A DNA stretch of 64,000 bases from a virus (Duplodnaviria; Caudoviricetes), in the IMG/VR virus record IMGVR_UViG_3300031760_000022, positions 24,323 through 88,322 of that record. The stretch is one strand, 5' to 3'. The position numbers were made by a program, and so were the translations under genes. The notes below the pieces were generated by a model. The model saw nothing but the letters and a program-made list of their open reading frames with translations, searched no databases and was not told the origin of the DNA. Shown piece after piece: positions 1-64,000 of the stretch. Each line of letters begins with the position of its first letter. Within the stretch, counting starts at the first letter, position 1.

Positions 1-645
1 AAAAAAACAATTGCTGAAACCAATCCTAAATCCCCTTTTGCTGTTTACTATAGAATTATGAGAGAAAAGTTTGGTAATTATGAAGGGGTTTGGCAAAGTG
101 ATTGTTGGGTTGGTGATTTTTTAAAAGTTGTCGCTAAAAATGCTGAAGGGACAATTATCCCTTCTGTAGATAAAATACAATCTTTAGTAAAAGATTGGGG
201 AAAGTTTTTAAAAGAAAACGGCGAATATGATTATGAAGCATATGATTATTTATCAAAAAGATATGAAGAATATGTAGAAAATACACAAGGTTTAACAAAT
301 GCTATGTCAATGCAATATAGAAACTTGTGCAAAGCTGAATGGTTGAAAATAAAGGCTGACGAATCGGGCGATATAACTGAAGTAAGCAAAGCACAAAAAC
401 TGTTAGATAGTTTGTATTCACAATTAAAATTAGATGATTTTGCTGTTGAAAAAAGTGATACAGATAGATTTATTGATAGATTGATTTGGAGAATAGAAGA
501 AACTGAACCCGCAGAAATTGAAGATGAAAATAAATATGTTGATGTGGCTGGGCATGAAAGAAATTACAATTCTATTATGCGTTCTTTGAAAAATATTGTG
601 GCAAATAGTAGGGATTATCCTGAAGTGCCTACAGAGGAATTATAA
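1..645 (+). CDS. Hypothetical protein upstream of terminase (5'-truncated by window; possible small terminase or associated protein)
   Basis: Frame is open from base 1; stop overlaps the terL ATG (TAATG). Function inferred from position only. Confidence 0.6.
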   Translation, partial: KKTIAETNPKSPFAVYYRIMREKFGNYEGVWQSDCWVGDFLKVVAKNAEGTIIPSVDKIQSLVKDWGKFLKENGEYDYEAYDYLSKRYEEYVENTQGLTNAMSMQYRNLCKAEWLKIKADESGDITEVSKAQKLLDSLYSQLKLDDFAVEKSDTDRFIDRLIWRIEETEPAEIEDENKYVDVAGHERNYNSIMRSLKNIVANSRDYPEVPTEEL

Positions 646-1387
646 TGCCAGCACAATATAATATAAGAAATGGATTAAGGCAACAATATCTTAAAAAAAG
701 TTTAACTACTACTGCTGTTAGTGATAATACTGGTTTATTGCCTTATCAAAAAGAAAATGTAAAAAAGTGGGTAAGTTTTTACAGAAGAAACTTTGATATT
801 TTTGCAGAAGAAGTTTTAGGAATAAAACTTTATGATATTCAAAAAATGAAAGTCCATATGATGGGGATAAGTGATACTTATTTTGATATTTCTACTCGTG
901 GTTCTGCAAAATCATTTTTAGTTGGTGTTGGAGCAATTTGTAAATTTTGCTTATATCCTTATTCTGAAATTGTTATAACTTCTTCTACTATTTCACAGGC
1001 TTCTAAACTAGTGGAAAAAAAGATAAGGGACGAAATAATAAAAAAGTTAAGCCCCTATTTATTATATCTTTATAGCCATGAATATATTTTGATTTATAAA
1101 AGTAATACTGAAAGTGGTGGTTATACCATTGAAAATAAATTAAATGGTTCCACTATTATAGTATTACCTTGTTTGGAATCTAGTCGTGGCGCAAGGGCAA
1201 CTATGGTAGTTTTTGAAGAAGCCAGATTATTAAAAAAGACTATAGTGGATTCTGTGTTTTTGCCAATGCTACATACAAGGCCAGCTAAATTTTTATTAGA
1301 TAAAAAGTATCAAACAAAAAGATGGTTAAACAAAGAAAAGGGACAAAGCATTTATATTACTAGTGCGAGATTCCGTTATGAGTGGTT
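645..1387 (+). CDS. terL: Terminase large subunit, exon 1 (ATPase domain)
   Basis: Walker A-like TRGSAKS and Walker B VVFEEAR; interrupted after YEW by a group I intron. Confidence 0.9.
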
Positions 1388-2598
1388 GAATTTTTAGACC
1401 ACTATAAACCCGTTGAACTGCTGGAAACCCCTTAGAGCTATATAAACTACAACATAAGGATGAAATATACCTAAGTGTGAATGTTTGAAAATTATATGGA
1501 TTGGGCAATCAGCAACGAAGTTCCAAATAGGAAAACGCTCAACGACTATCCTGAAAAGGAGTACACTACAAGCGTTTGGTAGTGGAAGTGGCGGGTGTTT
1601 TTATATATCAATTACTTTAAAATAAAAAGTGGTGAAACTAATATTTAATCAAAATCAAAAAGTTAAAGTAAAATGGAATAGTTATACAAGAAAATATTTT
1701 GAAGAACTTGGATATACATTTTCTAAGTTAGGTGAAGAATTTGAAGTTTTTGCGTATGAATTGCAACCGTATTCTAATGTAAAAATAGAAGTGGTGTGCG
1801 ATTATTGTGGAAATATTTATTATCCAACCTATCATAATTTTTATAAGAAAAAAGATAAAAAACATTGTTGTAGAAATTGTGTTTCTAAAGTATCAAAAGA
1901 AACTTGTTTAAAAAAATATGGTAAAGAACATTATTCGCAAACCATCGAAAGCAAAGAGCATAAAAAACAAACTTTTATAAAACATTATGGTGTAGAAAAT
2001 CCTTCTCAGTCAAAAGAAATTCAAAATAAGAAAAAAGAAACAAATAAAAATAAATTTGGTAAAGAATGGTTCGTTGAATCGGATGAATTTAAAAAACAAA
2101 ATTTAATTCGTTATGGTGTAGAAAATCCGATGCAAAATCACGAGGTAAGAGAAAAGGCGGCTAAATCCATTACGGCGAATAATAATTATCCAACTTCAAA
2201 AGAAGAAAATAAATTTATTGGAATTTTGAAAGATATTTTCGGAGAAGAAAAATGTTTAATAGGTCAATATTGCAGAAGATATGTTTTAGATTGTCTATTA
2301 ATTGTTGAAGATATTAAGATAGATATTGAATACGATGGTTGGTATTGGCATAATTTGAAGCAAGATTCTGATAAAGTTAGAGATGAATATATGCTGTCGA
2401 AAGGGTATAAAGTTTTGCGATTTGTTTCTAAAGGAACTATGCCACAAAAAGAATTGATTATTGATTGTGTAAAACAACTGTGTGAAACCAATCAAAAATT
2501 TTTACAAATTCAAATTGATATATAAAAACAAAGATATAGTCTATTCTTATATGAAAATATAAGTTTTATAAGCATGAAGTTGCGATTCATGTTAAATG
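1388..2598 (+). mobile_element. Group I intron in terL (phage IA2-like) with endonuclease ORF in P8
   Basis: P1 agtggtt/gaccact with U.G at the splice site; core GAACTGCTGGAAACCC, AATCAGCAACGAAG, CTCAACGACTATC, AAGATATAGTC; 14-bp P8 (1597-1610/2516-2529); terminal G2598; splicing restores the frame (YEW-LKSFKEFKNTV). Confidence 0.92.
1629..2525 (+). CDS. Intron-encoded homing endonuclease, Vsr/DUF559-like (PD-(D/E)xK)
   Basis: CDYCG/CRNC zinc ribbon, repeated YGVENP motifs, C-terminal LDCLL..IDIEYDGWYWH..RD..KGYKVLRF. Confidence 0.8.
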   Translation: MVKLIFNQNQKVKVKWNSYTRKYFEELGYTFSKLGEEFEVFAYELQPYSNVKIEVVCDYCGNIYYPTYHNFYKKKDKKHCCRNCVSKVSKETCLKKYGKEHYSQTIESKEHKKQTFIKHYGVENPSQSKEIQNKKKETNKNKFGKEWFVESDEFKKQNLIRYGVENPMQNHEVREKAAKSITANNNYPTSKEENKFIGILKDIFGEEKCLIGQYCRRYVLDCLLIVEDIKIDIEYDGWYWHNLKQDSDKVRDEYMLSKGYKVLRFVSKGTMPQKELIIDCVKQLCETNQKFLQIQIDI

Positions 2599-3739
2599 AA
2601 AAAGTTTTAAAGAATTTAAAAATACTGTCGCTGGATATTATACTTCCAAGCATGAAAAATATATTCCTTTTGCAGAAGATATTTTTGCGGCAATTGAAGA
2701 AGGAAGTAGGACTTGGGCAGATTATAGAAAAAGCAAAAAACAAATGTCTGTTTTAGACTTTAATGCTGAAATTCTAAATCAAATGATTGGTGAATCAGAA
2801 TCTTCATTCTTTAGTTATAAAGAATTTAATGAAAATAGAACTATGAAACAAGCATTTGTCCCTCCTAAACCATTAGACATATTTTTAGATAATGATTTGG
2901 GAAATCCTAAACCCGAAGATACTGAAATTAGATTAATTGGTATTGACTATGCTTTTGCGAATACTACTGGTGGGACAAAGAATGACGCAACACAGATAAT
3001 GTGTATGTCGCTTCATTGGAAGAATCGCCACTTTGAAAGGCACATTGATTATATTGAAGGTCACGAAGCGAGTGATAGTATTGGTGCTAATAATAGATGC
3101 AGAGAATTGGCATGGGATTATTCTATGGGTGCTGAATTTTATGTAATTGCTGATACAAGAAGCGGTGGAGAAACGCTTTTTAATAGAATGACAATGCCTT
3201 GGAAGAATCCAAATAGAGAAGGATTTTGGGATGAAAGAGGTTTCGGTGTTGCTACAAATCCTAGGCTTCATGTTGTTACTGAAGCAAAGTTGGAAGATTT
3301 AAGAAATAGAACAATTGATGCTGATGCAGTTTCTTGTATAGTTCCTATTATTGGTTCTTCTGAATTAAATAGTTCTTGTTGGGTATCTTTAAAGAAAAAT
3401 TTAGAATTAAATAATATAAAGTTTTTAATTTCCCCAGAAGATAAACAAACAGAACTAGAAGATAATGGGAAATATTATAAAATTACTAGTGAAGAACTTG
3501 CAGATATTTTATATCCACATTATATGACAGAAAATTTAATTCAAGAAGCGGTTGGATTAACTTCTGAAATTAGGGATAATAGAATTAGGTTACATGAAGT
3601 TGGCACAAACACCAAAGACTTAATTGTTCTATTGTCTTATTTAAGTTATATTGCAGATAAATTAGAAAATGAATATAATAAATATTTTTATGAAGAAGAA
3701 CATACAGATGATAATGAACTGTTACAATTAGTTTTTTAA
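2599..3739 (+). CDS. terL: Terminase large subunit, exon 2 (nuclease domain); spliced product about 627 aa
   Basis: In frame with ORF 2744..3739; RNase H-type LIGIDYA and IADTRSGG motifs. Confidence 0.9.
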
Positions 3740-3755
3740 GAAAGGAGGGGCATTT

Positions 3756-5333
3756 TTGGCAGAAGAATTAACAAGAAGCCAAGTAGAAGAAATTGTTGAA
3801 TTTGTAAATGGTCTTAGGAATGCTTCTAATTATAATTATGTGTTGAACGAAAGACAAGGGTTTTATAGTCCTTTTCTTCAAAATCAACAATTAAATCAAT
3901 TAAATAATAATCCTTTAGTTCCTTCTTCTATGGAGAAGATAGAAACTGCGCTTGCACAATATAAAGACCAAGGAATTGTATTACAGGGCTTTACTGAATT
4001 TATGCAAAAATGGGATATGATTTTTACTAGGGTTTTAAGGTCTTATAGTGATATATTATCTTTTGATTTACAGATAGTTCCTAAAGGTGAATATACAAAA
4101 CAAGAATTAAATTCTAATGAATTTTTAGAAGATAAGAAAAGAATTTATAGATTTCTTGACGCTTTTGATTATAAGAATGAATTTCATAAAATGTGTGTTG
4201 AAGTAATGCGTCACGAAATAGTTTATACTTGGTTAAGAAAAACAAAGTGGAATAATCAAGGTATGAAGGGTACACTTCAAATTATGCCTCAAAAATATTG
4301 TATGCTGACAGGGTATTGGGAAAAAGGATTACTCTTTGATTTTGATATGAGTTATTTCTTAAATCCCGGCGTAGATATTGATGGTTTTGACCCAATATTT
4401 AAGAAATATTATAATGAAATGTTTACTAATGGGGAATATGCAAATTATATTCCAACTGCGCCCTTTACAGACAGAACAGGAACCTATGCCCTGTGGCATC
4501 AAACTTCCCCAGAAGATGGGGCGTTTTGTTTTAAATTTGATACAAGTAATTTCAATAACACTCCTTTCTTAGCTCCATTTATAAAAAACTGTTTTACAAA
4601 TGATGAAATTGCCAATTTACAAAAAGACAAAGATATGATTTCTGCGTATGCAATTTTAGCTGGTGAAATTAGACTGTTCGACAATGCAAAGTCTGGTACG
4701 GTTAAAGACCAATTTGCTATTGCTCCTAATACATTGGGCAAGTTTATGGGTTTGGTCAAAAATGGGTTAGACAAACATATTAAAGCGGTTGCCATGCCTA
4801 CAGAAAACACAGACTTTTATCAATATAATGACAGTAATAAAGATATGTATAATACACATTTGAGTGCTGTTGCGGGTGTTGGTTCTGGATTATCCAGAAT
4901 AATTTTTAGTTCTGATAGAATGTCTAATGCTGAAATTCAATATGCTGTAGAAACTCAATATAATTTGATGAAACCAATGTATGCCCAATTTGAAAATTTC
5001 TTAGATTATTTTGGTAATAAATTAACGAGGAAATATAAGTTTAGTTTTATTCTTGATGGGTGTGCTTATGAATTTGAAAAAGAAAAAAGAGTAGATAGGT
5101 TAATCAAATTAGCTGATAAAGGTATGATTCTTGACCCTAGCGCTTATGCTTTCATAGCAAATATGCGTCCACAAGAATTTGAAAGGTCTTTGGCTTCGGC
5201 TCAAGCCAGTAAATGGTATTTGAAATTAGGTTTATTCCCAAATACAAATACTGCTTCTAATGGGTCTGATGGTAGACCAACTTTACCTTCTGATGAATTG
5301 TCCGATTCTGCTGAAGAAAGTAGAAATCAATAA
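3756..5333 (+). CDS. Portal protein
   Basis: 525 aa immediately after terL; TTG start with AAGGAGGG RBS. Confidence 0.75.
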   Translation: MAEELTRSQVEEIVEFVNGLRNASNYNYVLNERQGFYSPFLQNQQLNQLNNNPLVPSSMEKIETALAQYKDQGIVLQGFTEFMQKWDMIFTRVLRSYSDILSFDLQIVPKGEYTKQELNSNEFLEDKKRIYRFLDAFDYKNEFHKMCVEVMRHEIVYTWLRKTKWNNQGMKGTLQIMPQKYCMLTGYWEKGLLFDFDMSYFLNPGVDIDGFDPIFKKYYNEMFTNGEYANYIPTAPFTDRTGTYALWHQTSPEDGAFCFKFDTSNFNNTPFLAPFIKNCFTNDEIANLQKDKDMISAYAILAGEIRLFDNAKSGTVKDQFAIAPNTLGKFMGLVKNGLDKHIKAVAMPTENTDFYQYNDSNKDMYNTHLSAVAGVGSGLSRIIFSSDRMSNAEIQYAVETQYNLMKPMYAQFENFLDYFGNKLTRKYKFSFILDGCAYEFEKEKRVDRLIKLADKGMILDPSAYAFIANMRPQEFERSLASAQASKWYLKLGLFPNTNTASNGSDGRPTLPSDELSDSAEESRNQ

Positions 5334-5343
5334 GGGGATAAAT

Positions 5344-5523
5344 ATGGTTATTCGTGGAACTCCAAAAAATATAGAAGATTATTATATAGCAGATAGTGAA
5401 ATTGCATTTAAGTTGCAACAAGCAGGTATTAGGTCTGCTTATATTGATGAAGATGCTGTTTATTTTAAAAAGAATAAAAAGCTAATTCAAGTTTTACAAA
5501 AATTCGGCATTGCTGAATTTTAA
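5344..5523 (+). CDS. Small hypothetical protein (59 aa)
   Basis: RBS AAGGGG before ATG 5344; fills the portal-protease gap. Confidence 0.6.
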   Translation: MVIRGTPKNIEDYYIADSEIAFKLQQAGIRSAYIDEDAVYFKKNKKLIQVLQKFGIAEF

Positions 5524-5543
5524 TATAATAAAAAAGAGGTGAA

Positions 5544-7286
5544 GTGTGGGTGAGTGAAAATGTGAAGTTTGCGGTTAGTGATATAAGGATTAAAGAAATA
5601 GAAACTTATGACGAAGAAGAATTTGCTGTTGCGAGGATAGGTTTTTTAAGTTCTCGTCCGAATGCACATGGACTTCAAATTTCTAACGAAGTTTTATTAG
5701 CCAACGCTTCTACCGTTCTTGGAAAATTTTTGGTTGCAAAAATATCCCCTATTACTAATGATGCTGAATCCCATGACCCCAAGGAAGTAATATATGGTTA
5801 TTTTCCAAAGGAACAAGAAATTGTTTTTGTCGAAGAAGAAGGGTATCTTAGGGCTTATGCAGATGCAGTAGTTTCAAAAATTTATGGCAAAAAGTTTTAT
5901 AATATTTTTGAAGATGATGATACTAGGGATGTTTCTGTAGAAATGACAGTTTTAACAGAAAACGGCAATGACACAAATGATGTTGTTGAATCTTTTAATA
6001 TTGTTGGTGTGACTGTTCTTGGTCGTTCTGTACGCCCATCGTGTCCAGAATCCACTATAGAAATGATTAGATTTAGTGAAAAAGCAACCATATATTTTGA
6101 AACAATAAAAAAAGAAGAACGGAGAAGTAATATGGCTGAAGAAAATTATGTAAACCATCCTATAGACGAATCTAAAGAAGCCGTTTATGAAGGAGAATGG
6201 GATGGGGAACAAGCTAAACAAGATTTAATCAAAGAAGAAAAATATGAAACGCTTGCCCCCAAAGTTTGTCTGCGCCTTGAAGAAGGGTGGAAAGATAGAC
6301 AGGTTACAAAATTAGGTTATCCTGTCATGTGCTTAAATGACGGTAAGTGGGTTTATTCCCATAAGGGATTAGCTTCGGCTCTTGGTTATGCAAAGCAACA
6401 TGACGATAACGATATAGTCAGCAAGGTTGAGGCAATTTATAAGAAACTTGGCCTTGACTCTGATGGAAAGGAGGAAAGTGCCAAAATGAGTGAAATTGAA
6501 TTTGCCGCTGTTGATATTGGTGCTCTTTGGGATAAACTGTGGGAAGCCTTAAGGGATAGATACCCCTATGAAGATTATGGTTCTTGGTATTGGATTGATT
6601 CTATTTGGGAAGAAGATAATAAAAAGTTTGCTATTATTCGTAAGCGTGATACGGATGAACTTTATCGGTTGGATTTTAGTTATACTGAAGAAGGTTTAAC
6701 TTTAGCTGAAGAAATTGTTGAAGTAAAAGTTGAAATTGTTGAAACAGATGTAATTAAGCGTTTTGCTGAACCAGAAGATATTTCTAAGTATCAAGAAACA
6801 AAATGTGAAGAAGTTTGTGCTAAGTGTGGGAAACCTATGGCAGAATGTGAATGTGAAGATTCAGAAGATGAAAAATCAGACGATGTTGAAGAAAATGGCG
6901 AAGTTAATGCTTATGACCTTTCTGCACAAATTTCTAAGCTGGAAGCTGATATTGCTGAACGTGATAATATTATAATGGAAAAAGATAAAGAACTTGAAGA
7001 ATTACGGCAATATCGTGACGCAAAAATGGAAGAAGAAAAGGCTAAAGTTGTTGGGTCTGTTCTTAATTCTTTAGAAGATTTCATGGATAAGGCTGAAATG
7101 GAATCTTGCCGTACTGAAGGTATGGCTTGCAAATTTAGTGAATTAGATGCTTGGTCTAATAAGGTTAAGGCTTCGGTTGTTGATAAAGCCTTGAAGAAAG
7201 GTAAGAAGTCTACTGAATTTAGTAGGATTGCTGGGCCTGTTGACCTTGATAATAAAAAATCCAAAAATGTTTGGGATAGAATTTAA
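5544..7286 (+). CDS. Prohead protease / scaffold protein
   Basis: N-terminal NAHG..VLGKFLVAK..DVSVEM..GVTVLG protease-like region; acidic coiled-coil C-terminus; position before capsid genes. Confidence 0.75.
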   Translation: MWVSENVKFAVSDIRIKEIETYDEEEFAVARIGFLSSRPNAHGLQISNEVLLANASTVLGKFLVAKISPITNDAESHDPKEVIYGYFPKEQEIVFVEEEGYLRAYADAVVSKIYGKKFYNIFEDDDTRDVSVEMTVLTENGNDTNDVVESFNIVGVTVLGRSVRPSCPESTIEMIRFSEKATIYFETIKKEERRSNMAEENYVNHPIDESKEAVYEGEWDGEQAKQDLIKEEKYETLAPKVCLRLEEGWKDRQVTKLGYPVMCLNDGKWVYSHKGLASALGYAKQHDDNDIVSKVEAIYKKLGLDSDGKEESAKMSEIEFAAVDIGALWDKLWEALRDRYPYEDYGSWYWIDSIWEEDNKKFAIIRKRDTDELYRLDFSYTEEGLTLAEEIVEVKVEIVETDVIKRFAEPEDISKYQETKCEEVCAKCGKPMAECECEDSEDEKSDDVEENGEVNAYDLSAQISKLEADIAERDNIIMEKDKELEELRQYRDAKMEEEKAKVVGSVLNSLEDFMDKAEMESCRTEGMACKFSELDAWSNKVKASVVDKALKKGKKSTEFSRIAGPVDLDNKKSKNVWDRI

Positions 7287-7307
7287 TAAAAAAGGAGATA
7301 AAAAATT

Positions 7308-7823
7308 ATGGCTTTTAATGGTTATGTGAATACTGGTCGTTGCATGGCTATGGATGTCGATGCACTTACTGCTACTGGTATCAATACTTCTACTGATATT
7401 CAGAATGGTTATTTTGTGACCCTTGGTGATTATCAGAATACTTCTGGCGCTATTAATGAATTTGTTTATAGTGTAACTCTTGCCGCCGCTTCTACTCTTG
7501 GCAACTGGCTTGTTCGTACCCCTGAAGTGGGTATCACAATTGCCGAACAGATGGAAGATGACCCCCGTTATTTTATCAATCATGCTGGACAGCCTATGCA
7601 GTTGATTCGTCCTATGCCCGGTGTTGATGAAATTGAAGTTACTGCTGAAACCCTGAGTGCTGTTGCCGCCAAGGGTGATTATTACACTCTGGTTGCTGGT
7701 AAACTTACTAAGGCTCAAGCCGCTACTACTTCTGCCACTTGCTTTGTGTGCCTTGGTACTCATACTATTAACTTTGGTGGTGCCGATGTGACCACTTATA
7801 TTTTCCGTTGCGTTGCTAACTAA
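7308..7823 (+). CDS. Putative capsid decoration/cement protein
   Basis: Between scaffold and capsid; strong RBS and highly-expressed codon bias. Confidence 0.6.
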   Translation: MAFNGYVNTGRCMAMDVDALTATGINTSTDIQNGYFVTLGDYQNTSGAINEFVYSVTLAAASTLGNWLVRTPEVGITIAEQMEDDPRYFINHAGQPMQLIRPMPGVDEIEVTAETLSAVAAKGDYYTLVAGKLTKAQAATTSATCFVCLGTHTINFGGADVTTYIFRCVAN

Positions 7824-7872
7824 TGCTATTTTCTGATGTTTTACAAAACTATAGATAAAGGAGATTAAAAAT

Positions 7873-8922
7873 ATGCTTTCTAATGAAATTATCGCTTTTG
7901 CCAATGGTCATACTGACCTTTATGAAGCCGCAGAGCGTTATTACCGTTTTGAAAATGAGCGTACTGGCGAGAATGCCGATAAGTTGACTAACGCTTATTT
8001 TGCTGAAATTGAACGCAAGTCTGGTGTTGTTCGTGAAGGTATGGATGTTATGGCTTGGGCCAATCATCCTTCCGTCAAGTGGGCGAGTTTCGCTGTACTG
8101 GACGCGGTAATTAACACCATTATTCCTGTTGTTACCCTTCCTCAGTTTGGTAATTTTGCTGATTTCCGTACTGTTGGTTATGGTGATATTGTTAAGTTTA
8201 AGGTTATGCCTCGTGGTCTTTACACCGTAAGTCGTGGAGCGCATGGACAGCGCACAGCTTTCCGTCAGAAGAAATACGCTTCTGATGTGACTGTTGCTCC
8301 TGTTGAACATATGGTTACTATCTATGTTGACTGGTATCGTGTTATGGCTGGCAAGGAATCCCTGCCTGAGTTCCTTAATCTTGTTCTTAATTCTGTTGAA
8401 AATGCCATGTATAGTGATGCCCTTGATGCTCTTGTGACTGGTATTGCTTCTGCTACTACTGGCGATAGCATTCTGCAAGCTAGTGGTGCTTTCGATATGA
8501 CTAAGTTGCTTCAGATGTGTGAAAAGGTTGAAGCTCTGAATGGCGGTGCTCGTCCTATCATTGCTGGTTCTGCTTCTGCCCTGACCAATGTTGTTCCCGA
8601 TGCTTCTGCTGGTTATCGTCTGAATACCGATGCCGCCAATGGCGTGATTGAAGTTCTGCGTTCTGCTTATGGCTATGATATTGTTAAGCTGAACAACGCT
8701 ATTAATCCTGCTACTGGCGCTCTGAAACTTCCCAGCAATGCGCTGTTTGTTGTTTCTCCTTCTCAGGATAAACTTTTGAAGGGTGTTATGTCTACCGCGA
8801 TTTCCAACTCTAACGATTACTTTGATAATGCTGACCTTACTCAGAATTTCACCTATCGCAAGGATTGGAACTTTGCTTATGCTTCTGCCGCTTACGCTGG
8901 CTATTACTACAGCATTACCTAA
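7873..8922 (+). CDS. Major capsid protein (HK97 fold)
   Basis: 349 aa, position, strong codon bias, followed by a terminator-like hairpin. Confidence 0.8.
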   Translation: MLSNEIIAFANGHTDLYEAAERYYRFENERTGENADKLTNAYFAEIERKSGVVREGMDVMAWANHPSVKWASFAVLDAVINTIIPVVTLPQFGNFADFRTVGYGDIVKFKVMPRGLYTVSRGAHGQRTAFRQKKYASDVTVAPVEHMVTIYVDWYRVMAGKESLPEFLNLVLNSVENAMYSDALDALVTGIASATTGDSILQASGAFDMTKLLQMCEKVEALNGGARPIIAGSASALTNVVPDASAGYRLNTDAANGVIEVLRSAYGYDIVKLNNAINPATGALKLPSNALFVVSPSQDKLLKGVMSTAISNSNDYFDNADLTQNFTYRKDWNFAYASAAYAGYYYSIT

Positions 8923-8940
8923 GTTTAAAAATTAGTTATT

Positions 8941-8974
8941 TATGGGGGAAGGGCAAAACACCTTTCCCCCATAT
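8941..8974 (+). terminator. Hairpin after capsid gene
   Basis: GGGGGAAGG...CCTTTCCCCC stem. Confidence 0.6.
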
Positions 8975-9004
8975 ATGAAATTAAAATGAAAGAAAGGGAA
9001 AAAT

Positions 9005-9610
9005 ATGGCTACAACTAAAACTACAAAAAATACTTCTACAAAAGAAAATGCTGAAACTATTTCTAAAACCAATCAATCCCCTTCTATTGAAGAATTGATG
9101 GCTCAAATTGCTGAACTTAAAAATCAAATTTCTAAAAGTAATACAGTCGTTGAAACTAAAGAAGAAAGTGTTTCCGAAGAAAAAATGATTCGTTTTATTT
9201 CGCTTGCTAGGGGTTCTGTGCTTTTGAAAGGTACTGCTAATCGTCCTTATGAAATTGAAGGGCGTTTTGCTGAAAGAATGTTTAGTGAAAGCGAAGCTAG
9301 AGCTATCGTTAATTTGATGGGCAATTATATGCGGGAAGGATTTGTTTATATTGATGATGCTAAATTTGTTAAGTCTGTTGGATTAGCTGACGCTTATAAA
9401 AATATTCTTACCCCCGAAGTTCTCAAGAATCTTTTTAATCAGAATCCCAATACAGTAATAAGTGCTTATGAAAATGCTACAGATGGTCAAAAACAGTTAA
9501 TCATTGATATGGTTTATGAAAAGAAAAACAACGGAGAAGTTATAGATGCTAATATTTTAATGCAACTTGGCAAAATGTCAGGAATTGATTTATTAGACAC
9601 AGAAGAGTAA
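9005..9610 (+). CDS. Hypothetical head-module protein
   Basis: 201-aa ORF with RBS in the structural operon. Confidence 0.7.
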   Translation: MATTKTTKNTSTKENAETISKTNQSPSIEELMAQIAELKNQISKSNTVVETKEESVSEEKMIRFISLARGSVLLKGTANRPYEIEGRFAERMFSESEARAIVNLMGNYMREGFVYIDDAKFVKSVGLADAYKNILTPEVLKNLFNQNPNTVISAYENATDGQKQLIIDMVYEKKNNGEVIDANILMQLGKMSGIDLLDTEE

Positions 9611-9621
9611 GAGGTGATTCT

Positions 9622-10059
9622 ATGGCAACAAGTTTTGATGTTGTTGAAGATTTAGGTCTTACTGTTATTGCAGATTATAAAATAGAAAAATTATTTACCC
9701 AACAGGGGGAAGAACAATTTAAAGCCTATTGTGATATTTTTCTTATGAATGCAATTAATAATTTTATTGATTGTAAACAAGATTTGACCTATGATTTATC
9801 TACCCGTACTTTTGATGAAGATTTAACTTCTTTAGAAATTAGTATTTTAGCTGATTATTGGGGAATTGCTTGGATGACGAGAAATGTCCAAGACGCTACA
9901 CAGATTAGTCTAAAGTTGAGTACAAGTGGGGGATTTGAAACCCATAGTGAAGCCCAAAACCTTAAAGAAAAAAGTTCTTGGTTAGATAGGCTCCGTGAAC
10001 GGGTGGAACAAAAAATTACACAATATCAATTATTGGATTTTTCTGGATATGAAGTTTGA
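9622..10059 (+). CDS. Putative head-tail adaptor
   Basis: 145 aa helical ORF with GAGGTG RBS; position. Confidence 0.5.
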   Translation: MATSFDVVEDLGLTVIADYKIEKLFTQQGEEQFKAYCDIFLMNAINNFIDCKQDLTYDLSTRTFDEDLTSLEISILADYWGIAWMTRNVQDATQISLKLSTSGGFETHSEAQNLKEKSSWLDRLRERVEQKITQYQLLDFSGYEV

Positions 10060-10337
10060 GGTTGATTATGGACAAGTCTGAAGTTGTATCTCAAATTTTT
10101 AAAATATTATTGTTGTATGAAGATGTTTATAATGAAAATAATAATATTACAGAAAAAGATTATATTGGATATTTAGATAGATTGTATGTGTATTGGTTAG
10201 GCGTTGGTTCTTCTGAAATTTATAATATTATTAAGGGGCTTAGAATTTTAGGCATTGAAGCTGACCATAAGATTGTTAAATCTATGGTTTTTCATACTAT
10301 AAATTTAATTGAAAAGGGGGATAAGGATGCCGTTTGA
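10056..10337 (+). CDS. Hypothetical protein
   Basis: Overlaps both neighbours; start possibly ATG 10068. Confidence 0.6.
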   Translation: MRLIMDKSEVVSQIFKILLLYEDVYNENNNITEKDYIGYLDRLYVYWLGVGSSEIYNIIKGLRILGIEADHKIVKSMVFHTINLIEKGDKDAV

Positions 10338-11631
10338 AATGTTTGAAACCATTTTGTCAAGTTCACCTTCTTATACCCCAAACAATTTTTATCGTGAATT
10401 AGAACAGGCTTTTATTGATAGTCAATGGGAAAATACAACTTCTCTTTTAACAATTCAAGAACAAGATGTTACATTACTCCAAGAAGATTATTTTCAAGAT
10501 TTTACTTTTGAACCTATAGAAGTTTGGGTTGATACTGTTGTTGGACAAACTTCTACAGGGTCTAAAACTGGTAGAGATTTCCTTAAATTGATTTTTAAAG
10601 ATATAAATCATCCTAAATATGAAGGTCGTTATTATATTGTTAATAATGAATATTATATTAGTTATTTTGATAATCGTGTTGTGGATGTAGACGCTAATTT
10701 AAGTGTGCGTAGGTGCAACCAATGGATGAAAATTGTTGACCCTATGAATGGAAGTATTTATCAAATTCCTGTCGTTGTGGATTATGATATGACAGCTTCT
10801 TCTAATAGGGTGACAAGTTCTGTAATTACTCCTAATAACCATGCTTCTGTTAAAGTTCAACAAAACGCATTCACGGACAGATTGTTTAAAACTAATGCAA
10901 GATTTATTTTGGGTGGTAGACCTTTCAAGATTACAGGTATGCAGAATGCTACTAATCAATTTATTAACAATGATTTGGCTAGTTTAATGGATATAGATTT
11001 GTTTTTGGATGAAATTTGGGAACAAGATAATCTTGAAGATGGAATTGCTTATAATGGAACATATGATTATATTGTTGATATTAACGGACAAGATATGGAA
11101 CTGATTCCAAATAGTACAGGACAATTATATTCTAGTGTTCTTTTGAATGGAGAACAGGTAGAAAGAATCGTGTTGTGGAATACTTCTGATGAAAGTGTAG
11201 TAACAGTAACACAAGAAGGAGAATATAGTGTAGTTGGCGAAGTTGGGCAGACAGCTTATATTACTGCATCTTTGTACGGCAATGAAGATATTTTTGACAA
11301 AATAAACATTACTATTGTAGATGAATCTATGGTTCAAGCAGATGTTATTATTGACCCTGTAATTACTGGTATTAGAGAATATGAAAGTGTCCAAATAACT
11401 GTTTTGGGATTGTATAATGGCTTAACGGTTAAGCCAGATAATGTAACTTTAAGTCTTGACGCAGAAGTGTATAATTATTTAAATTATACACAAAATGATA
11501 ATGTTTTTACTTTAACTTGTTTAAAAAGATGCAATAATGTTATCCCAATGATGTTTACAATAAGTTCTACAAATCCTGATTATACTGTTAGTAAGGTTGT
11601 AGAAATTAAATTAACAAGTCTATTAGGGTAA
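10327..11631 (+). CDS. Putative head-closure/neck protein with C-terminal Ig-like domains
   Basis: Ig-like segment VLWNTSDESVVTVTQEG in the C-terminal half; position. Confidence 0.55.
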   Translation: MPFEMFETILSSSPSYTPNNFYRELEQAFIDSQWENTTSLLTIQEQDVTLLQEDYFQDFTFEPIEVWVDTVVGQTSTGSKTGRDFLKLIFKDINHPKYEGRYYIVNNEYYISYFDNRVVDVDANLSVRRCNQWMKIVDPMNGSIYQIPVVVDYDMTASSNRVTSSVITPNNHASVKVQQNAFTDRLFKTNARFILGGRPFKITGMQNATNQFINNDLASLMDIDLFLDEIWEQDNLEDGIAYNGTYDYIVDINGQDMELIPNSTGQLYSSVLLNGEQVERIVLWNTSDESVVTVTQEGEYSVVGEVGQTAYITASLYGNEDIFDKINITIVDESMVQADVIIDPVITGIREYESVQITVLGLYNGLTVKPDNVTLSLDAEVYNYLNYTQNDNVFTLTCLKRCNNVIPMMFTISSTNPDYTVSKVVEIKLTSLLG

Positions 11632-11643
11632 GGAGGATTTTGT

Positions 11644-12216
11644 ATGTATAATAGTTTAAGTCGCTTACCTTTAATAGCTTATAATATTTTAGTGTATTTA
11701 GCAAAGCAATCTTCTGCTGAAGATATATGGAAAATGTTAAAATATAATGACTATAATTGTTTGTCAAAACCTAATTTGACTTTTAGTGAAAAAATGGAAT
11801 TGATATGGAAAAATGGGCCACAAGAAAATTTTAGCGTTTTTCTTTCACCTTTAGTAGAAGATGCTGTGACCGAATCAAAATCTATTATGAAAATATATGA
11901 TTATTATATCCAGCCTAGAGAAAGATATTGGAGTGCTGTTATTTTTGCTTTTGATTTTCTATATGGTGGAAATATGGCCTTGATTGATTATAAGGGTATT
12001 CCAAGTTCTAGGGGAGATGTTTTTATTCATAGTGTTTTATCTACTCTGAATGGCGTTGAAATTGGTGGAATAGGGAAATTAAGTTTTGAAGATGATGTAA
12101 GCCGCTATAGTTTGGCGAAAGCCACTATGGGAAATGAACGTACATTTTGCGGTGTACAGCTTTATTTGACGGTTAGAATAGGGGATGCTGGAACATCTTC
12201 CGAATGTGATGATTGA
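11644..12216 (+). CDS. Putative tail terminator/neck protein
   Basis: 190 aa with GGAGG RBS; position before tail tube. Confidence 0.45.
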   Translation: MYNSLSRLPLIAYNILVYLAKQSSAEDIWKMLKYNDYNCLSKPNLTFSEKMELIWKNGPQENFSVFLSPLVEDAVTESKSIMKIYDYYIQPRERYWSAVIFAFDFLYGGNMALIDYKGIPSSRGDVFIHSVLSTLNGVEIGGIGKLSFEDDVSRYSLAKATMGNERTFCGVQLYLTVRIGDAGTSSECDD

Positions 12217-13018
12217 TATAGATTTTTTATCAAAAGTTTATTTTTGGTTTGATTTACCCGTTCCTTATAAATTGGAAAAAGATAAAGAAATTTTTATTTA
12301 TCCTATAGGGGTTAAAGATAGTGAAACATTTTTATCTTCTATAGATATTATTTCTATTGATAAAAATTCTTTAAGTGACGCTAGATATATTTCTATGTCT
12401 TATTTAGATTTTTTATTTTCTGTTCTTATTTTTAATGAAGATAAAAATTTATCTGAACTTTCTAAGATTAAACTAGCATTTTTATTATCAAAGTGTTTGA
12501 AATGGGAAGATGAAACAGATATTAAAATTATTGTTGACAATAAGGGCAAAGGAAAAATAATTTATAAAGATTGTGAAATAAAATCTAAACAATTTGAAGA
12601 TATAAGAAGAATTATTTTATATCAGAATTTAATAGATTTTGATGATTCTTATATAAATCCAGAAGTTAGAGAAGCAATTAATGAATTGGAAAAAGTTAAA
12701 TTTCAAAATATAGAAATTCCTAACATTGAAAGACGAATGGCAATTATAACTGCTCATACAGGTATTTCAAAAAAAGAACAAATGGAAATGACTTATAGAA
12801 GTCATACTGCACTTTTTAAAGAAGTATATGGGGAAGTTGATTATTCTACAATTCGTACTGCGGCTTTAATTGGTAATATGTTTAGCAAGAAAAAGAATGA
12901 AATTGAAGATTGGATTTATAAGAAGAAACAAGATAAATATTCTAAATATTTTACTTCGCAAGAAAAATATAGTGAATCTATGGGCGGTAGTAAATCTATT
13001 CGTCCTGAATCCTTGTAA
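12185..13018 (+). CDS. Hypothetical tail-module protein
   Basis: 277-aa ORF; start possibly ATG 12209. Confidence 0.6.
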   Translation: MLEHLPNVMIDIDFLSKVYFWFDLPVPYKLEKDKEIFIYPIGVKDSETFLSSIDIISIDKNSLSDARYISMSYLDFLFSVLIFNEDKNLSELSKIKLAFLLSKCLKWEDETDIKIIVDNKGKGKIIYKDCEIKSKQFEDIRRIILYQNLIDFDDSYINPEVREAINELEKVKFQNIEIPNIERRMAIITAHTGISKKEQMEMTYRSHTALFKEVYGEVDYSTIRTAALIGNMFSKKKNEIEDWIYKKKQDKYSKYFTSQEKYSESMGGSKSIRPESL

Positions 13019-13037
13019 ATTTTAAGGAGGAAAAAAT

Positions 13038-14090
13038 ATGAATCGTTATTTAGCTGGCGTTGGTAGGGCGTTATTGATTCGTGGAAATGATTTAATTGGT
13101 GTTGCGAAAACCCTCACGGAGAGTACATTTGACTTTGCTATTACGGGTGAAGAAATTCGTGGTGGTGCGGCTAATATGCTGTGGGGTCGTTATTTTCACG
13201 ATTCTACTTTAACTGCAACTTTAACTGACGCTATGTTTAAACTTGAATACATTGCGGCTTCTCTTGGCACAAGTATTCAAAGTGGTGGTTTGTCTGTGGC
13301 TGAAGAACAAGTCGCCGTTAGTGGTGGTGTGATTACTGCTACACAAACTCCTGTCGCTACTGCTGGTTCTATTATTGGTTGGTACAAATTACCTTCTGAA
13401 GAAAATTGGCAAGTGGCTACTTTCAGTGGTAAAAATATTGCAATTGCTGGCGCTACTGATAATACTGTGTATTGTCTTAAATATTTTTATCAAAATGCTA
13501 ATGCTCGTAGCATTGTGCTGAATGCTAATTATGTTCCCGATGAACTTCATGTTGTTATTATTAACGACTTGTTTAATGGTGATATTGCTACTGACCCCGC
13601 TAACACTAGTAAAATTGGTCGTTTAATTACTGATATTCCTCGGTTCCAGTTAGATGGCAACCAGAATTTGTCCCTCACTTCTTCTGGTGCGGCTACTACA
13701 AGTCTTTCTGGTTCTGCTCTTGCTATGAGTGACCCGAACAGTTGTGAAGAAGATGCTTATTATGGCACCATGACGGAAGAAATCTTTGGTGAAACTTGGC
13801 AAGAAAAGGTTATTGCTCTTGCTGTTGCAGATGCCGAATTAGAACTTAGTGTTGGTGAATATTCTGTTGTAAGCGTGTATGCTGTTTTTGGTGGGGGTGT
13901 GGCTTCCGCTAAGAAAGATAATTCTAATTTTAATTTTACGGCTGTATCTGGTGCTGAAGCTGTTAGTTTGAATTATGATAATATACAAGGAAGAATACAG
14001 GGTAAGGCCGCTGGAACGGCTGTAGTTGAAGTTACATTGACTGGTTATCCATCTGTTTCCCCGGCGTATGTTTATGTAACTGTTTCGTAA
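13038..14090 (+). CDS. Major tail tube protein with C-terminal Ig-like domain
   Basis: 350 aa, AAGGAGG RBS, high-expression codon bias, C-terminal GKAAGTAVVEVT; followed by terminator. Confidence 0.7.
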   Translation: MNRYLAGVGRALLIRGNDLIGVAKTLTESTFDFAITGEEIRGGAANMLWGRYFHDSTLTATLTDAMFKLEYIAASLGTSIQSGGLSVAEEQVAVSGGVITATQTPVATAGSIIGWYKLPSEENWQVATFSGKNIAIAGATDNTVYCLKYFYQNANARSIVLNANYVPDELHVVIINDLFNGDIATDPANTSKIGRLITDIPRFQLDGNQNLSLTSSGAATTSLSGSALAMSDPNSCEEDAYYGTMTEEIFGETWQEKVIALAVADAELELSVGEYSVVSVYAVFGGGVASAKKDNSNFNFTAVSGAEAVSLNYDNIQGRIQGKAAGTAVVEVTLTGYPSVSPAYVYVTVS

Positions 14091-14100
14091 ATAAAAACAC

Positions 14101-14132
14101 CTGAGCAAGTGGTTAAACTGCTCATTTTTTAT
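14101..14132 (+). terminator. Intrinsic terminator
   Basis: TGAGCA..TGCTCA stem followed by a T-tract. Confidence 0.65.
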
Positions 14133-14146
14133 TAAGGTATAAAAAT

Positions 14147-14437
14147 ATGTGTGAATTTATTGAAGAGAACAAATGTAAAATAAACCAATCCCCTTGTCCT
14201 TGGGTATATTGGTGTGACAAAGCGCAAGGTTGGAGGCCAAATAAATATATGCCTGAAAAATGTAATATGAAAAAAATTACAAAACACAATGGCAAATATA
14301 AAGTAAGGGATAGTCGTAAAGGTTTTTTATATGTTGATATAGAAGATACCACATATAAAATTGAAAATCCTTTTGATTTTATTCCAGATTATGTCGATGT
14401 TCAAAAAAGAAACGGCACTTATAAAATAAAAAAGTGA
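14147..14437 (+). CDS. Hypothetical Cys-rich protein
   Basis: 96-aa ORF with RBS. Confidence 0.65.
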   Translation: MCEFIEENKCKINQSPCPWVYWCDKAQGWRPNKYMPEKCNMKKITKHNGKYKVRDSRKGFLYVDIEDTTYKIENPFDFIPDYVDVQKRNGTYKIKK

Positions 14438-14448
14438 GGGTTGGGTGT

Positions 14449-14853
14449 ATGAATTATGAAGCTGAGATTATGGAAATGAAAGGCAACATTTCTCATTTGC
14501 AAAAAGATGTAGCTGAAATCAAAGCTACTCAACCATTATTACAAAAAACATTAGAAAGAAATATTGAAACTCAAGAAAAACTATCAAACACTTTACATGA
14601 AGTACAATTGTCTTTAGTTTCAATTGTTGATAAATTACAAGACCAATCTGAAGATATTGATGAAATTAAAAAAGAAATGGATTCTAATAGAAACAGTATC
14701 AACAATAAAATTTCACAGGTTGAAGAAAAAATAGAAAATGTTGACGAAGAAGGAAAATTTAATATTCGTACTTTTCTAAAAAATTATTTTCCTTGGATTG
14801 TAGTTGTTGTAGGAATTGGGGCCAATTTAATTTCAAAATATGTAAAGTTTTAA
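14449..14853 (+). CDS. Coiled-coil protein with C-terminal transmembrane helix
   Basis: Heptad-rich N-terminus, hydrophobic FPWIVVVVGIGANLI. Confidence 0.65.
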   Translation: MNYEAEIMEMKGNISHLQKDVAEIKATQPLLQKTLERNIETQEKLSNTLHEVQLSLVSIVDKLQDQSEDIDEIKKEMDSNRNSINNKISQVEEKIENVDEEGKFNIRTFLKNYFPWIVVVVGIGANLISKYVKF

Positions 14854-14868
14854 TTAAAGGAGATTAAA

Positions 14869-15318
14869 ATGAAAATTAAAAAGGAAATTCCTAGCACTTA
14901 TTTGGATGAATATGATGTTAGGGTAAATAATTATTTGACTTATGCAGATATTCAAAATATTGTAAACAGTACCTTAGAATTGGAAAAAAGCAAACAAGAT
15001 AATGATATTGTCGCAGATAGTTGGGCTAATCGAAATCAAAATATTGATATGGTTTTATTAGTTTGTGCCACCGACATTCCTGTTGAAGAATTAGAAAAAA
15101 CTAGTCATTCAGTTTTATTAAAATCTGGACTTATTGACGCTGTTAAAAATGTTATTAAAAATTATAATCGTGTGGAAGAAGCCTTTAAATATACAGAATC
15201 TTGGGATAAAACTTTAATTTATGGATTGCAACTTTTGGCTAAAAAGATGGAATCTAAAGATTTTATGAAAAAATTAAAAGAAGTTTTAAATGGCGAATCT
15301 AACAAATCTAACGGATGA
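14869..15318 (+). CDS. Hypothetical protein (possible tail assembly chaperone)
   Basis: 149 aa with AAGGAG RBS; position upstream of tape measure. Confidence 0.55.
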   Translation: MKIKKEIPSTYLDEYDVRVNNYLTYADIQNIVNSTLELEKSKQDNDIVADSWANRNQNIDMVLLVCATDIPVEELEKTSHSVLLKSGLIDAVKNVIKNYNRVEEAFKYTESWDKTLIYGLQLLAKKMESKDFMKKLKEVLNGESNKSNG

Positions 15319-15796
15319 AAATTCTATAAAGAGGTTTCTTCAACCAAAGATTGAAATTATAGTTAATGAAATATTGGCTGGAATTGAAGAATGGAATAAA
15401 AAGGAAATAGAAAGAATGGTTTATGCTAAAGGAACACCTACATATTATGAAAGGACAGAACCAGAATTTAATTTTGAATCTGCTTGGGGCGGAGAAATTA
15501 AAGAAAGTAATCCAAATTATGTAGAAGGTGAATTTAGTTATAAACCGGATGATATGTCTTTGGGATATGAAATTGATGGGCAACATTCTTCTATTATAAC
15601 TGGTGAAGATATTAGACCTTATTTAGCTGAAATAATATATGAAGGTAAAGCTGGCCATATTTTTGGAACTGGTTTTTGGACACAAAAAAGGGATGCTTGG
15701 ATAGAACTTTTAAGAATAGCAAAAGTGGATGGCGCAAAAATGAAAACATGGATTAACAGAGGTGCTAAGAAAGCAGGATTAAAAATTGAATGGTAA
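15290..15796 (+). CDS. Hypothetical structural-module protein
   Basis: 168-aa ORF overlapping both neighbours. Confidence 0.6.
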   Translation: MANLTNLTDENSIKRFLQPKIEIIVNEILAGIEEWNKKEIERMVYAKGTPTYYERTEPEFNFESAWGGEIKESNPNYVEGEFSYKPDDMSLGYEIDGQHSSIITGEDIRPYLAEIIYEGKAGHIFGTGFWTQKRDAWIELLRIAKVDGAKMKTWINRGAKKAGLKIEW

Positions 15797-16322
15797 AATA
15801 ACAATTGGATTGGATTGTAGCACTAGAAGTACGGGATATGGTGTTTTTCAAAATGATAAATTGATAGATTATGGCATTATAAAATCTGAAGAATTAGATT
15901 GGCGTAATCGGTTATTGATTCAAAGTAAAGTTTTGGGAGAACTATTTGATAAATATAATCCTGAAGAAGTTTTTGTTGAAGATGTGCCCTTGAATCCTAG
16001 AGGTGGTATTAAAACTGCTGTTATGTTGGGTGCTGTTCAAGGTATGGTTTATGGTTTGGGTGCTTCAAGGAAAATAGAAATGAAATTTGTTTTACCTTCA
16101 GTTTGGCGCAGTCCATTGGGATTGTTTGATGGAACAAAAGAGGGTAAAAAGCGTGAAGTTCTAAAACAAAAATCAGTTGAAAAAGCCAATGAATTGTTTG
16201 GTCTTGAATTGGTTTATAAAAGTCCTTCTAGTAAACAAAACTGTGACGATATTAGTGATGCTATTCTTTTGTGTTATTCACAAATAAAACAAAGATGTTT
16301 TGGAAAAAGTATTGACAAATAA
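15786..16322 (+). CDS. ruvC: RuvC-like Holliday junction resolvase
   Basis: IGLDCSTRSTGYG, FVEDV, DDISDAILL acidic catalytic motifs. Confidence 0.85.
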   Translation: MNGKITIGLDCSTRSTGYGVFQNDKLIDYGIIKSEELDWRNRLLIQSKVLGELFDKYNPEEVFVEDVPLNPRGGIKTAVMLGAVQGMVYGLGASRKIEMKFVLPSVWRSPLGLFDGTKEGKKREVLKQKSVEKANELFGLELVYKSPSSKQNCDDISDAILLCYSQIKQRCFGKSIDK

Positions 16323-16340
16323 AATAATGTGTGGTATAGT
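16312..16340 (+). promoter_or_regulatory. SigmaA-type promoter of moron gene
   Basis: TTGACA-17bp-TATAGT with extended TG. Confidence 0.8.
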
Positions 16341-16358
16341 TGTGTTGAGGTGAAGAAT

Positions 16359-16553
16359 ATGTTTAGTATTATTTTAATAATTGCAGGATTTAAGGCTGGT
16401 TGCCCTATCTTGGCAATATTTTTTGTAGTGTTCTTTTGGGTTTGTGTTTTGTGTTCTAATCCTTTAAGAAAAACTAATACTACACATTATATAGATAAAT
16501 ATGGTGATGAAAATTATGGGGATATAAATTGGCTCCGTAATAAAAAACTATGA
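16359..16553 (+). CDS. Small membrane protein (64 aa), moron
   Basis: GAGGTGA RBS; hydrophobic N-terminal half, charged C-terminus; own promoter and terminator. Confidence 0.7.
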   Translation: MFSIILIIAGFKAGCPILAIFFVVFFWVCVLCSNPLRKTNTTHYIDKYGDENYGDINWLRNKKL

Positions 16554-16581
16554 AAGGTGTACGAAAAGTACACCTTTTTTT
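16553..16581 (+). terminator. Intrinsic terminator after moron
   Basis: AAAGGTGTAC-GAAAA-GTACACCTTT plus T-tract. Confidence 0.8.
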
Positions 16582-16599
16582 CATAAAGGAGCGTGAAAA

Positions 16600-17112
16600 A
16601 TGGCAACACAATTTAGTATATTGGCAAAAGTAAAAGTTGATACCGCTGATATACAAAAACAATTAGATAATTTAAAAGATAATACTATACGAATTCATGC
16701 CGACACGCAAGATTTTGAAATGTCAATTTCAGTAGCCAATGCTGTAATGAGGGAATTTGTAGAATTGGCTAGCAATATGGTTGAACAAGTTTATGCCCTT
16801 GATACTAGCTTGACCGAATTTAAAAAGGTTTCAGAATTGCGTGGGGCTGGATTAGATGAATATGTAGAACAGCTTGGAGAATTGGGGCAAATAACCGCAC
16901 GAACAACAAGTGAAATGGTTGATGCCGCAACAGAATTTAAAAAATCTGGCTTTAGTGAAGAAGATAGTAAAACATTGGCGCTTGTCGCTACAGAATATCA
17001 AAATGTGGCTGACGAAGCTATAAGTGCGGGAGAAGCGGCAAATTTTATCATTAGCCAAATGAAAGCATTTAATTTAAGTGCCGCAGATTCACAGCATATA
17101 ATTGATGCCGTT
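16600..17112 (+). CDS. Tape measure protein, exon 1
   Basis: TP901-like TMP core (LDTSLTEFKKV..EFKKSG..EYQNVAD..HIIDAV). Confidence 0.88.
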
Positions 17113-17310
17113 GACTTTTAATTGGCGGTTGTCAGGGTTAAATGACGGGGACTCCCTTAGAGTTTTATACACCAACTTATCATAGTGATATAGATAAGGG
17201 CTTAAAGTAATGTTTAAGATAAGGTAAAAGATATAAAAATTGGGAAATCCGCAACCAAGGGACTTTTTAAGTTCAAGGTTCACAGACTATCGAAAGCAAT
17301 CAAGTTATTC

Positions 17311-17339
17311 TTGACAAATGTAACTAATTATAGTATAAT
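17311..17339 (+). promoter_or_regulatory. Consensus sigmaA promoter inside the TMP intron
   Basis: TTGACA-17bp-TATAAT. Confidence 0.65.
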
Positions 17340-17469
17340 TAGAATAAGGCTAATTATAGCACGAAGCAAGTAGAGTAGAGAAAAGTGCTATTTCTCGAAA
17401 CGCCCTGCCGTTGTAAAACGAAGATATAGTCGGTTCTTATAAGAAATTATAAGTGATTAAATAAATTAT

Positions 17470-17622
17470 TTTTGGAGGAATTATGCCAAACAGAATAGTT
17501 TAGAATATAGACAGTATTTAGATGAAATAAAAAACAATTATTGTTTTAATCATCATATCAATTTAATTAGAATTTCTTACAAAGATATACAAAAAACAAT
17601 ACAAAATATAAAGAACTATTAA
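17470..17622 (+). pseudogene. C-terminal remnant of a Vsr/DUF559-like homing endonuclease
   Basis: Translates FGG..(shift)..LEYRQYLDEIKNNYCFNHHINLIRISYKD; enclosed by an 18-bp intron stem. Confidence 0.7.
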
Positions 17623-17670
17623 ATAATTTATTTAATCAGCCATAGTTAGCACCTATGGCAAACAACAAGG

Positions 17671-20532
17671 AATGAAGTCTCAAATAACTTTTCCGTTTCA
17701 TCCGCAGATTTGGCTACAAATATTGGCAAGGCTTCTGCGGCCTTGGCTATTGGCGGGGTAGAATACGAACAGGCACTCGGGATGATGACCGCTATAACCG
17801 AAATCCAGCGTAGTGGAGCTAAAGCGGCAAGAGGTCTTGTTTCAATTCAGTCTCGGTATAATCAAATTTTGGATGATACTTCTTCTACTGGACAAAAACT
17901 AATTGCTTTTTATGATGAACATAGTATTCAGCTTTATGACCAAGAAGGGCAATTACGTTCACTTTGGGAAACTCTTTCTGACGTGGCTAAAATTTGGGAC
18001 ACATTGGATGAAAACGAACAAAAATACTTTTTAAATATTCAAGCTGGCGCTAATCAATCGGTGCAGTTGGGTGCATTGATGGGGAATTTCCAAACTGCTA
18101 TTGAAGCAACCGAAACTGCTCTAAATTCTGCGGGTTCAGCCATGCACGAAAACGAAAGTTATATGCAGAGCTTGAACGCTCGCACAGATTTACTTAAATC
18201 AACTTTTCAAACCCTAGCAAATGATGTTATCCCTAAAGAACTTATAGCCAAAGGATTGGATGTATCAGATAAATTCCTAAAACTTCTTGATACTGATTTA
18301 GGTGTTGTTCTTACTAGAATTACAATGCTTACTGGAATAGGCTGGGGATTTAGTAGTTTAGCTAGCGCTTCTAAAATTTTACCAACTATTGTTTCACAGT
18401 TTGGTAATTTTGCAAAACTTTTAAGCGGAGCCGCCATAACAATTCCAGATGCCGCCGCTAAAGTTGGTGGATTGACAAAAGCAATGGCGGTATTTCAATC
18501 TACTGCGCTTCCCGTAATAGGAATTTTAGCGGCTTTAGGGGTTGGTATTTATAGTCTTTGGGAAAGAGCGAAAGATACTGTATCGCCCATTGACCAATTA
18601 TCTGGTTCTTTAATACAACTAAATCAAACTTTAGATTCTTCAGAACAAGCTATTGACAAAACTAAAACTACTGTTGAAGCAACTTCAAATGTCGCAGAAC
18701 AATATATTCAAAGACTTGAAGAATTAGATAAACAAAGTTCTTTAACATCACAGCAACAGCAAGAATATCACAGTATTTTAGAAAGCTTAAAATCTACAAT
18801 ACCTTCTGTTTCTGGACTGATTGATACTCAAACTAATAGTATTATTGGTGGTACAAAGGCTCTTAGAGAGCAAATTCAAGCGTGGAAAGAATTATCAATT
18901 CAACAGGCTTATCAAGATAGACTTACTGAAGCCTATAAAAAATATGCTGATGCTCAAATTGAATATGAACAACGTAAACTAGAATTACAAGAAGTTCAAA
19001 CGCAAAGAAGCGAAGCAGAAAATTTACTTACTCAATCGGTTGCAAAAAGAAATCAATTGTTAGCCGCGCTAGATGCCACTACCAATAAAGCAGAAAGACA
19101 AACAATAGGCGCACAAATTGGATATTATCAAAATATTATAGATGAACAACAAAAATTGTTTATGTCTTTGGGCGCTGAAAAAATCCCTTATACTCAGGCG
19201 CTTTCAGAATTTGAAGCTGGATTAGAATCTGCTAAAGAAGAAATAGATAAAACAGAAAAGGCTATTTTAAGTTTAACTTCTAGTTTTGCTTCTGTAACTC
19301 CCGAAGAAGTAGGAAAAGCCATAGAAGAAACTGTAGATGAAACTGTAGTAGGTGGCGATACTGGCGTTGTGGGTGGGGGTTCAATTACTTCTGCCGCAAC
19401 AGAGGAAAAGAAACAAACTGTCCGTGATATTATAAATTCTTATCTTGATGGTTCAGAAACTTATATTAACCTTCTTGAAAGTCAATATGAATTATTAACT
19501 TTACAAGGTGCTTCTGAAGAAGATATACTTGCTAAAATAAAAGAAATACAAGATAATCGTCATAAAGAAGCAGAAATTTTAAGAGTAATATTAAATAATG
19601 CTGAATCTTTAAGTCTTACTACAGACGATATTTATGAAATTGAAACACAAATAAATGAATGTAGCATCGACTGGTGGAATTGGCAAAATAAAATCAACAA
19701 CCTTCTTAAAGACGCTGAAACAAGTACAGAAAATATTGAAGAAAATGTTGATGATATTTATACTCGGTATGAAGAAGGTATTGCAAAACTAAGGGAAGAA
19801 GAAAGAGAACGTGCCGCCAATTATAAAGATGATGAAACTTATCAATATTGGAATCTTCAAATTCAACTAATTGATGAATATATTGCACAACTTCAAAAAT
19901 CTAATGAGCAATTAAATGAACAACTTAAACTTCAAGAAAAATTAGATAATTTAGCTAGGGCTAAAGAATCTAGGTTGTTGGTCTATAAAGATGGTACTTA
20001 TCAATATATAGAAGATGTTGATGCAGTTTCTAAAGCCGCAAGAGAATTGAGTGATGTTCAAAGAGAACAAGCGTTAGCTAAGACAATAGAAGATTTGGAA
20101 TATACCAAGTCAGCTTATCAAGCTATGGCGGGTGCTGTTGAAGAAGGTAAATTGGGTTCTCCTTCTTGGGCCAATACTTATCTTAGAAAATTAGATAGAC
20201 AAGGCGGTTGGCAAGAAGTATTTGGTTATCCGGGTTATGCGCAAGGTACGACAAATGCTATTGGTGGTTTATCTTTAGTTGGTGAAAAGGGCGCAGAATT
20301 AAGAATATTGAATAAAGGTGATGGTATTCTTCCTTCTAATCTGACAGAAAACCTTATGCGCTGGGGACAAATGACTCCTAATCAGTTTAAGTCTAATTCT
20401 ATTGGTGGTTTTGGTAATAATATGGCAGTTACAATTCAGGCATTAAATCTTCCAAATGTATCTAATGGTGCTGATTTTGTGAATTATATTAAAAATCATA
20501 TGTTTGGACAGGTGTTAAATTTAGTTCATTAA
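17671..20532 (+). CDS. Tape measure protein, exon 2; spliced product about 1124 aa
   Basis: Long helical A/Q/E-rich ORF in frame with 17710..20532; C-terminal YAQGT..LVGEKGAELR motif. Confidence 0.88.
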   Translation, partial: NEVSNNFSVSSADLATNIGKASAALAIGGVEYEQALGMMTAITEIQRSGAKAARGLVSIQSRYNQILDDTSSTGQKLIAFYDEHSIQLYDQEGQLRSLWETLSDVAKIWDTLDENEQKYFLNIQAGANQSVQLGALMGNFQTAIEATETALNSAGSAMHENESYMQSLNARTDLLKSTFQTLANDVIPKELIAKGLDVSDKFLKLLDTDLGVVLTRITMLTGIGWGFSSLASASKILPTIVSQFGNFAKLLSGAAITIPDAAAKVGGLTKAMAVFQSTALPVIGILAALGVGIYSLWERAKDTVSPIDQLSGSLIQLNQTLDSSEQAIDKTKTTVEATSNVAEQYIQRLEELDKQSSLTSQQQQEYHSILESLKSTIPSVSGLIDTQTNSIIGGTKALREQIQAWKELSIQQAYQDRLTEAYKKYADAQIEYEQRKLELQEVQTQRSEAENLLTQSVAKRNQLLAALDATTNKAERQTIGAQIGYYQNIIDEQQKLFMSLGAEKIPYTQALSEFEAGLESAKEEIDKTEKAILSLTSSFASVTPEEVGKAIEETVDETVVGGDTGVVGGGSITSAATEEKKQTVRDIINSYLDGSETYINLLESQYELLTLQGASEEDILAKIKEIQDNRHKEAEILRVILNNAESLSLTTDDIYEIETQINECSIDWWNWQNKINNLLKDAETSTENIEENVDDIYTRYEEGIAKLREEERERAANYKDDETYQYWNLQIQLIDEYIAQLQKSNEQLNEQLKLQEKLDNLARAKESRLLVYKDGTYQYIEDVDAVSKAARELSDVQREQALAKTIEDLEYTKSAYQAMAGAVEEGKLGSPSWANTYLRKLDRQGGWQEVFGYPGYAQGTTNAIGGLSLVGEKGAELRILNKGDGILPSNLTENLMRWGQMTPNQFKSNSIGGFGNNMAVTIQALNLPNVSNGADFVNYIKNHMFGQVLNLVH

Positions 20533-20537
20533 GTATA

Positions 20538-20568
20538 TAATAGGGAAGGTTTTATACCTTCCCTATTA
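20538..20568 (+). terminator. Hairpin after TMP gene
   Basis: 13-bp stem TAATAGGGAAGGT/ACCTTCCCTATTA; weak T-tract. Confidence 0.55.
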
Positions 20569-20610
20569 AGTTACCTAGTGGAAAGAATCTAAAGAAAGGA
20601 AGTTAATGTA

Positions 20611-22035
20611 ATGGCATATGTAAATTTTACAGCTTCCGAATTAAATGTAGTAAAACAAAGAATACAACAAAAATATGCAAAAATAGAATTATTAAATAGT
20701 GATTTTCAAGTGGTAGATAGTTTAGAAGGTGTTACTTTAAATGGTTCTACAACTATTGATGCCAATTCTGATATGCGTAGGAATGCTACTGTTAAATTCG
20801 TAATTACTAATAATGATTTTGAAGTGGAATCTGGCGGTAAAATTTGGTTAGACAAGTATATTTGTTTATATTTAGGGACATTTTCTTTACAAGAAAATCA
20901 AATAATATATACAAAAATTGGGACATTTGTTTTGGACGCGCCAACCTATGAATATGATGTAACTAATAATGCTGTTCAAGTTAATTTATTAGACCTTATG
21001 TGTAAGTTATCAGGTATGAGAAATGGATATTTGCCGGGTGTTCCTGTTATGATTCCTGCTGGAACAAACATTAGAAGTGCTATGATTAGTATGTTGGCGT
21101 TGGGTGGTTTTACAAAATATATATGCGAAGAAGCTCCGGGGCCACTTCCTACTGATTTAAGTTTTAATCAGGGTGTTACTATTTATAATATATTGTCTGC
21201 TTTAAGAGATATATATCCCAATTATGAAATTTATTTTGATGTTGATGGGGTTTTTCATTATAATAAAATTCCAACTGGTGAAAATGAACCCATCCAAATA
21301 GATGATGCTTTATGGGAAGATATTGTCATTTCAGAAAATATAACTGTTGATTTTCAAAATGTAAAAAATTATATAGAAGTATATGGAAGAACACATGACC
21401 CTGAATATTTTGCTGATACTGTTACCATAAATGGAAATGATATTACTTTAACTGGCGAAGGTATAGCTGGATATGTAGATGGGGTTATTACTGGTTTTGT
21501 TTTACAAAACAATAATAATATAAGTTCACCAAGGTTAAGAATTAATACTGGCAATTATTATAATGTTTTGTTAAGTAATATGACTCCAGCTTTTATTCCA
21601 AGTGGTGATTCAGTTTATTATTGTGTTCAATATGTAGAAAACAATGGTTCACCTTATTGGCGGTGGTTAGGTCATTTACAAGCATTTGCTGAAGCTAAAG
21701 ACGAAAATCCTGAAAGCCCATTTTATATAAATGGTTCTGTTGGAATAATTAGACTTCCTTTGTATGGGGGCGATTATGATAATTGTGTAACAGACGAATT
21801 AGCTTTAGCAAGAGCTAAATATGAATTATATTTACATTCTCAAATGCAAAACAGTTTATCTTTGTCTTGTGTTTCTGTTCCTTGGTTAGATGTAAACACC
21901 TTAGTTGAATATACTTCGCAAAGAACAGGTGAAACAGCACAATATATTATTAAAAATATTAGTTATGGTTTTGATGTTGATGACCACATGGAAATAAAAA
22001 TGATTAAATTTTTCCCGGCTTATCCAATATTTTAA
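20611..22035 (+). CDS. Putative baseplate hub/tail protein
   Basis: 474 aa after TMP; EIYFDVDGVFHY motif typical of hub proteins. Confidence 0.6.
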   Translation: MAYVNFTASELNVVKQRIQQKYAKIELLNSDFQVVDSLEGVTLNGSTTIDANSDMRRNATVKFVITNNDFEVESGGKIWLDKYICLYLGTFSLQENQIIYTKIGTFVLDAPTYEYDVTNNAVQVNLLDLMCKLSGMRNGYLPGVPVMIPAGTNIRSAMISMLALGGFTKYICEEAPGPLPTDLSFNQGVTIYNILSALRDIYPNYEIYFDVDGVFHYNKIPTGENEPIQIDDALWEDIVISENITVDFQNVKNYIEVYGRTHDPEYFADTVTINGNDITLTGEGIAGYVDGVITGFVLQNNNNISSPRLRINTGNYYNVLLSNMTPAFIPSGDSVYYCVQYVENNGSPYWRWLGHLQAFAEAKDENPESPFYINGSVGIIRLPLYGGDYDNCVTDELALARAKYELYLHSQMQNSLSLSCVSVPWLDVNTLVEYTSQRTGETAQYIIKNISYGFDVDDHMEIKMIKFFPAYPIF

Positions 22036-22051
22036 GAAAGGGGTGGAATAA

Positions 22052-23140
22052 TTGGCATTAACAAAACCTATTTTAAATTCAGTAGTTTCTTGGGATGTAA
22101 GTTTGGGGCAAACTTTTACATTCAATGTTATTGGTGGTGACCAAGTTGTTGGCAATACTTTATATATTATAAACAATGCTACCAATGCAGTTGTTTATAC
22201 ATTAAACACCACTTCTTATCAATATAGGGCCATTGTTCCTCCGAATGCTTCTGGATTAACAAACGGGACTTATTATAGTGCGTATATTGTAACGAAAAAT
22301 AGTTCTAACCAAACTTCGGTTGCTTCTAATACAATTCAATTTTATTGTTATACTATTCCCACTTGGAATTTTAGTAATATTTCTTCGGGCGCTACAGTAA
22401 ATAATTCTTCTATCAATCCTACTTTATATTACAATCAAATTCAAGGGGAAGCCCTTGCTGATTATACTATTAATTTATATGATAGTGGCAGAAATTTACT
22501 ATCTACAAGTGGTGTAAAATATACAGGTTCTTCAGCTTCTACGCAAAATGTTTCTTTTGCGTTTTATGGGTTGGAAGATAATACTGCTTACTTTGTTGAA
22601 GGAATTGGACATACAACTGGCGGCACTTTATTAAATACTGGTTTAATTGGATTTACTGTAAGTTATATTGCGCCTGAATCTTTTAATGTTTTAGTTGTGC
22701 AAAATAATTGTGAAGAAGGATATGTTACTTATTATTCTTTGGCTTATATAAATGAAGGAAGTAGTAATCCTTTTCCCCCAAATTATTACACCCATCAAGG
22801 GGAAACAGGTGTAGATTTAAGGGCTGAAGGAAGTTGGGTAAAATGGGATTCTAGTAATAGTAATTTTATAATCCCACAAAATTTTACATTAAAGGCTTGG
22901 GTGTTAAATCCAAATATAAATACAAATTTAATTACTTTGTCAAATGGTGTTGATAATATAAATATTTGGTATGGTTATTATCTTTCTGACTATAGTAAAG
23001 TAATTGTTTCTTTAAGTGTAAATGATAATCAGTATTTTGCTTACAGTAATTTAATTGATACTCCTGCAACAAATCAAGAATTGTGTATTCAAATTAGAAA
23101 AATAAATAATCTTTATGAAATAATTTTGGGGGTGGTTTGA
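22052..23140 (+). CDS. Tail protein with fibronectin III-like repeats
   Basis: LEDNTAYFVEGIG / LTNGTYYSAYIV FN3-like strands. Confidence 0.55.
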   Translation: MALTKPILNSVVSWDVSLGQTFTFNVIGGDQVVGNTLYIINNATNAVVYTLNTTSYQYRAIVPPNASGLTNGTYYSAYIVTKNSSNQTSVASNTIQFYCYTIPTWNFSNISSGATVNNSSINPTLYYNQIQGEALADYTINLYDSGRNLLSTSGVKYTGSSASTQNVSFAFYGLEDNTAYFVEGIGHTTGGTLLNTGLIGFTVSYIAPESFNVLVVQNNCEEGYVTYYSLAYINEGSSNPFPPNYYTHQGETGVDLRAEGSWVKWDSSNSNFIIPQNFTLKAWVLNPNINTNLITLSNGVDNINIWYGYYLSDYSKVIVSLSVNDNQYFAYSNLIDTPATNQELCIQIRKINNLYEIILGVV

Positions 23141-24048
23141 TGTTGCAGTTTGTTAATTATAACTTTTTAATGGACGGGAATGCACTTGACCCATACCCCA
23201 CAAACATAGAAAAATTAGATTCTGTAAAAATAGAAAATGCCGTATATAATGATTTGCTTGTAACAGAAGATATAACAAGTGCTTTCAGCACGGAAGTTCC
23301 TGAAGGTTGGGATATTTATACTATTTTATTAGCAACTTTCAATAATACTTTACAAGCTGGCAGTATTGATTATTCTTTAAACGATATTGATTATATTAGA
23401 ATTAAACGGCGTAAATATGGGGATTTTGATTGGGAAACTATTTTTGAACAGAAAATAGAAACTTTACAAGATTTAGTGTTTTCTGGCGAAGATTATTTTG
23501 CAATGAATGAAACTGAATATGAATATGCTTGGGTTCCTGTTTTATCTGGTACTGAAGGTAATTATATTACCCAACAGATAGAAAGTAAATTTAGAGGGGT
23601 TTATATTGCAGATACAGATACAATTTATAAAATGTCTGCTGGAGTAAGTTATGGCCCAAGTGAACAAACACAGTTGGTAGCAATTTATAATCCTTTGGGC
23701 AAACAATATCCTATTTATGTTTCTAATGGTGCAACCAATTATCAAACTGGGTCTGTTACTGCTAAAATTATAGGCAATTATGAAGATACCCATGAATTTA
23801 ATAGAAAAGAAATGGTGCAACAAAAGAACGCTATGTTAAAATGGCTGACTAATAAAAGGGCAAAAATATTAAAAGATTTTAATGGTAATATATGGTTGAT
23901 TTATATTACTGGTTCTCCTTCTGTTTCTTACGATGCCCAATGGGGAAATGGTATGATGGAAATTTCTTTCCAATACGGAGAAATCGGTGATGCTAATAAT
24001 GGTGATGATATGAGAAATGTTGGCCTTTGGCCCACAGTAGAAAATTAA
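23137..24048 (+). CDS. Tail/baseplate protein
   Basis: 303 aa; FN3-like IRIKRRKYGDFDW..NETEYEYAWVPV. Confidence 0.55.
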   Translation: MMLQFVNYNFLMDGNALDPYPTNIEKLDSVKIENAVYNDLLVTEDITSAFSTEVPEGWDIYTILLATFNNTLQAGSIDYSLNDIDYIRIKRRKYGDFDWETIFEQKIETLQDLVFSGEDYFAMNETEYEYAWVPVLSGTEGNYITQQIESKFRGVYIADTDTIYKMSAGVSYGPSEQTQLVAIYNPLGKQYPIYVSNGATNYQTGSVTAKIIGNYEDTHEFNRKEMVQQKNAMLKWLTNKRAKILKDFNGNIWLIYITGSPSVSYDAQWGNGMMEISFQYGEIGDANNGDDMRNVGLWPTVEN

Positions 24049-24062
24049 AAGGGAGTGATATA

Positions 24063-24380
24063 ATGGCATTTCCTGATACGATTGTAAATTTCCCCACGAT
24101 GCAAAATATTACTGCATCCGATGGGGTTTTAATTGCACAATATCAACAGGCTATGTTGAATCAAGATACTACTTTGGCACTTGAAATTCTGTCTAAAATA
24201 AGTAATTATACGCAAAAGATTATTACCGCATCTTATCTTAATTCTATTGGAACTACAGTAAAGGCATTGGAACTTTATTATTTAGAAAAATATAGTCCCG
24301 CTATTGTGGTTTCTAGTACACAACCTGTTCATCAAGGAAAAACAGACTTGTGGTTTCAAATAACAGGAACTAATACATGA
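24063..24380 (+). CDS. Hypothetical baseplate protein
   Basis: GGGAG RBS, ATG 24063; C-terminal QP..KTDLWF motif. Confidence 0.55.
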   Translation: MAFPDTIVNFPTMQNITASDGVLIAQYQQAMLNQDTTLALEILSKISNYTQKIITASYLNSIGTTVKALELYYLEKYSPAIVVSSTQPVHQGKTDLWFQITGTNT

Positions 24381-25303
24381 GCTTAGAATTATTACAAGAT
24401 ATTCATCTTTCAGATGATGGTTTTTGGACAGATTTTCAATATTATTGGAAAAATGGAAGTTACACTAGGGCTTTACAAATATTAGAAGAAAATCAAGAAC
24501 TTGTGACTAAATATGTTACTGCCGAATGGTTTAATGCTTTGACAGCATTTGTTTATCAATTAGAAACTTTACCAGATGATTTTAATAAAAAGCAAATAAA
24601 AGTTTCTTATTTGCCACCTGATTTAGAAGTTGGGGATATTTGGTTTCAATTGGAATTGGGTGAAATAAATATTGATGTGGGAATGTACATAATTCCTGTT
24701 GGTTCAACTTCTGTTGTGGCAACTTATTCTAACACTTTAATAAATGCCGTAGCATTTAAGAATAATGAAGAAGTCTTGGTGAATCAGGTTGTTGATGAAA
24801 CCAATCATTCTGTTACTTTTTCTGTTGGAGAATCTTTGGATTATCCTGTGATTTGTATGGTTTACAGTACAAATAATTCTCATTTAGTAGTTAATGTTGT
24901 GTCTGAATCTTCTGAAATAAATAGTTTTACTATTCCTTATAGTGGCGCTTTGTTATCGGTGATGTATTTAGACCAATCTAACAACAGAAACATGGTAAAC
25001 TTAACTATTGACAATGCCAATGTAGGATTTTCTTTGTCTGAAAATACTAGTGCTGTTACAAAAGGTAGAGTTGTATATATTCCAGTTGCATATTTGTCTG
25101 AAATATTAAACGTAAGTTCTAGTAGTTTTAGCAATACTTCTTCCACTTTGTTGTGTGATGGATATATGGTAAATTGTTTTGTTGTTAATAATTCAGACAA
25201 TAGTGTTGTTTTAACCGATGTAACTTTTAGTTTGAATAATGCAATTATTGGGGTTCCACAAAATACAAATCTTTCTTTGAATTGTACTTTATACTATACC
25301 TAA
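24377..25303 (+). CDS. Baseplate/fibre protein with three tandem beta-rich modules
   Basis: N-terminal part with PPDLEVGDIWF followed by about 55-aa repeats. Confidence 0.55.
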   Translation: MSLELLQDIHLSDDGFWTDFQYYWKNGSYTRALQILEENQELVTKYVTAEWFNALTAFVYQLETLPDDFNKKQIKVSYLPPDLEVGDIWFQLELGEINIDVGMYIIPVGSTSVVATYSNTLINAVAFKNNEEVLVNQVVDETNHSVTFSVGESLDYPVICMVYSTNNSHLVVNVVSESSEINSFTIPYSGALLSVMYLDQSNNRNMVNLTIDNANVGFSLSENTSAVTKGRVVYIPVAYLSEILNVSSSSFSNTSSTLLCDGYMVNCFVVNNSDNSVVLTDVTFSLNNAIIGVPQNTNLSLNCTLYYT

Positions 25304-25315
25304 AGGGGTGATACA

Positions 25316-25804
25316 ATGGCAAATTATGATATTACAATGAAACAATATAATGGTAGCGGATATGATAGTTTATATCCTAAAGATATTGGTCAACAAGTGT
25401 TGTTGAATGATAGTGCTTTAAGAACTTTATTGGGAATAGCAACTTCTAATCCTAGTATAAACGATGCAATTGCACAATTAAATACCAATGCTTATAATGC
25501 TATTGAAACCGGGAATTATGTTGGAACGGGACAGGCTGGTTCCAGTCATAAAAATAGTTTAACTTTTAGTTTTGCACCTCGTTTTATTTTTATTTTGGGA
25601 AGAAATACTAATTTTTCTAGCAACATAGGTTGTATGGGACATTTGTTACCAAATGCAGAAATAGGTTTATCTGGGGAAAAAGATCTTTTAATAGTTTCCC
25701 ATAGTAATAAAACTGTTCGTTGGTATGATGCGGCTTATTCCCCCTCTTCTTTGACACAATTAAATGAATCAGATAAAACTTATTATTATATCGCTTTCAA
25801 ATAA
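25316..25804 (+). CDS. Putative tail fibre protein
   Basis: GNYVGTG..NSLTFSF..QLNESDKTYYYIAF terminal domain. Confidence 0.5.
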   Translation: MANYDITMKQYNGSGYDSLYPKDIGQQVLLNDSALRTLLGIATSNPSINDAIAQLNTNAYNAIETGNYVGTGQAGSSHKNSLTFSFAPRFIFILGRNTNFSSNIGCMGHLLPNAEIGLSGEKDLLIVSHSNKTVRWYDAAYSPSSLTQLNESDKTYYYIAFK

Positions 25805-25818
25805 TTAGGAGATAAACA

Positions 25819-26100
25819 ATGAAATATATAAAAATAGAATCAAATCCAAATGGTAGTCACGACAATCAATTTGGCCCTGTTTATCCGGGCGAAGGTTGGG
25901 CTGTTATTCCAGAAGAAATAATAATTCCACAATCTTTTCCTTTTGTAGATATTGAAGTGGAAAATACTGTTGTGGTTTCTATGGTGGGAAAAGAAATTCC
26001 AGTTACACCAAAAGACCCTTCAACCGAAGAAATAACACTTTTAACTTTAGCAGACCACGAAGAAAGATTGTGTATGATAGAATTGGGGGTTAATGAATGA
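25819..26100 (+). CDS. Putative fibre assembly chaperone
   Basis: 93 aa after the fibre gene, ends ADHEERLCMIELG. Confidence 0.45.
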   Translation: MKYIKIESNPNGSHDNQFGPVYPGEGWAVIPEEIIIPQSFPFVDIEVENTVVVSMVGKEIPVTPKDPSTEEITLLTLADHEERLCMIELGVNE

Positions 26101-26240
26101 TTTATCAGATTTGTAAGAAGTTAATTCGAATGGGGAAAATAGAAGGATTGGCTGATAAAATTGATGTTTATTATTTAGCCGAAAGATTGACTAAAGAACA
26201 ATATGAAGAATTGATGGATTTATTGAAGGGAAATGAGTAA
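26097..26240 (+). CDS. XkdX-like small protein (47 aa, below ORF-track cutoff)
   Basis: MIYQICKKLI..KIDVYYLAERLTKEQYEEL; ATGA overlap upstream. Confidence 0.7.
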   Translation: MIYQICKKLIRMGKIEGLADKIDVYYLAERLTKEQYEELMDLLKGNE

Positions 26241-26994
26241 TTCTGCTTTGGTGGACTATACTAAAATTTCACCAAACAAAAGCACAAGAAATCATAAAAT
26301 AGATACTATCACTATTCATTGTACTGCGGCGCAATGTACGATAGAATCTTTAGGGAATTTGTTTTCCAAAACTTCCACACAATCAAGTTCTAATTATGGA
26401 ATAGATTTGAATGGAAAAATAGGTATGTTTGTGGAAGAACATCAAAGGTCTTGGTGTTCTTCCAGTCGCAGTAATGACAATAGGGCTATTACCATTGAAG
26501 TATCTAGTGATAATTTTCATCCTTATAGAGTAAAAGACGAAGCATATAAAAGTTTAATTGATTTACTTGTTGATATTTGTTTAAGAAATGATATAGAAAA
26601 GTTAGTATGGTCTTTTGATAAAAATGAAAGAATAAATCATTTGAATGGTTGCAATATGACTGTTCACAGAGATTTTGCAAATAAAGAATGTCCGGGTGAT
26701 TATTTATATAATTTGCATCCTTTAATAGCACAAGAAGTTAATGAAAGATTGGAGGATGAAAGAATGGATATTGATAAGTTTTTGAATGAAATTACAGATG
26801 AACAATTGGTAAAGTTTTATAAAAGATTAGATAAAGCGTTGTCAAAACAATCGCTTCCTTCTACTTGGAACGCAAAAGAAGAACTGCAAGAAGCTATTGA
26901 TTTAGGGATTACAGATGGGAACAATCCAATGTCTTTAACCCCAAGATACCAAACTGCAATCATGGTGAAAAGAAATGCGAAGAAAAAGAAATAA
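26233..26994 (+). CDS. Endolysin, N-acetylmuramoyl-L-alanine amidase (Amidase_2)
   Basis: ITIHCTA, SSNYGI, ITIEV, TVHRDFANKECPG zinc-amidase motifs. Confidence 0.9.
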   Translation: MSNSALVDYTKISPNKSTRNHKIDTITIHCTAAQCTIESLGNLFSKTSTQSSSNYGIDLNGKIGMFVEEHQRSWCSSSRSNDNRAITIEVSSDNFHPYRVKDEAYKSLIDLLVDICLRNDIEKLVWSFDKNERINHLNGCNMTVHRDFANKECPGDYLYNLHPLIAQEVNERLEDERMDIDKFLNEITDEQLVKFYKRLDKALSKQSLPSTWNAKEELQEAIDLGITDGNNPMSLTPRYQTAIMVKRNAKKKK

Positions 26995-27301
26995 AAAGAA
27001 AATAAAAAAGAAATTAGAATGGAGTAAAATATTTACTCTTTTGGTGGTTTTATTTGGTTTTGTGATAGCGCAAGAATGTTTGGCTATAATGGTATTTTGT
27101 ATTTGGCGTGACTTTTCTTCTACAGCCGCCTATTTAACTGCTGGCGTTGGTTTGGCTGAAGCTATTATAGGAAGCGGTTTAGCTGGATATTTAAGTCTGT
27201 GTAAAGTAGACCATCAAAGTGCAGACGGCGAAGGAATTACCTATGCTACTGCAAAGGCTAAAAATTTTCAAGAAGATATAGAAGATGAACCAAATATTTA
27301 A
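26975..27301 (+). CDS. Holin-like membrane protein
   Basis: Two hydrophobic helices; adjacent to endolysin. Confidence 0.55.
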   Translation: MRRKRNKKKIKKKLEWSKIFTLLVVLFGFVIAQECLAIMVFCIWRDFSSTAAYLTAGVGLAEAIIGSGLAGYLSLCKVDHQSADGEGITYATAKAKNFQEDIEDEPNI

Positions 27302-27313
27302 GGGGGAATAATA

Positions 27314-27628
27314 ATGGATTTTGTAAAATATATTGTTTTTTCCATTCCTGATTTTGCAATAATTGTATTTTTAATTATAGAATTGGTTAGATTTGTTAAA
27401 AAAGCGATTAAAGAAAAGAATTGGTCTGTTATATTGAAACTGCTAACAGACTATATGATGGCGGCTGAAGAAATGTTTGATTCTGGTGCTGAAAGAAAAG
27501 AATGGGTTTTGAAAATGATTGAATCTTCTGCTAAGAACATCAATTATGAATTAGATATAGAATTGATAAGTCAAAAGATTGATGAATTGTGCGCTATGAG
27601 TAAGGTCGTTAATAATGGACGAAAATAA
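27314..27628 (+). CDS. Putative holin (LL-H-like)
   Basis: N-terminal TM helix; AAEEMFDSGAERKEWV motif. Confidence 0.6.
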   Translation: MDFVKYIVFSIPDFAIIVFLIIELVRFVKKAIKEKNWSVILKLLTDYMMAAEEMFDSGAERKEWVLKMIESSAKNINYELDIELISQKIDELCAMSKVVNNGRK

Positions 27629-28082
27629 ACAAGCACTTGATGAATTAACTAGGTCTATAGAATATTTAATTGACCAAAAACTAAATCAATGCGTAAGAAT
27701 TTTTGATGGTTTTGTGTTACCAAATGGAAAAATAAGAATCAATGGGAAAGAATATTCTATAAAACAATATGGTAATTCGGCGTATGAAGCTAATAGTTGT
27801 GTAAAAGTTTTTGTTCCTGAAGGGAATATGAATTTGGCTTTTTTTATAACTAAATCTTCAGGAGAAGGTGGAAGTTCGGATATTCCAATAGCTTCTAGCG
27901 CAGTATTGGGCGGTATTAAGATAGGAAATGGTTTAACCATAGATGGAGTGGGATTATGTTCTGCGGAAGTTTCTGCAGAAGATTTAGATAATCTTGAAGA
28001 TGACATTAACACGCTGGACGCTCGTGCCACGGCGTTGGAAACGGCTCTTGACGGTCTGGTAAGCAGATTGGGGGCTATGTAA
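27615..28082 (+). CDS. Hypothetical structural protein with fibre-type repeat
   Basis: IPIASSAVLGGIKIGNGLTIDG motif. Confidence 0.55.
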   Translation: MDENKQALDELTRSIEYLIDQKLNQCVRIFDGFVLPNGKIRINGKEYSIKQYGNSAYEANSCVKVFVPEGNMNLAFFITKSSGEGGSSDIPIASSAVLGGIKIGNGLTIDGVGLCSAEVSAEDLDNLEDDINTLDARATALETALDGLVSRLGAM

Positions 28083-28510
28083 TGGCAATCACAATTATCA
28101 ACCAACCACTTACTTTTACAGGGGCTATTGGAGATACATTTGGATTTCGTGTTGACACGGAAGAACAAGCTTCAGCCTATCGGTGGCAGTATAGCGAAAA
28201 CGGAATTAGTTGGTCTAATACTGCGGCTGGGTCTGGAAATGGCAGTCGTTACACGCCGTTCCTTCATGATACAATCACGGCAAGCAGAATTGGAATGTAT
28301 TACAGATGCAGGATGACAAATCCTGAAGGAGGATATACCTATTCCGACCCCGTGCAGTTGTTGGAAGGTACTACTCCACCCGTGCAGAAACAGCTTGTGA
28401 GGCTGTGGATGGCAAAAGCCAATATCATAACTGCGATTTCAGCGAAAGGCGTGACCGTGCCAAGTAACGCAGATTTTGATGATTTTTCTGCGCTAATTGT
28501 ACAGATATGA
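28082..28510 (+). CDS. Ig-like domain protein
   Basis: IINQP..YRWQYSENG..W..YYRCRMTN Ig pattern. Confidence 0.65.
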   Translation: MAITIINQPLTFTGAIGDTFGFRVDTEEQASAYRWQYSENGISWSNTAAGSGNGSRYTPFLHDTITASRIGMYYRCRMTNPEGGYTYSDPVQLLEGTTPPVQKQLVRLWMAKANIITAISAKGVTVPSNADFDDFSALIVQI

Positions 28511-28560
28511 AAATCTTGTGCATGAAAGTAATAGGTTAGTAAAAGTATTTATTCCATAGG

Positions 28561-28583
28561 GCAATATGAATATTGCTTTTTAT
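28561..28583 (+). terminator. Possible intrinsic terminator
   Basis: GCAATAT-GA-ATATTGC followed by T-tract. Confidence 0.45.
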
Positions 28584-28601
28584 ATTTAAGGGGGAACAAA
28601 A

Positions 28602-28817
28602 ATGGTAATTGAAAGAACTTCTAACGCTGGAGAACCTCGTAGATGTGTATGGTGTATGTTGGATGAAATAAGTTTGGTTACAGAAGGTGTTTATGAATTT
28701 GTTAATGTTACTGATGAAGCATTGGGGGATGGGACGGAAGTTATTGTTATGAATAGTCCGGGTAAATTGCTGTTTTATCACGCAGATGATAATCGACTTT
28801 ATGATTGGAGTGTGTGA
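28602..28817 (+). CDS. Hypothetical protein (71 aa)
   Basis: AAGGGGG RBS. Confidence 0.65.
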   Translation: MVIERTSNAGEPRRCVWCMLDEISLVTEGVYEFVNVTDEALGDGTEVIVMNSPGKLLFYHADDNRLYDWSV

Positions 28818-28819
28818 TT

Positions 28820-29128
28820 ATGTCTTTTGACGCAACTAGTTTTATAATGGGACAACGGTCTATTGACCCAAATGCAGAATATTACACCAAAGCTCAAATG
28901 GATGTGTTATTAGCACAGAAACAAAATAATTTATCAATTGCAACTGGAACTATTGGAACAAATGCGACAACTGTAACAGTTAATTATAACAATGATTTTA
29001 TTGGGGCTTTTGCAAAACAAGGTAATAATATTATCCAATGTGATATTGTGGTTAATAATGGTTCTGTGGTTTTTACTTTGGCAAATAAACCTTCTTCAAA
29101 GGTTGTTTGTAGTGTTATTTATGGATAA
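28820..29128 (+). CDS. Hypothetical structural protein with one beta-rich module
   Basis: GGAG RBS; YYTKAQMD fibre motif; C-terminus resembles the repeats of 24377..25303. Confidence 0.6.
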   Translation: MSFDATSFIMGQRSIDPNAEYYTKAQMDVLLAQKQNNLSIATGTIGTNATTVTVNYNNDFIGAFAKQGNNIIQCDIVVNNGSVVFTLANKPSSKVVCSVIYG

Positions 29129-29139
29129 GGAGTGATTAG

Positions 29140-31248
29140 ATGAAATATTTAGGAAGTATTATTGATGATAAAGATTTAGTTAATAAAGAATTTGTAGAAG
29201 ATAGTATTCAAAATAATATAGATACTACATTAAATATTACTAATAAATCTGCCGATGCCAATGTCACAGGGGAAACTATTGTCGGACTTTCAGATAGAAC
29301 TAATTTTATCACAAACGCAATAAATTATGATTATGACGCTTTTGAAGATTACCCGGAAAATCCATCGTCTGGAATTGTGCTTAATCGCTACGGTATAAAG
29401 CGGGAATTGACTCAGATTACATTGAATGCGAGTAATCCGAAAGACTATGCCATAAGGATTAAGATTTCTGGAAGTATTCAAAAGACCACTAGTGTTGCTG
29501 GTGCTAGTGGATGGACTTCCGGGATACAACTTCAAGAAGGTCGTACATATCAGGTCAATACGAAATTTATCAGCGGAAGTATAACAACTCCAGAAGGTGT
29601 AAATCCTCCGTCTGTGACAGTTTACAAAGTGGGGACAGCTACACCAATCGCTACATCTACAAGGGACGGATTTGATACCGTTTCGGTGTTTACTGCCCCT
29701 GCGGAAGAAGTGAATTTGGTATTCTACATCAATTCAAATGTCGCTTTGGTGAACGCAAAATATCAGGTGGTTTTGCGTGATGTTTCGGATGTGATGGATG
29801 CAGATACAAAGGAAGAACTCAAAACGATTGCTGGGGGGGAGCCGTTCTTTCTCAAGTATAGTAAAGGAAATGTGATTACCGCTAGCGAGAGTGACCCCAA
29901 AGACCTTGATGACTTCACTACGCCGGGGAATTATTACATTATCAACCTGAACAATGCAAATTATATAGCAAATATCCCGATTCATAACGCTGGCAGACTA
30001 ATAGTCATGTCTGTAAACTCGTCTAACACCATCATGCAAATCTATATCCCTGTTGTGCAAGCGCATTTTCGTATTTATACAAGGTCTAAATATTGGGAAA
30101 ATGAATGGAGCGAATGGGCAAAGGTGCTAGATACTACTACTGTTGATTCCGCACCAACCGCTGGGAGTAATAATCTTGTATCAAGTGGTGGCGTATATGA
30201 CGCTATTAATTCTATGGTTACTGGTGATACTGTTTCAATTGTCCCTTCTGTTCAACCTAGTTCTGCTGGGAAAATTTTCTTTCCACAAGTTATTCATAGT
30301 AAGGACTTTATTACCTATGCTTATAATGGGGATGGGATAACAAGAAAGATAACACAGGGAATTTGTAGTGATGGGAAACGGTATCTTTTCTTTCCTTTCA
30401 AAGTTTACGCTGGCGAAGCGGGCGATGACGAAATTCCTGTTATGTGCAAATGGGATGTGGTTACTAATTCCCCTGTTCTTTTTGAACCCGCTGATAAATC
30501 CTACGGGCATATCGAAGATATGTGTTTTGTCCCAGCCTATGTCCCCGGTTTTGATAATGGAAATGTAGATAGGTTGTATTTAGTTGATATGAATAAAAGC
30601 ACAGAAGCCGGGGAAACAGGAACAATTCATGTTATATCTGCTGAAGATTTATCCTTTATTTCTAGTTTTGCTACTTATGACGCAGTTGATGATACTAAAA
30701 ATTTAATAAGTAAAACATTTGCTCCTTATTGGCATGGTATTTATCATGTGGGGTATTCGCCTGAACGCGAGCAATTTATGGTACATTCCGCAGACAACGA
30801 TGTTGTTGGAGAAACTACTATTCATTATCAAACACTCGCCATATTTAACGCAGATGGAACATTGGTTAAGGGCCTTAATTTTATTCGTGCAAAAGGAACT
30901 TATTGCGGGTTTGATTGTGACGCAAATTATTTATATACTACAATCTATTTAAGTACATCTGTAGATGATGTATTTAATATTTATCTTTGTGTTTTTGATT
31001 GGGAACTTAATCCTATTGGTACAGTACGAATAGACCAAATGACTTGGGAAATTGAAGGGATATGCCATATTGGAACAGATTTTTATATTTCTTGGATTAA
31101 AAAAGCTGGGAGCACACGAAACGGAATACTGATTACGAAATCTTCCTACATCAAAAATCAGACCTATGATGTAGACGAAACATTCCCGGTATCTTGGCTT
31201 GAAAGCGTTTTCAACAGGAACAACTTCCAGTATTTCACACCTGCGTAA
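29140..31248 (+). CDS. Putative receptor-binding/tail-spike protein (knob domain plus C-terminal beta-propeller)
   Basis: DLDDFTTPGNYY..QIYIP..WSEW knob motif; DSAPTAGSNNLVSSGGVY spacer; QGICSD..YGHIED..EIEGI propeller-like motifs. Confidence 0.6.
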   Translation: MKYLGSIIDDKDLVNKEFVEDSIQNNIDTTLNITNKSADANVTGETIVGLSDRTNFITNAINYDYDAFEDYPENPSSGIVLNRYGIKRELTQITLNASNPKDYAIRIKISGSIQKTTSVAGASGWTSGIQLQEGRTYQVNTKFISGSITTPEGVNPPSVTVYKVGTATPIATSTRDGFDTVSVFTAPAEEVNLVFYINSNVALVNAKYQVVLRDVSDVMDADTKEELKTIAGGEPFFLKYSKGNVITASESDPKDLDDFTTPGNYYIINLNNANYIANIPIHNAGRLIVMSVNSSNTIMQIYIPVVQAHFRIYTRSKYWENEWSEWAKVLDTTTVDSAPTAGSNNLVSSGGVYDAINSMVTGDTVSIVPSVQPSSAGKIFFPQVIHSKDFITYAYNGDGITRKITQGICSDGKRYLFFPFKVYAGEAGDDEIPVMCKWDVVTNSPVLFEPADKSYGHIEDMCFVPAYVPGFDNGNVDRLYLVDMNKSTEAGETGTIHVISAEDLSFISSFATYDAVDDTKNLISKTFAPYWHGIYHVGYSPEREQFMVHSADNDVVGETTIHYQTLAIFNADGTLVKGLNFIRAKGTYCGFDCDANYLYTTIYLSTSVDDVFNIYLCVFDWELNPIGTVRIDQMTWEIEGICHIGTDFYISWIKKAGSTRNGILITKSSYIKNQTYDVDETFPVSWLESVFNRNNFQYFTPA

Positions 31249-31309
31249 AAGGTAGATAAAAATAAAATTATATTTTATAAAATATTTGTTTAGAATAATT
31301 TTTAAGACA

Positions 31310-31365
31310 AATAAATAAAAAAAGAGAGATAAATTTAATTATTTATCTCTCTTTTTTTATTTATT
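31310..31365. terminator. Bidirectional terminator between convergent genome arms
   Basis: 25-bp perfect inverted repeat with A/T tracts on both sides. Confidence 0.85.
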
Positions 31366-31798
31366 TTCCAGAACTTCCAAATCCACCAATTCCACGTTCT
31401 GTAGAACTTAATTCTTCAGATTCTACAAGATTACATTCAATACAAGAATGGATAATCATCTGAGCAATTTTTTCGTTAGGTGAAATTTGTCTAATATAAG
31501 TATTACTATCATTATGAATAGCAACAATAACTTCGCCTCTGTAAGAGCTATCAACAACACCAACACAATTAGCTGGGCGCAGATTTTCCTTTGTAGCTAA
31601 ACCAGACCTAGCATAGATTCCACCAAAATATCCTTCAGGAATTTCCCAAGCAAATCCAATAGGAATCATAACGGTTTCGTGTGGGGGGATGTAAACATTT
31701 TCTTCTAAGCAAGCATACAAATCAAATCCTGCGTCTGTTGGATGTGCTTTAGTAGGAATCTTTGCGTTATCGTGCAATCTTTTAATTTTAATTTCCAT
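31361..31798 (-). CDS. dut: dUTP diphosphatase (trimeric)
   Basis: DAGFDL, ARSGLA, GVVDSSYRGE, RGIGGFGSSG motifs. Confidence 0.95.
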   Translation of the reverse strand: MEIKIKRLHDNAKIPTKAHPTDAGFDLYACLEENVYIPPHETVMIPIGFAWEIPEGYFGGIYARSGLATKENLRPANCVGVVDSSYRGEVIVAIHNDSNTYIRQISPNEKIAQMIIHSCIECNLVESEELSSTERGIGGFGSSGK

Positions 31799-31814
31799 TT
31801 GTTTTCCTTTCAAA

Positions 31815-32516
31815 TTAAGTAAGTTTGTTTAAAAGTTTATCAACAACTTTCTTTTTATTTGGGAATCGTCCGCATCCATTCTTTTCAGGACACCAAAGAA
31901 GATAATCGCATTGGGGGACAAGATATTCTTTTAATTCTGGCAGAACGGCAAGTGTAGTCCTACGAATAAGATTAGTTAATTCTCTAATGGGCCTTTCTGC
32001 CCTGTTACAAAGGCGTTTATGACAAAGATGAATTAACGCTTCTAAGGTAAAAGCAATATCAACAGAACTAAATGTTGCCATAGGAAGAATATATCTGGCC
32101 TGTTCATTTGCGTGTTCTACTGTAAAACCTCTATCAATAATATAGTTTTTTATGTCAGAATAAAGATTTTTACATTCATCCATATATCTACTATATCTTT
32201 CAGAAAGTTGCGTATTTGTTAATATTTCGTCAGGAATATCATAGAAAAAATTATCTTTGTTTACATATCTAAAAGATTGAACATTTTTTACAACACCTTG
32301 TTCATGCCGTACAAGTTGGTCAACAAGAAATCTAGGCACATCTTCAATTCTAAAAGCAATATATCTCCATCGGCTACCAGAAAAATGTTCAGATTCAAGG
32401 CAATGTTGTCCTATCTTTTGTGGATTAGAATTACTATCATAACATACTGAAGCAAAATTGCCCCAATCAGATAGTAGGGATTTGGCTTCAACTGGATTAA
32501 GAATCGTTACTTTCAT
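31815..32516 (-). CDS. thyX: FAD-dependent thymidylate synthase
   Basis: QLVRH..VQSFRY, EQARYILP, KRLC motifs (divergent). Confidence 0.8.
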   Translation of the reverse strand: MKVTILNPVEAKSLLSDWGNFASVCYDSNSNPQKIGQHCLESEHFSGSRWRYIAFRIEDVPRFLVDQLVRHEQGVVKNVQSFRYVNKDNFFYDIPDEILTNTQLSERYSRYMDECKNLYSDIKNYIIDRGFTVEHANEQARYILPMATFSSVDIAFTLEALIHLCHKRLCNRAERPIRELTNLIRRTTLAVLPELKEYLVPQCDYLLWCPEKNGCGRFPNKKKVVDKLLNKLT

Positions 32517-32518
32517 AT

Positions 32519-32752
32519 TTAATCTTCCCAATTATATTCTTCAACAAAAATATTGACTTCGGGAAAAGAATCGTCACTATAAGAATAATCATACAATACA
32601 TTGATTACTTTATAGACTTCATCTTCTACTTTTGCACGATTTCCTAAACAAATTAGTTCTTTTTTGTGGGGGATAAGATAATCTTTTGTGTCACCAAGAC
32701 AGCAAAAAAGTTGTTCGTGACCTAATTTCCCTTTGTAAATATTAATTTTCAT
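32519..32752 (-). CDS. Hypothetical protein
   Basis: 77-aa ORF within operon. Confidence 0.6.
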   Translation of the reverse strand: MKINIYKGKLGHEQLFCCLGDTKDYLIPHKKELICLGNRAKVEDEVYKVINVLYDYSYSDDSFPEVNIFVEEYNWED

Positions 32753-32941
32753 TTAATTTTCCTTTCTTTCTTTAACATATAATCCACAATGGCATTCACC
32801 TTCAAGCTGTTCCCTAAATTCTTTACACATACATTTAGTATCTGGGGTTTTTTCTAGCTTACATGGGCAATATCCTTGATTATTTTTTAATGCTCTTAAT
32901 ACCACTTCTTTAACATCTTCATCTGTTGTAAATCTAATCAA
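32753..32941 (-). CDS. Ferredoxin-thioredoxin reductase catalytic subunit-like protein
   Basis: GYCPC..CMC..ECHCGLY Cys pattern. Confidence 0.75.
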   Translation of the reverse strand: MIRFTTDEDVKEVVLRALKNNQGYCPCKLEKTPDTKCMCKEFREQLEGECHCGLYVKERKEN

Positions 32942-33420
32942 CTTATCACCTCCGCATATTGATTATCAGATACTAATTCGATTCCAAGAATTTCATCATA
33001 TCTATGTTTTGCATTTGGAATAAATCTTCCAAATTTTACAATGATATTATTATAATTTTTAAGGCGATTTAAAGAATTTTCTATTTCATAAGGATAGTAC
33101 CCTGTGTAAATAACAAAGGGTGAATTGTTATTATTTTTCCTAAAGTAATCAATGATTTGTATAACTTCATTGATTTGGTCTATTGGTTCTAATCCTCCTA
33201 TAACTATTGCTTTGGTTATAGGATTTTTTATGAACATATTATAAATGATTTCTGGTGAAATGTCAAGTGTTTTTTGTTTGGTGATAGAAGAATTTTGACA
33301 CATTGATATATCTAAATTTTGTTCTATACAGCATTTCCAATTACAGACGGAAGAAATTATAAACATGGAAGGTTGTTTGTAATTTATAAAATCTTCCGCA
33401 ATTATTGATTTTACTCTCAC
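32938..33420 (-). CDS. nrdG: Anaerobic RNR activase (radical SAM)
   Basis: Directly after nrdD; CNWKC..CQN, IGGLEP, IYTGY, KFGRF. Confidence 0.8.
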   Translation of the reverse strand: MRVKSIIAEDFINYKQPSMFIISSVCNWKCCIEQNLDISMCQNSSITKQKTLDISPEIIYNMFIKNPITKAIVIGGLEPIDQINEVIQIIDYFRKNNNNSPFVIYTGYYPYEIENSLNRLKNYNNIIVKFGRFIPNAKHRYDEILGIELVSDNQYAEVIS

Positions 33421-35351
33421 ATTATACCTTCTTTGGAAGTAATATCATACCATTTTCTTTTATCAAATTCTTTCTTTCTAATTTTTTGATAAGAAGATAT
33501 AGGGACATAAAATCCAACCACACGGGCATAAGTGTCATTTATTGGTTCGCCACAAATGGGACAAGTAGAACTTCCTATAAAAGCGTGTTTGTGTTTACAC
33601 ACTGAAATTTTTGTTGTAAATGCAAAATAAATCACACCTTGAGAAGCAACATAATTTAACATTTCCCAAGCTGTTTCTTCGTTTGGGAATCTTCCTTCAA
33701 CATTTATATGGGCAATACAACCGCCTCCACATAATTTATCAAACAAAGAACCAAGTTTACATTTTTCTTGAATTGTGCATTTTTCCATAAGAGGAATCCA
33801 TTGATTGGACAAAATAAAATATCTATCATCTTCATATAAAAGATTGTTGGCTGTTGCCATTACTCCAGCACAATTTTCTGCGGGTATCATTTCTACATTA
33901 TATTTAAAATCACAATTATTATTTTTTACAAAACTATCTTTTATTTCATTTATTGTGTTTAAAATTTCTGTTGTAAAATCAATTGCTTCTTCAGAATAAT
34001 ATTTGTTTCCTAATTCATCCGTATTGATATACCCAAACATATCCATAACTTCAAAGATTCCAATACCGCCAATAGTACAAAATTGTTTATCAAATTCAAT
34101 AGCACCTTCTTGATAGTTTGGTAAAAGTCCTTTTTCAATATTTCTTTTAAGAATATGTCGCATAGAATAAAGGGCTTTACAATTTAATTCTGTACGCTCT
34201 TTAAGAATTTGAATATATTTGCTTTTATTAAATTTAGATTCATATGCAATTCTAGCAAGATTAATTGTGCTTACACGACAAGACCCAACAGAAAGCGCTG
34301 TACCACCAATAGAATTTATAAAAGGGTCAAGTTCAGAAGTGTCACTTAATAAGCGGCAACAATTACTTAAAACACCAACATTATCACTTACAAAGAAATT
34401 GCTATCCGACCATTTAATATTATGATTACTACACCATCTAGCAAAAGGTTCGTCTTGGAATTTTCCGTCAACATAAAGTAATGAATATGTTAAAATAGGA
34501 TAAGTAAACATATTTTCTTCTCTAATTTTACTAACAACTTCCATAAATACTTGTTGACATTTAATTAATTCTTCAATTTGGTCTATTGCAAAACTTCCGT
34601 CTGGAAATTCAACACCCCCAAAAAGTGCTTCAAGATAACACCTATCAAAAATTGAAACATTAGTAAAACTACTTTGGTCTATTCTAAGGAAGGGCTGATT
34701 CAAACGATAAATAAATTTTTGAAATTGCTGTCGAATGTAATAATCAGGGTCTTTCATATAATACCCTTGTTCAACATCTTTCTTCCAAAAATAATAAGCC
34801 CAAATTATAACATTGGGTAGCCCAACTGCGCCCGATTGACGGTTAGATAAGAAAGAAACAAATTCAATTACATCATCAAAGTAGGTTGTCAAATGTTTCG
34901 GCGCTTGATTATTGTAATTCTTTAAGAAGAATAAACCTTCATTAGCAAGTCGAGTTAAATCATTCGCCCAACAGTAGGGAAAATAACTGGCCGTTGCAGA
35001 ATCATTTAAATAAAATGCTTTGCTAAATTCACATTCTAACCATTGCTTTGCTGTTCGTAATCCCCATTGTTTCTTTATAGTGGTAAAAATTTTATTTAAT
35101 CCAAATAATTTATCTTCACTTTTACCTTTTTCAGTCATAAAACTACGAATATCTCTATTGTTGGCGTTGGCATTTGGGTCAACACTAACATCTGCAAGGG
35201 TATCTTTAGTAACAAAATTATCAATAAATTCAGAAAAATCAAGTTGGCTTGGGTGGACTCCGTTTATATATTCAAAATCTTCACCGTATTTTTTCTTTAA
35301 ATCTTCTAAACATCTTTCAAAATCTTTATTAAGTTTAAGTGTAATTTCCAT
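33417..35351 (-). CDS. nrdD: Anaerobic ribonucleoside-triphosphate reductase (class III)
   Basis: SNCCRL finger loop, IPAEN, CxxH/CPIC zinc site, RVVGFY glycyl-radical loop. Confidence 0.93.
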   Translation of the reverse strand: MEITLKLNKDFERCLEDLKKKYGEDFEYINGVHPSQLDFSEFIDNFVTKDTLADVSVDPNANANNRDIRSFMTEKGKSEDKLFGLNKIFTTIKKQWGLRTAKQWLECEFSKAFYLNDSATASYFPYCWANDLTRLANEGLFFLKNYNNQAPKHLTTYFDDVIEFVSFLSNRQSGAVGLPNVIIWAYYFWKKDVEQGYYMKDPDYYIRQQFQKFIYRLNQPFLRIDQSSFTNVSIFDRCYLEALFGGVEFPDGSFAIDQIEELIKCQQVFMEVVSKIREENMFTYPILTYSLLYVDGKFQDEPFARWCSNHNIKWSDSNFFVSDNVGVLSNCCRLLSDTSELDPFINSIGGTALSVGSCRVSTINLARIAYESKFNKSKYIQILKERTELNCKALYSMRHILKRNIEKGLLPNYQEGAIEFDKQFCTIGGIGIFEVMDMFGYINTDELGNKYYSEEAIDFTTEILNTINEIKDSFVKNNNCDFKYNVEMIPAENCAGVMATANNLLYEDDRYFILSNQWIPLMEKCTIQEKCKLGSLFDKLCGGGCIAHINVEGRFPNEETAWEMLNYVASQGVIYFAFTTKISVCKHKHAFIGSSTCPICGEPINDTYARVVGFYVPISSYQKIRKKEFDKRKWYDITSKEGIM

Positions 35352-35352
35352 T

Positions 35353-35559
35353 TTATCCTCCTTGTCTATTAACCCATTCTACTGCTTCTTTAAAATTAAG
35401 AATATTTCCATTAACTTCAAGATAAGGAAGGATGGTTAAATTGTTTTCTTTCATATAATTTTCGTCTTTACATATATTATATGAAATATTTTTAGCTTTT
35501 AATTTTGATTCTAATACTTTACATTTGGGACAGTCTATTGTATATAATACAATATCCAA
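35353..35559 (-). CDS. Glutaredoxin/NrdH-like redoxin
   Basis: YTIDCPKCKVL, LPYLEVNG. Confidence 0.85.
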   Translation of the reverse strand: MDIVLYTIDCPKCKVLESKLKAKNISYNICKDENYMKENNLTILPYLEVNGNILNFKEAVEWVNRQGG

Positions 35560-35571
35560 ATAAATTCCTCC

Positions 35572-35790
35572 TTACAATATTTCTACATTTAGTTCATCAA
35601 TTTTTGACCCGCAATAATCTTCTTGAGATTCATAATCAATGTAACAATCTTCAAGAACTTTGCAGATTGCTTCATAACCAGAATCTTCTTTTGCCTTTGT
35701 TGCAAGGTCAAGAACTTTGTCCATATCTACATCATCATCTACAATAAATTTATGAAAACGCAAAATTGTTTCTGTAACTAGATATTCCAT
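35572..35790 (-). CDS. Hypothetical protein
   Basis: 72 aa with AAGGAGG RBS. Confidence 0.65.
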   Translation of the reverse strand: MEYLVTETILRFHKFIVDDDVDMDKVLDLATKAKEDSGYEAICKVLEDCYIDYESQEDYCGSKIDELNVEIL

Positions 35791-35802
35791 AATTTCCTCC
35801 TT

Positions 35803-38022
35803 TTAGTTTTTGGCATTAGATGACTTAATAAGTTCATTAAGCCAAGTAGACCTATCAATAGTTTCTACTTTGTTTAATCCGTTTTCTACAGCTTCCTTGT
35901 TCACTATTTCAACAAGTTTATTTTGTGCTCTTGTGGCGGCAACATACAAAAGATTTCTAGTAACCATTCTACCATGATTTTCCCCGATAACAGAAATTAC
36001 AGCTTTAGCCTGTGTTCCCTGAGATTTGTGAACAGATATTGCATACCCCAAAAGTAGATTGGCTGTTGTTTTATTATCAAAACAAATAATTTTTTCATCA
36101 AACTGAATATACATGGTGAACTTCCCAGAATCATCACAATCAATACTACGAATAACACCAATATCACCATTCATTATAGGACAGGTTATATTAGAAATAT
36201 AATATTCTCCAACTTCGTCAATATCAGCGACAATAGATTTATAGTTGTTTTTTGTGTTGATAACCCTATCTCCTACATGAAATTCAATTTGTTTTACAGG
36301 GCGATTTTTTACAGGATAAATAATTTTATTTGGATTAGAATTAAACTTTTTTTGAATAGCCTCATTGATTGTATAAGTCCCAAGATTAGATTTGTTATAA
36401 GGACAAAGGATAAGAATATCATTTTTTGTATAACCTTCAAGAAGAAGATTATTATATTCTTCTACTATTTGTTCAAGGGGTGTATTATCAATATCAATAT
36501 ATTTATAATCATTATCTTGGAAATTATTGTTTTGTCTGCCAGTAAAATCACCATTTCTAGTGTTTGTTGCTACTGTGGCAATACCAGAAGAACCGTAACG
36601 AAAGATTTTGTTAAGTTTAGTGGTAGGAATAATATCGGCATTGATAATATCTTCTACAATATTTCCGCAACTAATAGAAGCTAGCTGTGCATTGTCACAA
36701 ATGAAAATAACTTTAGTTGTTTCAGGAATAAGTGAAAACACATTGGACAACAAATGAACACCAACACAAGACATTTCATCAATGATTACATAGTCATATA
36801 CTTCAGAATCAAAATCGTTTCTTGCTAGTGCCATGTGAATTGTACTTGCCCTTCTATGAGTAGATTCTTTTAATCTTTTTGCCGCAATTCCGGTAGGAGC
36901 GAGAAGAATATAAGTTTTCCCATAAGCGTCAAGCATTTCTATTAGGGCTTTAGTTGCAGAAGTTTTACCAGAACCAGCGGGGCCAATCATCATACCAATA
37001 CTTTTATCGTTTGCAATTTGACAAATTTTATTCTGTTCATCTGTCATTTCAAAACCATCTACAATCTTAAACTGTTTCCAATCCATAGAATCAGGAATAG
37101 GATAATTAACACGCTTTATAATGTTATCGGCAATATTCTGTTCCGCTTCAAATGTAGACTTAAATCCACATTTTTTAGTTTCATTATCATAATAAATGTT
37201 TTCATCATTTTTGACAACAGAAACAATAAAAGAACCAACTTCAGGATAATCTTCTTCTACAACTTCTTTTAGGATTCTAGCGTCAATATTTGTATCACCT
37301 TCCAATTCATTTTGCTTAAAGATTTCATAAATACAATACTTACATCTTTCTTCACTTGCAAGAAATTCAGGCAACCCAGAAATAATAGTAGAATCAATTT
37401 TATTAAACGCCCATTCTGTGTATGTGGTCAGCATTTCATAGGGATGGTTTTTATAGGCTTCCTCCCAAATGTCAGGGTTTTTATAAGCAAAAAAGAACTT
37501 AGAAACAACAGAAAAATCGGTAATATTATAAGGCTTGGTACGAGAAAAAAACAAAAATACTCCAAAATTTTCTTTGATTTTATTACAATAATCAGTAAAT
37601 CTAAAGTCACCAACATTATAAATGTTCTTAGGGTCAATTTCAGATTCTTTATTATTCAACACAAGCTCTACAAAATTAGGATAAGCGTTATTAACATTCT
37701 TTGCTTGGTCTTTAGTCATAATCTGCTGAAGCAACATTAGTTCGTGGTTGGGGTCTACTTGAATTTCCCCACTAAAAGAAACACCAGAATACCCATTAAC
37801 AATATAGCTTGCAGGATATTTAGATTCATTATCACAGGTTATATCAAGACTGACAGATTGATTCAACACAAGCCCCATAAGATTATAACCAGAAAGAGTA
37901 AAATTGCCATATTTATTAAGTTCAACTTGTGCGTTCCAATCATTAGGAACACAAGATAAAACACGATAATCGTTTTCTGGATTGTAAAAAACTTGTTTAA
38001 TGGGTGTAAGTGTAAGTTCCAT
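35803..38022 (-). CDS. RecD2-like SF1B helicase
   Basis: GPAGSGKT, IIDEMS, QLASI, FHVGDRVINTKN, SVHKSQG, YVAATRA. Confidence 0.9.
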   Translation of the reverse strand: MELTLTPIKQVFYNPENDYRVLSCVPNDWNAQVELNKYGNFTLSGYNLMGLVLNQSVSLDITCDNESKYPASYIVNGYSGVSFSGEIQVDPNHELMLLQQIMTKDQAKNVNNAYPNFVELVLNNKESEIDPKNIYNVGDFRFTDYCNKIKENFGVFLFFSRTKPYNITDFSVVSKFFFAYKNPDIWEEAYKNHPYEMLTTYTEWAFNKIDSTIISGLPEFLASEERCKYCIYEIFKQNELEGDTNIDARILKEVVEEDYPEVGSFIVSVVKNDENIYYDNETKKCGFKSTFEAEQNIADNIIKRVNYPIPDSMDWKQFKIVDGFEMTDEQNKICQIANDKSIGMMIGPAGSGKTSATKALIEMLDAYGKTYILLAPTGIAAKRLKESTHRRASTIHMALARNDFDSEVYDYVIIDEMSCVGVHLLSNVFSLIPETTKVIFICDNAQLASISCGNIVEDIINADIIPTTKLNKIFRYGSSGIATVATNTRNGDFTGRQNNNFQDNDYKYIDIDNTPLEQIVEEYNNLLLEGYTKNDILILCPYNKSNLGTYTINEAIQKKFNSNPNKIIYPVKNRPVKQIEFHVGDRVINTKNNYKSIVADIDEVGEYYISNITCPIMNGDIGVIRSIDCDDSGKFTMYIQFDEKIICFDNKTTANLLLGYAISVHKSQGTQAKAVISVIGENHGRMVTRNLLYVAATRAQNKLVEIVNKEAVENGLNKVETIDRSTWLNELIKSSNAKN

Positions 38023-38026
38023 TATA

Positions 38027-38080
38027 AAAATCCCCTTTCTGTGATACTGTGATTATACCACATCAAGGGGATTTTGTCAA
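38027..38080 (-). promoter_or_regulatory. SigmaA promoter within an 11-bp inverted repeat (recD2)
   Basis: TTGACA-17-TATAAT; arms 38027-38037 and 38065-38075; downstream arm overlaps the SD. Confidence 0.85.
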
Positions 38081-38083
38081 GAA

Positions 38084-41000
38084 TTATTCAGTTTCAGCCC
38101 CAATCTTTTGTGATTGGATAATAAGAGTTCCGTCATCATTTACTTTTAATATCTTTCTAACTTTTTCTGTAAAGACTGTGTTTTTATATTTTTTTACCAC
38201 AAATTCAGAATCCCCTCTACGGTATCCACATATCATTAACAGGGTTCCTCTGTCCAACCAAGATTTTTCTAAAACATTCTTTTTACCATCAATAATTTCA
38301 CTTTCTTGTTTCTTTAAGAAAGCATAATGTCCACCATCAAACTTAACAGATACAACATTGTTTTCGGGAGTGAGTAAAGAAATTAAATGATGATTGTCTG
38401 TGCGGCCTATTACTGTTCCACAAATACAGGCTAAATCAAATTGTTTCCATGTTCTACCCCTTGCAGTTTTTTCAACGAATTGCGGTTCTTCTGGAAGTTC
38501 TGAAAAACTACTGATATTATAATAATTATAGTTTACATTTGCTAATTCATGGTTGTTGCTATAATAAGACACAGATTCCATGCTCCAATGATTGGGGTCT
38601 TGATTTGGTAATAATTCATTGAACTTTTTGCGTAAATTGGCTTTATAGTATTGTGTAATAAAATCAGGTGTGTTAATATAATCTTTTATTGCTTCAAAAT
38701 TAGGTTTAAATATTTTTTCTAACCATTTATCTACGACAATAGTTTTATCGTTTTCTTCCCAAAAGTCTACACCAGACTGTCCCAAAGTTATACAATGTTC
38801 TATAAAATATTTGTAGGCTTTGGAATCCAGCCAGTATAGTTTTTTAGATTTGAATTTAGGATGATTCCCATAAAGAAAATCTTTTGAAGTTACATGTTTA
38901 TAAAAATTATAAGCCCCAAAGATTTGTTTGTTATTCATTCGCCCACCAAGGGCAATTTTAATGTTATTTATATTAGCCATAGTAAGCTGTGTAGGTTTGG
39001 GATTAGAAAGGATAAAATATCGTTTCATAATTTTAATTCTATCAGAAGAAAATTCATCAAAACAACCAGCTTTAATAAGTTGAATGATTTTGCTTTGGGT
39101 GATTAAAGAACCTGTAAATGTGTTTTTTTGATAGAAGTCATCAAAAGATTTGTAAGGGCGATTGGAAATGATTTGTTGGGCGATTTGTGGGTTGATTCCA
39201 GCTATCCCACCCAAACCAAAATAAATTAAATTATTACTTTCATCTGGTTCAAAATCAATACCAGCTTTATTGACAGAGGGAGGGGATATTGAAATATTGT
39301 TTTGTTTCATTTTATATATTGCTTTGCTAACTTCTGCGTAATCTGTGCTATTGGTTTTTCCATTTTCTTTTGTTTCGCCATTTGCTTCTACAGATAAACA
39401 AGCACAATTCCAATAAACACTAGGATAAAAATAATTAAGATTAAGTTCTTGTAATGCTATAATAGAATAACTGTATGAATGTAATTGGGAAAAGGAATAC
39501 CCCATACTTGCCGCAAATACAACATTCCATATATAATCAGCGAATATATTTCTTGTACCTTGTCGTTTACAACATTCAAAGAATAATTCTTTGGCTTCTT
39601 CTTGTAGTTTTTTATCTTTCTTAGCAATAGATTTACGCAGTTTATTAGCTTCTTTAAGAGTATAACCAGCAGTATGTTTGTCCATACTAAGACGCATAAC
39701 TTTTTCTTGGCTATCTGCCATTCCATAAGCGTCAGATAAGTAATACCAAAGAATATTTCTTTCACTATCATTAAGTCCAAAAGCGATAGTATCATTTACC
39801 CATTCTTGGTGATTATCTTTATATCGTTTATATCTATCTATGGGTGTTTCATCTGCATTATCTGGCATAAGTCGCAAAAGTGAATTGGCGGCTGATAAGT
39901 CCATAACACTATGAGGATGTGTTGTATTAAGAGTTTTTTGTGATATTGGTGTATCAAATTGAAAACATGAATAAATTGAAGGAAGTATATCCCACATTTT
40001 ATCGTCATCATAGTTAAGTGTATCAGGGTGCAACCATTTATAATAAGTAGCTTTAAGGCTACCTTCCCATGTTATTTTGTCATTGTCTAAAAGATAATCC
40101 ATAGTACGATGTATCTTATCTGCGGCTTCAACTGTAAGCATATCAAATTTAATACAACCAGCTTCTTCAGAATCCCAAAGGTCATAGCAAGTTGTTAAAG
40201 TACCATCGGCAGAGCGCATAGAAGATATATAGTTGGTATATGGTTCATTACAAACAATTACCCCAGCCGCATGAGTTCCCCTATTGGTAATAAGCCCTTC
40301 AATGCCTAAAGCGCATTTAATAAGATTGGGATATTTATTCATTTCGTTTTTCAATGCAGATACAGGTAAAATATCTTTGTTTTTATTTCCATAAATAGCG
40401 TCAGATAAATTAGATACTGTACCACGATTTACAGGGATTAAAGATTTGAAATAAGCGGCTGTATCGTTTGAAATATCTAATCCTTTACAAGCTCTTTCAA
40501 TGGCTGTTTTGGCAGAAATTTTAGAAAAGGTAGCTACATTAAGAACTTTATCTTCGCCAAAATATTCTTTCATTTTATTTACTATTGCTTGTTTTTTACT
40601 TGCTTCTGAATCATTGTCAATATCAGGAAGTTCTACACCTCGTTCGTGGTTCAAATGCCTCCAACTTGGCATATAATCCCCTAAAGGTACGGGGTCAATT
40701 TGTGTTACTTCAAGTAAATAACAAGTAAGGAAACCAGCGGCGCTACCTCTAGCTGGCATAGCCAAACTACCGGCTTCCCATATTAAATCAATTATCTTTG
40801 ACATAGTGGAATAGTAACTTGGCATAGATGTATCAAGTTCTTCAGAGATTATCTTTAATTCTTTCCATTCTTCATTCAATCGAGCAATATAATTTTCCAA
40901 TACTTTATTCTTAACTTTGTTAGTAACAATTTTAGTTTCCAAGGCAATTTCAATTTGACTGAAAAAGTAACGCTCGTGGAGGGGTCTATCCTCAGAGGCG

Positions 41001-42010
41001 TAAAATCCGAAGTTGGGGTATTGGTCGTAATACCTATTGAAGATATGCTTGATGGTAAAATTTGGTAAGTATTGTCTTGGAATTTGAGGTATAATTGGCT
41101 TGTGGAAAATGTCATATCCTTTGATTCTTCGCCCAAGTTCACAACTCCATTCTAACATTTGGCCAATTTGTTTGGTAGTAAAATCGTGTTCAAGATAGCC
41201 GCACAATTCTTTTTCATCCATAAGATAAGCTGTTGCATAGAAATCGTCAACTTCTCTTTCGCCCTCTTGGGAATTAAGATAAACACGATGTATTTCTGCG
41301 TCCTCTTTGCGTAGATAGTGACTGTCTGTTGTGGGAATAATAGGCAATTTGGTATCTTCATGTACAGTCCACATTAAACGATTAACCAAACTTTGGTTTG
41401 TGTCTGTGTTTTTTGAAGGTTGTATTTCAAGATATAGGTTGTCTTTTCCAAAAATATTACTAAGTCTATTTATTTCGTCATAACAATCTTCAGGTTTGCC
41501 ATATCGTAAAATTAAATTATCAATCCTACTACCTAAACAAGCTGTAGATGCAACTACATGACCCTGATTTGGTTTAATTATTTCTTCAAGGTCAGAATAG
41601 TATGTTGGTCTGCGATAGATAAATTGTTTATAAGCTCTGCGCCATGCCCTATCTGAAAGTTCTCTAAGTTGTTTATGACCTTCTGTATCAAGCGCTGTGA
41701 GAATAAAGTGATAGTATGGGGTTTTGCCATTGTTATCACGATTATCTATATCTTCTTGTTCATCCAGTAAATAAATTTCATTGCCCAAAGCAAGAGTGAA
41801 TGGGCGTTCTTTTGTCATGTTGTTGTAATACTTCAGGGCTTGTATATGACTTGATAAAGATTCGTGTTCACTTATAGTTATTCCTTCAAGTCCAAGGTCA
41901 TACGCCCTTTGTATTAAGTCTGGAACACGATTAATTACATCTGGGAAACCACATGAAGCGTTTGAAAAATCTGTGTGATTATGGTTGTTAAAAAATCCCA
42001 TTAATTTCAT
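38084..42010 (-). CDS. dnaE: DNA polymerase III alpha subunit (PHP domain intact)
   Basis: HNHTDFS, TTDSHY, RGSAAG, LPDIDND, GTHAAG, KFDML, YSFSQLH motifs; no intein seen. Confidence 0.95.
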   Translation of the reverse strand: MKLMGFFNNHNHTDFSNASCGFPDVINRVPDLIQRAYDLGLEGITISEHESLSSHIQALKYYNNMTKERPFTLALGNEIYLLDEQEDIDNRDNNGKTPYYHFILTALDTEGHKQLRELSDRAWRRAYKQFIYRRPTYYSDLEEIIKPNQGHVVASTACLGSRIDNLILRYGKPEDCYDEINRLSNIFGKDNLYLEIQPSKNTDTNQSLVNRLMWTVHEDTKLPIIPTTDSHYLRKEDAEIHRVYLNSQEGEREVDDFYATAYLMDEKELCGYLEHDFTTKQIGQMLEWSCELGRRIKGYDIFHKPIIPQIPRQYLPNFTIKHIFNRYYDQYPNFGFYASEDRPLHERYFFSQIEIALETKIVTNKVKNKVLENYIARLNEEWKELKIISEELDTSMPSYYSTMSKIIDLIWEAGSLAMPARGSAAGFLTCYLLEVTQIDPVPLGDYMPSWRHLNHERGVELPDIDNDSEASKKQAIVNKMKEYFGEDKVLNVATFSKISAKTAIERACKGLDISNDTAAYFKSLIPVNRGTVSNLSDAIYGNKNKDILPVSALKNEMNKYPNLIKCALGIEGLITNRGTHAAGVIVCNEPYTNYISSMRSADGTLTTCYDLWDSEEAGCIKFDMLTVEAADKIHRTMDYLLDNDKITWEGSLKATYYKWLHPDTLNYDDDKMWDILPSIYSCFQFDTPISQKTLNTTHPHSVMDLSAANSLLRLMPDNADETPIDRYKRYKDNHQEWVNDTIAFGLNDSERNILWYYLSDAYGMADSQEKVMRLSMDKHTAGYTLKEANKLRKSIAKKDKKLQEEAKELFFECCKRQGTRNIFADYIWNVVFAASMGYSFSQLHSYSYSIIALQELNLNYFYPSVYWNCACLSVEANGETKENGKTNSTDYAEVSKAIYKMKQNNISISPPSVNKAGIDFEPDESNNLIYFGLGGIAGINPQIAQQIISNRPYKSFDDFYQKNTFTGSLITQSKIIQLIKAGCFDEFSSDRIKIMKRYFILSNPKPTQLTMANINNIKIALGGRMNNKQIFGAYNFYKHVTSKDFLYGNHPKFKSKKLYWLDSKAYKYFIEHCITLGQSGVDFWEENDKTIVVDKWLEKIFKPNFEAIKDYINTPDFITQYYKANLRKKFNELLPNQDPNHWSMESVSYYSNNHELANVNYNYYNISSFSELPEEPQFVEKTARGRTWKQFDLACICGTVIGRTDNHHLISLLTPENNVVSVKFDGGHYAFLKKQESEIIDGKKNVLEKSWLDRGTLLMICGYRRGDSEFVVKKYKNTVFTEKVRKILKVNDDGTLIIQSQKIGAETE

Positions 42011-42714
42011 CCCTTGCATATAAATAATTTTTCAATCTTCTTTTGAACTCCTTTATTGTCTAAATGACATTTCAAATTTTTACTCCATATACATTCAAAT
42101 TCATCTGGCATCCAATATTCACTTATCAGCACTACATTATCTTTCGCCATTCTTTTACACCATTTATAGAATTTATCATAATCAAAATCTTCTGCAGCAT
42201 ATTTAGTGGTATCTCTATATGGTGGGTCACAATAAATAACATATCCTTTAGGATTAGCAGTATAATAGTCACGACAGTAAAATTTAATATTGTTAAGATT
42301 TGGGGCTTGCTTGATTAAGTTTCTTATGCTTTCATCAGTATAGTATCTAATAGTATTGATTTTAGTTTTGACTTCATTAGCATAACCGCCAAACCATTTA
42401 CCATTATAACTTGCACAAAATCCAACAAGTCCAACATACCACATAGGGTAATTATCAGGGTTGTTTCTAACAGCTATATATTCTTCTTTAGATATGGTCA
42501 TAGGAAATATACTACAATCTTTCTGTGCTTGTTTCAGTAAAGCAATAAGATAAGGGTGTATATCATATCCTATCTTTTTTTCAGCCTTGATTTTATCTAT
42601 AATATTGCCCCCCCCTACAAACGGTTCAAAATATTTTTGTGTTTTATTAACATAAGATTGGATGATGGGAACAATATTTTTAGCTATACGATTTTTACTG
42701 CCGATATATTTCAT
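42007..42714 (-). CDS. Dam-like DNA adenine methyltransferase
   Basis: MKYIGSK, EPFVGGG (motif I), IYCDPPY (motif IV). Confidence 0.88.
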   Translation of the reverse strand: MKYIGSKNRIAKNIVPIIQSYVNKTQKYFEPFVGGGNIIDKIKAEKKIGYDIHPYLIALLKQAQKDCSIFPMTISKEEYIAVRNNPDNYPMWYVGLVGFCASYNGKWFGGYANEVKTKINTIRYYTDESIRNLIKQAPNLNNIKFYCRDYYTANPKGYVIYCDPPYRDTTKYAAEDFDYDKFYKWCKRMAKDNVVLISEYWMPDEFECIWSKNLKCHLDNKGVQKKIEKLFICKG

Positions 42715-42730
42715 ATTCCCTCCTAAAAAC

Positions 42731-42778
42731 AAACTGATTAGATATGATAATTATACCACATCTAATCAGTTTTGTCAA
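42731..42778 (-). promoter_or_regulatory. SigmaA promoter within a 13-bp inverted repeat (methylase-dnaE)
   Basis: TTGACA-17-TATAAT; arms 42731-42743 and 42760-42772. Confidence 0.85.
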
Positions 42779-42918
42779 GTGTTATTTATTTGATTATTTA
42801 TCCTTTCTTCAGCAATCTTAAAATATTTTTCATCAAGTTCTATTCCTATAAAATTTCTATTAGTATTAACACAAGCCACACCTGTGTTGCCGCTATTGGC
42901 TATTTTATCCATTTTCAT
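42775..42918 (-). pseudogene. C-terminal fragment of a beta-class N4/N6 DNA methyltransferase (47 aa)
   Basis: [35 protein letters not shown]-binding end only; catalytic motif absent. Confidence 0.8.
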
Positions 42919-43187
42919 AATTTTTTTGTTTTATTTATCCTTTTCCCAAACAAGTATTTTATAAAACCAATATTATTTTTCTTATAATCCTTTTTCCACA
43001 TTTTATAACTATTCCAACTTCTTAAAGGATAAAACAACACCCAAGCGATAGGAAACAATAAACCCGCACAAAAAATAATTAAATAATCTTCTATTAAATG
43101 TTTTGAATTTTCTGCGATACAAACAAAAACAACACCAATTATCCACCATATACACAAAGTAATTAAACTAATCCAATACCATTCCAT
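42915..43187 (-). CDS. Small membrane protein
   Basis: Two hydrophobic segments. Confidence 0.6.
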
Positions 43188-44818
43188 TAAAAATTATCTT
43201 CCCACCTTTCTTCTTCCTGTATAACGGGTATAATTTCATAATCTTTAATCATAACCTGTGGTGTTTTAACACCTTCATATTCATTTATATCTAAATCTCC
43301 AACAATAAGTTGGACATTAAATTTATCATACTTTCTAAATGCTTCAATGTCATTATCAGTAGCAAAGAATTTAAGACAACCAACATTTCCTAAATCAAGT
43401 TTAAGTGTTTTACTAGATTTTTCAAAGACAAACACCCTATCTTTTGTAAGTGTTGTTTCAATAGCGAATGTAGGCGCTTCAATCCCCTTACCCCAAAGCT
43501 GTTTCCATTCAGAAATTACTTGACATATGTCAAGTGTAATATCTTTAGGATTAACTTTTGCAGTTACTTCAACCTCTGGTTTTTCTGAAAGGTCAAGGGA
43601 ATTTAGCCATTTTATAAAACTTTCTAAATTCTTTTTCTTTACTAAAACCCCACACGCTTCTTCGTGTCCTTGGGCTGAAGCAATGCCACTTTTATTTATT
43701 TTTGTAGCAAGTGGTGTTGGACTTCTCAAACTGCCACTCCAAGAACCATATCCTGTGTCCCTAAGAAGTATTGTGGGTTTGTTATATTTTCCTGTGAATT
43801 TATTAGCAATTAAACCAGTAAAATTAGCTTTTTCTGGTGAAGTGAATCCTATGATTACCTTTGCAGAAAAATCTAAATTTGGTTCAATTTCTTCAACTAC
43901 AGATTTAACTTCTTCGTCTTGTGTACGCTTTACCTTACGAATCTTTTTAAGTGCTTCTTCAGGGTTAATCTTTCCAATTAAACCATCAAAGAATAAGGTT
44001 TTATTTTCTTGTTCTTCACTTCTAGCCAAAGCATTGGCCAAAGGCCCAATATCCCAACCAATAGCTTCGGGTGTATAACCCTTCCGTTTACAGCATTTTT
44101 CAAACAAATAATTAAGAAAAGGATTAGTAATTGTTTTCAATCCATTATATAAATACCATCTATTTTCCATAGAAGTTAAATCACAAATATCTGTCACAAG
44201 ACTAACTGCTACAAGGTCTGTATAATTAGGATATTTAACATTATGCTTTTCACAATAAGCACGAACAAGTTTGTCTGTAACTCCAGTTCCAGAAAGTGAT
44301 TTGTTTATTACACCTTCTAATTGATTGTTTACTATAGTTGCGTATGTGTTTGTTTCTTCAAATATATGATGGTCAGCAATAAGAACTTCTATACCATTTT
44401 CTTTAAGCATTTTACATTCTTCTGTATTATTACTTCCAGCGTCAGGAACAATAAGTAAGGAATTTGGGCCATTTGACGCAATAATTTCTTCTAACTTATC
44501 TGTAATGCCATGCTGTTTTCCTTCGTGGAAATACATTTTAATATTTGTTTTACCAACAAAAGTGAAAAAATTATAAATTAAAGCCGCAGAACAAGCACCG
44601 TCAGCATCCGAATCACAAATGATTCCAACAGGGGTGTTGTTTTCTATATGCCAATTCAGCAAATCAACAGCTTTATCCATATTAGGATAATTCCAATGAC
44701 TTTCATAATTCTTTTTTGTTGGTTTTAAGTATCGTTTTACATCTTTTATTCCCAAGGCAGAAAGATATTGGGTTATAAAATCAGAAGATATATGGTCAAG
44801 TTTTGTTGTTATATTCAT
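43187..44818 (-). CDS. recJ: RecJ-like ssDNA exonuclease (DHH family)
   Basis: DSDADG, IVPDAG, IADHH, SGTGV, GSLRS, GHEEACG. Confidence 0.9.
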   Translation of the reverse strand: MNITTKLDHISSDFITQYLSALGIKDVKRYLKPTKKNYESHWNYPNMDKAVDLLNWHIENNTPVGIICDSDADGACSAALIYNFFTFVGKTNIKMYFHEGKQHGITDKLEEIIASNGPNSLLIVPDAGSNNTEECKMLKENGIEVLIADHHIFEETNTYATIVNNQLEGVINKSLSGTGVTDKLVRAYCEKHNVKYPNYTDLVAVSLVTDICDLTSMENRWYLYNGLKTITNPFLNYLFEKCCKRKGYTPEAIGWDIGPLANALARSEEQENKTLFFDGLIGKINPEEALKKIRKVKRTQDEEVKSVVEEIEPNLDFSAKVIIGFTSPEKANFTGLIANKFTGKYNKPTILLRDTGYGSWSGSLRSPTPLATKINKSGIASAQGHEEACGVLVKKKNLESFIKWLNSLDLSEKPEVEVTAKVNPKDITLDICQVISEWKQLWGKGIEAPTFAIETTLTKDRVFVFEKSSKTLKLDLGNVGCLKFFATDNDIEAFRKYDKFNVQLIVGDLDINEYEGVKTPQVMIKDYEIIPVIQEEERWEDNF

Positions 44819-44819
44819 T

Positions 44820-45215
44820 TTACCACGCCCTTACATTTTCATGCAAAGTTTCAACTCCGTCATAATCATCAATTACATAATCCATGCCATCAGGAATTTC
44901 AACTACCACTAGATTCCCATAACTTCCACTTGCTTTTATACCAAGTTCTTCTACAACTTCAATAAGTATAGGGTCATCCCTATGTCCGCTGTCAAGATAT
45001 AGATTTGTTTTCCAATCTATTTTGTCCTTTTCTACACTATCGCCAAAATCCTTAGTAAAATAATAAGTCATAAGACCAAAACCCTTTTGCATTTTTTTAT
45101 TTCTATAATCGTCATAATAACGATAAAGTGTCAATCCTTTCTTTTCAGCATACAATTCATATGCCTTATCAGAAACATCAAAACCACCATAACACTTATT
45201 AAGAATAATTTTCAT
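44820..45215 (-). CDS. Hypothetical phage protein
   Basis: 131 aa; NKCYGGF..RDDPILIEVVEELG..DYDGVE. Confidence 0.75.
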   Translation of the reverse strand: MKIILNKCYGGFDVSDKAYELYAEKKGLTLYRYYDDYRNKKMQKGFGLMTYYFTKDFGDSVEKDKIDWKTNLYLDSGHRDDPILIEVVEELGIKASGSYGNLVVVEIPDGMDYVIDDYDGVETLHENVRAW

Positions 45216-45219
45216 AACA

Positions 45220-45272
45220 AAATCCCCTTTCTAATGATACTTAATTATACCATAAGAAAGGGGATTTGTCAA
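45220..45272 (-). promoter_or_regulatory. SigmaA promoter within a 13-bp inverted repeat
   Basis: TTGACA-17-TATAAT; arms 45220-45232 and 45255-45267; downstream arm contains the SD. Confidence 0.85.
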
Positions 45273-45274
45273 TA

Positions 45275-46120
45275 TTATTTTTTATATTTTTCATTTATAA
45301 TTTTTGGCACGGCGCAATTCCAGTTTATTTTATGATGTATTCTTGTGTGGTCTGTAGCCATAGCATCTATTGTTACACAGCTTGGGTTTGTCATAACCGT
45401 ATAAAAAGATTTCATATAAGTACCATCATCATTATAAGTATCTGACATACCGCCTTTATTTTTTTGCGTTGTTTTTTGAACCAAAGAACAATCAACAACA
45501 GTAAAAAACAATTTCCCAAGTTTACCAAGTTGAACATAAGTGTTTACATCTTCATTTATTCGCCCAAAGAATTGAAATGGATTATTAGTTTTACAAAAAA
45601 AGCTATTCATAGCTTTGCGTTTGATTTTGTGGTTGAAATCATATCCGCCAATTCCACCAAGTAAATCCCCGCCTTGGGCAAAAGCTACTGTTAAAGCGTT
45701 TGTATCTTCAAGAAAATCAATGAATATATCCACAACTTTATCAAATTCTTTTGATTTCATTACTTTTAATTTATCGCCACCATCGTAACGATATTCAAAT
45801 GAAGTATAGTCATCATCAAATTGGGCGAAATATTTTAATCCTAATTCTTTTGCGGCTTGAAAACAATAGTTTCTTGCGTACACAATTACTTTTTCAGAAC
45901 CACCAGAATCACACAAATCAAAAGTTTTACCTATTTCTTCTTTATTAAAAATAAGTAAATTATTTGGATAAAGTTCTTTATATCTATCTAAGGTGGGGTC
46001 ATCATCACTCACAACAATGTAGTATTGCCCTGTATAATTAGCATTTTTTAAAGAATTTAATGTATAAATGTTATCTGCCCTTTTGTAAGACATTATAAAA
46101 ATAGCAAAATCATTACGCAT
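45275..46120 (-). CDS. GT-A fold glycosyltransferase (TET-associated/GREB1-like type)
   Basis: FIMSYKRA nucleotide-binding start, FAQFDDDY DxD motif, GRINEDVN, KSFYTVM. Confidence 0.7.
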   Translation of the reverse strand: MRNDFAIFIMSYKRADNIYTLNSLKNANYTGQYYIVVSDDDPTLDRYKELYPNNLLIFNKEEIGKTFDLCDSGGSEKVIVYARNYCFQAAKELGLKYFAQFDDDYTSFEYRYDGGDKLKVMKSKEFDKVVDIFIDFLEDTNALTVAFAQGGDLLGGIGGYDFNHKIKRKAMNSFFCKTNNPFQFFGRINEDVNTYVQLGKLGKLFFTVVDCSLVQKTTQKNKGGMSDTYNDDGTYMKSFYTVMTNPSCVTIDAMATDHTRIHHKINWNCAVPKIINEKYKK

Positions 46121-46481
46121 TTTCTTCCAGCCTACTTCCTACAATTTCAGCCATGCGCTTATTAAGCTTTACATAACCTTTAGCTATTGCGTCATCAAAA
46201 TCAATAATCACCAACGCAGAGTCCTCCATAAGTTCTTGCATTTCAGGCGATGCAGAAGCGTAATAATCAGCTATTTTAGAATAATTAAATATAGTATGCC
46301 GTCTTGCGGCACAAAGTAAAAATTTCTTTTCTAAATCGCTTACATTAGATTGAAGAATTTTAGCTTTTAATTCTTTATATTTTGAATTATCAACGCATTC
46401 TTGCAGACGGGGGGGGCAAGATTTTGGTGTATACTGTGGAACATTCATTTTATAATTATATTTATATTTTCTTTCAGACAT
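46113..46481 (-). CDS. Hypothetical protein coupled to the glycosyltransferase
   Basis: 122 aa overlapping the GT start; AARRHTIFNYSKIADYY..ALVIIDFDDAI. Confidence 0.7.
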   Translation of the reverse strand: MSERKYKYNYKMNVPQYTPKSCPPRLQECVDNSKYKELKAKILQSNVSDLEKKFLLCAARRHTIFNYSKIADYYASASPEMQELMEDSALVIIDFDDAIAKGYVKLNKRMAEIVGSRLEENA

Positions 46482-46505
46482 TATTTATCCTACTTTCAGC
46501 TATAT

Positions 46506-47276
46506 TTAATAATGTGACATAATGTAATTGTGTTTATTTATATCCCAAGAAGTGTTAATTTTTTTATTAATATATTTTTTATTCAATATAGGATTTTTAT
46601 TTCTTGTTCTATATAGTAGGGTAGTATAAATACCAAGTTCACTACATATTTCTTCTATTTTACTATAAGTATTTATTTCACCAGTAATTACATGAATCCA
46701 AAATTTAGAAGCTAAATATTCTAAATCTTGCTTTAATAAATTATAATCAATATTTTTATCTTCTATCAACAATGTTTTAATTGATTTATTGCCATAATCT
46801 TTTCCCATATATTGAAAACTATAGGCAATTCTATGTAATTGTTGGTCTTTAATTCCTTGTTTTATTTTAGTTGCTTTGCCTTTTCCACCTGTACTTACTT
46901 TGCCAGAAGTACCGCTTTCTTTCCAATTAAAATTATTTCTTAAATAATTAACAAGGCGCAAATGCGTTGTGCGAATATATAGTTTTTTTCCTTTGGAAAA
47001 ATAGTATTCTGCTATATATGATAAAAATTTTGTACCAAATCCCAATCCTTGATAATCTGGTAGAATCACCAGTCTGCTTACACGATAAGCGTATTTTATA
47101 TCACCGTTGGGCATTGGTAGTACACCACAAAAACCAACAACAATATCATTCCAATAACAAGTGTAAACAGTACAGGCTTTATTTAATTCTGCACTTAAAT
47201 AGTGATGTTCCCTAAATACGCTCCAAATCTCTTTGTTGTTTGATTCGTAGATTTGGAGCGTAATACTTCCCCCAAG
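46506..47276 (-). CDS. GNAT acetyltransferase; frame open from 47276 with no upstream start codon, probably fused to the ATPase by -1 frameshift
   Basis: WSVFREHHYLS and RVSRLVILPDYQGLGFG (acetyl-CoA motif); the first lies upstream of the first ATG (47114). Confidence 0.8.
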   Translation of the reverse strand, partial: LGGSITLQIYESNNKEIWSVFREHHYLSAELNKACTVYTCYWNDIVVGFCGVLPMPNGDIKYAYRVSRLVILPDYQGLGFGTKFLSYIAEYYFSKGKKLYIRTTHLRLVNYLRNNFNWKESGTSGKVSTGGKGKATKIKQGIKDQQLHRIAYSFQYMGKDYGNKSIKTLLIEDKNIDYNLLKQDLEYLASKFWIHVITGEINTYSKIEEICSELGIYTTLLYRTRNKNPILNKKYINKKINTSWDINKHNYIMSHY

Positions 47277-47911
47277 TCAGCACCCCGACAATCAAAACAT
47301 TTCGCTTCGTCTACATCTATTACAAAGTCTGGTTTAAGGAATGGAATATAATCATTGTGACAAGAACAAAACACAACATGACGCATATTATTTTTACGAA
47401 TATATTTAGCAATAGAATTACAAGTTGACTTAGCAACATTTCTATCAATAGTAGAAGTAAATTCGTCAAAAATCATTTCGCTATTTATATTAAGAGCCAA
47501 ATCTGCCCTAAATCCTTCGCCTATTGATAAAACATTTCTAGGTCTACACCAAACAGGCATTGAATTAAGTCCTACTGCACTTAATCTATAAGAAGCATCT
47601 TGTGGTGAATCAAAGTTAGATACAATAGCTTTAATATTATCATATGTTTTGTGCTTTTTATTATAAAAAGGCAATTCTTTAAGTAAAGTAGATTTGCCCC
47701 CCCCACTTGAACCTGTAATTACTAAAATTTGATAATCTATTTGATTTAATTCTTGTGGAAATTCATAAGGAAAAAATTTACTTTCGCCTGTAAAATCATA
47801 GTCAAAATTATTTTGAACCATGTCAGTAAATTCGTCAATAGGAACTTTAGATATAAGTGGTTCTTTCTTCTTTTTTAGGTTGCACAAAACATTACATTCT
47901 TTATAATTCAA
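47195..47911 (-). CDS. ABC-type ATPase without membrane partner
   Basis: GSSGGGKST Walker A, LSIGE signature-like, IFDEF Walker B, CSCH switch; TTG start. Confidence 0.85.
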   Translation of the reverse strand: MNYKECNVLCNLKKKKEPLISKVPIDEFTDMVQNNFDYDFTGESKFFPYEFPQELNQIDYQILVITGSSGGGKSTLLKELPFYNKKHKTYDNIKAIVSNFDSPQDASYRLSAVGLNSMPVWCRPRNVLSIGEGFRADLALNINSEMIFDEFTSTIDRNVAKSTCNSIAKYIRKNNMRHVVFCSCHNDYIPFLKPDFVIDVDEAKCFDCRGADLGEVLRSKSTNQTTKRFGAYLGNITI

Positions 47912-48378
47912 ATAAATCCACCTTCAACCTTTATAAATTCTTCTATAAATTTTTCTTTAACTTTTTCCCAAGCAAAACATCCATCTCTATCTGGACGCTT
48001 TTTCTTCAATAATCTTTTAATATAATCTTTAGGATATTTCGGCAAACAATCTTTACCGTGTGTAAAAAATCCTTGACCTTCTAATCTTTTAGCTTTTGCC
48101 ATATTTTCATTACACCAAAGCCAATAGTGGGGTATACCATCACAAGGAATGTGCATAAGTTCTATTTTATCGCCAATAATATAAATAGTATTATTTTTAT
48201 CTAATGTAACATCAGCAGACCAAATTTCACCCGAAGGGGTTAAATCAAGCGTTCCATAAAAACTTGTGTAATGTGGGCCTTTACCTGTAAGATAGTCGCT
48301 ATAATAACTAGGTTCATTCCCCATATACATAGCTTCCGTGTAATTGGGAAAAGTTTCCATCATCCATTTTTTATCCAT
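47908..48378 (-). CDS. Hypothetical protein
   Basis: First gene after promoter 48382-48432; true start ATG 48378. Confidence 0.65.
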   Translation of the reverse strand: MDKKWMMETFPNYTEAMYMGNEPSYYSDYLTGKGPHYTSFYGTLDLTPSGEIWSADVTLDKNNTIYIIGDKIELMHIPCDGIPHYWLWCNENMAKAKRLEGQGFFTHGKDCLPKYPKDYIKRLLKKKRPDRDGCFAWEKVKEKFIEEFIKVEGGFI

Positions 48379-48381
48379 AAA

Positions 48382-48432
48382 AAATCCCCCTTTATTGATA
48401 CTGATTATATCATATAAAGGGGGATTTGTCAA
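48382..48432 (-). promoter_or_regulatory. SigmaA promoter within a 14-bp inverted repeat
   Basis: TTGACA-17-TATAAT; arms 48382-48395 and 48414-48427; downstream arm contains the SD. Confidence 0.88.
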
Positions 48433-48440
48433 GTGTTATT

Positions 48441-49370
48441 TTATTCAGTCACACCAATCAGTGCCATAGCCCTATCCATAATAGGATGACCATTCATAAT
48501 CCTGCCCCAATTGTTTTCTGCATAGCTTTCAGTTGCCCTAGCGGGGTTAGCATGACCAACCCAATCGCTAACAGCGTTGATAAATCCCCACTTAGTATTA
48601 AGGAACTTAATAAGGTCAGGTGCAAGCATACAAGCCTGAATACCATCCTTGGCAAGCTGAATGTTATTCTTCTTCCTGTCGCTCATATCTTCAGTAATGG
48701 GGAAAAGTTCATCAAGCACAGCGTTTACATCTTCGGGCATAAACTTTTCATTAGCAAGCCTATCAGCGTTTTCAGCAAGCGCATCAAGATAATCATTTGC
48801 AAGCTGAAGGGTATGCTTTGCTTCCTGCAATTTACTGTTCATATCCCCCATATGTTTAGTAGACCAAGACCTAGTAGCACTACTAAGAGCAAGATTAAGA
48901 GTATTATTGCAGACTACACGAATAGGGGTAGATACTACACGAATAGCACCAGTACCATCATGGCTGTTAGTAAAACAAATATAAGGGTCAAAATTATCGT
49001 CAAGAATCTTTCTTTCAGGCATCTTAGCAAGAAGCCAAATAGTCTTACCGTTTTTCAGACTACCAGCAGTTTCATAAGTAACACCTTCGCCAACAAGATT
49101 ATCAGTAAAATCAAACGCTTCAAAATTCTGAACAACCTTATAACGGTCAGTTACAACGCCAAGAACACTACCATCAGAACTACGGGTATTAGCCTTGTAA
49201 CCCTTGATTTCAACACCATTGGAATCATAGACAGGCTTCCCATCAACAGTCCAATTCAGTCCAGCGAGGTCAAGAGCATCTTTGCTTGTGGGGGCTTCCT
49301 GAACAATGGTTCCAAGACCGTGCCACGGGGTTTCACGAACACTAAACATAGTTTCTACATTAGCCGACAT
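48441..49370 (-). CDS. DUF932-family phage/plasmid protein
   Basis: RETPWHGLG..AGLNW, VVQNFEAF, ETAGSL, NSHDGT, RVVCNNTL. Confidence 0.85.
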   Translation of the reverse strand: MSANVETMFSVRETPWHGLGTIVQEAPTSKDALDLAGLNWTVDGKPVYDSNGVEIKGYKANTRSSDGSVLGVVTDRYKVVQNFEAFDFTDNLVGEGVTYETAGSLKNGKTIWLLAKMPERKILDDNFDPYICFTNSHDGTGAIRVVSTPIRVVCNNTLNLALSSATRSWSTKHMGDMNSKLQEAKHTLQLANDYLDALAENADRLANEKFMPEDVNAVLDELFPITEDMSDRKKNNIQLAKDGIQACMLAPDLIKFLNTKWGFINAVSDWVGHANPARATESYAENNWGRIMNGHPIMDRAMALIGVTE

Positions 49371-49384
49371 AATCAATTCCTCCT

Positions 49385-49456
49385 AAAAAATTTGTGATAT
49401 ATTTGGTTCTTCCTTAACTGTGACCCAATTATATCACAAATATTTTTATTTGTCAA
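49385..49456 (-). promoter_or_regulatory. SigmaA promoter overlapped by an 11-bp inverted repeat
   Basis: TTGACA-17-TATAAT; arms 49391-49401 and 49430-49440. Confidence 0.82.
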
Positions 49457-49473
49457 GAATTATTTTAAGATTT

Positions 49474-49806
49474 TTATTTAATTTCTTTCTTAATATCTTT
49501 TATATTATTCCAAACATAATCAACGAATCTATCCCAATTGAGTTCTATTTGTTCAAACACATCTATTTTCTTTTCTTCAAAATCTTTTCTTTCAGGCCAA
49601 GAAGTTAAAACGATTTCCCATTCACATTTACTCCAATAATAATAGGCAAGGTCTTGTCTAAGCTGTTTTACAAAACTATTTTTATCATTTTTATTTTTTC
49701 TTTTGTTTTTTATACAATCTTCCCAAAATCTGTAGTGTTCAAAAATATTAAAGGTTTTAATGTTTTTTCTATTAAAATCTTCATAGTATACATTCCAAGT
49801 TAGCAT
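49474..49806 (-). CDS. Hypothetical phage protein
   Basis: MLTWNVYYEDFN..YYYWSKCEWEI..KIDVFEQ; start ATG 49806. Confidence 0.7.
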   Translation of the reverse strand: MLTWNVYYEDFNRKNIKTFNIFEHYRFWEDCIKNKRKNKNDKNSFVKQLRQDLAYYYWSKCEWEIVLTSWPERKDFEEKKIDVFEQIELNWDRFVDYVWNNIKDIKKEIK

Positions 49807-49807
49807 A

Positions 49808-50077
49808 TTATTCCCTTCTTGTTTTATATGTTGAAGATGTTTTATATATTGAAGATAATGTATTTGAAAGATTTTCAAATTTTTCAGGTGTAAATGTATA
49901 AGATTCTCCCAACTTAATATCTTTTACTTCTGTTAAAGTTTGTAAAAATTTTTCACATTCTTTTTCCATAAGTTTTCTAATTTCTTTCCAAATTTCTTTT
50001 TGTTCTTTTTTACTTAAACTTTGATACCATGTAACAAAATCATTATCCCCAAAAGTCATTTCTTGTAATTTATTCAA
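49808..50077 (-). CDS. Hypothetical protein
   Basis: 89-aa ORF, overlaps primase stop. Confidence 0.55.
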   Translation of the reverse strand: MNKLQEMTFGDNDFVTWYQSLSKKEQKEIWKEIRKLMEKECEKFLQTLTEVKDIKLGESYTFTPEKFENLSNTLSSIYKTSSTYKTRRE

Positions 50078-51162
50078 ATAATTTCTTCCCTACTTTCCCA
50101 CAGTTTGTTCCATGTTTCTTCATCACCATCAAAAGGACTACATTTATACCAATTTTCCAAACCAATGTTGTTATAAACTATATCTACATCACAATATCCC
50201 TTGAACATTTCCCCAAGTCTAATCATTTTTTTTTCAAATTCTTTGTAATCTTCATCCCCAAAACTATGAAAATCACTATCAAGGGCAAGCGTAATATGAT
50301 TAACACCCATTTTTATAAGTTCCCTTACACGCTTTAATCCTATATTACTTCCATAAAGAGCCAGTACATTTGACTTTTCATGCCACCAAGTATCTGCTTT
50401 GAGAACGCTTTTTTCACCTTCTACAAGAATCACATGACCAGTTCTTTCTATTTCAGGACGATTATAATTTTCACCATAAAATACATTATTAGTGGGGAAT
50501 TTATATATTGTTCCATTTAATAATTGTAAAGGTCTATACTTCCCATTATCTATTTCTTCTGGAAGCCAATGCCTACATCTTATTCCTATGAGTTCGCCTT
50601 TAGTATCAAAGCAAGGGATGGCAGTTGATTGAAGTCTTGGGTAATAACCTATTCCATATTTTTCCATTGTATCTATATTTATTCCTTCATCAATCCATTC
50701 TTGCGGATATATTTTTGGAAAATTATCTAATATAGATTTATCATAAATTTGTAGGGAACTTTCGCCCTTTTTAATTTTTAAATATTTCCCCAAATCTTCT
50801 TCCCAATTATATTGTTTCTTTTGGGTAATTCTTTTACAAGCAGAAGGGTCAAGTCCAGTTACAGACAGAATAAAGTTTATAGCATCTAAAAAAGAACATT
50901 CTTCGCCATTTGTAATTTTAATCGCTTGCACCAATCCAATTATATCATAACTGCAAGATTTGGTGTAACTAATATAAATTTTTGTATCATTGTAACGATA
51001 CAATTTGGGGGTTTGTTTGGTTGTATCTTTATATTTATCCGCATTGTAAAAAACTACTTGATTATTACCTTTAGAAAATTGTCTTAAACCAAGCGCTTTT
51101 TCTATCTGTTCATAATTAAAAAGGGTGAGAATTGATTTTAATTTTTTTGCGTTAATACTCAT
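50074..51162 (-). CDS. dnaG: DNA primase (Toprim)
   Basis: IPCFD..GIRCR, ILVEGEKS, LALDSD. Confidence 0.82.
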   Translation of the reverse strand: MSINAKKLKSILTLFNYEQIEKALGLRQFSKGNNQVVFYNADKYKDTTKQTPKLYRYNDTKIYISYTKSCSYDIIGLVQAIKITNGEECSFLDAINFILSVTGLDPSACKRITQKKQYNWEEDLGKYLKIKKGESSLQIYDKSILDNFPKIYPQEWIDEGINIDTMEKYGIGYYPRLQSTAIPCFDTKGELIGIRCRHWLPEEIDNGKYRPLQLLNGTIYKFPTNNVFYGENYNRPEIERTGHVILVEGEKSVLKADTWWHEKSNVLALYGSNIGLKRVRELIKMGVNHITLALDSDFHSFGDEDYKEFEKKMIRLGEMFKGYCDVDIVYNNIGLENWYKCSPFDGDEETWNKLWESREEII

Positions 51163-51184
51163 ATTCCCACCCTTTCTTTATTAT

Positions 51185-51625
51185 TTAGTAATTAAAATTA
51201 TTAACCAGTTCTTTAGCTTCTTCTTCTGAAATATTATTATCATAATAGTTTTGTGCAACTATAACATTAAAACTATTATCGTCACCCGTCAGCCAATTAA
51301 CTTCGACAAACATATTTCCATAGGCAGTAAACCATTGACATTCATTATGTTCAAGGCAGTATTTAATTCCTTTTTTTACTTCCCTTTCAATTGTTTCATT
51401 TTCAATGATTTTACTATCTTTACCACCATAATGATAATAACTTTCTGGGAATTGCATCGTTCTTTCAAATTTTTTTATAAAAATTTCTTTGTGGCAAGAA
51501 GGACATTCAACAACTCTTCCAAATGGATTTGAATAGGTATCTTCTTCCGAATAAGCAAACTTACAACCACATTTATCACAAGTGTGTATAATTTCTTCTG
51601 TTTTGTTTTCTTCAATAATTCGCAT
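51185..51625 (-). CDS. Hypothetical protein with N-terminal zinc ribbon
   Basis: CDKCG..CPSC. Confidence 0.65.
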   Translation of the reverse strand: MRIIEENKTEEIIHTCDKCGCKFAYSEEDTYSNPFGRVVECPSCHKEIFIKKFERTMQFPESYYHYGGKDSKIIENETIEREVKKGIKYCLEHNECQWFTAYGNMFVEVNWLTGDDNSFNVIVAQNYYDNNISEEEAKELVNNFNY

Positions 51626-52692
51626 TAAAACCACCTCCTAAAATTATCAATTTCATTAACCAACCCTTTAATATCATCATAACTATTATCAGCACCAAAA
51701 GATACTCTAATAGTTTGACTTGCTATTTTCTCATTAAATCCCATAGCTTCAAGCACACGATAATCTCCTGCTCCAGCGCAAGCACTATGAGCTACACCAA
51801 TATAAATATCTTTAGAAGCAAGATATGTTTGAAGTGCGTCAGCGTTAATTCTTCTAAGATAAATAGCGTTAATAGTATAAGATTTATCAAATATGTTGGA
51901 ATAAACAAGTGCAGAATCTATGTTTTGTTCTACTAATTTATTGTTTAAAAAACTATACAATTCATACCAGCGTTTGGGATTTAAAAGTTGTTTATCATTA
52001 ACGCACCAAATACACCAACTAAGAGCATCAGCAATCATACAAGCACCAGCAACATCAACAGTACCATGCAAAAGGTTGTATTGATTTTTTGGGTCTTTAT
52101 TTGCACCAAGATATTCACCTAATCTATCACTAATCCACATAACACCAATACCTTTTTCTGTATAAAACTTATGTCCACTAAACCACATGGCATCACAGTA
52201 TTCTTCAAGGTTGTCAGGAAGAACAATATGACCAATAGCGGCTGTAAGGTCTACACCAAAAAATTGATTGGGCTTGGTTACAAATTCTTCTTTGGTTTGT
52301 TTAATATCCCATATATCACCAGTAATTTGATTGACAAGTTGATGGCAATATATGGAATATTTTTGTAAAAAATATTTTGTTATTTTATCAAATCTTGTTT
52401 CATCTAATACTTCGCTAACATTATAAACACTATCATGTTCATAAGGCGAACACCAAACTTCATCCACACAAAATTTACTTGCAAGCCATTCTACAGCTTC
52501 AGTAGCACAACGAAAGAAAAGAACATAACCACCTTTTACACTAAGACAAGATTTAATTTTTTCTTTTGCCTTTTCAAGTTCAAGTTGTTCTTCTGTTTTT
52601 GTGTAAGGTGTATTACTATTCATCCAGAAATCTTTGTGAACACCACGGAAGAACATGGGTTTCGTGGTCGCGGCGTTGTCAAGATAAATCAT
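51625..52692 (-). CDS. iscS: Cysteine desulfurase, IscS/NifS-like (PLP class V)
   Basis: MIYLDNAATT, FSGHKFY (PLP Lys), GTVDV, HSAC (catalytic Cys), IRVSFG. Confidence 0.85.
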   Translation of the reverse strand: MIYLDNAATTKPMFFRGVHKDFWMNSNTPYTKTEEQLELEKAKEKIKSCLSVKGGYVLFFRCATEAVEWLASKFCVDEVWCSPYEHDSVYNVSEVLDETRFDKITKYFLQKYSIYCHQLVNQITGDIWDIKQTKEEFVTKPNQFFGVDLTAAIGHIVLPDNLEEYCDAMWFSGHKFYTEKGIGVMWISDRLGEYLGANKDPKNQYNLLHGTVDVAGACMIADALSWCIWCVNDKQLLNPKRWYELYSFLNNKLVEQNIDSALVYSNIFDKSYTINAIYLRRINADALQTYLASKDIYIGVAHSACAGAGDYRVLEAMGFNEKIASQTIRVSFGADNSYDDIKGLVNEIDNFRRWF

Positions 52693-53128
52693 GTTTTTCC
52701 CTCCAATAAAATTCATCTATTTTATTCCATTCTTCTTCTGAAATATTGCCGCAATCATATTTTTCCTGAAGATTATAATAACATTGCTGTAAATATCTAA
52801 AAGTGTGCCATTTTGAAAAAATATCTTTAGAATGAATTAAACCTCCATTATTATCTTGTGGCAATTTATTTTCCACGATGATTATTCTATTCCATTGATA
52901 TAACTTTTCTGTATCAATTTTATATTCCCTATAACGCATAGCAAGAATAACCAAAGAACAATATGCTTCCCAATGTGTAACAGGGTAATCCATAATTCTA
53001 TTAACGAAGATATGGTTTGGTGTTCCTTTTTCAGCTATATTTTTAGCAATACAACAACATTCTCTCCATTGTCCTAAAAGTTGCTGTCTAGGGAGATAAA
53101 GAAGTAAATTCTTGTGCCAACATCTCAT
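52679..53128 (-). CDS. Pyrimidine-dimer DNA glycosylase-like protein (DenV family)
   Basis: MRCWH..LPRQQLLGQWREC..YLQQCYYNLQEK. Confidence 0.7.
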   Translation of the reverse strand: MRCWHKNLLLYLPRQQLLGQWRECCCIAKNIAEKGTPNHIFVNRIMDYPVTHWEAYCSLVILAMRYREYKIDTEKLYQWNRIIIVENKLPQDNNGGLIHSKDIFSKWHTFRYLQQCYYNLQEKYDCGNISEEEWNKIDEFYWREKHDLS

Positions 53129-53132
53129 AACA

Positions 53133-53185
53133 AAACCTTCTTTCTTGTTTTTTTGTATTATACCACAAGAAAAAAGGTTTGTCAA
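53133..53185 (-). promoter_or_regulatory. SigmaA promoter within a 15-bp inverted repeat (1 mismatch)
   Basis: TTGACA-17-TATAAT; arms 53133-53147 and 53166-53180. Confidence 0.82.
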
Positions 53186-53193
53186 GTCAATTA

Positions 53194-54576
53194 TTAAATA
53201 TAAATTTTTGTCCCCTCATTAACACACACAACTTTAGCCGCTTTACCTTGGCTATGTAATCTATCCTGCAATGTATTACAAAACTTTGGTTTGTACCTTA
53301 TATCCCCATGTACTAAAGCTATTTTATTATATCTTAATTCACTATAATAATTAAGTAATTCTTCATAACTTGCGTGACTAGAAAAAGAATATAAGCAAGT
53401 TATATTAGCATTATTTTCTACCCAATCTCCATCAACTTTTACAAATCTATCACCGTCTTTAATCTGACTAGCAAGATTATTTTCGCCACTAAATCCACAA
53501 AAAATAATATGATTATTTCTGTTTGGAAGTAATGTTTTAAGATGTGGCAAACTTCTTCCAGCAGTTAAGAATCCGCTTCCTGCTAGGATGATACAATGTT
53601 TATTTTCATTTTGTAAAACTTGACTTTCTGCCCAAGAATTGATTAAATGTAAATTAGGCATTTTCATTATTTCATTTTGGAAAACTTCATCGTCCCATAT
53701 GTCACAAATTTTTTGGGCTAATGGACTATCTAAATAAATAGGCATATCCATATTTATCGCCATATCGTAAAGTAAAGTTAATATTTCTTGTGTTCTCCCA
53801 AGACTAAAAGTTGGAATAAGTATTTTATTCGACTGTTCAGAAATTGCGGAAATCTTTTCAATATCTTTACTTCTATCTTTAATTTTATTGGGTCTTGTAG
53901 GCTGATTATAAGTGTTTTCACCTATCAATAAATCTACAAAAGGTAAATCTATTCTTGGTTCTGTATATACCCTTTTACCTTCACCTATATCTCCTGTATT
54001 TCCTATTCTCTTTTTTACAAAGCCTTCATTAAGTGTAAGAACAATTTGGGCTGAATGAATAATGTGTCCAGCAGGATAGTATTCAAATGACATATCTTCA
54101 TTTATATTATATTCATTATAATAGTCTACTTCAATACATCTGTTCAATGTTCTTTCAATTGCTTGTTCATCATAAAGTGGAAATAGTTTTAATCCATGCT
54201 TATGATTGATTTTATCACAATCCTGTTGCATGATTTTAAGACTATCTTCCCAAAGCAATTTAAGATATGGTTTTGTTCCTAATGGAACATAGGTGTGGGC
54301 TTGGCAACCTTTAGAATACATGGCTGGGACAAGCCCACTATGGTCTATATGTAGATGTGAAATAATAATATAATCTATATCTTGTGGTTTAACTTTTTTT
54401 AATTGAATGACATTTGCTTTATAATTACTTAAAGGGTCATTAAGTTGAATCATACCACAATCTAAAAGCGTTACATACTTTTTGAATCTAACTAAGTGCA
54501 TTGAACCAGTAACATCAACCGAAGAATTACCAACAAAAGAAACATAAGGTTTGCTAGTCCCTTTTCCTTTTACCAT
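53194..54576 (-). CDS. Metallo-beta-lactamase/beta-CASP nuclease
   Basis: LLDCG, SHLHIDHSG, GHIIHS, GDIG, IPTFSLGRTQE, FSSHA. Confidence 0.88.
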   Translation of the reverse strand: MVKGKGTSKPYVSFVGNSSVDVTGSMHLVRFKKYVTLLDCGMIQLNDPLSNYKANVIQLKKVKPQDIDYIIISHLHIDHSGLVPAMYSKGCQAHTYVPLGTKPYLKLLWEDSLKIMQQDCDKINHKHGLKLFPLYDEQAIERTLNRCIEVDYYNEYNINEDMSFEYYPAGHIIHSAQIVLTLNEGFVKKRIGNTGDIGEGKRVYTEPRIDLPFVDLLIGENTYNQPTRPNKIKDRSKDIEKISAISEQSNKILIPTFSLGRTQEILTLLYDMAINMDMPIYLDSPLAQKICDIWDDEVFQNEIMKMPNLHLINSWAESQVLQNENKHCIILAGSGFLTAGRSLPHLKTLLPNRNNHIIFCGFSGENNLASQIKDGDRFVKVDGDWVENNANITCLYSFSSHASYEELLNYYSELRYNKIALVHGDIRYKPKFCNTLQDRLHSQGKAAKVVCVNEGTKIYI

Positions 54577-54809
54577 TGTTCTTCTTCCTCTTGAACATCT
54601 GGAATTGCGAATCCAATAGCCTGAACAGAATGATTGGGTTCTTCTTCTTCGTTATCTTCTAATTCTTTTTGTTCTTTAGTAAGTTCTATTTGCCACTTTC
54701 CAATTTTTTTATTAACAAAATTTTGAATTAAATTTGAAAAAGAATCTAAAATTGGCATAACAATTACAAAAAACACAACAGATAATACAGCTATAAATAA
54801 TTCTCGCAA
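54570..54809 (-). CDS. Small membrane-anchored protein
   Basis: Hydrophobic N-terminus, acidic C-terminus. Confidence 0.6.
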   Translation of the reverse strand: MRELFIAVLSVVFFVIVMPILDSFSNLIQNFVNKKIGKWQIELTKEQKELEDNEEEEPNHSVQAIGFAIPDVQEEEEQW

Positions 54810-54810
54810 A

Positions 54811-56337
54811 TTAAAATTCTCCTTCTAATACAGGTTTTGGGATATTAACTAACTGATTGTATTGGTCAACAACGAAAAAATCTTTATTTTTCATTGTAGC
54901 TCTATCAAAATATCTAAAAACTTTAAGTTTTTGGTCAGCGTATTCGCCAAACCTAGCTTTATAAACATAAGTTATAATATTGGGTGTAGGGTCATTATTT
55001 CTATCAAATCCTTTGCGTTTTAAATATGGTTCAATCATTTTATATTCTTTTGGTCTATCTTTAACACTTAATGTTATACAAGCCGCGTCAAGTTTTTGTT
55101 TGATTGCTTTACTACTACTCAAACAACTTTCATCTGGAAACTCCATTTGTTTTTCATTTCCGTTTAATTGGCTTGCTGTCATAATTGCCACATTATATTG
55201 TTCTGCATATGCTTTAAGGTCGGTAGCTAACGCTCTAAGCACCAAATCTTCTCTTGCAGGAATAGAAGTAGACGCTTTATATTCAGCAGAAATAGCAGAT
55301 TGCAGTTGAAGATAATCAAATCCTACTGTGGTTATGCCATAATTTTTAACACAATCTTCTATCTTTCTTTTAATATTTGCGCTAGTAAAATCTGGCATAT
55401 CCACTATAATCATATTATTTCGTTGTAAAATATTACCAGCTTTTACAACACGATTTCTTTCTTCTTTTGTTAATTGTCCCATAGTAATGTGTTTAACATC
55501 AACGCCACTAACACAAGCAAGAAACATAGGATTGATTTCTTTTCTTGAAGCAAGTTCTGAATGAATAAATAATCCAGCACCATCGTAATTAGGATTTGTT
55601 ATAAAATCATGCGCTTCTTCGTTCCAAAGAGTATCAATTGATATTCCACAAAGGTCAGCTATCATCATACGGGTCTTGCCAGTTCCAGCAGGAGAACTAT
55701 TCATAATTAAATGTCCCCTACACAAACCCATATATAGCTGTGTAAGATAAGGGCTTGTAAGAAAACTACCAAAAGCAGGAGCTTGTTCAAATTCTTCTAT
55801 AAGGCTTTCAGTATCTTCCCCAGCAACCATTTCGTTTCGTACAAAGTTAATATCATATTTATTACGAAACAGACTTGCTTCATGGTCTATATCATCCAGT
55901 ATATCTTTAATAGTCCATTGTTCTAATTGTCTTTGAGCTTTTTCTTCTTCTTCCGTTTCATCATAATATTTAGAAATATCGTGACCTTTACTTTTCAATT
56001 CTCTAAGTAAAGAAAATTTACGAACATTATTATAATAAAAATCAAAGTTATCTAAGTTGGCTAATTCTTTTACTATTGATATATATTCATAGTAATTATT
56101 GTCAAGTAGAATTTCTTTTTGTGCTTCGTAATTATCTATAAAATTATCTATTTCAAGTTCTGTAATATTCGTTACGCCAGATTTTGCCAAATGATTTATA
56201 CAAACAAACAATACTTTGTGAAATTCTTGTGGGGCAAAATCATTTTTAGTCAAAGGTGTGTCTGGTCTTAAAGATAAAGAAGGGTTGTTTAACAAACAAC
56301 CTATCAACATTGAAGCAATGTTAGGATTGTAAAGCAA
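54811..56337 (-). CDS. dnaB: Replicative DnaB-like helicase
   Basis: PAGTGKT Walker A, FDYLQL, TASQLN, YKARFG. Confidence 0.85.
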   Translation of the reverse strand: MLYNPNIASMLIGCLLNNPSLSLRPDTPLTKNDFAPQEFHKVLFVCINHLAKSGVTNITELEIDNFIDNYEAQKEILLDNNYYEYISIVKELANLDNFDFYYNNVRKFSLLRELKSKGHDISKYYDETEEEEKAQRQLEQWTIKDILDDIDHEASLFRNKYDINFVRNEMVAGEDTESLIEEFEQAPAFGSFLTSPYLTQLYMGLCRGHLIMNSSPAGTGKTRMMIADLCGISIDTLWNEEAHDFITNPNYDGAGLFIHSELASRKEINPMFLACVSGVDVKHITMGQLTKEERNRVVKAGNILQRNNMIIVDMPDFTSANIKRKIEDCVKNYGITTVGFDYLQLQSAISAEYKASTSIPAREDLVLRALATDLKAYAEQYNVAIMTASQLNGNEKQMEFPDESCLSSSKAIKQKLDAACITLSVKDRPKEYKMIEPYLKRKGFDRNNDPTPNIITYVYKARFGEYADQKLKVFRYFDRATMKNKDFFVVDQYNQLVNIPKPVLEGEF

Positions 56338-56820
56338 TCACCAATCCACCTTCCCTTCATACTTTTTCTTGTGTATTTTTACAATCTGTTCATTAGGAAT
56401 TTCAACCGATTTCGCACGATTTATAGTTTCCCTAAATTCCATACAGGGTTTAATATATCGTGGGAAAATCTGTCCCAAACCATAATTAAAATCCCATTCT
56501 ACGCCTTCATAAACACGAGCATATTTACACACAAGATACATTTCATACCAATCAAGTTCATATTCTTCTTGAATGTCTTTAGCTTGCTTCATAACGCTAG
56601 GCCAATTAATTTTATCACCAGTCCATTCTTGCAAATAGTCTGTGAATTTTCTGCGGTCAGTTCCTTTTTCTGGTTTGAAATTTACAAGTGGTTTGGGTTT
56701 GGATTTTATAGAACAATATTTTTTGAAACAATCTTCTGAACAAAAATGCAAAGATTTATATTTATTTCCTTGATATCGTTGCCCTCTAGGAATTTCTTTA
56801 GAACATACATCACAAATCAT
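56338..56820 (-). CDS. Zinc-finger protein upstream of helicase
   Basis: CDVC..HFCSEDC; possible helicase loader (inference). Confidence 0.6.
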   Translation of the reverse strand: MICDVCSKEIPRGQRYQGNKYKSLHFCSEDCFKKYCSIKSKPKPLVNFKPEKGTDRRKFTDYLQEWTGDKINWPSVMKQAKDIQEEYELDWYEMYLVCKYARVYEGVEWDFNYGLGQIFPRYIKPCMEFRETINRAKSVEIPNEQIVKIHKKKYEGKVDW

Positions 56821-57082
56821 TTTCTACCCTATATCCATTCTTTTCTAGTAATTCAATAGCTTCTTTTATCTTATATTCAAGCCTTTCTTTTTCTGCTCGT
56901 TCCCTGATATAATCATAAAAATCACATTTAAGTTCATCCCCATTGCAAGAACATGGTTCACATTCTTTTGTTCCCCAACAAACACCTATTGTTATATCTT
57001 TCCAGTTTATACAATTTCCAGAATAAACATCGTAAAAATATTTTCTTTTATTTTGGGTATGATAACACTTACATTTTTCCAA
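56810..57082 (-). CDS. Hypothetical Cys-rich protein
   Basis: TTG start 57082 with SD inside the promoter repeat arm. Confidence 0.6.
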   Translation of the reverse strand: MEKCKCYHTQNKRKYFYDVYSGNCINWKDITIGVCWGTKECEPCSCNGDELKCDFYDYIRERAEKERLEYKIKEAIELLEKNGYRVENDL

Positions 57083-57089
57083 TAAAAAC

Positions 57090-63978: not shown

Positions 63979-64000
63979 ATATCTTTTATTGTTTGCATTA

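What the first reader, a model, noticed from the sequence alone, without database searches (positions are those of the whole stretch)
45275..48378. Candidate DNA hypermodification operon: ABC ATPase-GNAT, small partner and GT-A glycosyltransferase
Seen: five closely spaced or overlapping genes bounded by two hairpin promoters: hypothetical, soluble ABC ATPase, GNAT acetyltransferase, 122-aa protein, DxD glycosyltransferase. There is no permease for the ATPase. No TET/JBP dioxygenase or hydroxymethylase is present in the window to provide the usual 5hmC/5hmU acceptor. Established: Mu Mom is a GNAT-fold DNA modifier, and TET-associated/GREB1-like glycosyltransferases were predicted as phage base modifiers (Iyer and Aravind). 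Inference: an uncharacterised pathway, e.g. glycosylation plus acetylation of a base or sugar, protecting DNA from restriction or CRISPR; host-surface or protein modification cannot be excluded.
Basis: partly seen in the sequence, partly recalled or inferred. Interest (0 to 1): 0.82.

Follow-up and report, generated by a model that had tools for sequence, protein, structure and literature searches.

The report
Two separate phage DNA-modification modules
One phage transcription unit joins two unrelated, widely conserved but untested enzyme modules, a frameshift-fused ATPase-acetyltransferase and a glycosyltransferase with a small ParB-derived partner, that most likely decorate phage DNA without the usual hydroxymethyl acceptor.

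Summary
The genes are real and lie between two perfect sigma-70 promoters. They are two independent modules, not one pathway.

Module A is a single unit, not two genes. The GNAT frame (-1) is open from 47276 but has no start codon before 47114, so half the GNAT fold has no initiation codon. A G-run followed by a 14-bp hairpin is conserved in five phages. The -1 fusion product aligns colinearly with seven naturally fused ATPase-GNAT proteins. This family is the "GNAT coupled with an ABC ATPase" that Iyer/Aravind predicted to acylate a DNA base. This scan had already noted the same frameshift in giant phages on other DNA.

Module B: the 122-aa protein is the C-terminal domain of a ParB-like partner. 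That partner sits directly upstream of the TAGT glycosyltransferase in 32 of 33 assessable related loci. Here the ParB nucleotide-binding domain is missing. A complex model supports binding (0.74; best control 0.20). Both genes are under purifying selection.

No TET/JBP, ThyA-like hydroxymethylase, C5-methylase or 2OG oxygenase was found in the 88-kb genome. TET/JBP and ThyA were also absent from 24-25 related records.

A close relative lacks module A, and Thomasclavelia phage TR-TP1 has module A without TAGT. The substrates remain untested. DNA is the best-supported guess.

The parts
48404..48432 (-). Promoter P1: TTGACA-17 nt-TATAAT with a TG extension. One arm of an inverted repeat lies in the spacer (about 48426-48414). 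The other arm (about 48395-48383) covers the Shine-Dalgarno sequence of the first gene.
   Evidence: 12/12 consensus match. Sequence read.
47908..48378 (-). Gene 1: a 156-aa protein of unknown function. It is not consistently linked to either module.
   Evidence: No Pfam, PHROG, NCBIfam or PADLOC hit. Only 14 relatives among 1.84 billion representatives. Relatives sit in replication modules without TAGT. A homolog is present in L003.
47195..47911 (-). Module A, frame 0: ABC-type ATPase, 238 aa, TTG start. Walker A is GSSGGGKST, the signature-like motif is LSIGEG, Walker B is FDEF, and the H-loop is CSCH.
   Evidence: phrog_11143 E 4e-49. 501 homologs, the best 120 of them 64-95% identical. AF2 model pLDDT 87, with the frame-0 tail 217-238 below 50. 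All top Foldseek hits are ABC nucleotide-binding domains, E about 3e-6.
47217..47275 (-). Putative -1 frameshift cassette. It consists of the slip run TTG_GGG_GAA (47275-47267), a 4-nt spacer, and a 14-bp stem with a 17-18-nt loop (47262-47217).
   Evidence: Hairpin -26.9 kcal/mol, z -3.5. Across 5 phages, 14 pairs are predicted and 3 carry compensatory changes. L038 has the canonical G_GGA_AAA at the same place.
46506..47276 (-). Module A, -1 frame: a 256-codon open frame. The GNAT fold spans residues 5-159 (about 47264-46800). An unassigned alpha/beta C-terminal domain spans residues about 165-256 (about 46784-46509). The first in-frame ATG is at 47114.
   Evidence: No ATG/GTG/TTG between 47276 and 47114. 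AF2 pLDDT 89.8. GNAT match Z 14.5, rmsd 3.3, 141 aligned residues to 1y9k. The 468-aa -1 fusion is colinear with 7 natural fusions.
46113..46481 (-). Module B partner: 122 aa. It equals the linker motif plus the C-terminal domain of a ParB_N+CTD protein. The ParB nucleotide-binding domain is absent.
   Evidence: phrog_620 positions 136-217, E 1.8e-9. Alignment A3 has 15 invariant columns. 662 longer relatives are almost all about 246 aa with PF02195. dN/dS is 0.13 against L003.
45275..46120 (-). Module B enzyme: TAGT-family GT-A glycosyltransferase, 281 aa. It overlaps the partner gene by 8 nt. The DDD motif (F98..D103 D104 Y105) and the NED motif are intact.
   Evidence: PF20691 E 1.2e-36 and phrog_842 E 4e-68. 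56 invariant columns in 27 sequences. dN/dS is 0.049 against L003.
45244..45272 (-). Promoter P2. It starts the next unit (a 131-aa protein, then RecJ-like) and marks the 3' limit of the locus.
   Evidence: 12/12 consensus match. Sequence read.

Best explanation
The stretch is one transcription unit holding two independent nucleic-acid modification modules, most likely acting on DNA. Each is a self-contained cassette found alone in many other phages.

Module A. The ATPase gene is read in two ways.
- Normal reading gives a 238-aa ABC-type ATPase.
- A programmed -1 slip on the G-run at 47275-47267, ahead of a 14-bp hairpin, gives a 468-aa ATPase-GNAT-C-terminal-domain protein.
- ABC ATPases work as ATP-sandwich dimers. 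I infer that ATP-driven dimerisation (short+long or long+long) clamps the polymer and presents a base to the acyl-CoA-dependent GNAT site. That would give an N-acyl base.

Module B. The TAGT glycosyltransferase works as a complex with the 122-aa protein.
- The 122-aa protein is the surviving C-terminal domain of a ParB-like adaptor. In most relatives the adaptor also carries the ParB NTP-binding clamp domain.
- I infer that the adaptor brings the enzyme to double-stranded DNA, or activates it there, as ParB does for phage thymine dioxygenases.
- I infer that the sugar goes to a position that needs neither TET/JBP nor a hydroxymethylase.

Shown here: the gene anatomy, the frameshift signals and their conservation, the folds, the colinearity with fused forms, the partner-TAGT linkage, the modelled interface, purifying selection, the independence of the two modules, and the absence of known acceptor-forming enzymes.

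Inferred: the substrates (DNA), the chemistry, and the anti-restriction role.
For: Module A, frameshift:
- The -1 frame is open from 47276 with no start codon before 47114.
- The -1 peptide GG(S/N)ITLQ..IW.VFR.HHYLS, the G-run and the frame-0 stop context are conserved in five phages.
- Hairpin z is -3.5, and three pairs show compensatory changes.
- The GNAT fold needs residues 5-159 of the -1 ORF, so an ATG-started protein would lack its first strands.
- The frame-0 tail is disordered.
- The fusion is colinear with phiE255 gp29, LE4 gp15, Nonlabens gp24, EastWest gp75, Shatter gp2, P0304 and P0313.

Module A, family and context:
- The ATPase has the ABC fold.
- It belongs to the same family as the Tenacibaculum pT24 protein (H17), which PMC7824862 names as a predicted DNA-base acylation system.
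- It sits next to DNA polymerases.
- It is overlapped upstream by ParB_N genes near the terminase in P335, Javan530, EastWest and LE4.
- In the Mu-like phiE255 it sits after the tail-fibre genes. From my own knowledge, Mu's mom gene is in that position.

Module B:
- A partner lies directly upstream of TAGT in 32 of 33 assessable loci.
- TAGT follows the partner in 3 of 3 contexts reached through the partner.
- The partner's N-terminal domain matches solved ParB CTPase domains, E 7.5e-8.
- Complex model: score 0.74 against a best of 3 controls of 0.20. That mark was reached by 58 of 80 solved complexes and 2 of 110 mismatched pairs. The runs agree in at least 0% of contacts, and partner pLDDT is at least 68.
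- dN/dS is 0.049 for TAGT and 0.13 for the partner, at dS of about 0.8.
- ParB activates phage 5mYOX on dsDNA (PMC13229309).

Independence of the modules.
Against: - No experiment bears on either substrate.
- Every characterised TAGT-family or other phage DNA glycosyltransferase acts on a hydroxymethyl, hydroxy or sugar hydroxyl. None of those is predicted in this phage.
- The authors of bioRxiv 2023.12.21.572611 regard glycosyltransferases without a neighbouring 5mYOX/ThyS as less obviously DNA enzymes.
- In the 5mYOX system both the ParB NBD and CTD were required. Here the NBD is missing from the whole genome.
- The slip site G_GGG_GAA is not a canonical X_XXY_YYZ heptamer.
- In many relatives a GTG at the 'V' of LQVY could start the GNAT independently.
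- The closest solved GNATs are protein or small-molecule acetyltransferases, not nucleic-acid enzymes.
- One of the three complex runs scored only 0.27.
- The genome is 93% complete, not closed.
Confidence: 0.55

Rival explanations
1. One integrated pathway. Sugar and acyl group end up on the same base, for example as an acetylated glycan or a glycosylated acyl side chain, and the five genes depend on each other.
For: The genes share one promoter-to-promoter unit with short gaps and overlaps. In other phages both enzyme types are partnered by ParB-like proteins. GNAT is listed among the domains that co-occur with 5mYOX pathways.
Against: L003 keeps a 95%-identical TAGT and its partner under purifying selection with no ATPase-GNAT. 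The five ATPase-GNAT contexts examined have no TAGT nearby, and the complete TR-TP1 genome has none. None of the 35 other TAGT loci has an ATPase-GNAT homolog within 8 kb.
Confidence: 0.1
2. The targets are not DNA. The GNAT acetylates a host or phage protein (as phiKMV Rac does) or an RNA (as TmcA does). The glycosyltransferase modifies a protein, teichoic acid or small molecule.
For: The best structural matches of the GNAT are protein N-acetyltransferases such as RimI and Naa50. There is a weak hit to the TmcA-type GNAT PF13718, E 6e-4. About 65% of phage GT contigs lack a base-modification neighbour. The phage carries 9 tRNA genes.
Against: Both modules are repeatedly partnered by ParB-fold DNA-clamp proteins. 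They sit in replication or packaging modules. TAGT is a family whose characterised members act on DNA (PMC13216743). The ATPase is ABC-type, not the helicase type of TmcA.
Confidence: 0.2
3. This is classical hydroxymethyl-pyrimidine glycosylation after all. An unrecognised acceptor-forming enzyme exists: a divergent 5mYOX, gene 1, DUF932, the ThyX homolog, or something in the unsequenced 7%.
For: PMC13229309 reports thousands of 5mYOX-profile contigs that lack a PF12851 annotation. The genome has a ThyX homolog and several unassigned genes. DUF932 lies just upstream here, in L003 and in L050.
Against: There was no PF12851, PF13640, PF13532 or PF00303 signal even at E<=1 in six frames. None of 24-25 related records has one, including the complete 38-kb phi jlb1 genome. 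DUF932 is present in only 2 of the TAGT loci. Gene 1 relatives are not linked to TAGT.
Confidence: 0.15
4. ATPase and GNAT are made as two separate proteins. The GNAT starts at a non-standard codon or at ATG 47114, the overlap is ordinary gene packing, and there is no frameshift.
For: Gene callers give about 250-aa GNAT proteins starting at a GTG in many relatives. The slip site is non-canonical.
Against: In this window the corresponding codon is ATC, and no ATG/GTG/TTG precedes 47114. The -1 peptide upstream of that GTG is conserved and corresponds to strand 1 of fused relatives. A conserved hairpin follows the G-run.
Confidence: 0.12

Closest known systems
ParB-dependent phage thymine dioxygenases (5mYOX/ParB pairs; O'Toole et al., PNAS 2026, PMC13229309)
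   Same: A ParB-like protein with an NBD and CTD but no obvious DNA-binding domain is encoded next to a DNA-modifying enzyme and is needed for its action on dsDNA. Such loci often also hold glycosyltransferases and lie near the terminase. The partner family found here has the same NBD+CTD layout in most relatives.
   Different: The enzyme partnered here is the glycosyltransferase itself. No 5mYOX exists in this genome or in 25 related records. In this phage the NBD is lost and only the CTD remains.
T2/T6 beta-glucosyl-HMC-alpha-glucosyltransferase and TET-associated glycosyltransferases (Pfam TAGT, PF20691)
   Same: It is the same Pfam family by a wide margin, with an intact DDD motif. The family is known or predicted to glycosylate modified pyrimidines in phage DNA (PMC13216743).
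   Different: There is no alpha- or beta-GT, no hydroxymethylase and no TET. This is one of the 'solitary TAGT homologs' that PMC13216743 counts in 288 of 753 phage genomes and leaves unexplained. It has an obligate-looking ParB-derived partner.
GNAT coupled with an ABC ATPase, predicted DNA-base acyl modification system (Iyer et al. 2013, as cited in PMC7824862)
   Same: It is the same protein family: there is a tblastn hit to the Tenacibaculum pT24 gene named in that paper, and it aligns with fused forms.
   Different: Here the two domains are joined only by a -1 frameshift. The GNAT carries an extra C-terminal alpha/beta domain of about 90 aa that the short fused forms lack. The function is unproven in every member.
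Phage Mu Mom (GNAT-like N6-adenine carbamoylmethyl transferase)
   Same: It has an acyl-CoA-type fold and is proposed to modify DNA bases. The fused relative in the Mu-like phiE255 sits after the tail-fibre genes. The position of mom in Mu is from my own knowledge.
   Different: No sequence match to Mom was seen. Mom has no ATPase.
TmcA / NAT10 (ATP-dependent N4-acetylcytidine synthase)
   Same: It combines an ATPase and a GNAT in one protein acting on a nucleic-acid base. There is a weak hit to its GNAT model PF13718.
   Different: The ATPase of TmcA is helicase-like, while this one is ABC-type. The PF13718 score is below the cut-off. TmcA's substrate is tRNA.
dnaX tau/gamma programmed -1 frameshift
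   Same: One gene gives a short and a long product through a slip site followed by a hairpin.
   Different: In dnaX the frameshift gives the short product. Here it gives the long one. The slip run is G-rich and non-canonical in four of the five sequences.

Membership tests
TAGT glycosyltransferase (PF20691) | Whole-protein score above Pfam's gathering cut-off | tested here: met
   127 bits against 27.5, E 1.2e-36, profile positions 1-205 of 205.
TAGT glycosyltransferase (PF20691) | Intact acidic metal/sugar-nucleotide motif (DxD) and other family-invariant residues | tested here: met
   D103, D104, Y105 and N189, E190, D191 are invariant or nearly so in 27 sequences.
TAGT glycosyltransferase (PF20691) | Genomic association with TET/JBP or a hydroxymethylase that supplies the acceptor | tested here: not met
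   No PF12851 or PF00303 match at E<=1 in the own genome or in 24-25 related records.
TAGT glycosyltransferase (PF20691) | Transfers a sugar to DNA | not testable with these tools
   Needs nucleoside mass spectrometry or an enzyme assay.
ParB-CTPase fold protein (PF02195), tested on the 122-aa protein | N-terminal nucleotide-binding ParB domain | tested here: not met
   No Pfam hit in P0004. No PF02195 match anywhere in the genome at E<=1. The alignment shows P0004 starts after the NBD.
TAGT-associated ParB-like partner family | Conserved linker motif (Y..K..P.Y.P) and C-terminal helical domain, encoded directly upstream of TAGT | tested here: met
   15 invariant columns. Longer relatives reach E 5e-34. 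There is an 8-nt overlap with TAGT.
ParB-dependent 5mYOX system | A 5-methylpyrimidine dioxygenase next to ParB | tested here: not met
   Upstream neighbours in relatives are Metallophos, PD-(D/E)XK or unassigned proteins.
ABC ATPase | Walker A, signature-like LSxGE, Walker B DE, and H-loop, in that order | tested here: met
   G67-S74, L128-E132, D149-E150 and H185 are invariant in 35 sequences, and the motifs line up in the fused relatives.
ABC ATPase | ABC nucleotide-binding-domain fold | tested here: met
   The AF2 model has pLDDT 87. All top Foldseek hits are ABC NBDs, E about 3e-6, TM about 0.5.
ABC ATPase | Pfam ABC_tran score above cut-off | tested here: inconclusive
   P0002 itself gives only weak P-loop hits. 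Fused relatives score 30.5 and 24.9 bits against a cut-off of 25.
GNAT acyltransferase | Complete GNAT fold with the acyl-CoA motif (Q/R-x-x-G-x-G/A) | tested here: met
   Z 14.5, rmsd 3.3, 141 aligned residues over residues 5-159 of the -1 ORF. The QGLGFG motif is present. Acetyltransf_1 scores 21.0 bits against 20.7 on the truncated ORF.
GNAT-ABC ATPase predicted DNA acylation system (Iyer et al.) | Homology to the named members (e.g. Tenacibaculum pT24) and ATPase-then-GNAT order | tested here: met
   tblastn hit H17, E 1e-19. Paper text. Colinear alignment.
GNAT-ABC ATPase predicted DNA acylation system (Iyer et al.) | Acylates a DNA base | not testable with these tools
   This is a prediction in the literature as well. 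No assay exists.
Programmed -1 ribosomal frameshift | Downstream ORF in the -1 frame, overlapping, coding, and without its own start | tested here: met
Programmed -1 ribosomal frameshift | Slippery X_XXY_YYZ heptamer | tested here: inconclusive
   It is G_GGG_GAA here and G_GGG_GAA/G in three relatives. Only L038 has the canonical G_GGA_AAA.
Programmed -1 ribosomal frameshift | Stimulatory RNA structure a few nucleotides downstream, conserved | tested here: met
   A 14-bp stem lies 4 nt after the run, z -3.5. It is kept in 5 sequences, with 3 compensatory pairs. Both arms are also coding, so conservation alone is weak evidence.
Programmed -1 ribosomal frameshift | Two protein products observed | not testable with these tools
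   Needs proteomics or a reporter assay.
TmcA-type RNA acetyltransferase | Helicase-type ATPase domain plus PF13718 GNAT above cut-off | tested here: not met
   The ATPase is ABC-type. PF13718 scores 19.7 bits against 24.6.

The most novel reading that the evidence does not exclude
The ParB-derived adaptor and the solitary TAGT form a two-protein enzyme that glycosylates ordinary double-stranded DNA directly, on a canonical base or another position that needs no prior hydroxymethylation. That would be a widespread and so far unknown kind of DNA glycosylation. This phage would show that the ParB NTPase domain is dispensable for it. Next to it, a frameshift-made ABC-GNAT enzyme would add an acyl group to a base, so the phage would carry two new DNA marks.
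Probability: 0.25. Interest if true: 0.88.

Novelty: new variant of a known kind. Interest (0 to 1): 0.6.

Why it matters
Both modules belong to large phage families that the literature flags as unexplained. PMC13216743 counts solitary TAGT homologs in 288 of 753 phage genomes. The ABC-GNAT system has been predicted since 2013 and never tested.

This locus offers compact test cases.
- Module B is a two-gene glycosyltransferase cassette in a genome with none of the Pfam acceptor-forming families searched for. A positive DNA-modification result could not be explained by the known 5hmC/5hmU chemistry.
- The partner here is naturally truncated. That separates the role of the ParB C-terminal domain from that of the NTPase domain.
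- Module A can be locked in either reading frame.

New DNA marks would matter for phage escape from restriction and CRISPR, for phage therapy host range, and as enzymatic tools for DNA labelling.

Tried and rejected
- Gene 1 as the missing acceptor-forming enzyme. It has no family hit, no usable Atlas hit and only 14 relatives. The relatives whose context could be read are not next to TAGT. Rejected as a module member.
- DUF932 as a linked component. It is present upstream only in L003 and L050 among all TAGT loci. Not pursued.
- The GNAT C-terminal extension as a hidden ParB domain. Profile-profile comparison of A4 with A3 gave nothing (probability 0.7%). phmmer found no link.
- Structure searches of the 256-aa model were filled by the GNAT domain, so the C-terminal domain remains untested.
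- Sequence searches of the PDB found no solved relative of TAGT, the partner CTD or the ATPase.
- PADLOC and NCBIfam gave only P-loop noise.
- Back-translated pattern search for the ATPase in viral contigs found nothing. Relatives came from the protein database instead.
- Rfam has no family in the locus.
- The 2013 Iyer et al. paper could not be read, so its claim is cited through PMC7824862.
- One literature search on the old enzyme name returned only noise.
- TAGT could not be looked for in the metagenome contigs behind L038, L039 and L041, because those records are not held.

Full report
WHAT IS THERE

The window is bases 24323-88322 of an 88.3-kb IMG/VR phage record. CheckV rates it 93% complete, and GC is about 31%.

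On the - strand, between two 12/12 TTGACA-17-TATAAT promoters with TG extensions (48432-48404 and 45272-45244), lie:
- a 156-aa protein, 48378-47908. Its true start is the ATG at 48378. The TTG that the ORF listing picks at 48432 is the -35 box.
- an ATPase, 47911-47195.
- a GNAT ORF, ATG 47114 to 46506.
- a 122-aa protein, 46481-46113.
- a 281-aa glycosyltransferase, 46120-45275.

The flanks are DUF932 (48441-49376) and a 131-aa protein followed by a RecJ-like nuclease. The whole region belongs to the replication module, which also holds primase, DnaB, PolIII alpha, NrdD, ThyX and dUTPase.

MODULE A IS ONE FRAMESHIFTED GENE

The ATPase and the GNAT both match a single 357-position PHROG, phrog_11143. 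The ATPase covers positions 8-189 and the GNAT covers 258-353.

Reading the DNA shows three things:
- The GNAT frame is the -1 frame of the ATPase.
- It is open from 47276.
- It contains no ATG, GTG or TTG before 47114.

The 54 codons upstream of that ATG encode a conserved peptide, GG(S/N)ITLQ(V/I)Y ... IW(R/S)VFR.HHYLS. It is found in the same -1 overlap in Thomasclavelia phage TR-TP1 and in three metagenomic phages. All of them end the ATPase frame with the same ..ITI-stop context.

An AlphaFold2 model of the whole -1 ORF (256 aa, pLDDT 89.8) places the GNAT fold at residues 5-159. The best match is Z 14.5, rmsd 3.3 A, 141 aligned residues to 1y9k. A protein started at ATG 47114, which is residue 55, would therefore lack the first strands and helices of the fold.

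The overlap begins with TTG_GGG_GAA at 47275-47267. In L038 the same place holds the canonical G_GGA_AAA. Four nucleotides further on is a 14-bp stem at 47262-47217 (-26.9 kcal/mol, z -3.5). The stem is kept in all five sequences, and three pairs carry compensatory changes. Both arms also code, so this conservation is only supportive.

The ATPase model (pLDDT 87) is confident to about residue 212. It is disordered in the frame-0 tail 217-238, the part that lies after the slip site.

The 468-aa product of a -1 slip on the GGG codon has the junction ..ADLG-GSITLQ... It aligns without a junction gap of more than a few residues to seven naturally fused ATPase-GNAT proteins: Burkholderia phiE255 gp29, Leptospira LE4 gp15, Nonlabens P12024S gp24, Arthrobacter EastWest gp75, Gordonia Shatter gp2, P0304 and P0313.

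I conclude, with about 85% confidence, that the gene makes a short ATPase and a long ATPase-GNAT protein. Earlier notes of this scan reported the same arrangement in giant phages on other DNA. I used them as a lead and tested the claim here on this subfamily.

WHAT MODULE A IS

The ATPase has Walker A, an LSxGE signature-like motif, Walker B and an H-loop. These are invariant in 35 sequences. Its model matches only ABC nucleotide-binding domains at the top of the Foldseek list.

The family is large. There are 501 hits, and the best 120 are 64-95% identical and 230-254 aa long.

[quoted passage not shown] They name Tenacibaculum phage pT24 (PMC7824862). pT24 is among my tblastn hits.

The contexts fit a DNA-linked role:
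- The gene sits beside PolA or PolIII alpha in large phages.
- In temperate phages a ParB_N protein overlaps its start and the terminase follows. Examples are Lactococcus P335 Orf23, Streptococcus Javan530_0028 and Arthrobacter EastWest gp74. Leptospira LE4 gp14 is a weak case.
- In the Mu-like phiE255 the fused gene follows the tail-fibre genes. From my own knowledge, Mu keeps mom in that position.

The subfamily in this window carries an extra C-terminal alpha/beta domain of about 90 aa that the short fused forms lack. Its fold was not resolved.

MODULE B IS A GLYCOSYLTRANSFERASE WITH A ParB-DERIVED PARTNER

The glycosyltransferase is a clear TAGT-family member: PF20691 at 127 bits, and phrog_842 at E 4e-68. 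Its DDD and NED motifs are intact.

The 122-aa protein matches only the last 80 positions of a ParB-like PHROG. Among 36 loci with TAGT relatives, 33 have enough upstream DNA to judge. In 32 of those 33, a homolog of the 122-aa protein lies immediately upstream, usually overlapping.

In most loci that homolog is about 240 aa. It consists of a ParB_N nucleotide-binding domain followed by the region that aligns with the 122-aa protein, which is a Y..K..P.Y.P motif plus a helical domain with 15 invariant positions. The Pfam hits are, the profile match to solved ParB CTPase domains (E 7.5e-8) is, and the alignment is.

A database search for longer relatives returned 662 proteins. Nearly all are about 246 aa with PF02195, and none is fused to TAGT. 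Three contexts reached through the partner all have TAGT next and a terminase nearby. One of them is a Dysgonomonas contig.

Here, in L003 and in L037 the ParB NBD is missing. The whole genome has no PF02195 match.

A complex prediction supports binding of the 122-aa protein to TAGT:
- The score is 0.74, against a best of 3 controls of 0.20.
- That mark was reached by 58 of 80 solved complexes and 2 of 110 mismatched pairs.
- The runs agree in at least 0% of contacts, and partner pLDDT is at least 68.
- One of the three runs scored 0.27.
- The interface uses the PQYTP motif and the conserved helices.

This is a model, not a measurement.

Against L003, dN/dS is 0.049 for TAGT and 0.13 for the partner domain, at dS of about 0.8. 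Both genes are therefore maintained in the lineage that lacks the NBD.

THE MISSING ACCEPTOR

Six-frame HMM searches of the whole genome at E<=1 found none of the following:
- TET/JBP
- ThyA-like hydroxymethylase
- C5-methyltransferase
- two general 2OG-oxygenase families

None of 25 related records has TET/JBP, and none of 24 has a ThyA homolog. These records include the complete 38-kb Lactobacillus phage phi jlb1, where ParB-like and TAGT genes sit just before the small terminase. The immediate upstream neighbours in relatives are varied and are not oxygenases.

The phage does encode ThyX and dUTPase, so it should contain ordinary thymine.

The published picture is as follows:
- ParB-like proteins activate a subclass of phage thymine dioxygenases on dsDNA (PMC13229309).
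- ParB genes neighbour phage DNA glycosyltransferases, and about 65% of glycosyltransferase contigs have no 5mYOX/ThyS neighbour (bioRxiv 2023.12.21.572611).
- Solitary TAGT homologs occur in 288 of 753 phage genomes with unknown function (PMC13216743).

I found no paper on the ParB-TAGT pair as such.

THE TWO MODULES ARE INDEPENDENT

- L003 is the closest relative, with TAGT 95% identical and the same primase, RecJ and polymerase neighbours. Its order is hypothetical, partner, TAGT, with 73 nt between the first two. It has no ATPase in its 51-kb record.
- The complete TR-TP1 genome has the ATPase-GNAT and no TAGT.
- None of the other TAGT loci has an ATPase-GNAT homolog within 8 kb.
- Gene 1 is a near-orphan, and its relatives are not TAGT-linked.

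The 'operon' is therefore a transcription unit into which a second cassette was inserted, not a pathway.

HOW IT MOST LIKELY WORKS

Shown by the analysis: the anatomy, the folds, the linkage and the selection.

Inferred for module A:
- ATP-driven dimerisation of the ABC domains, in short/long or long/long combinations fixed by the frameshift ratio, clamps nucleic acid.
- The clamp presents a base to the GNAT site for acyl-CoA-dependent N-acylation. This is the logic of TmcA, with a different ATPase.

Inferred for module B:
- The adaptor holds TAGT and delivers it to dsDNA or activates it there.
- In most relatives the adaptor's ParB NTPase domain supplies DNA loading. Here that function is lost, or is supplied otherwise.
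- The sugar is placed on a site that needs no hydroxymethyl group.

I put about 55% on DNA as the substrate of both modules. I put about 25% on the strongest version, direct glycosylation of canonical DNA.

The rivals are non-DNA targets, a hidden acceptor-forming enzyme, a true joint pathway, and separate translation of the GNAT. They are listed with their evidence in the Rival explanations section.

VERDICT

Both modules are plausible DNA modifiers and the acceptor enzymes are absent, but this is not one pathway.
- Each module is a member of a family already flagged in the literature as uncharacterised.
- New here are three points: the partner is identified as a ParB C-terminal domain that persists without its NTPase domain, a model supports a partner-TAGT complex, and this ATPase-GNAT subfamily is joined by a conserved -1 frameshift.
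- Novelty rating: new variant of a known kind. Interest: 0.6.

Noticed in passing
window 48383-48426 and 45220-45272: In the 'hairpin promoters', the 5' arm of the inverted repeat lies in the -35/-10 spacer, upstream of the likely transcription start. The 3' arm covers the Shine-Dalgarno sequence (AAAGGGGG). The repeat therefore cannot form entirely in the mRNA. It looks more like a DNA-level operator or cruciform site.
   Followed up: partly
window 61298-63978: A cluster of 9 tRNA genes lies on the - strand: Ser-UGA, Leu-CAA, Gln-UUG, Gly-UCC, Thr-UGU, Glu-UUC, Ile-UAU, Pro-UGG and Lys-UUU.
   Followed up: no
L003:7560-8008: In the closest relative, the first 25 codons of the partner gene (MSERKYKYNYKMNVPQYAPKSAPP) are in a different frame from the rest. 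This is either a real frameshift or a homopolymer assembly error near a C-run.
   Followed up: partly
L007, L008, L011, L012, L028 (about 7228-8011 in L008): In these loci the ParB-like partner is split into an NBD ORF of 172-211 aa and an overlapping 99-aa CTD ORF in another frame. L006, L009 and L010 have it intact at 260-288 aa. The split could be a pseudogene, two subunits, or another programmed frameshift.
   Followed up: no
L038 (ENA contig of 139 kb): A phage carrying the same ATPase-GNAT cassette translates correctly only with TAG read as Gln, so it is a stop-codon-recoded phage.
   Followed up: no
L051:2408-4140 (Burkholderia phage phiE255): The fused ATPase-GNAT gp29 lies after the tail-fibre genes of this Mu-like phage. 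It is followed, with overlap, by a formyltransferase-like gene (gp30, PF00551 in the record's annotation), which could make the acyl donor.
   Followed up: no
G000:C1 1-24322 (left of the window) and window 31361-60594: The genome also encodes an AIG2/GGACT-like protein (G000 3196-3663), a weak Amidoligase_2 hit (10931-11884), SprT-like (1721-2239) and DUF1599, 'nucleotide modification associated domain 1' (ORF not located). It further encodes ThyX, dUTPase (window 31361-31813), NrdD, a Dam-like D12 methylase, a class-V aminotransferase and a DenV-like glycosylase.
   Followed up: partly
window 46509-46784: The last 90 or so residues of the GNAT reading frame form a confidently modelled alpha/beta domain (pLDDT above 90). 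The short fused relatives lack it, and no structural match was obtained for it.
   Followed up: partly
L049 (Dysgonomonas contig), 2017-3821: The same prophage-like region that has ParB-CTD partner+TAGT also has a second, separate ParB_N gene next to a PAPS-reductase/DUF3440 gene. That makes two different ParB-enzyme pairs in one element.
   Followed up: no
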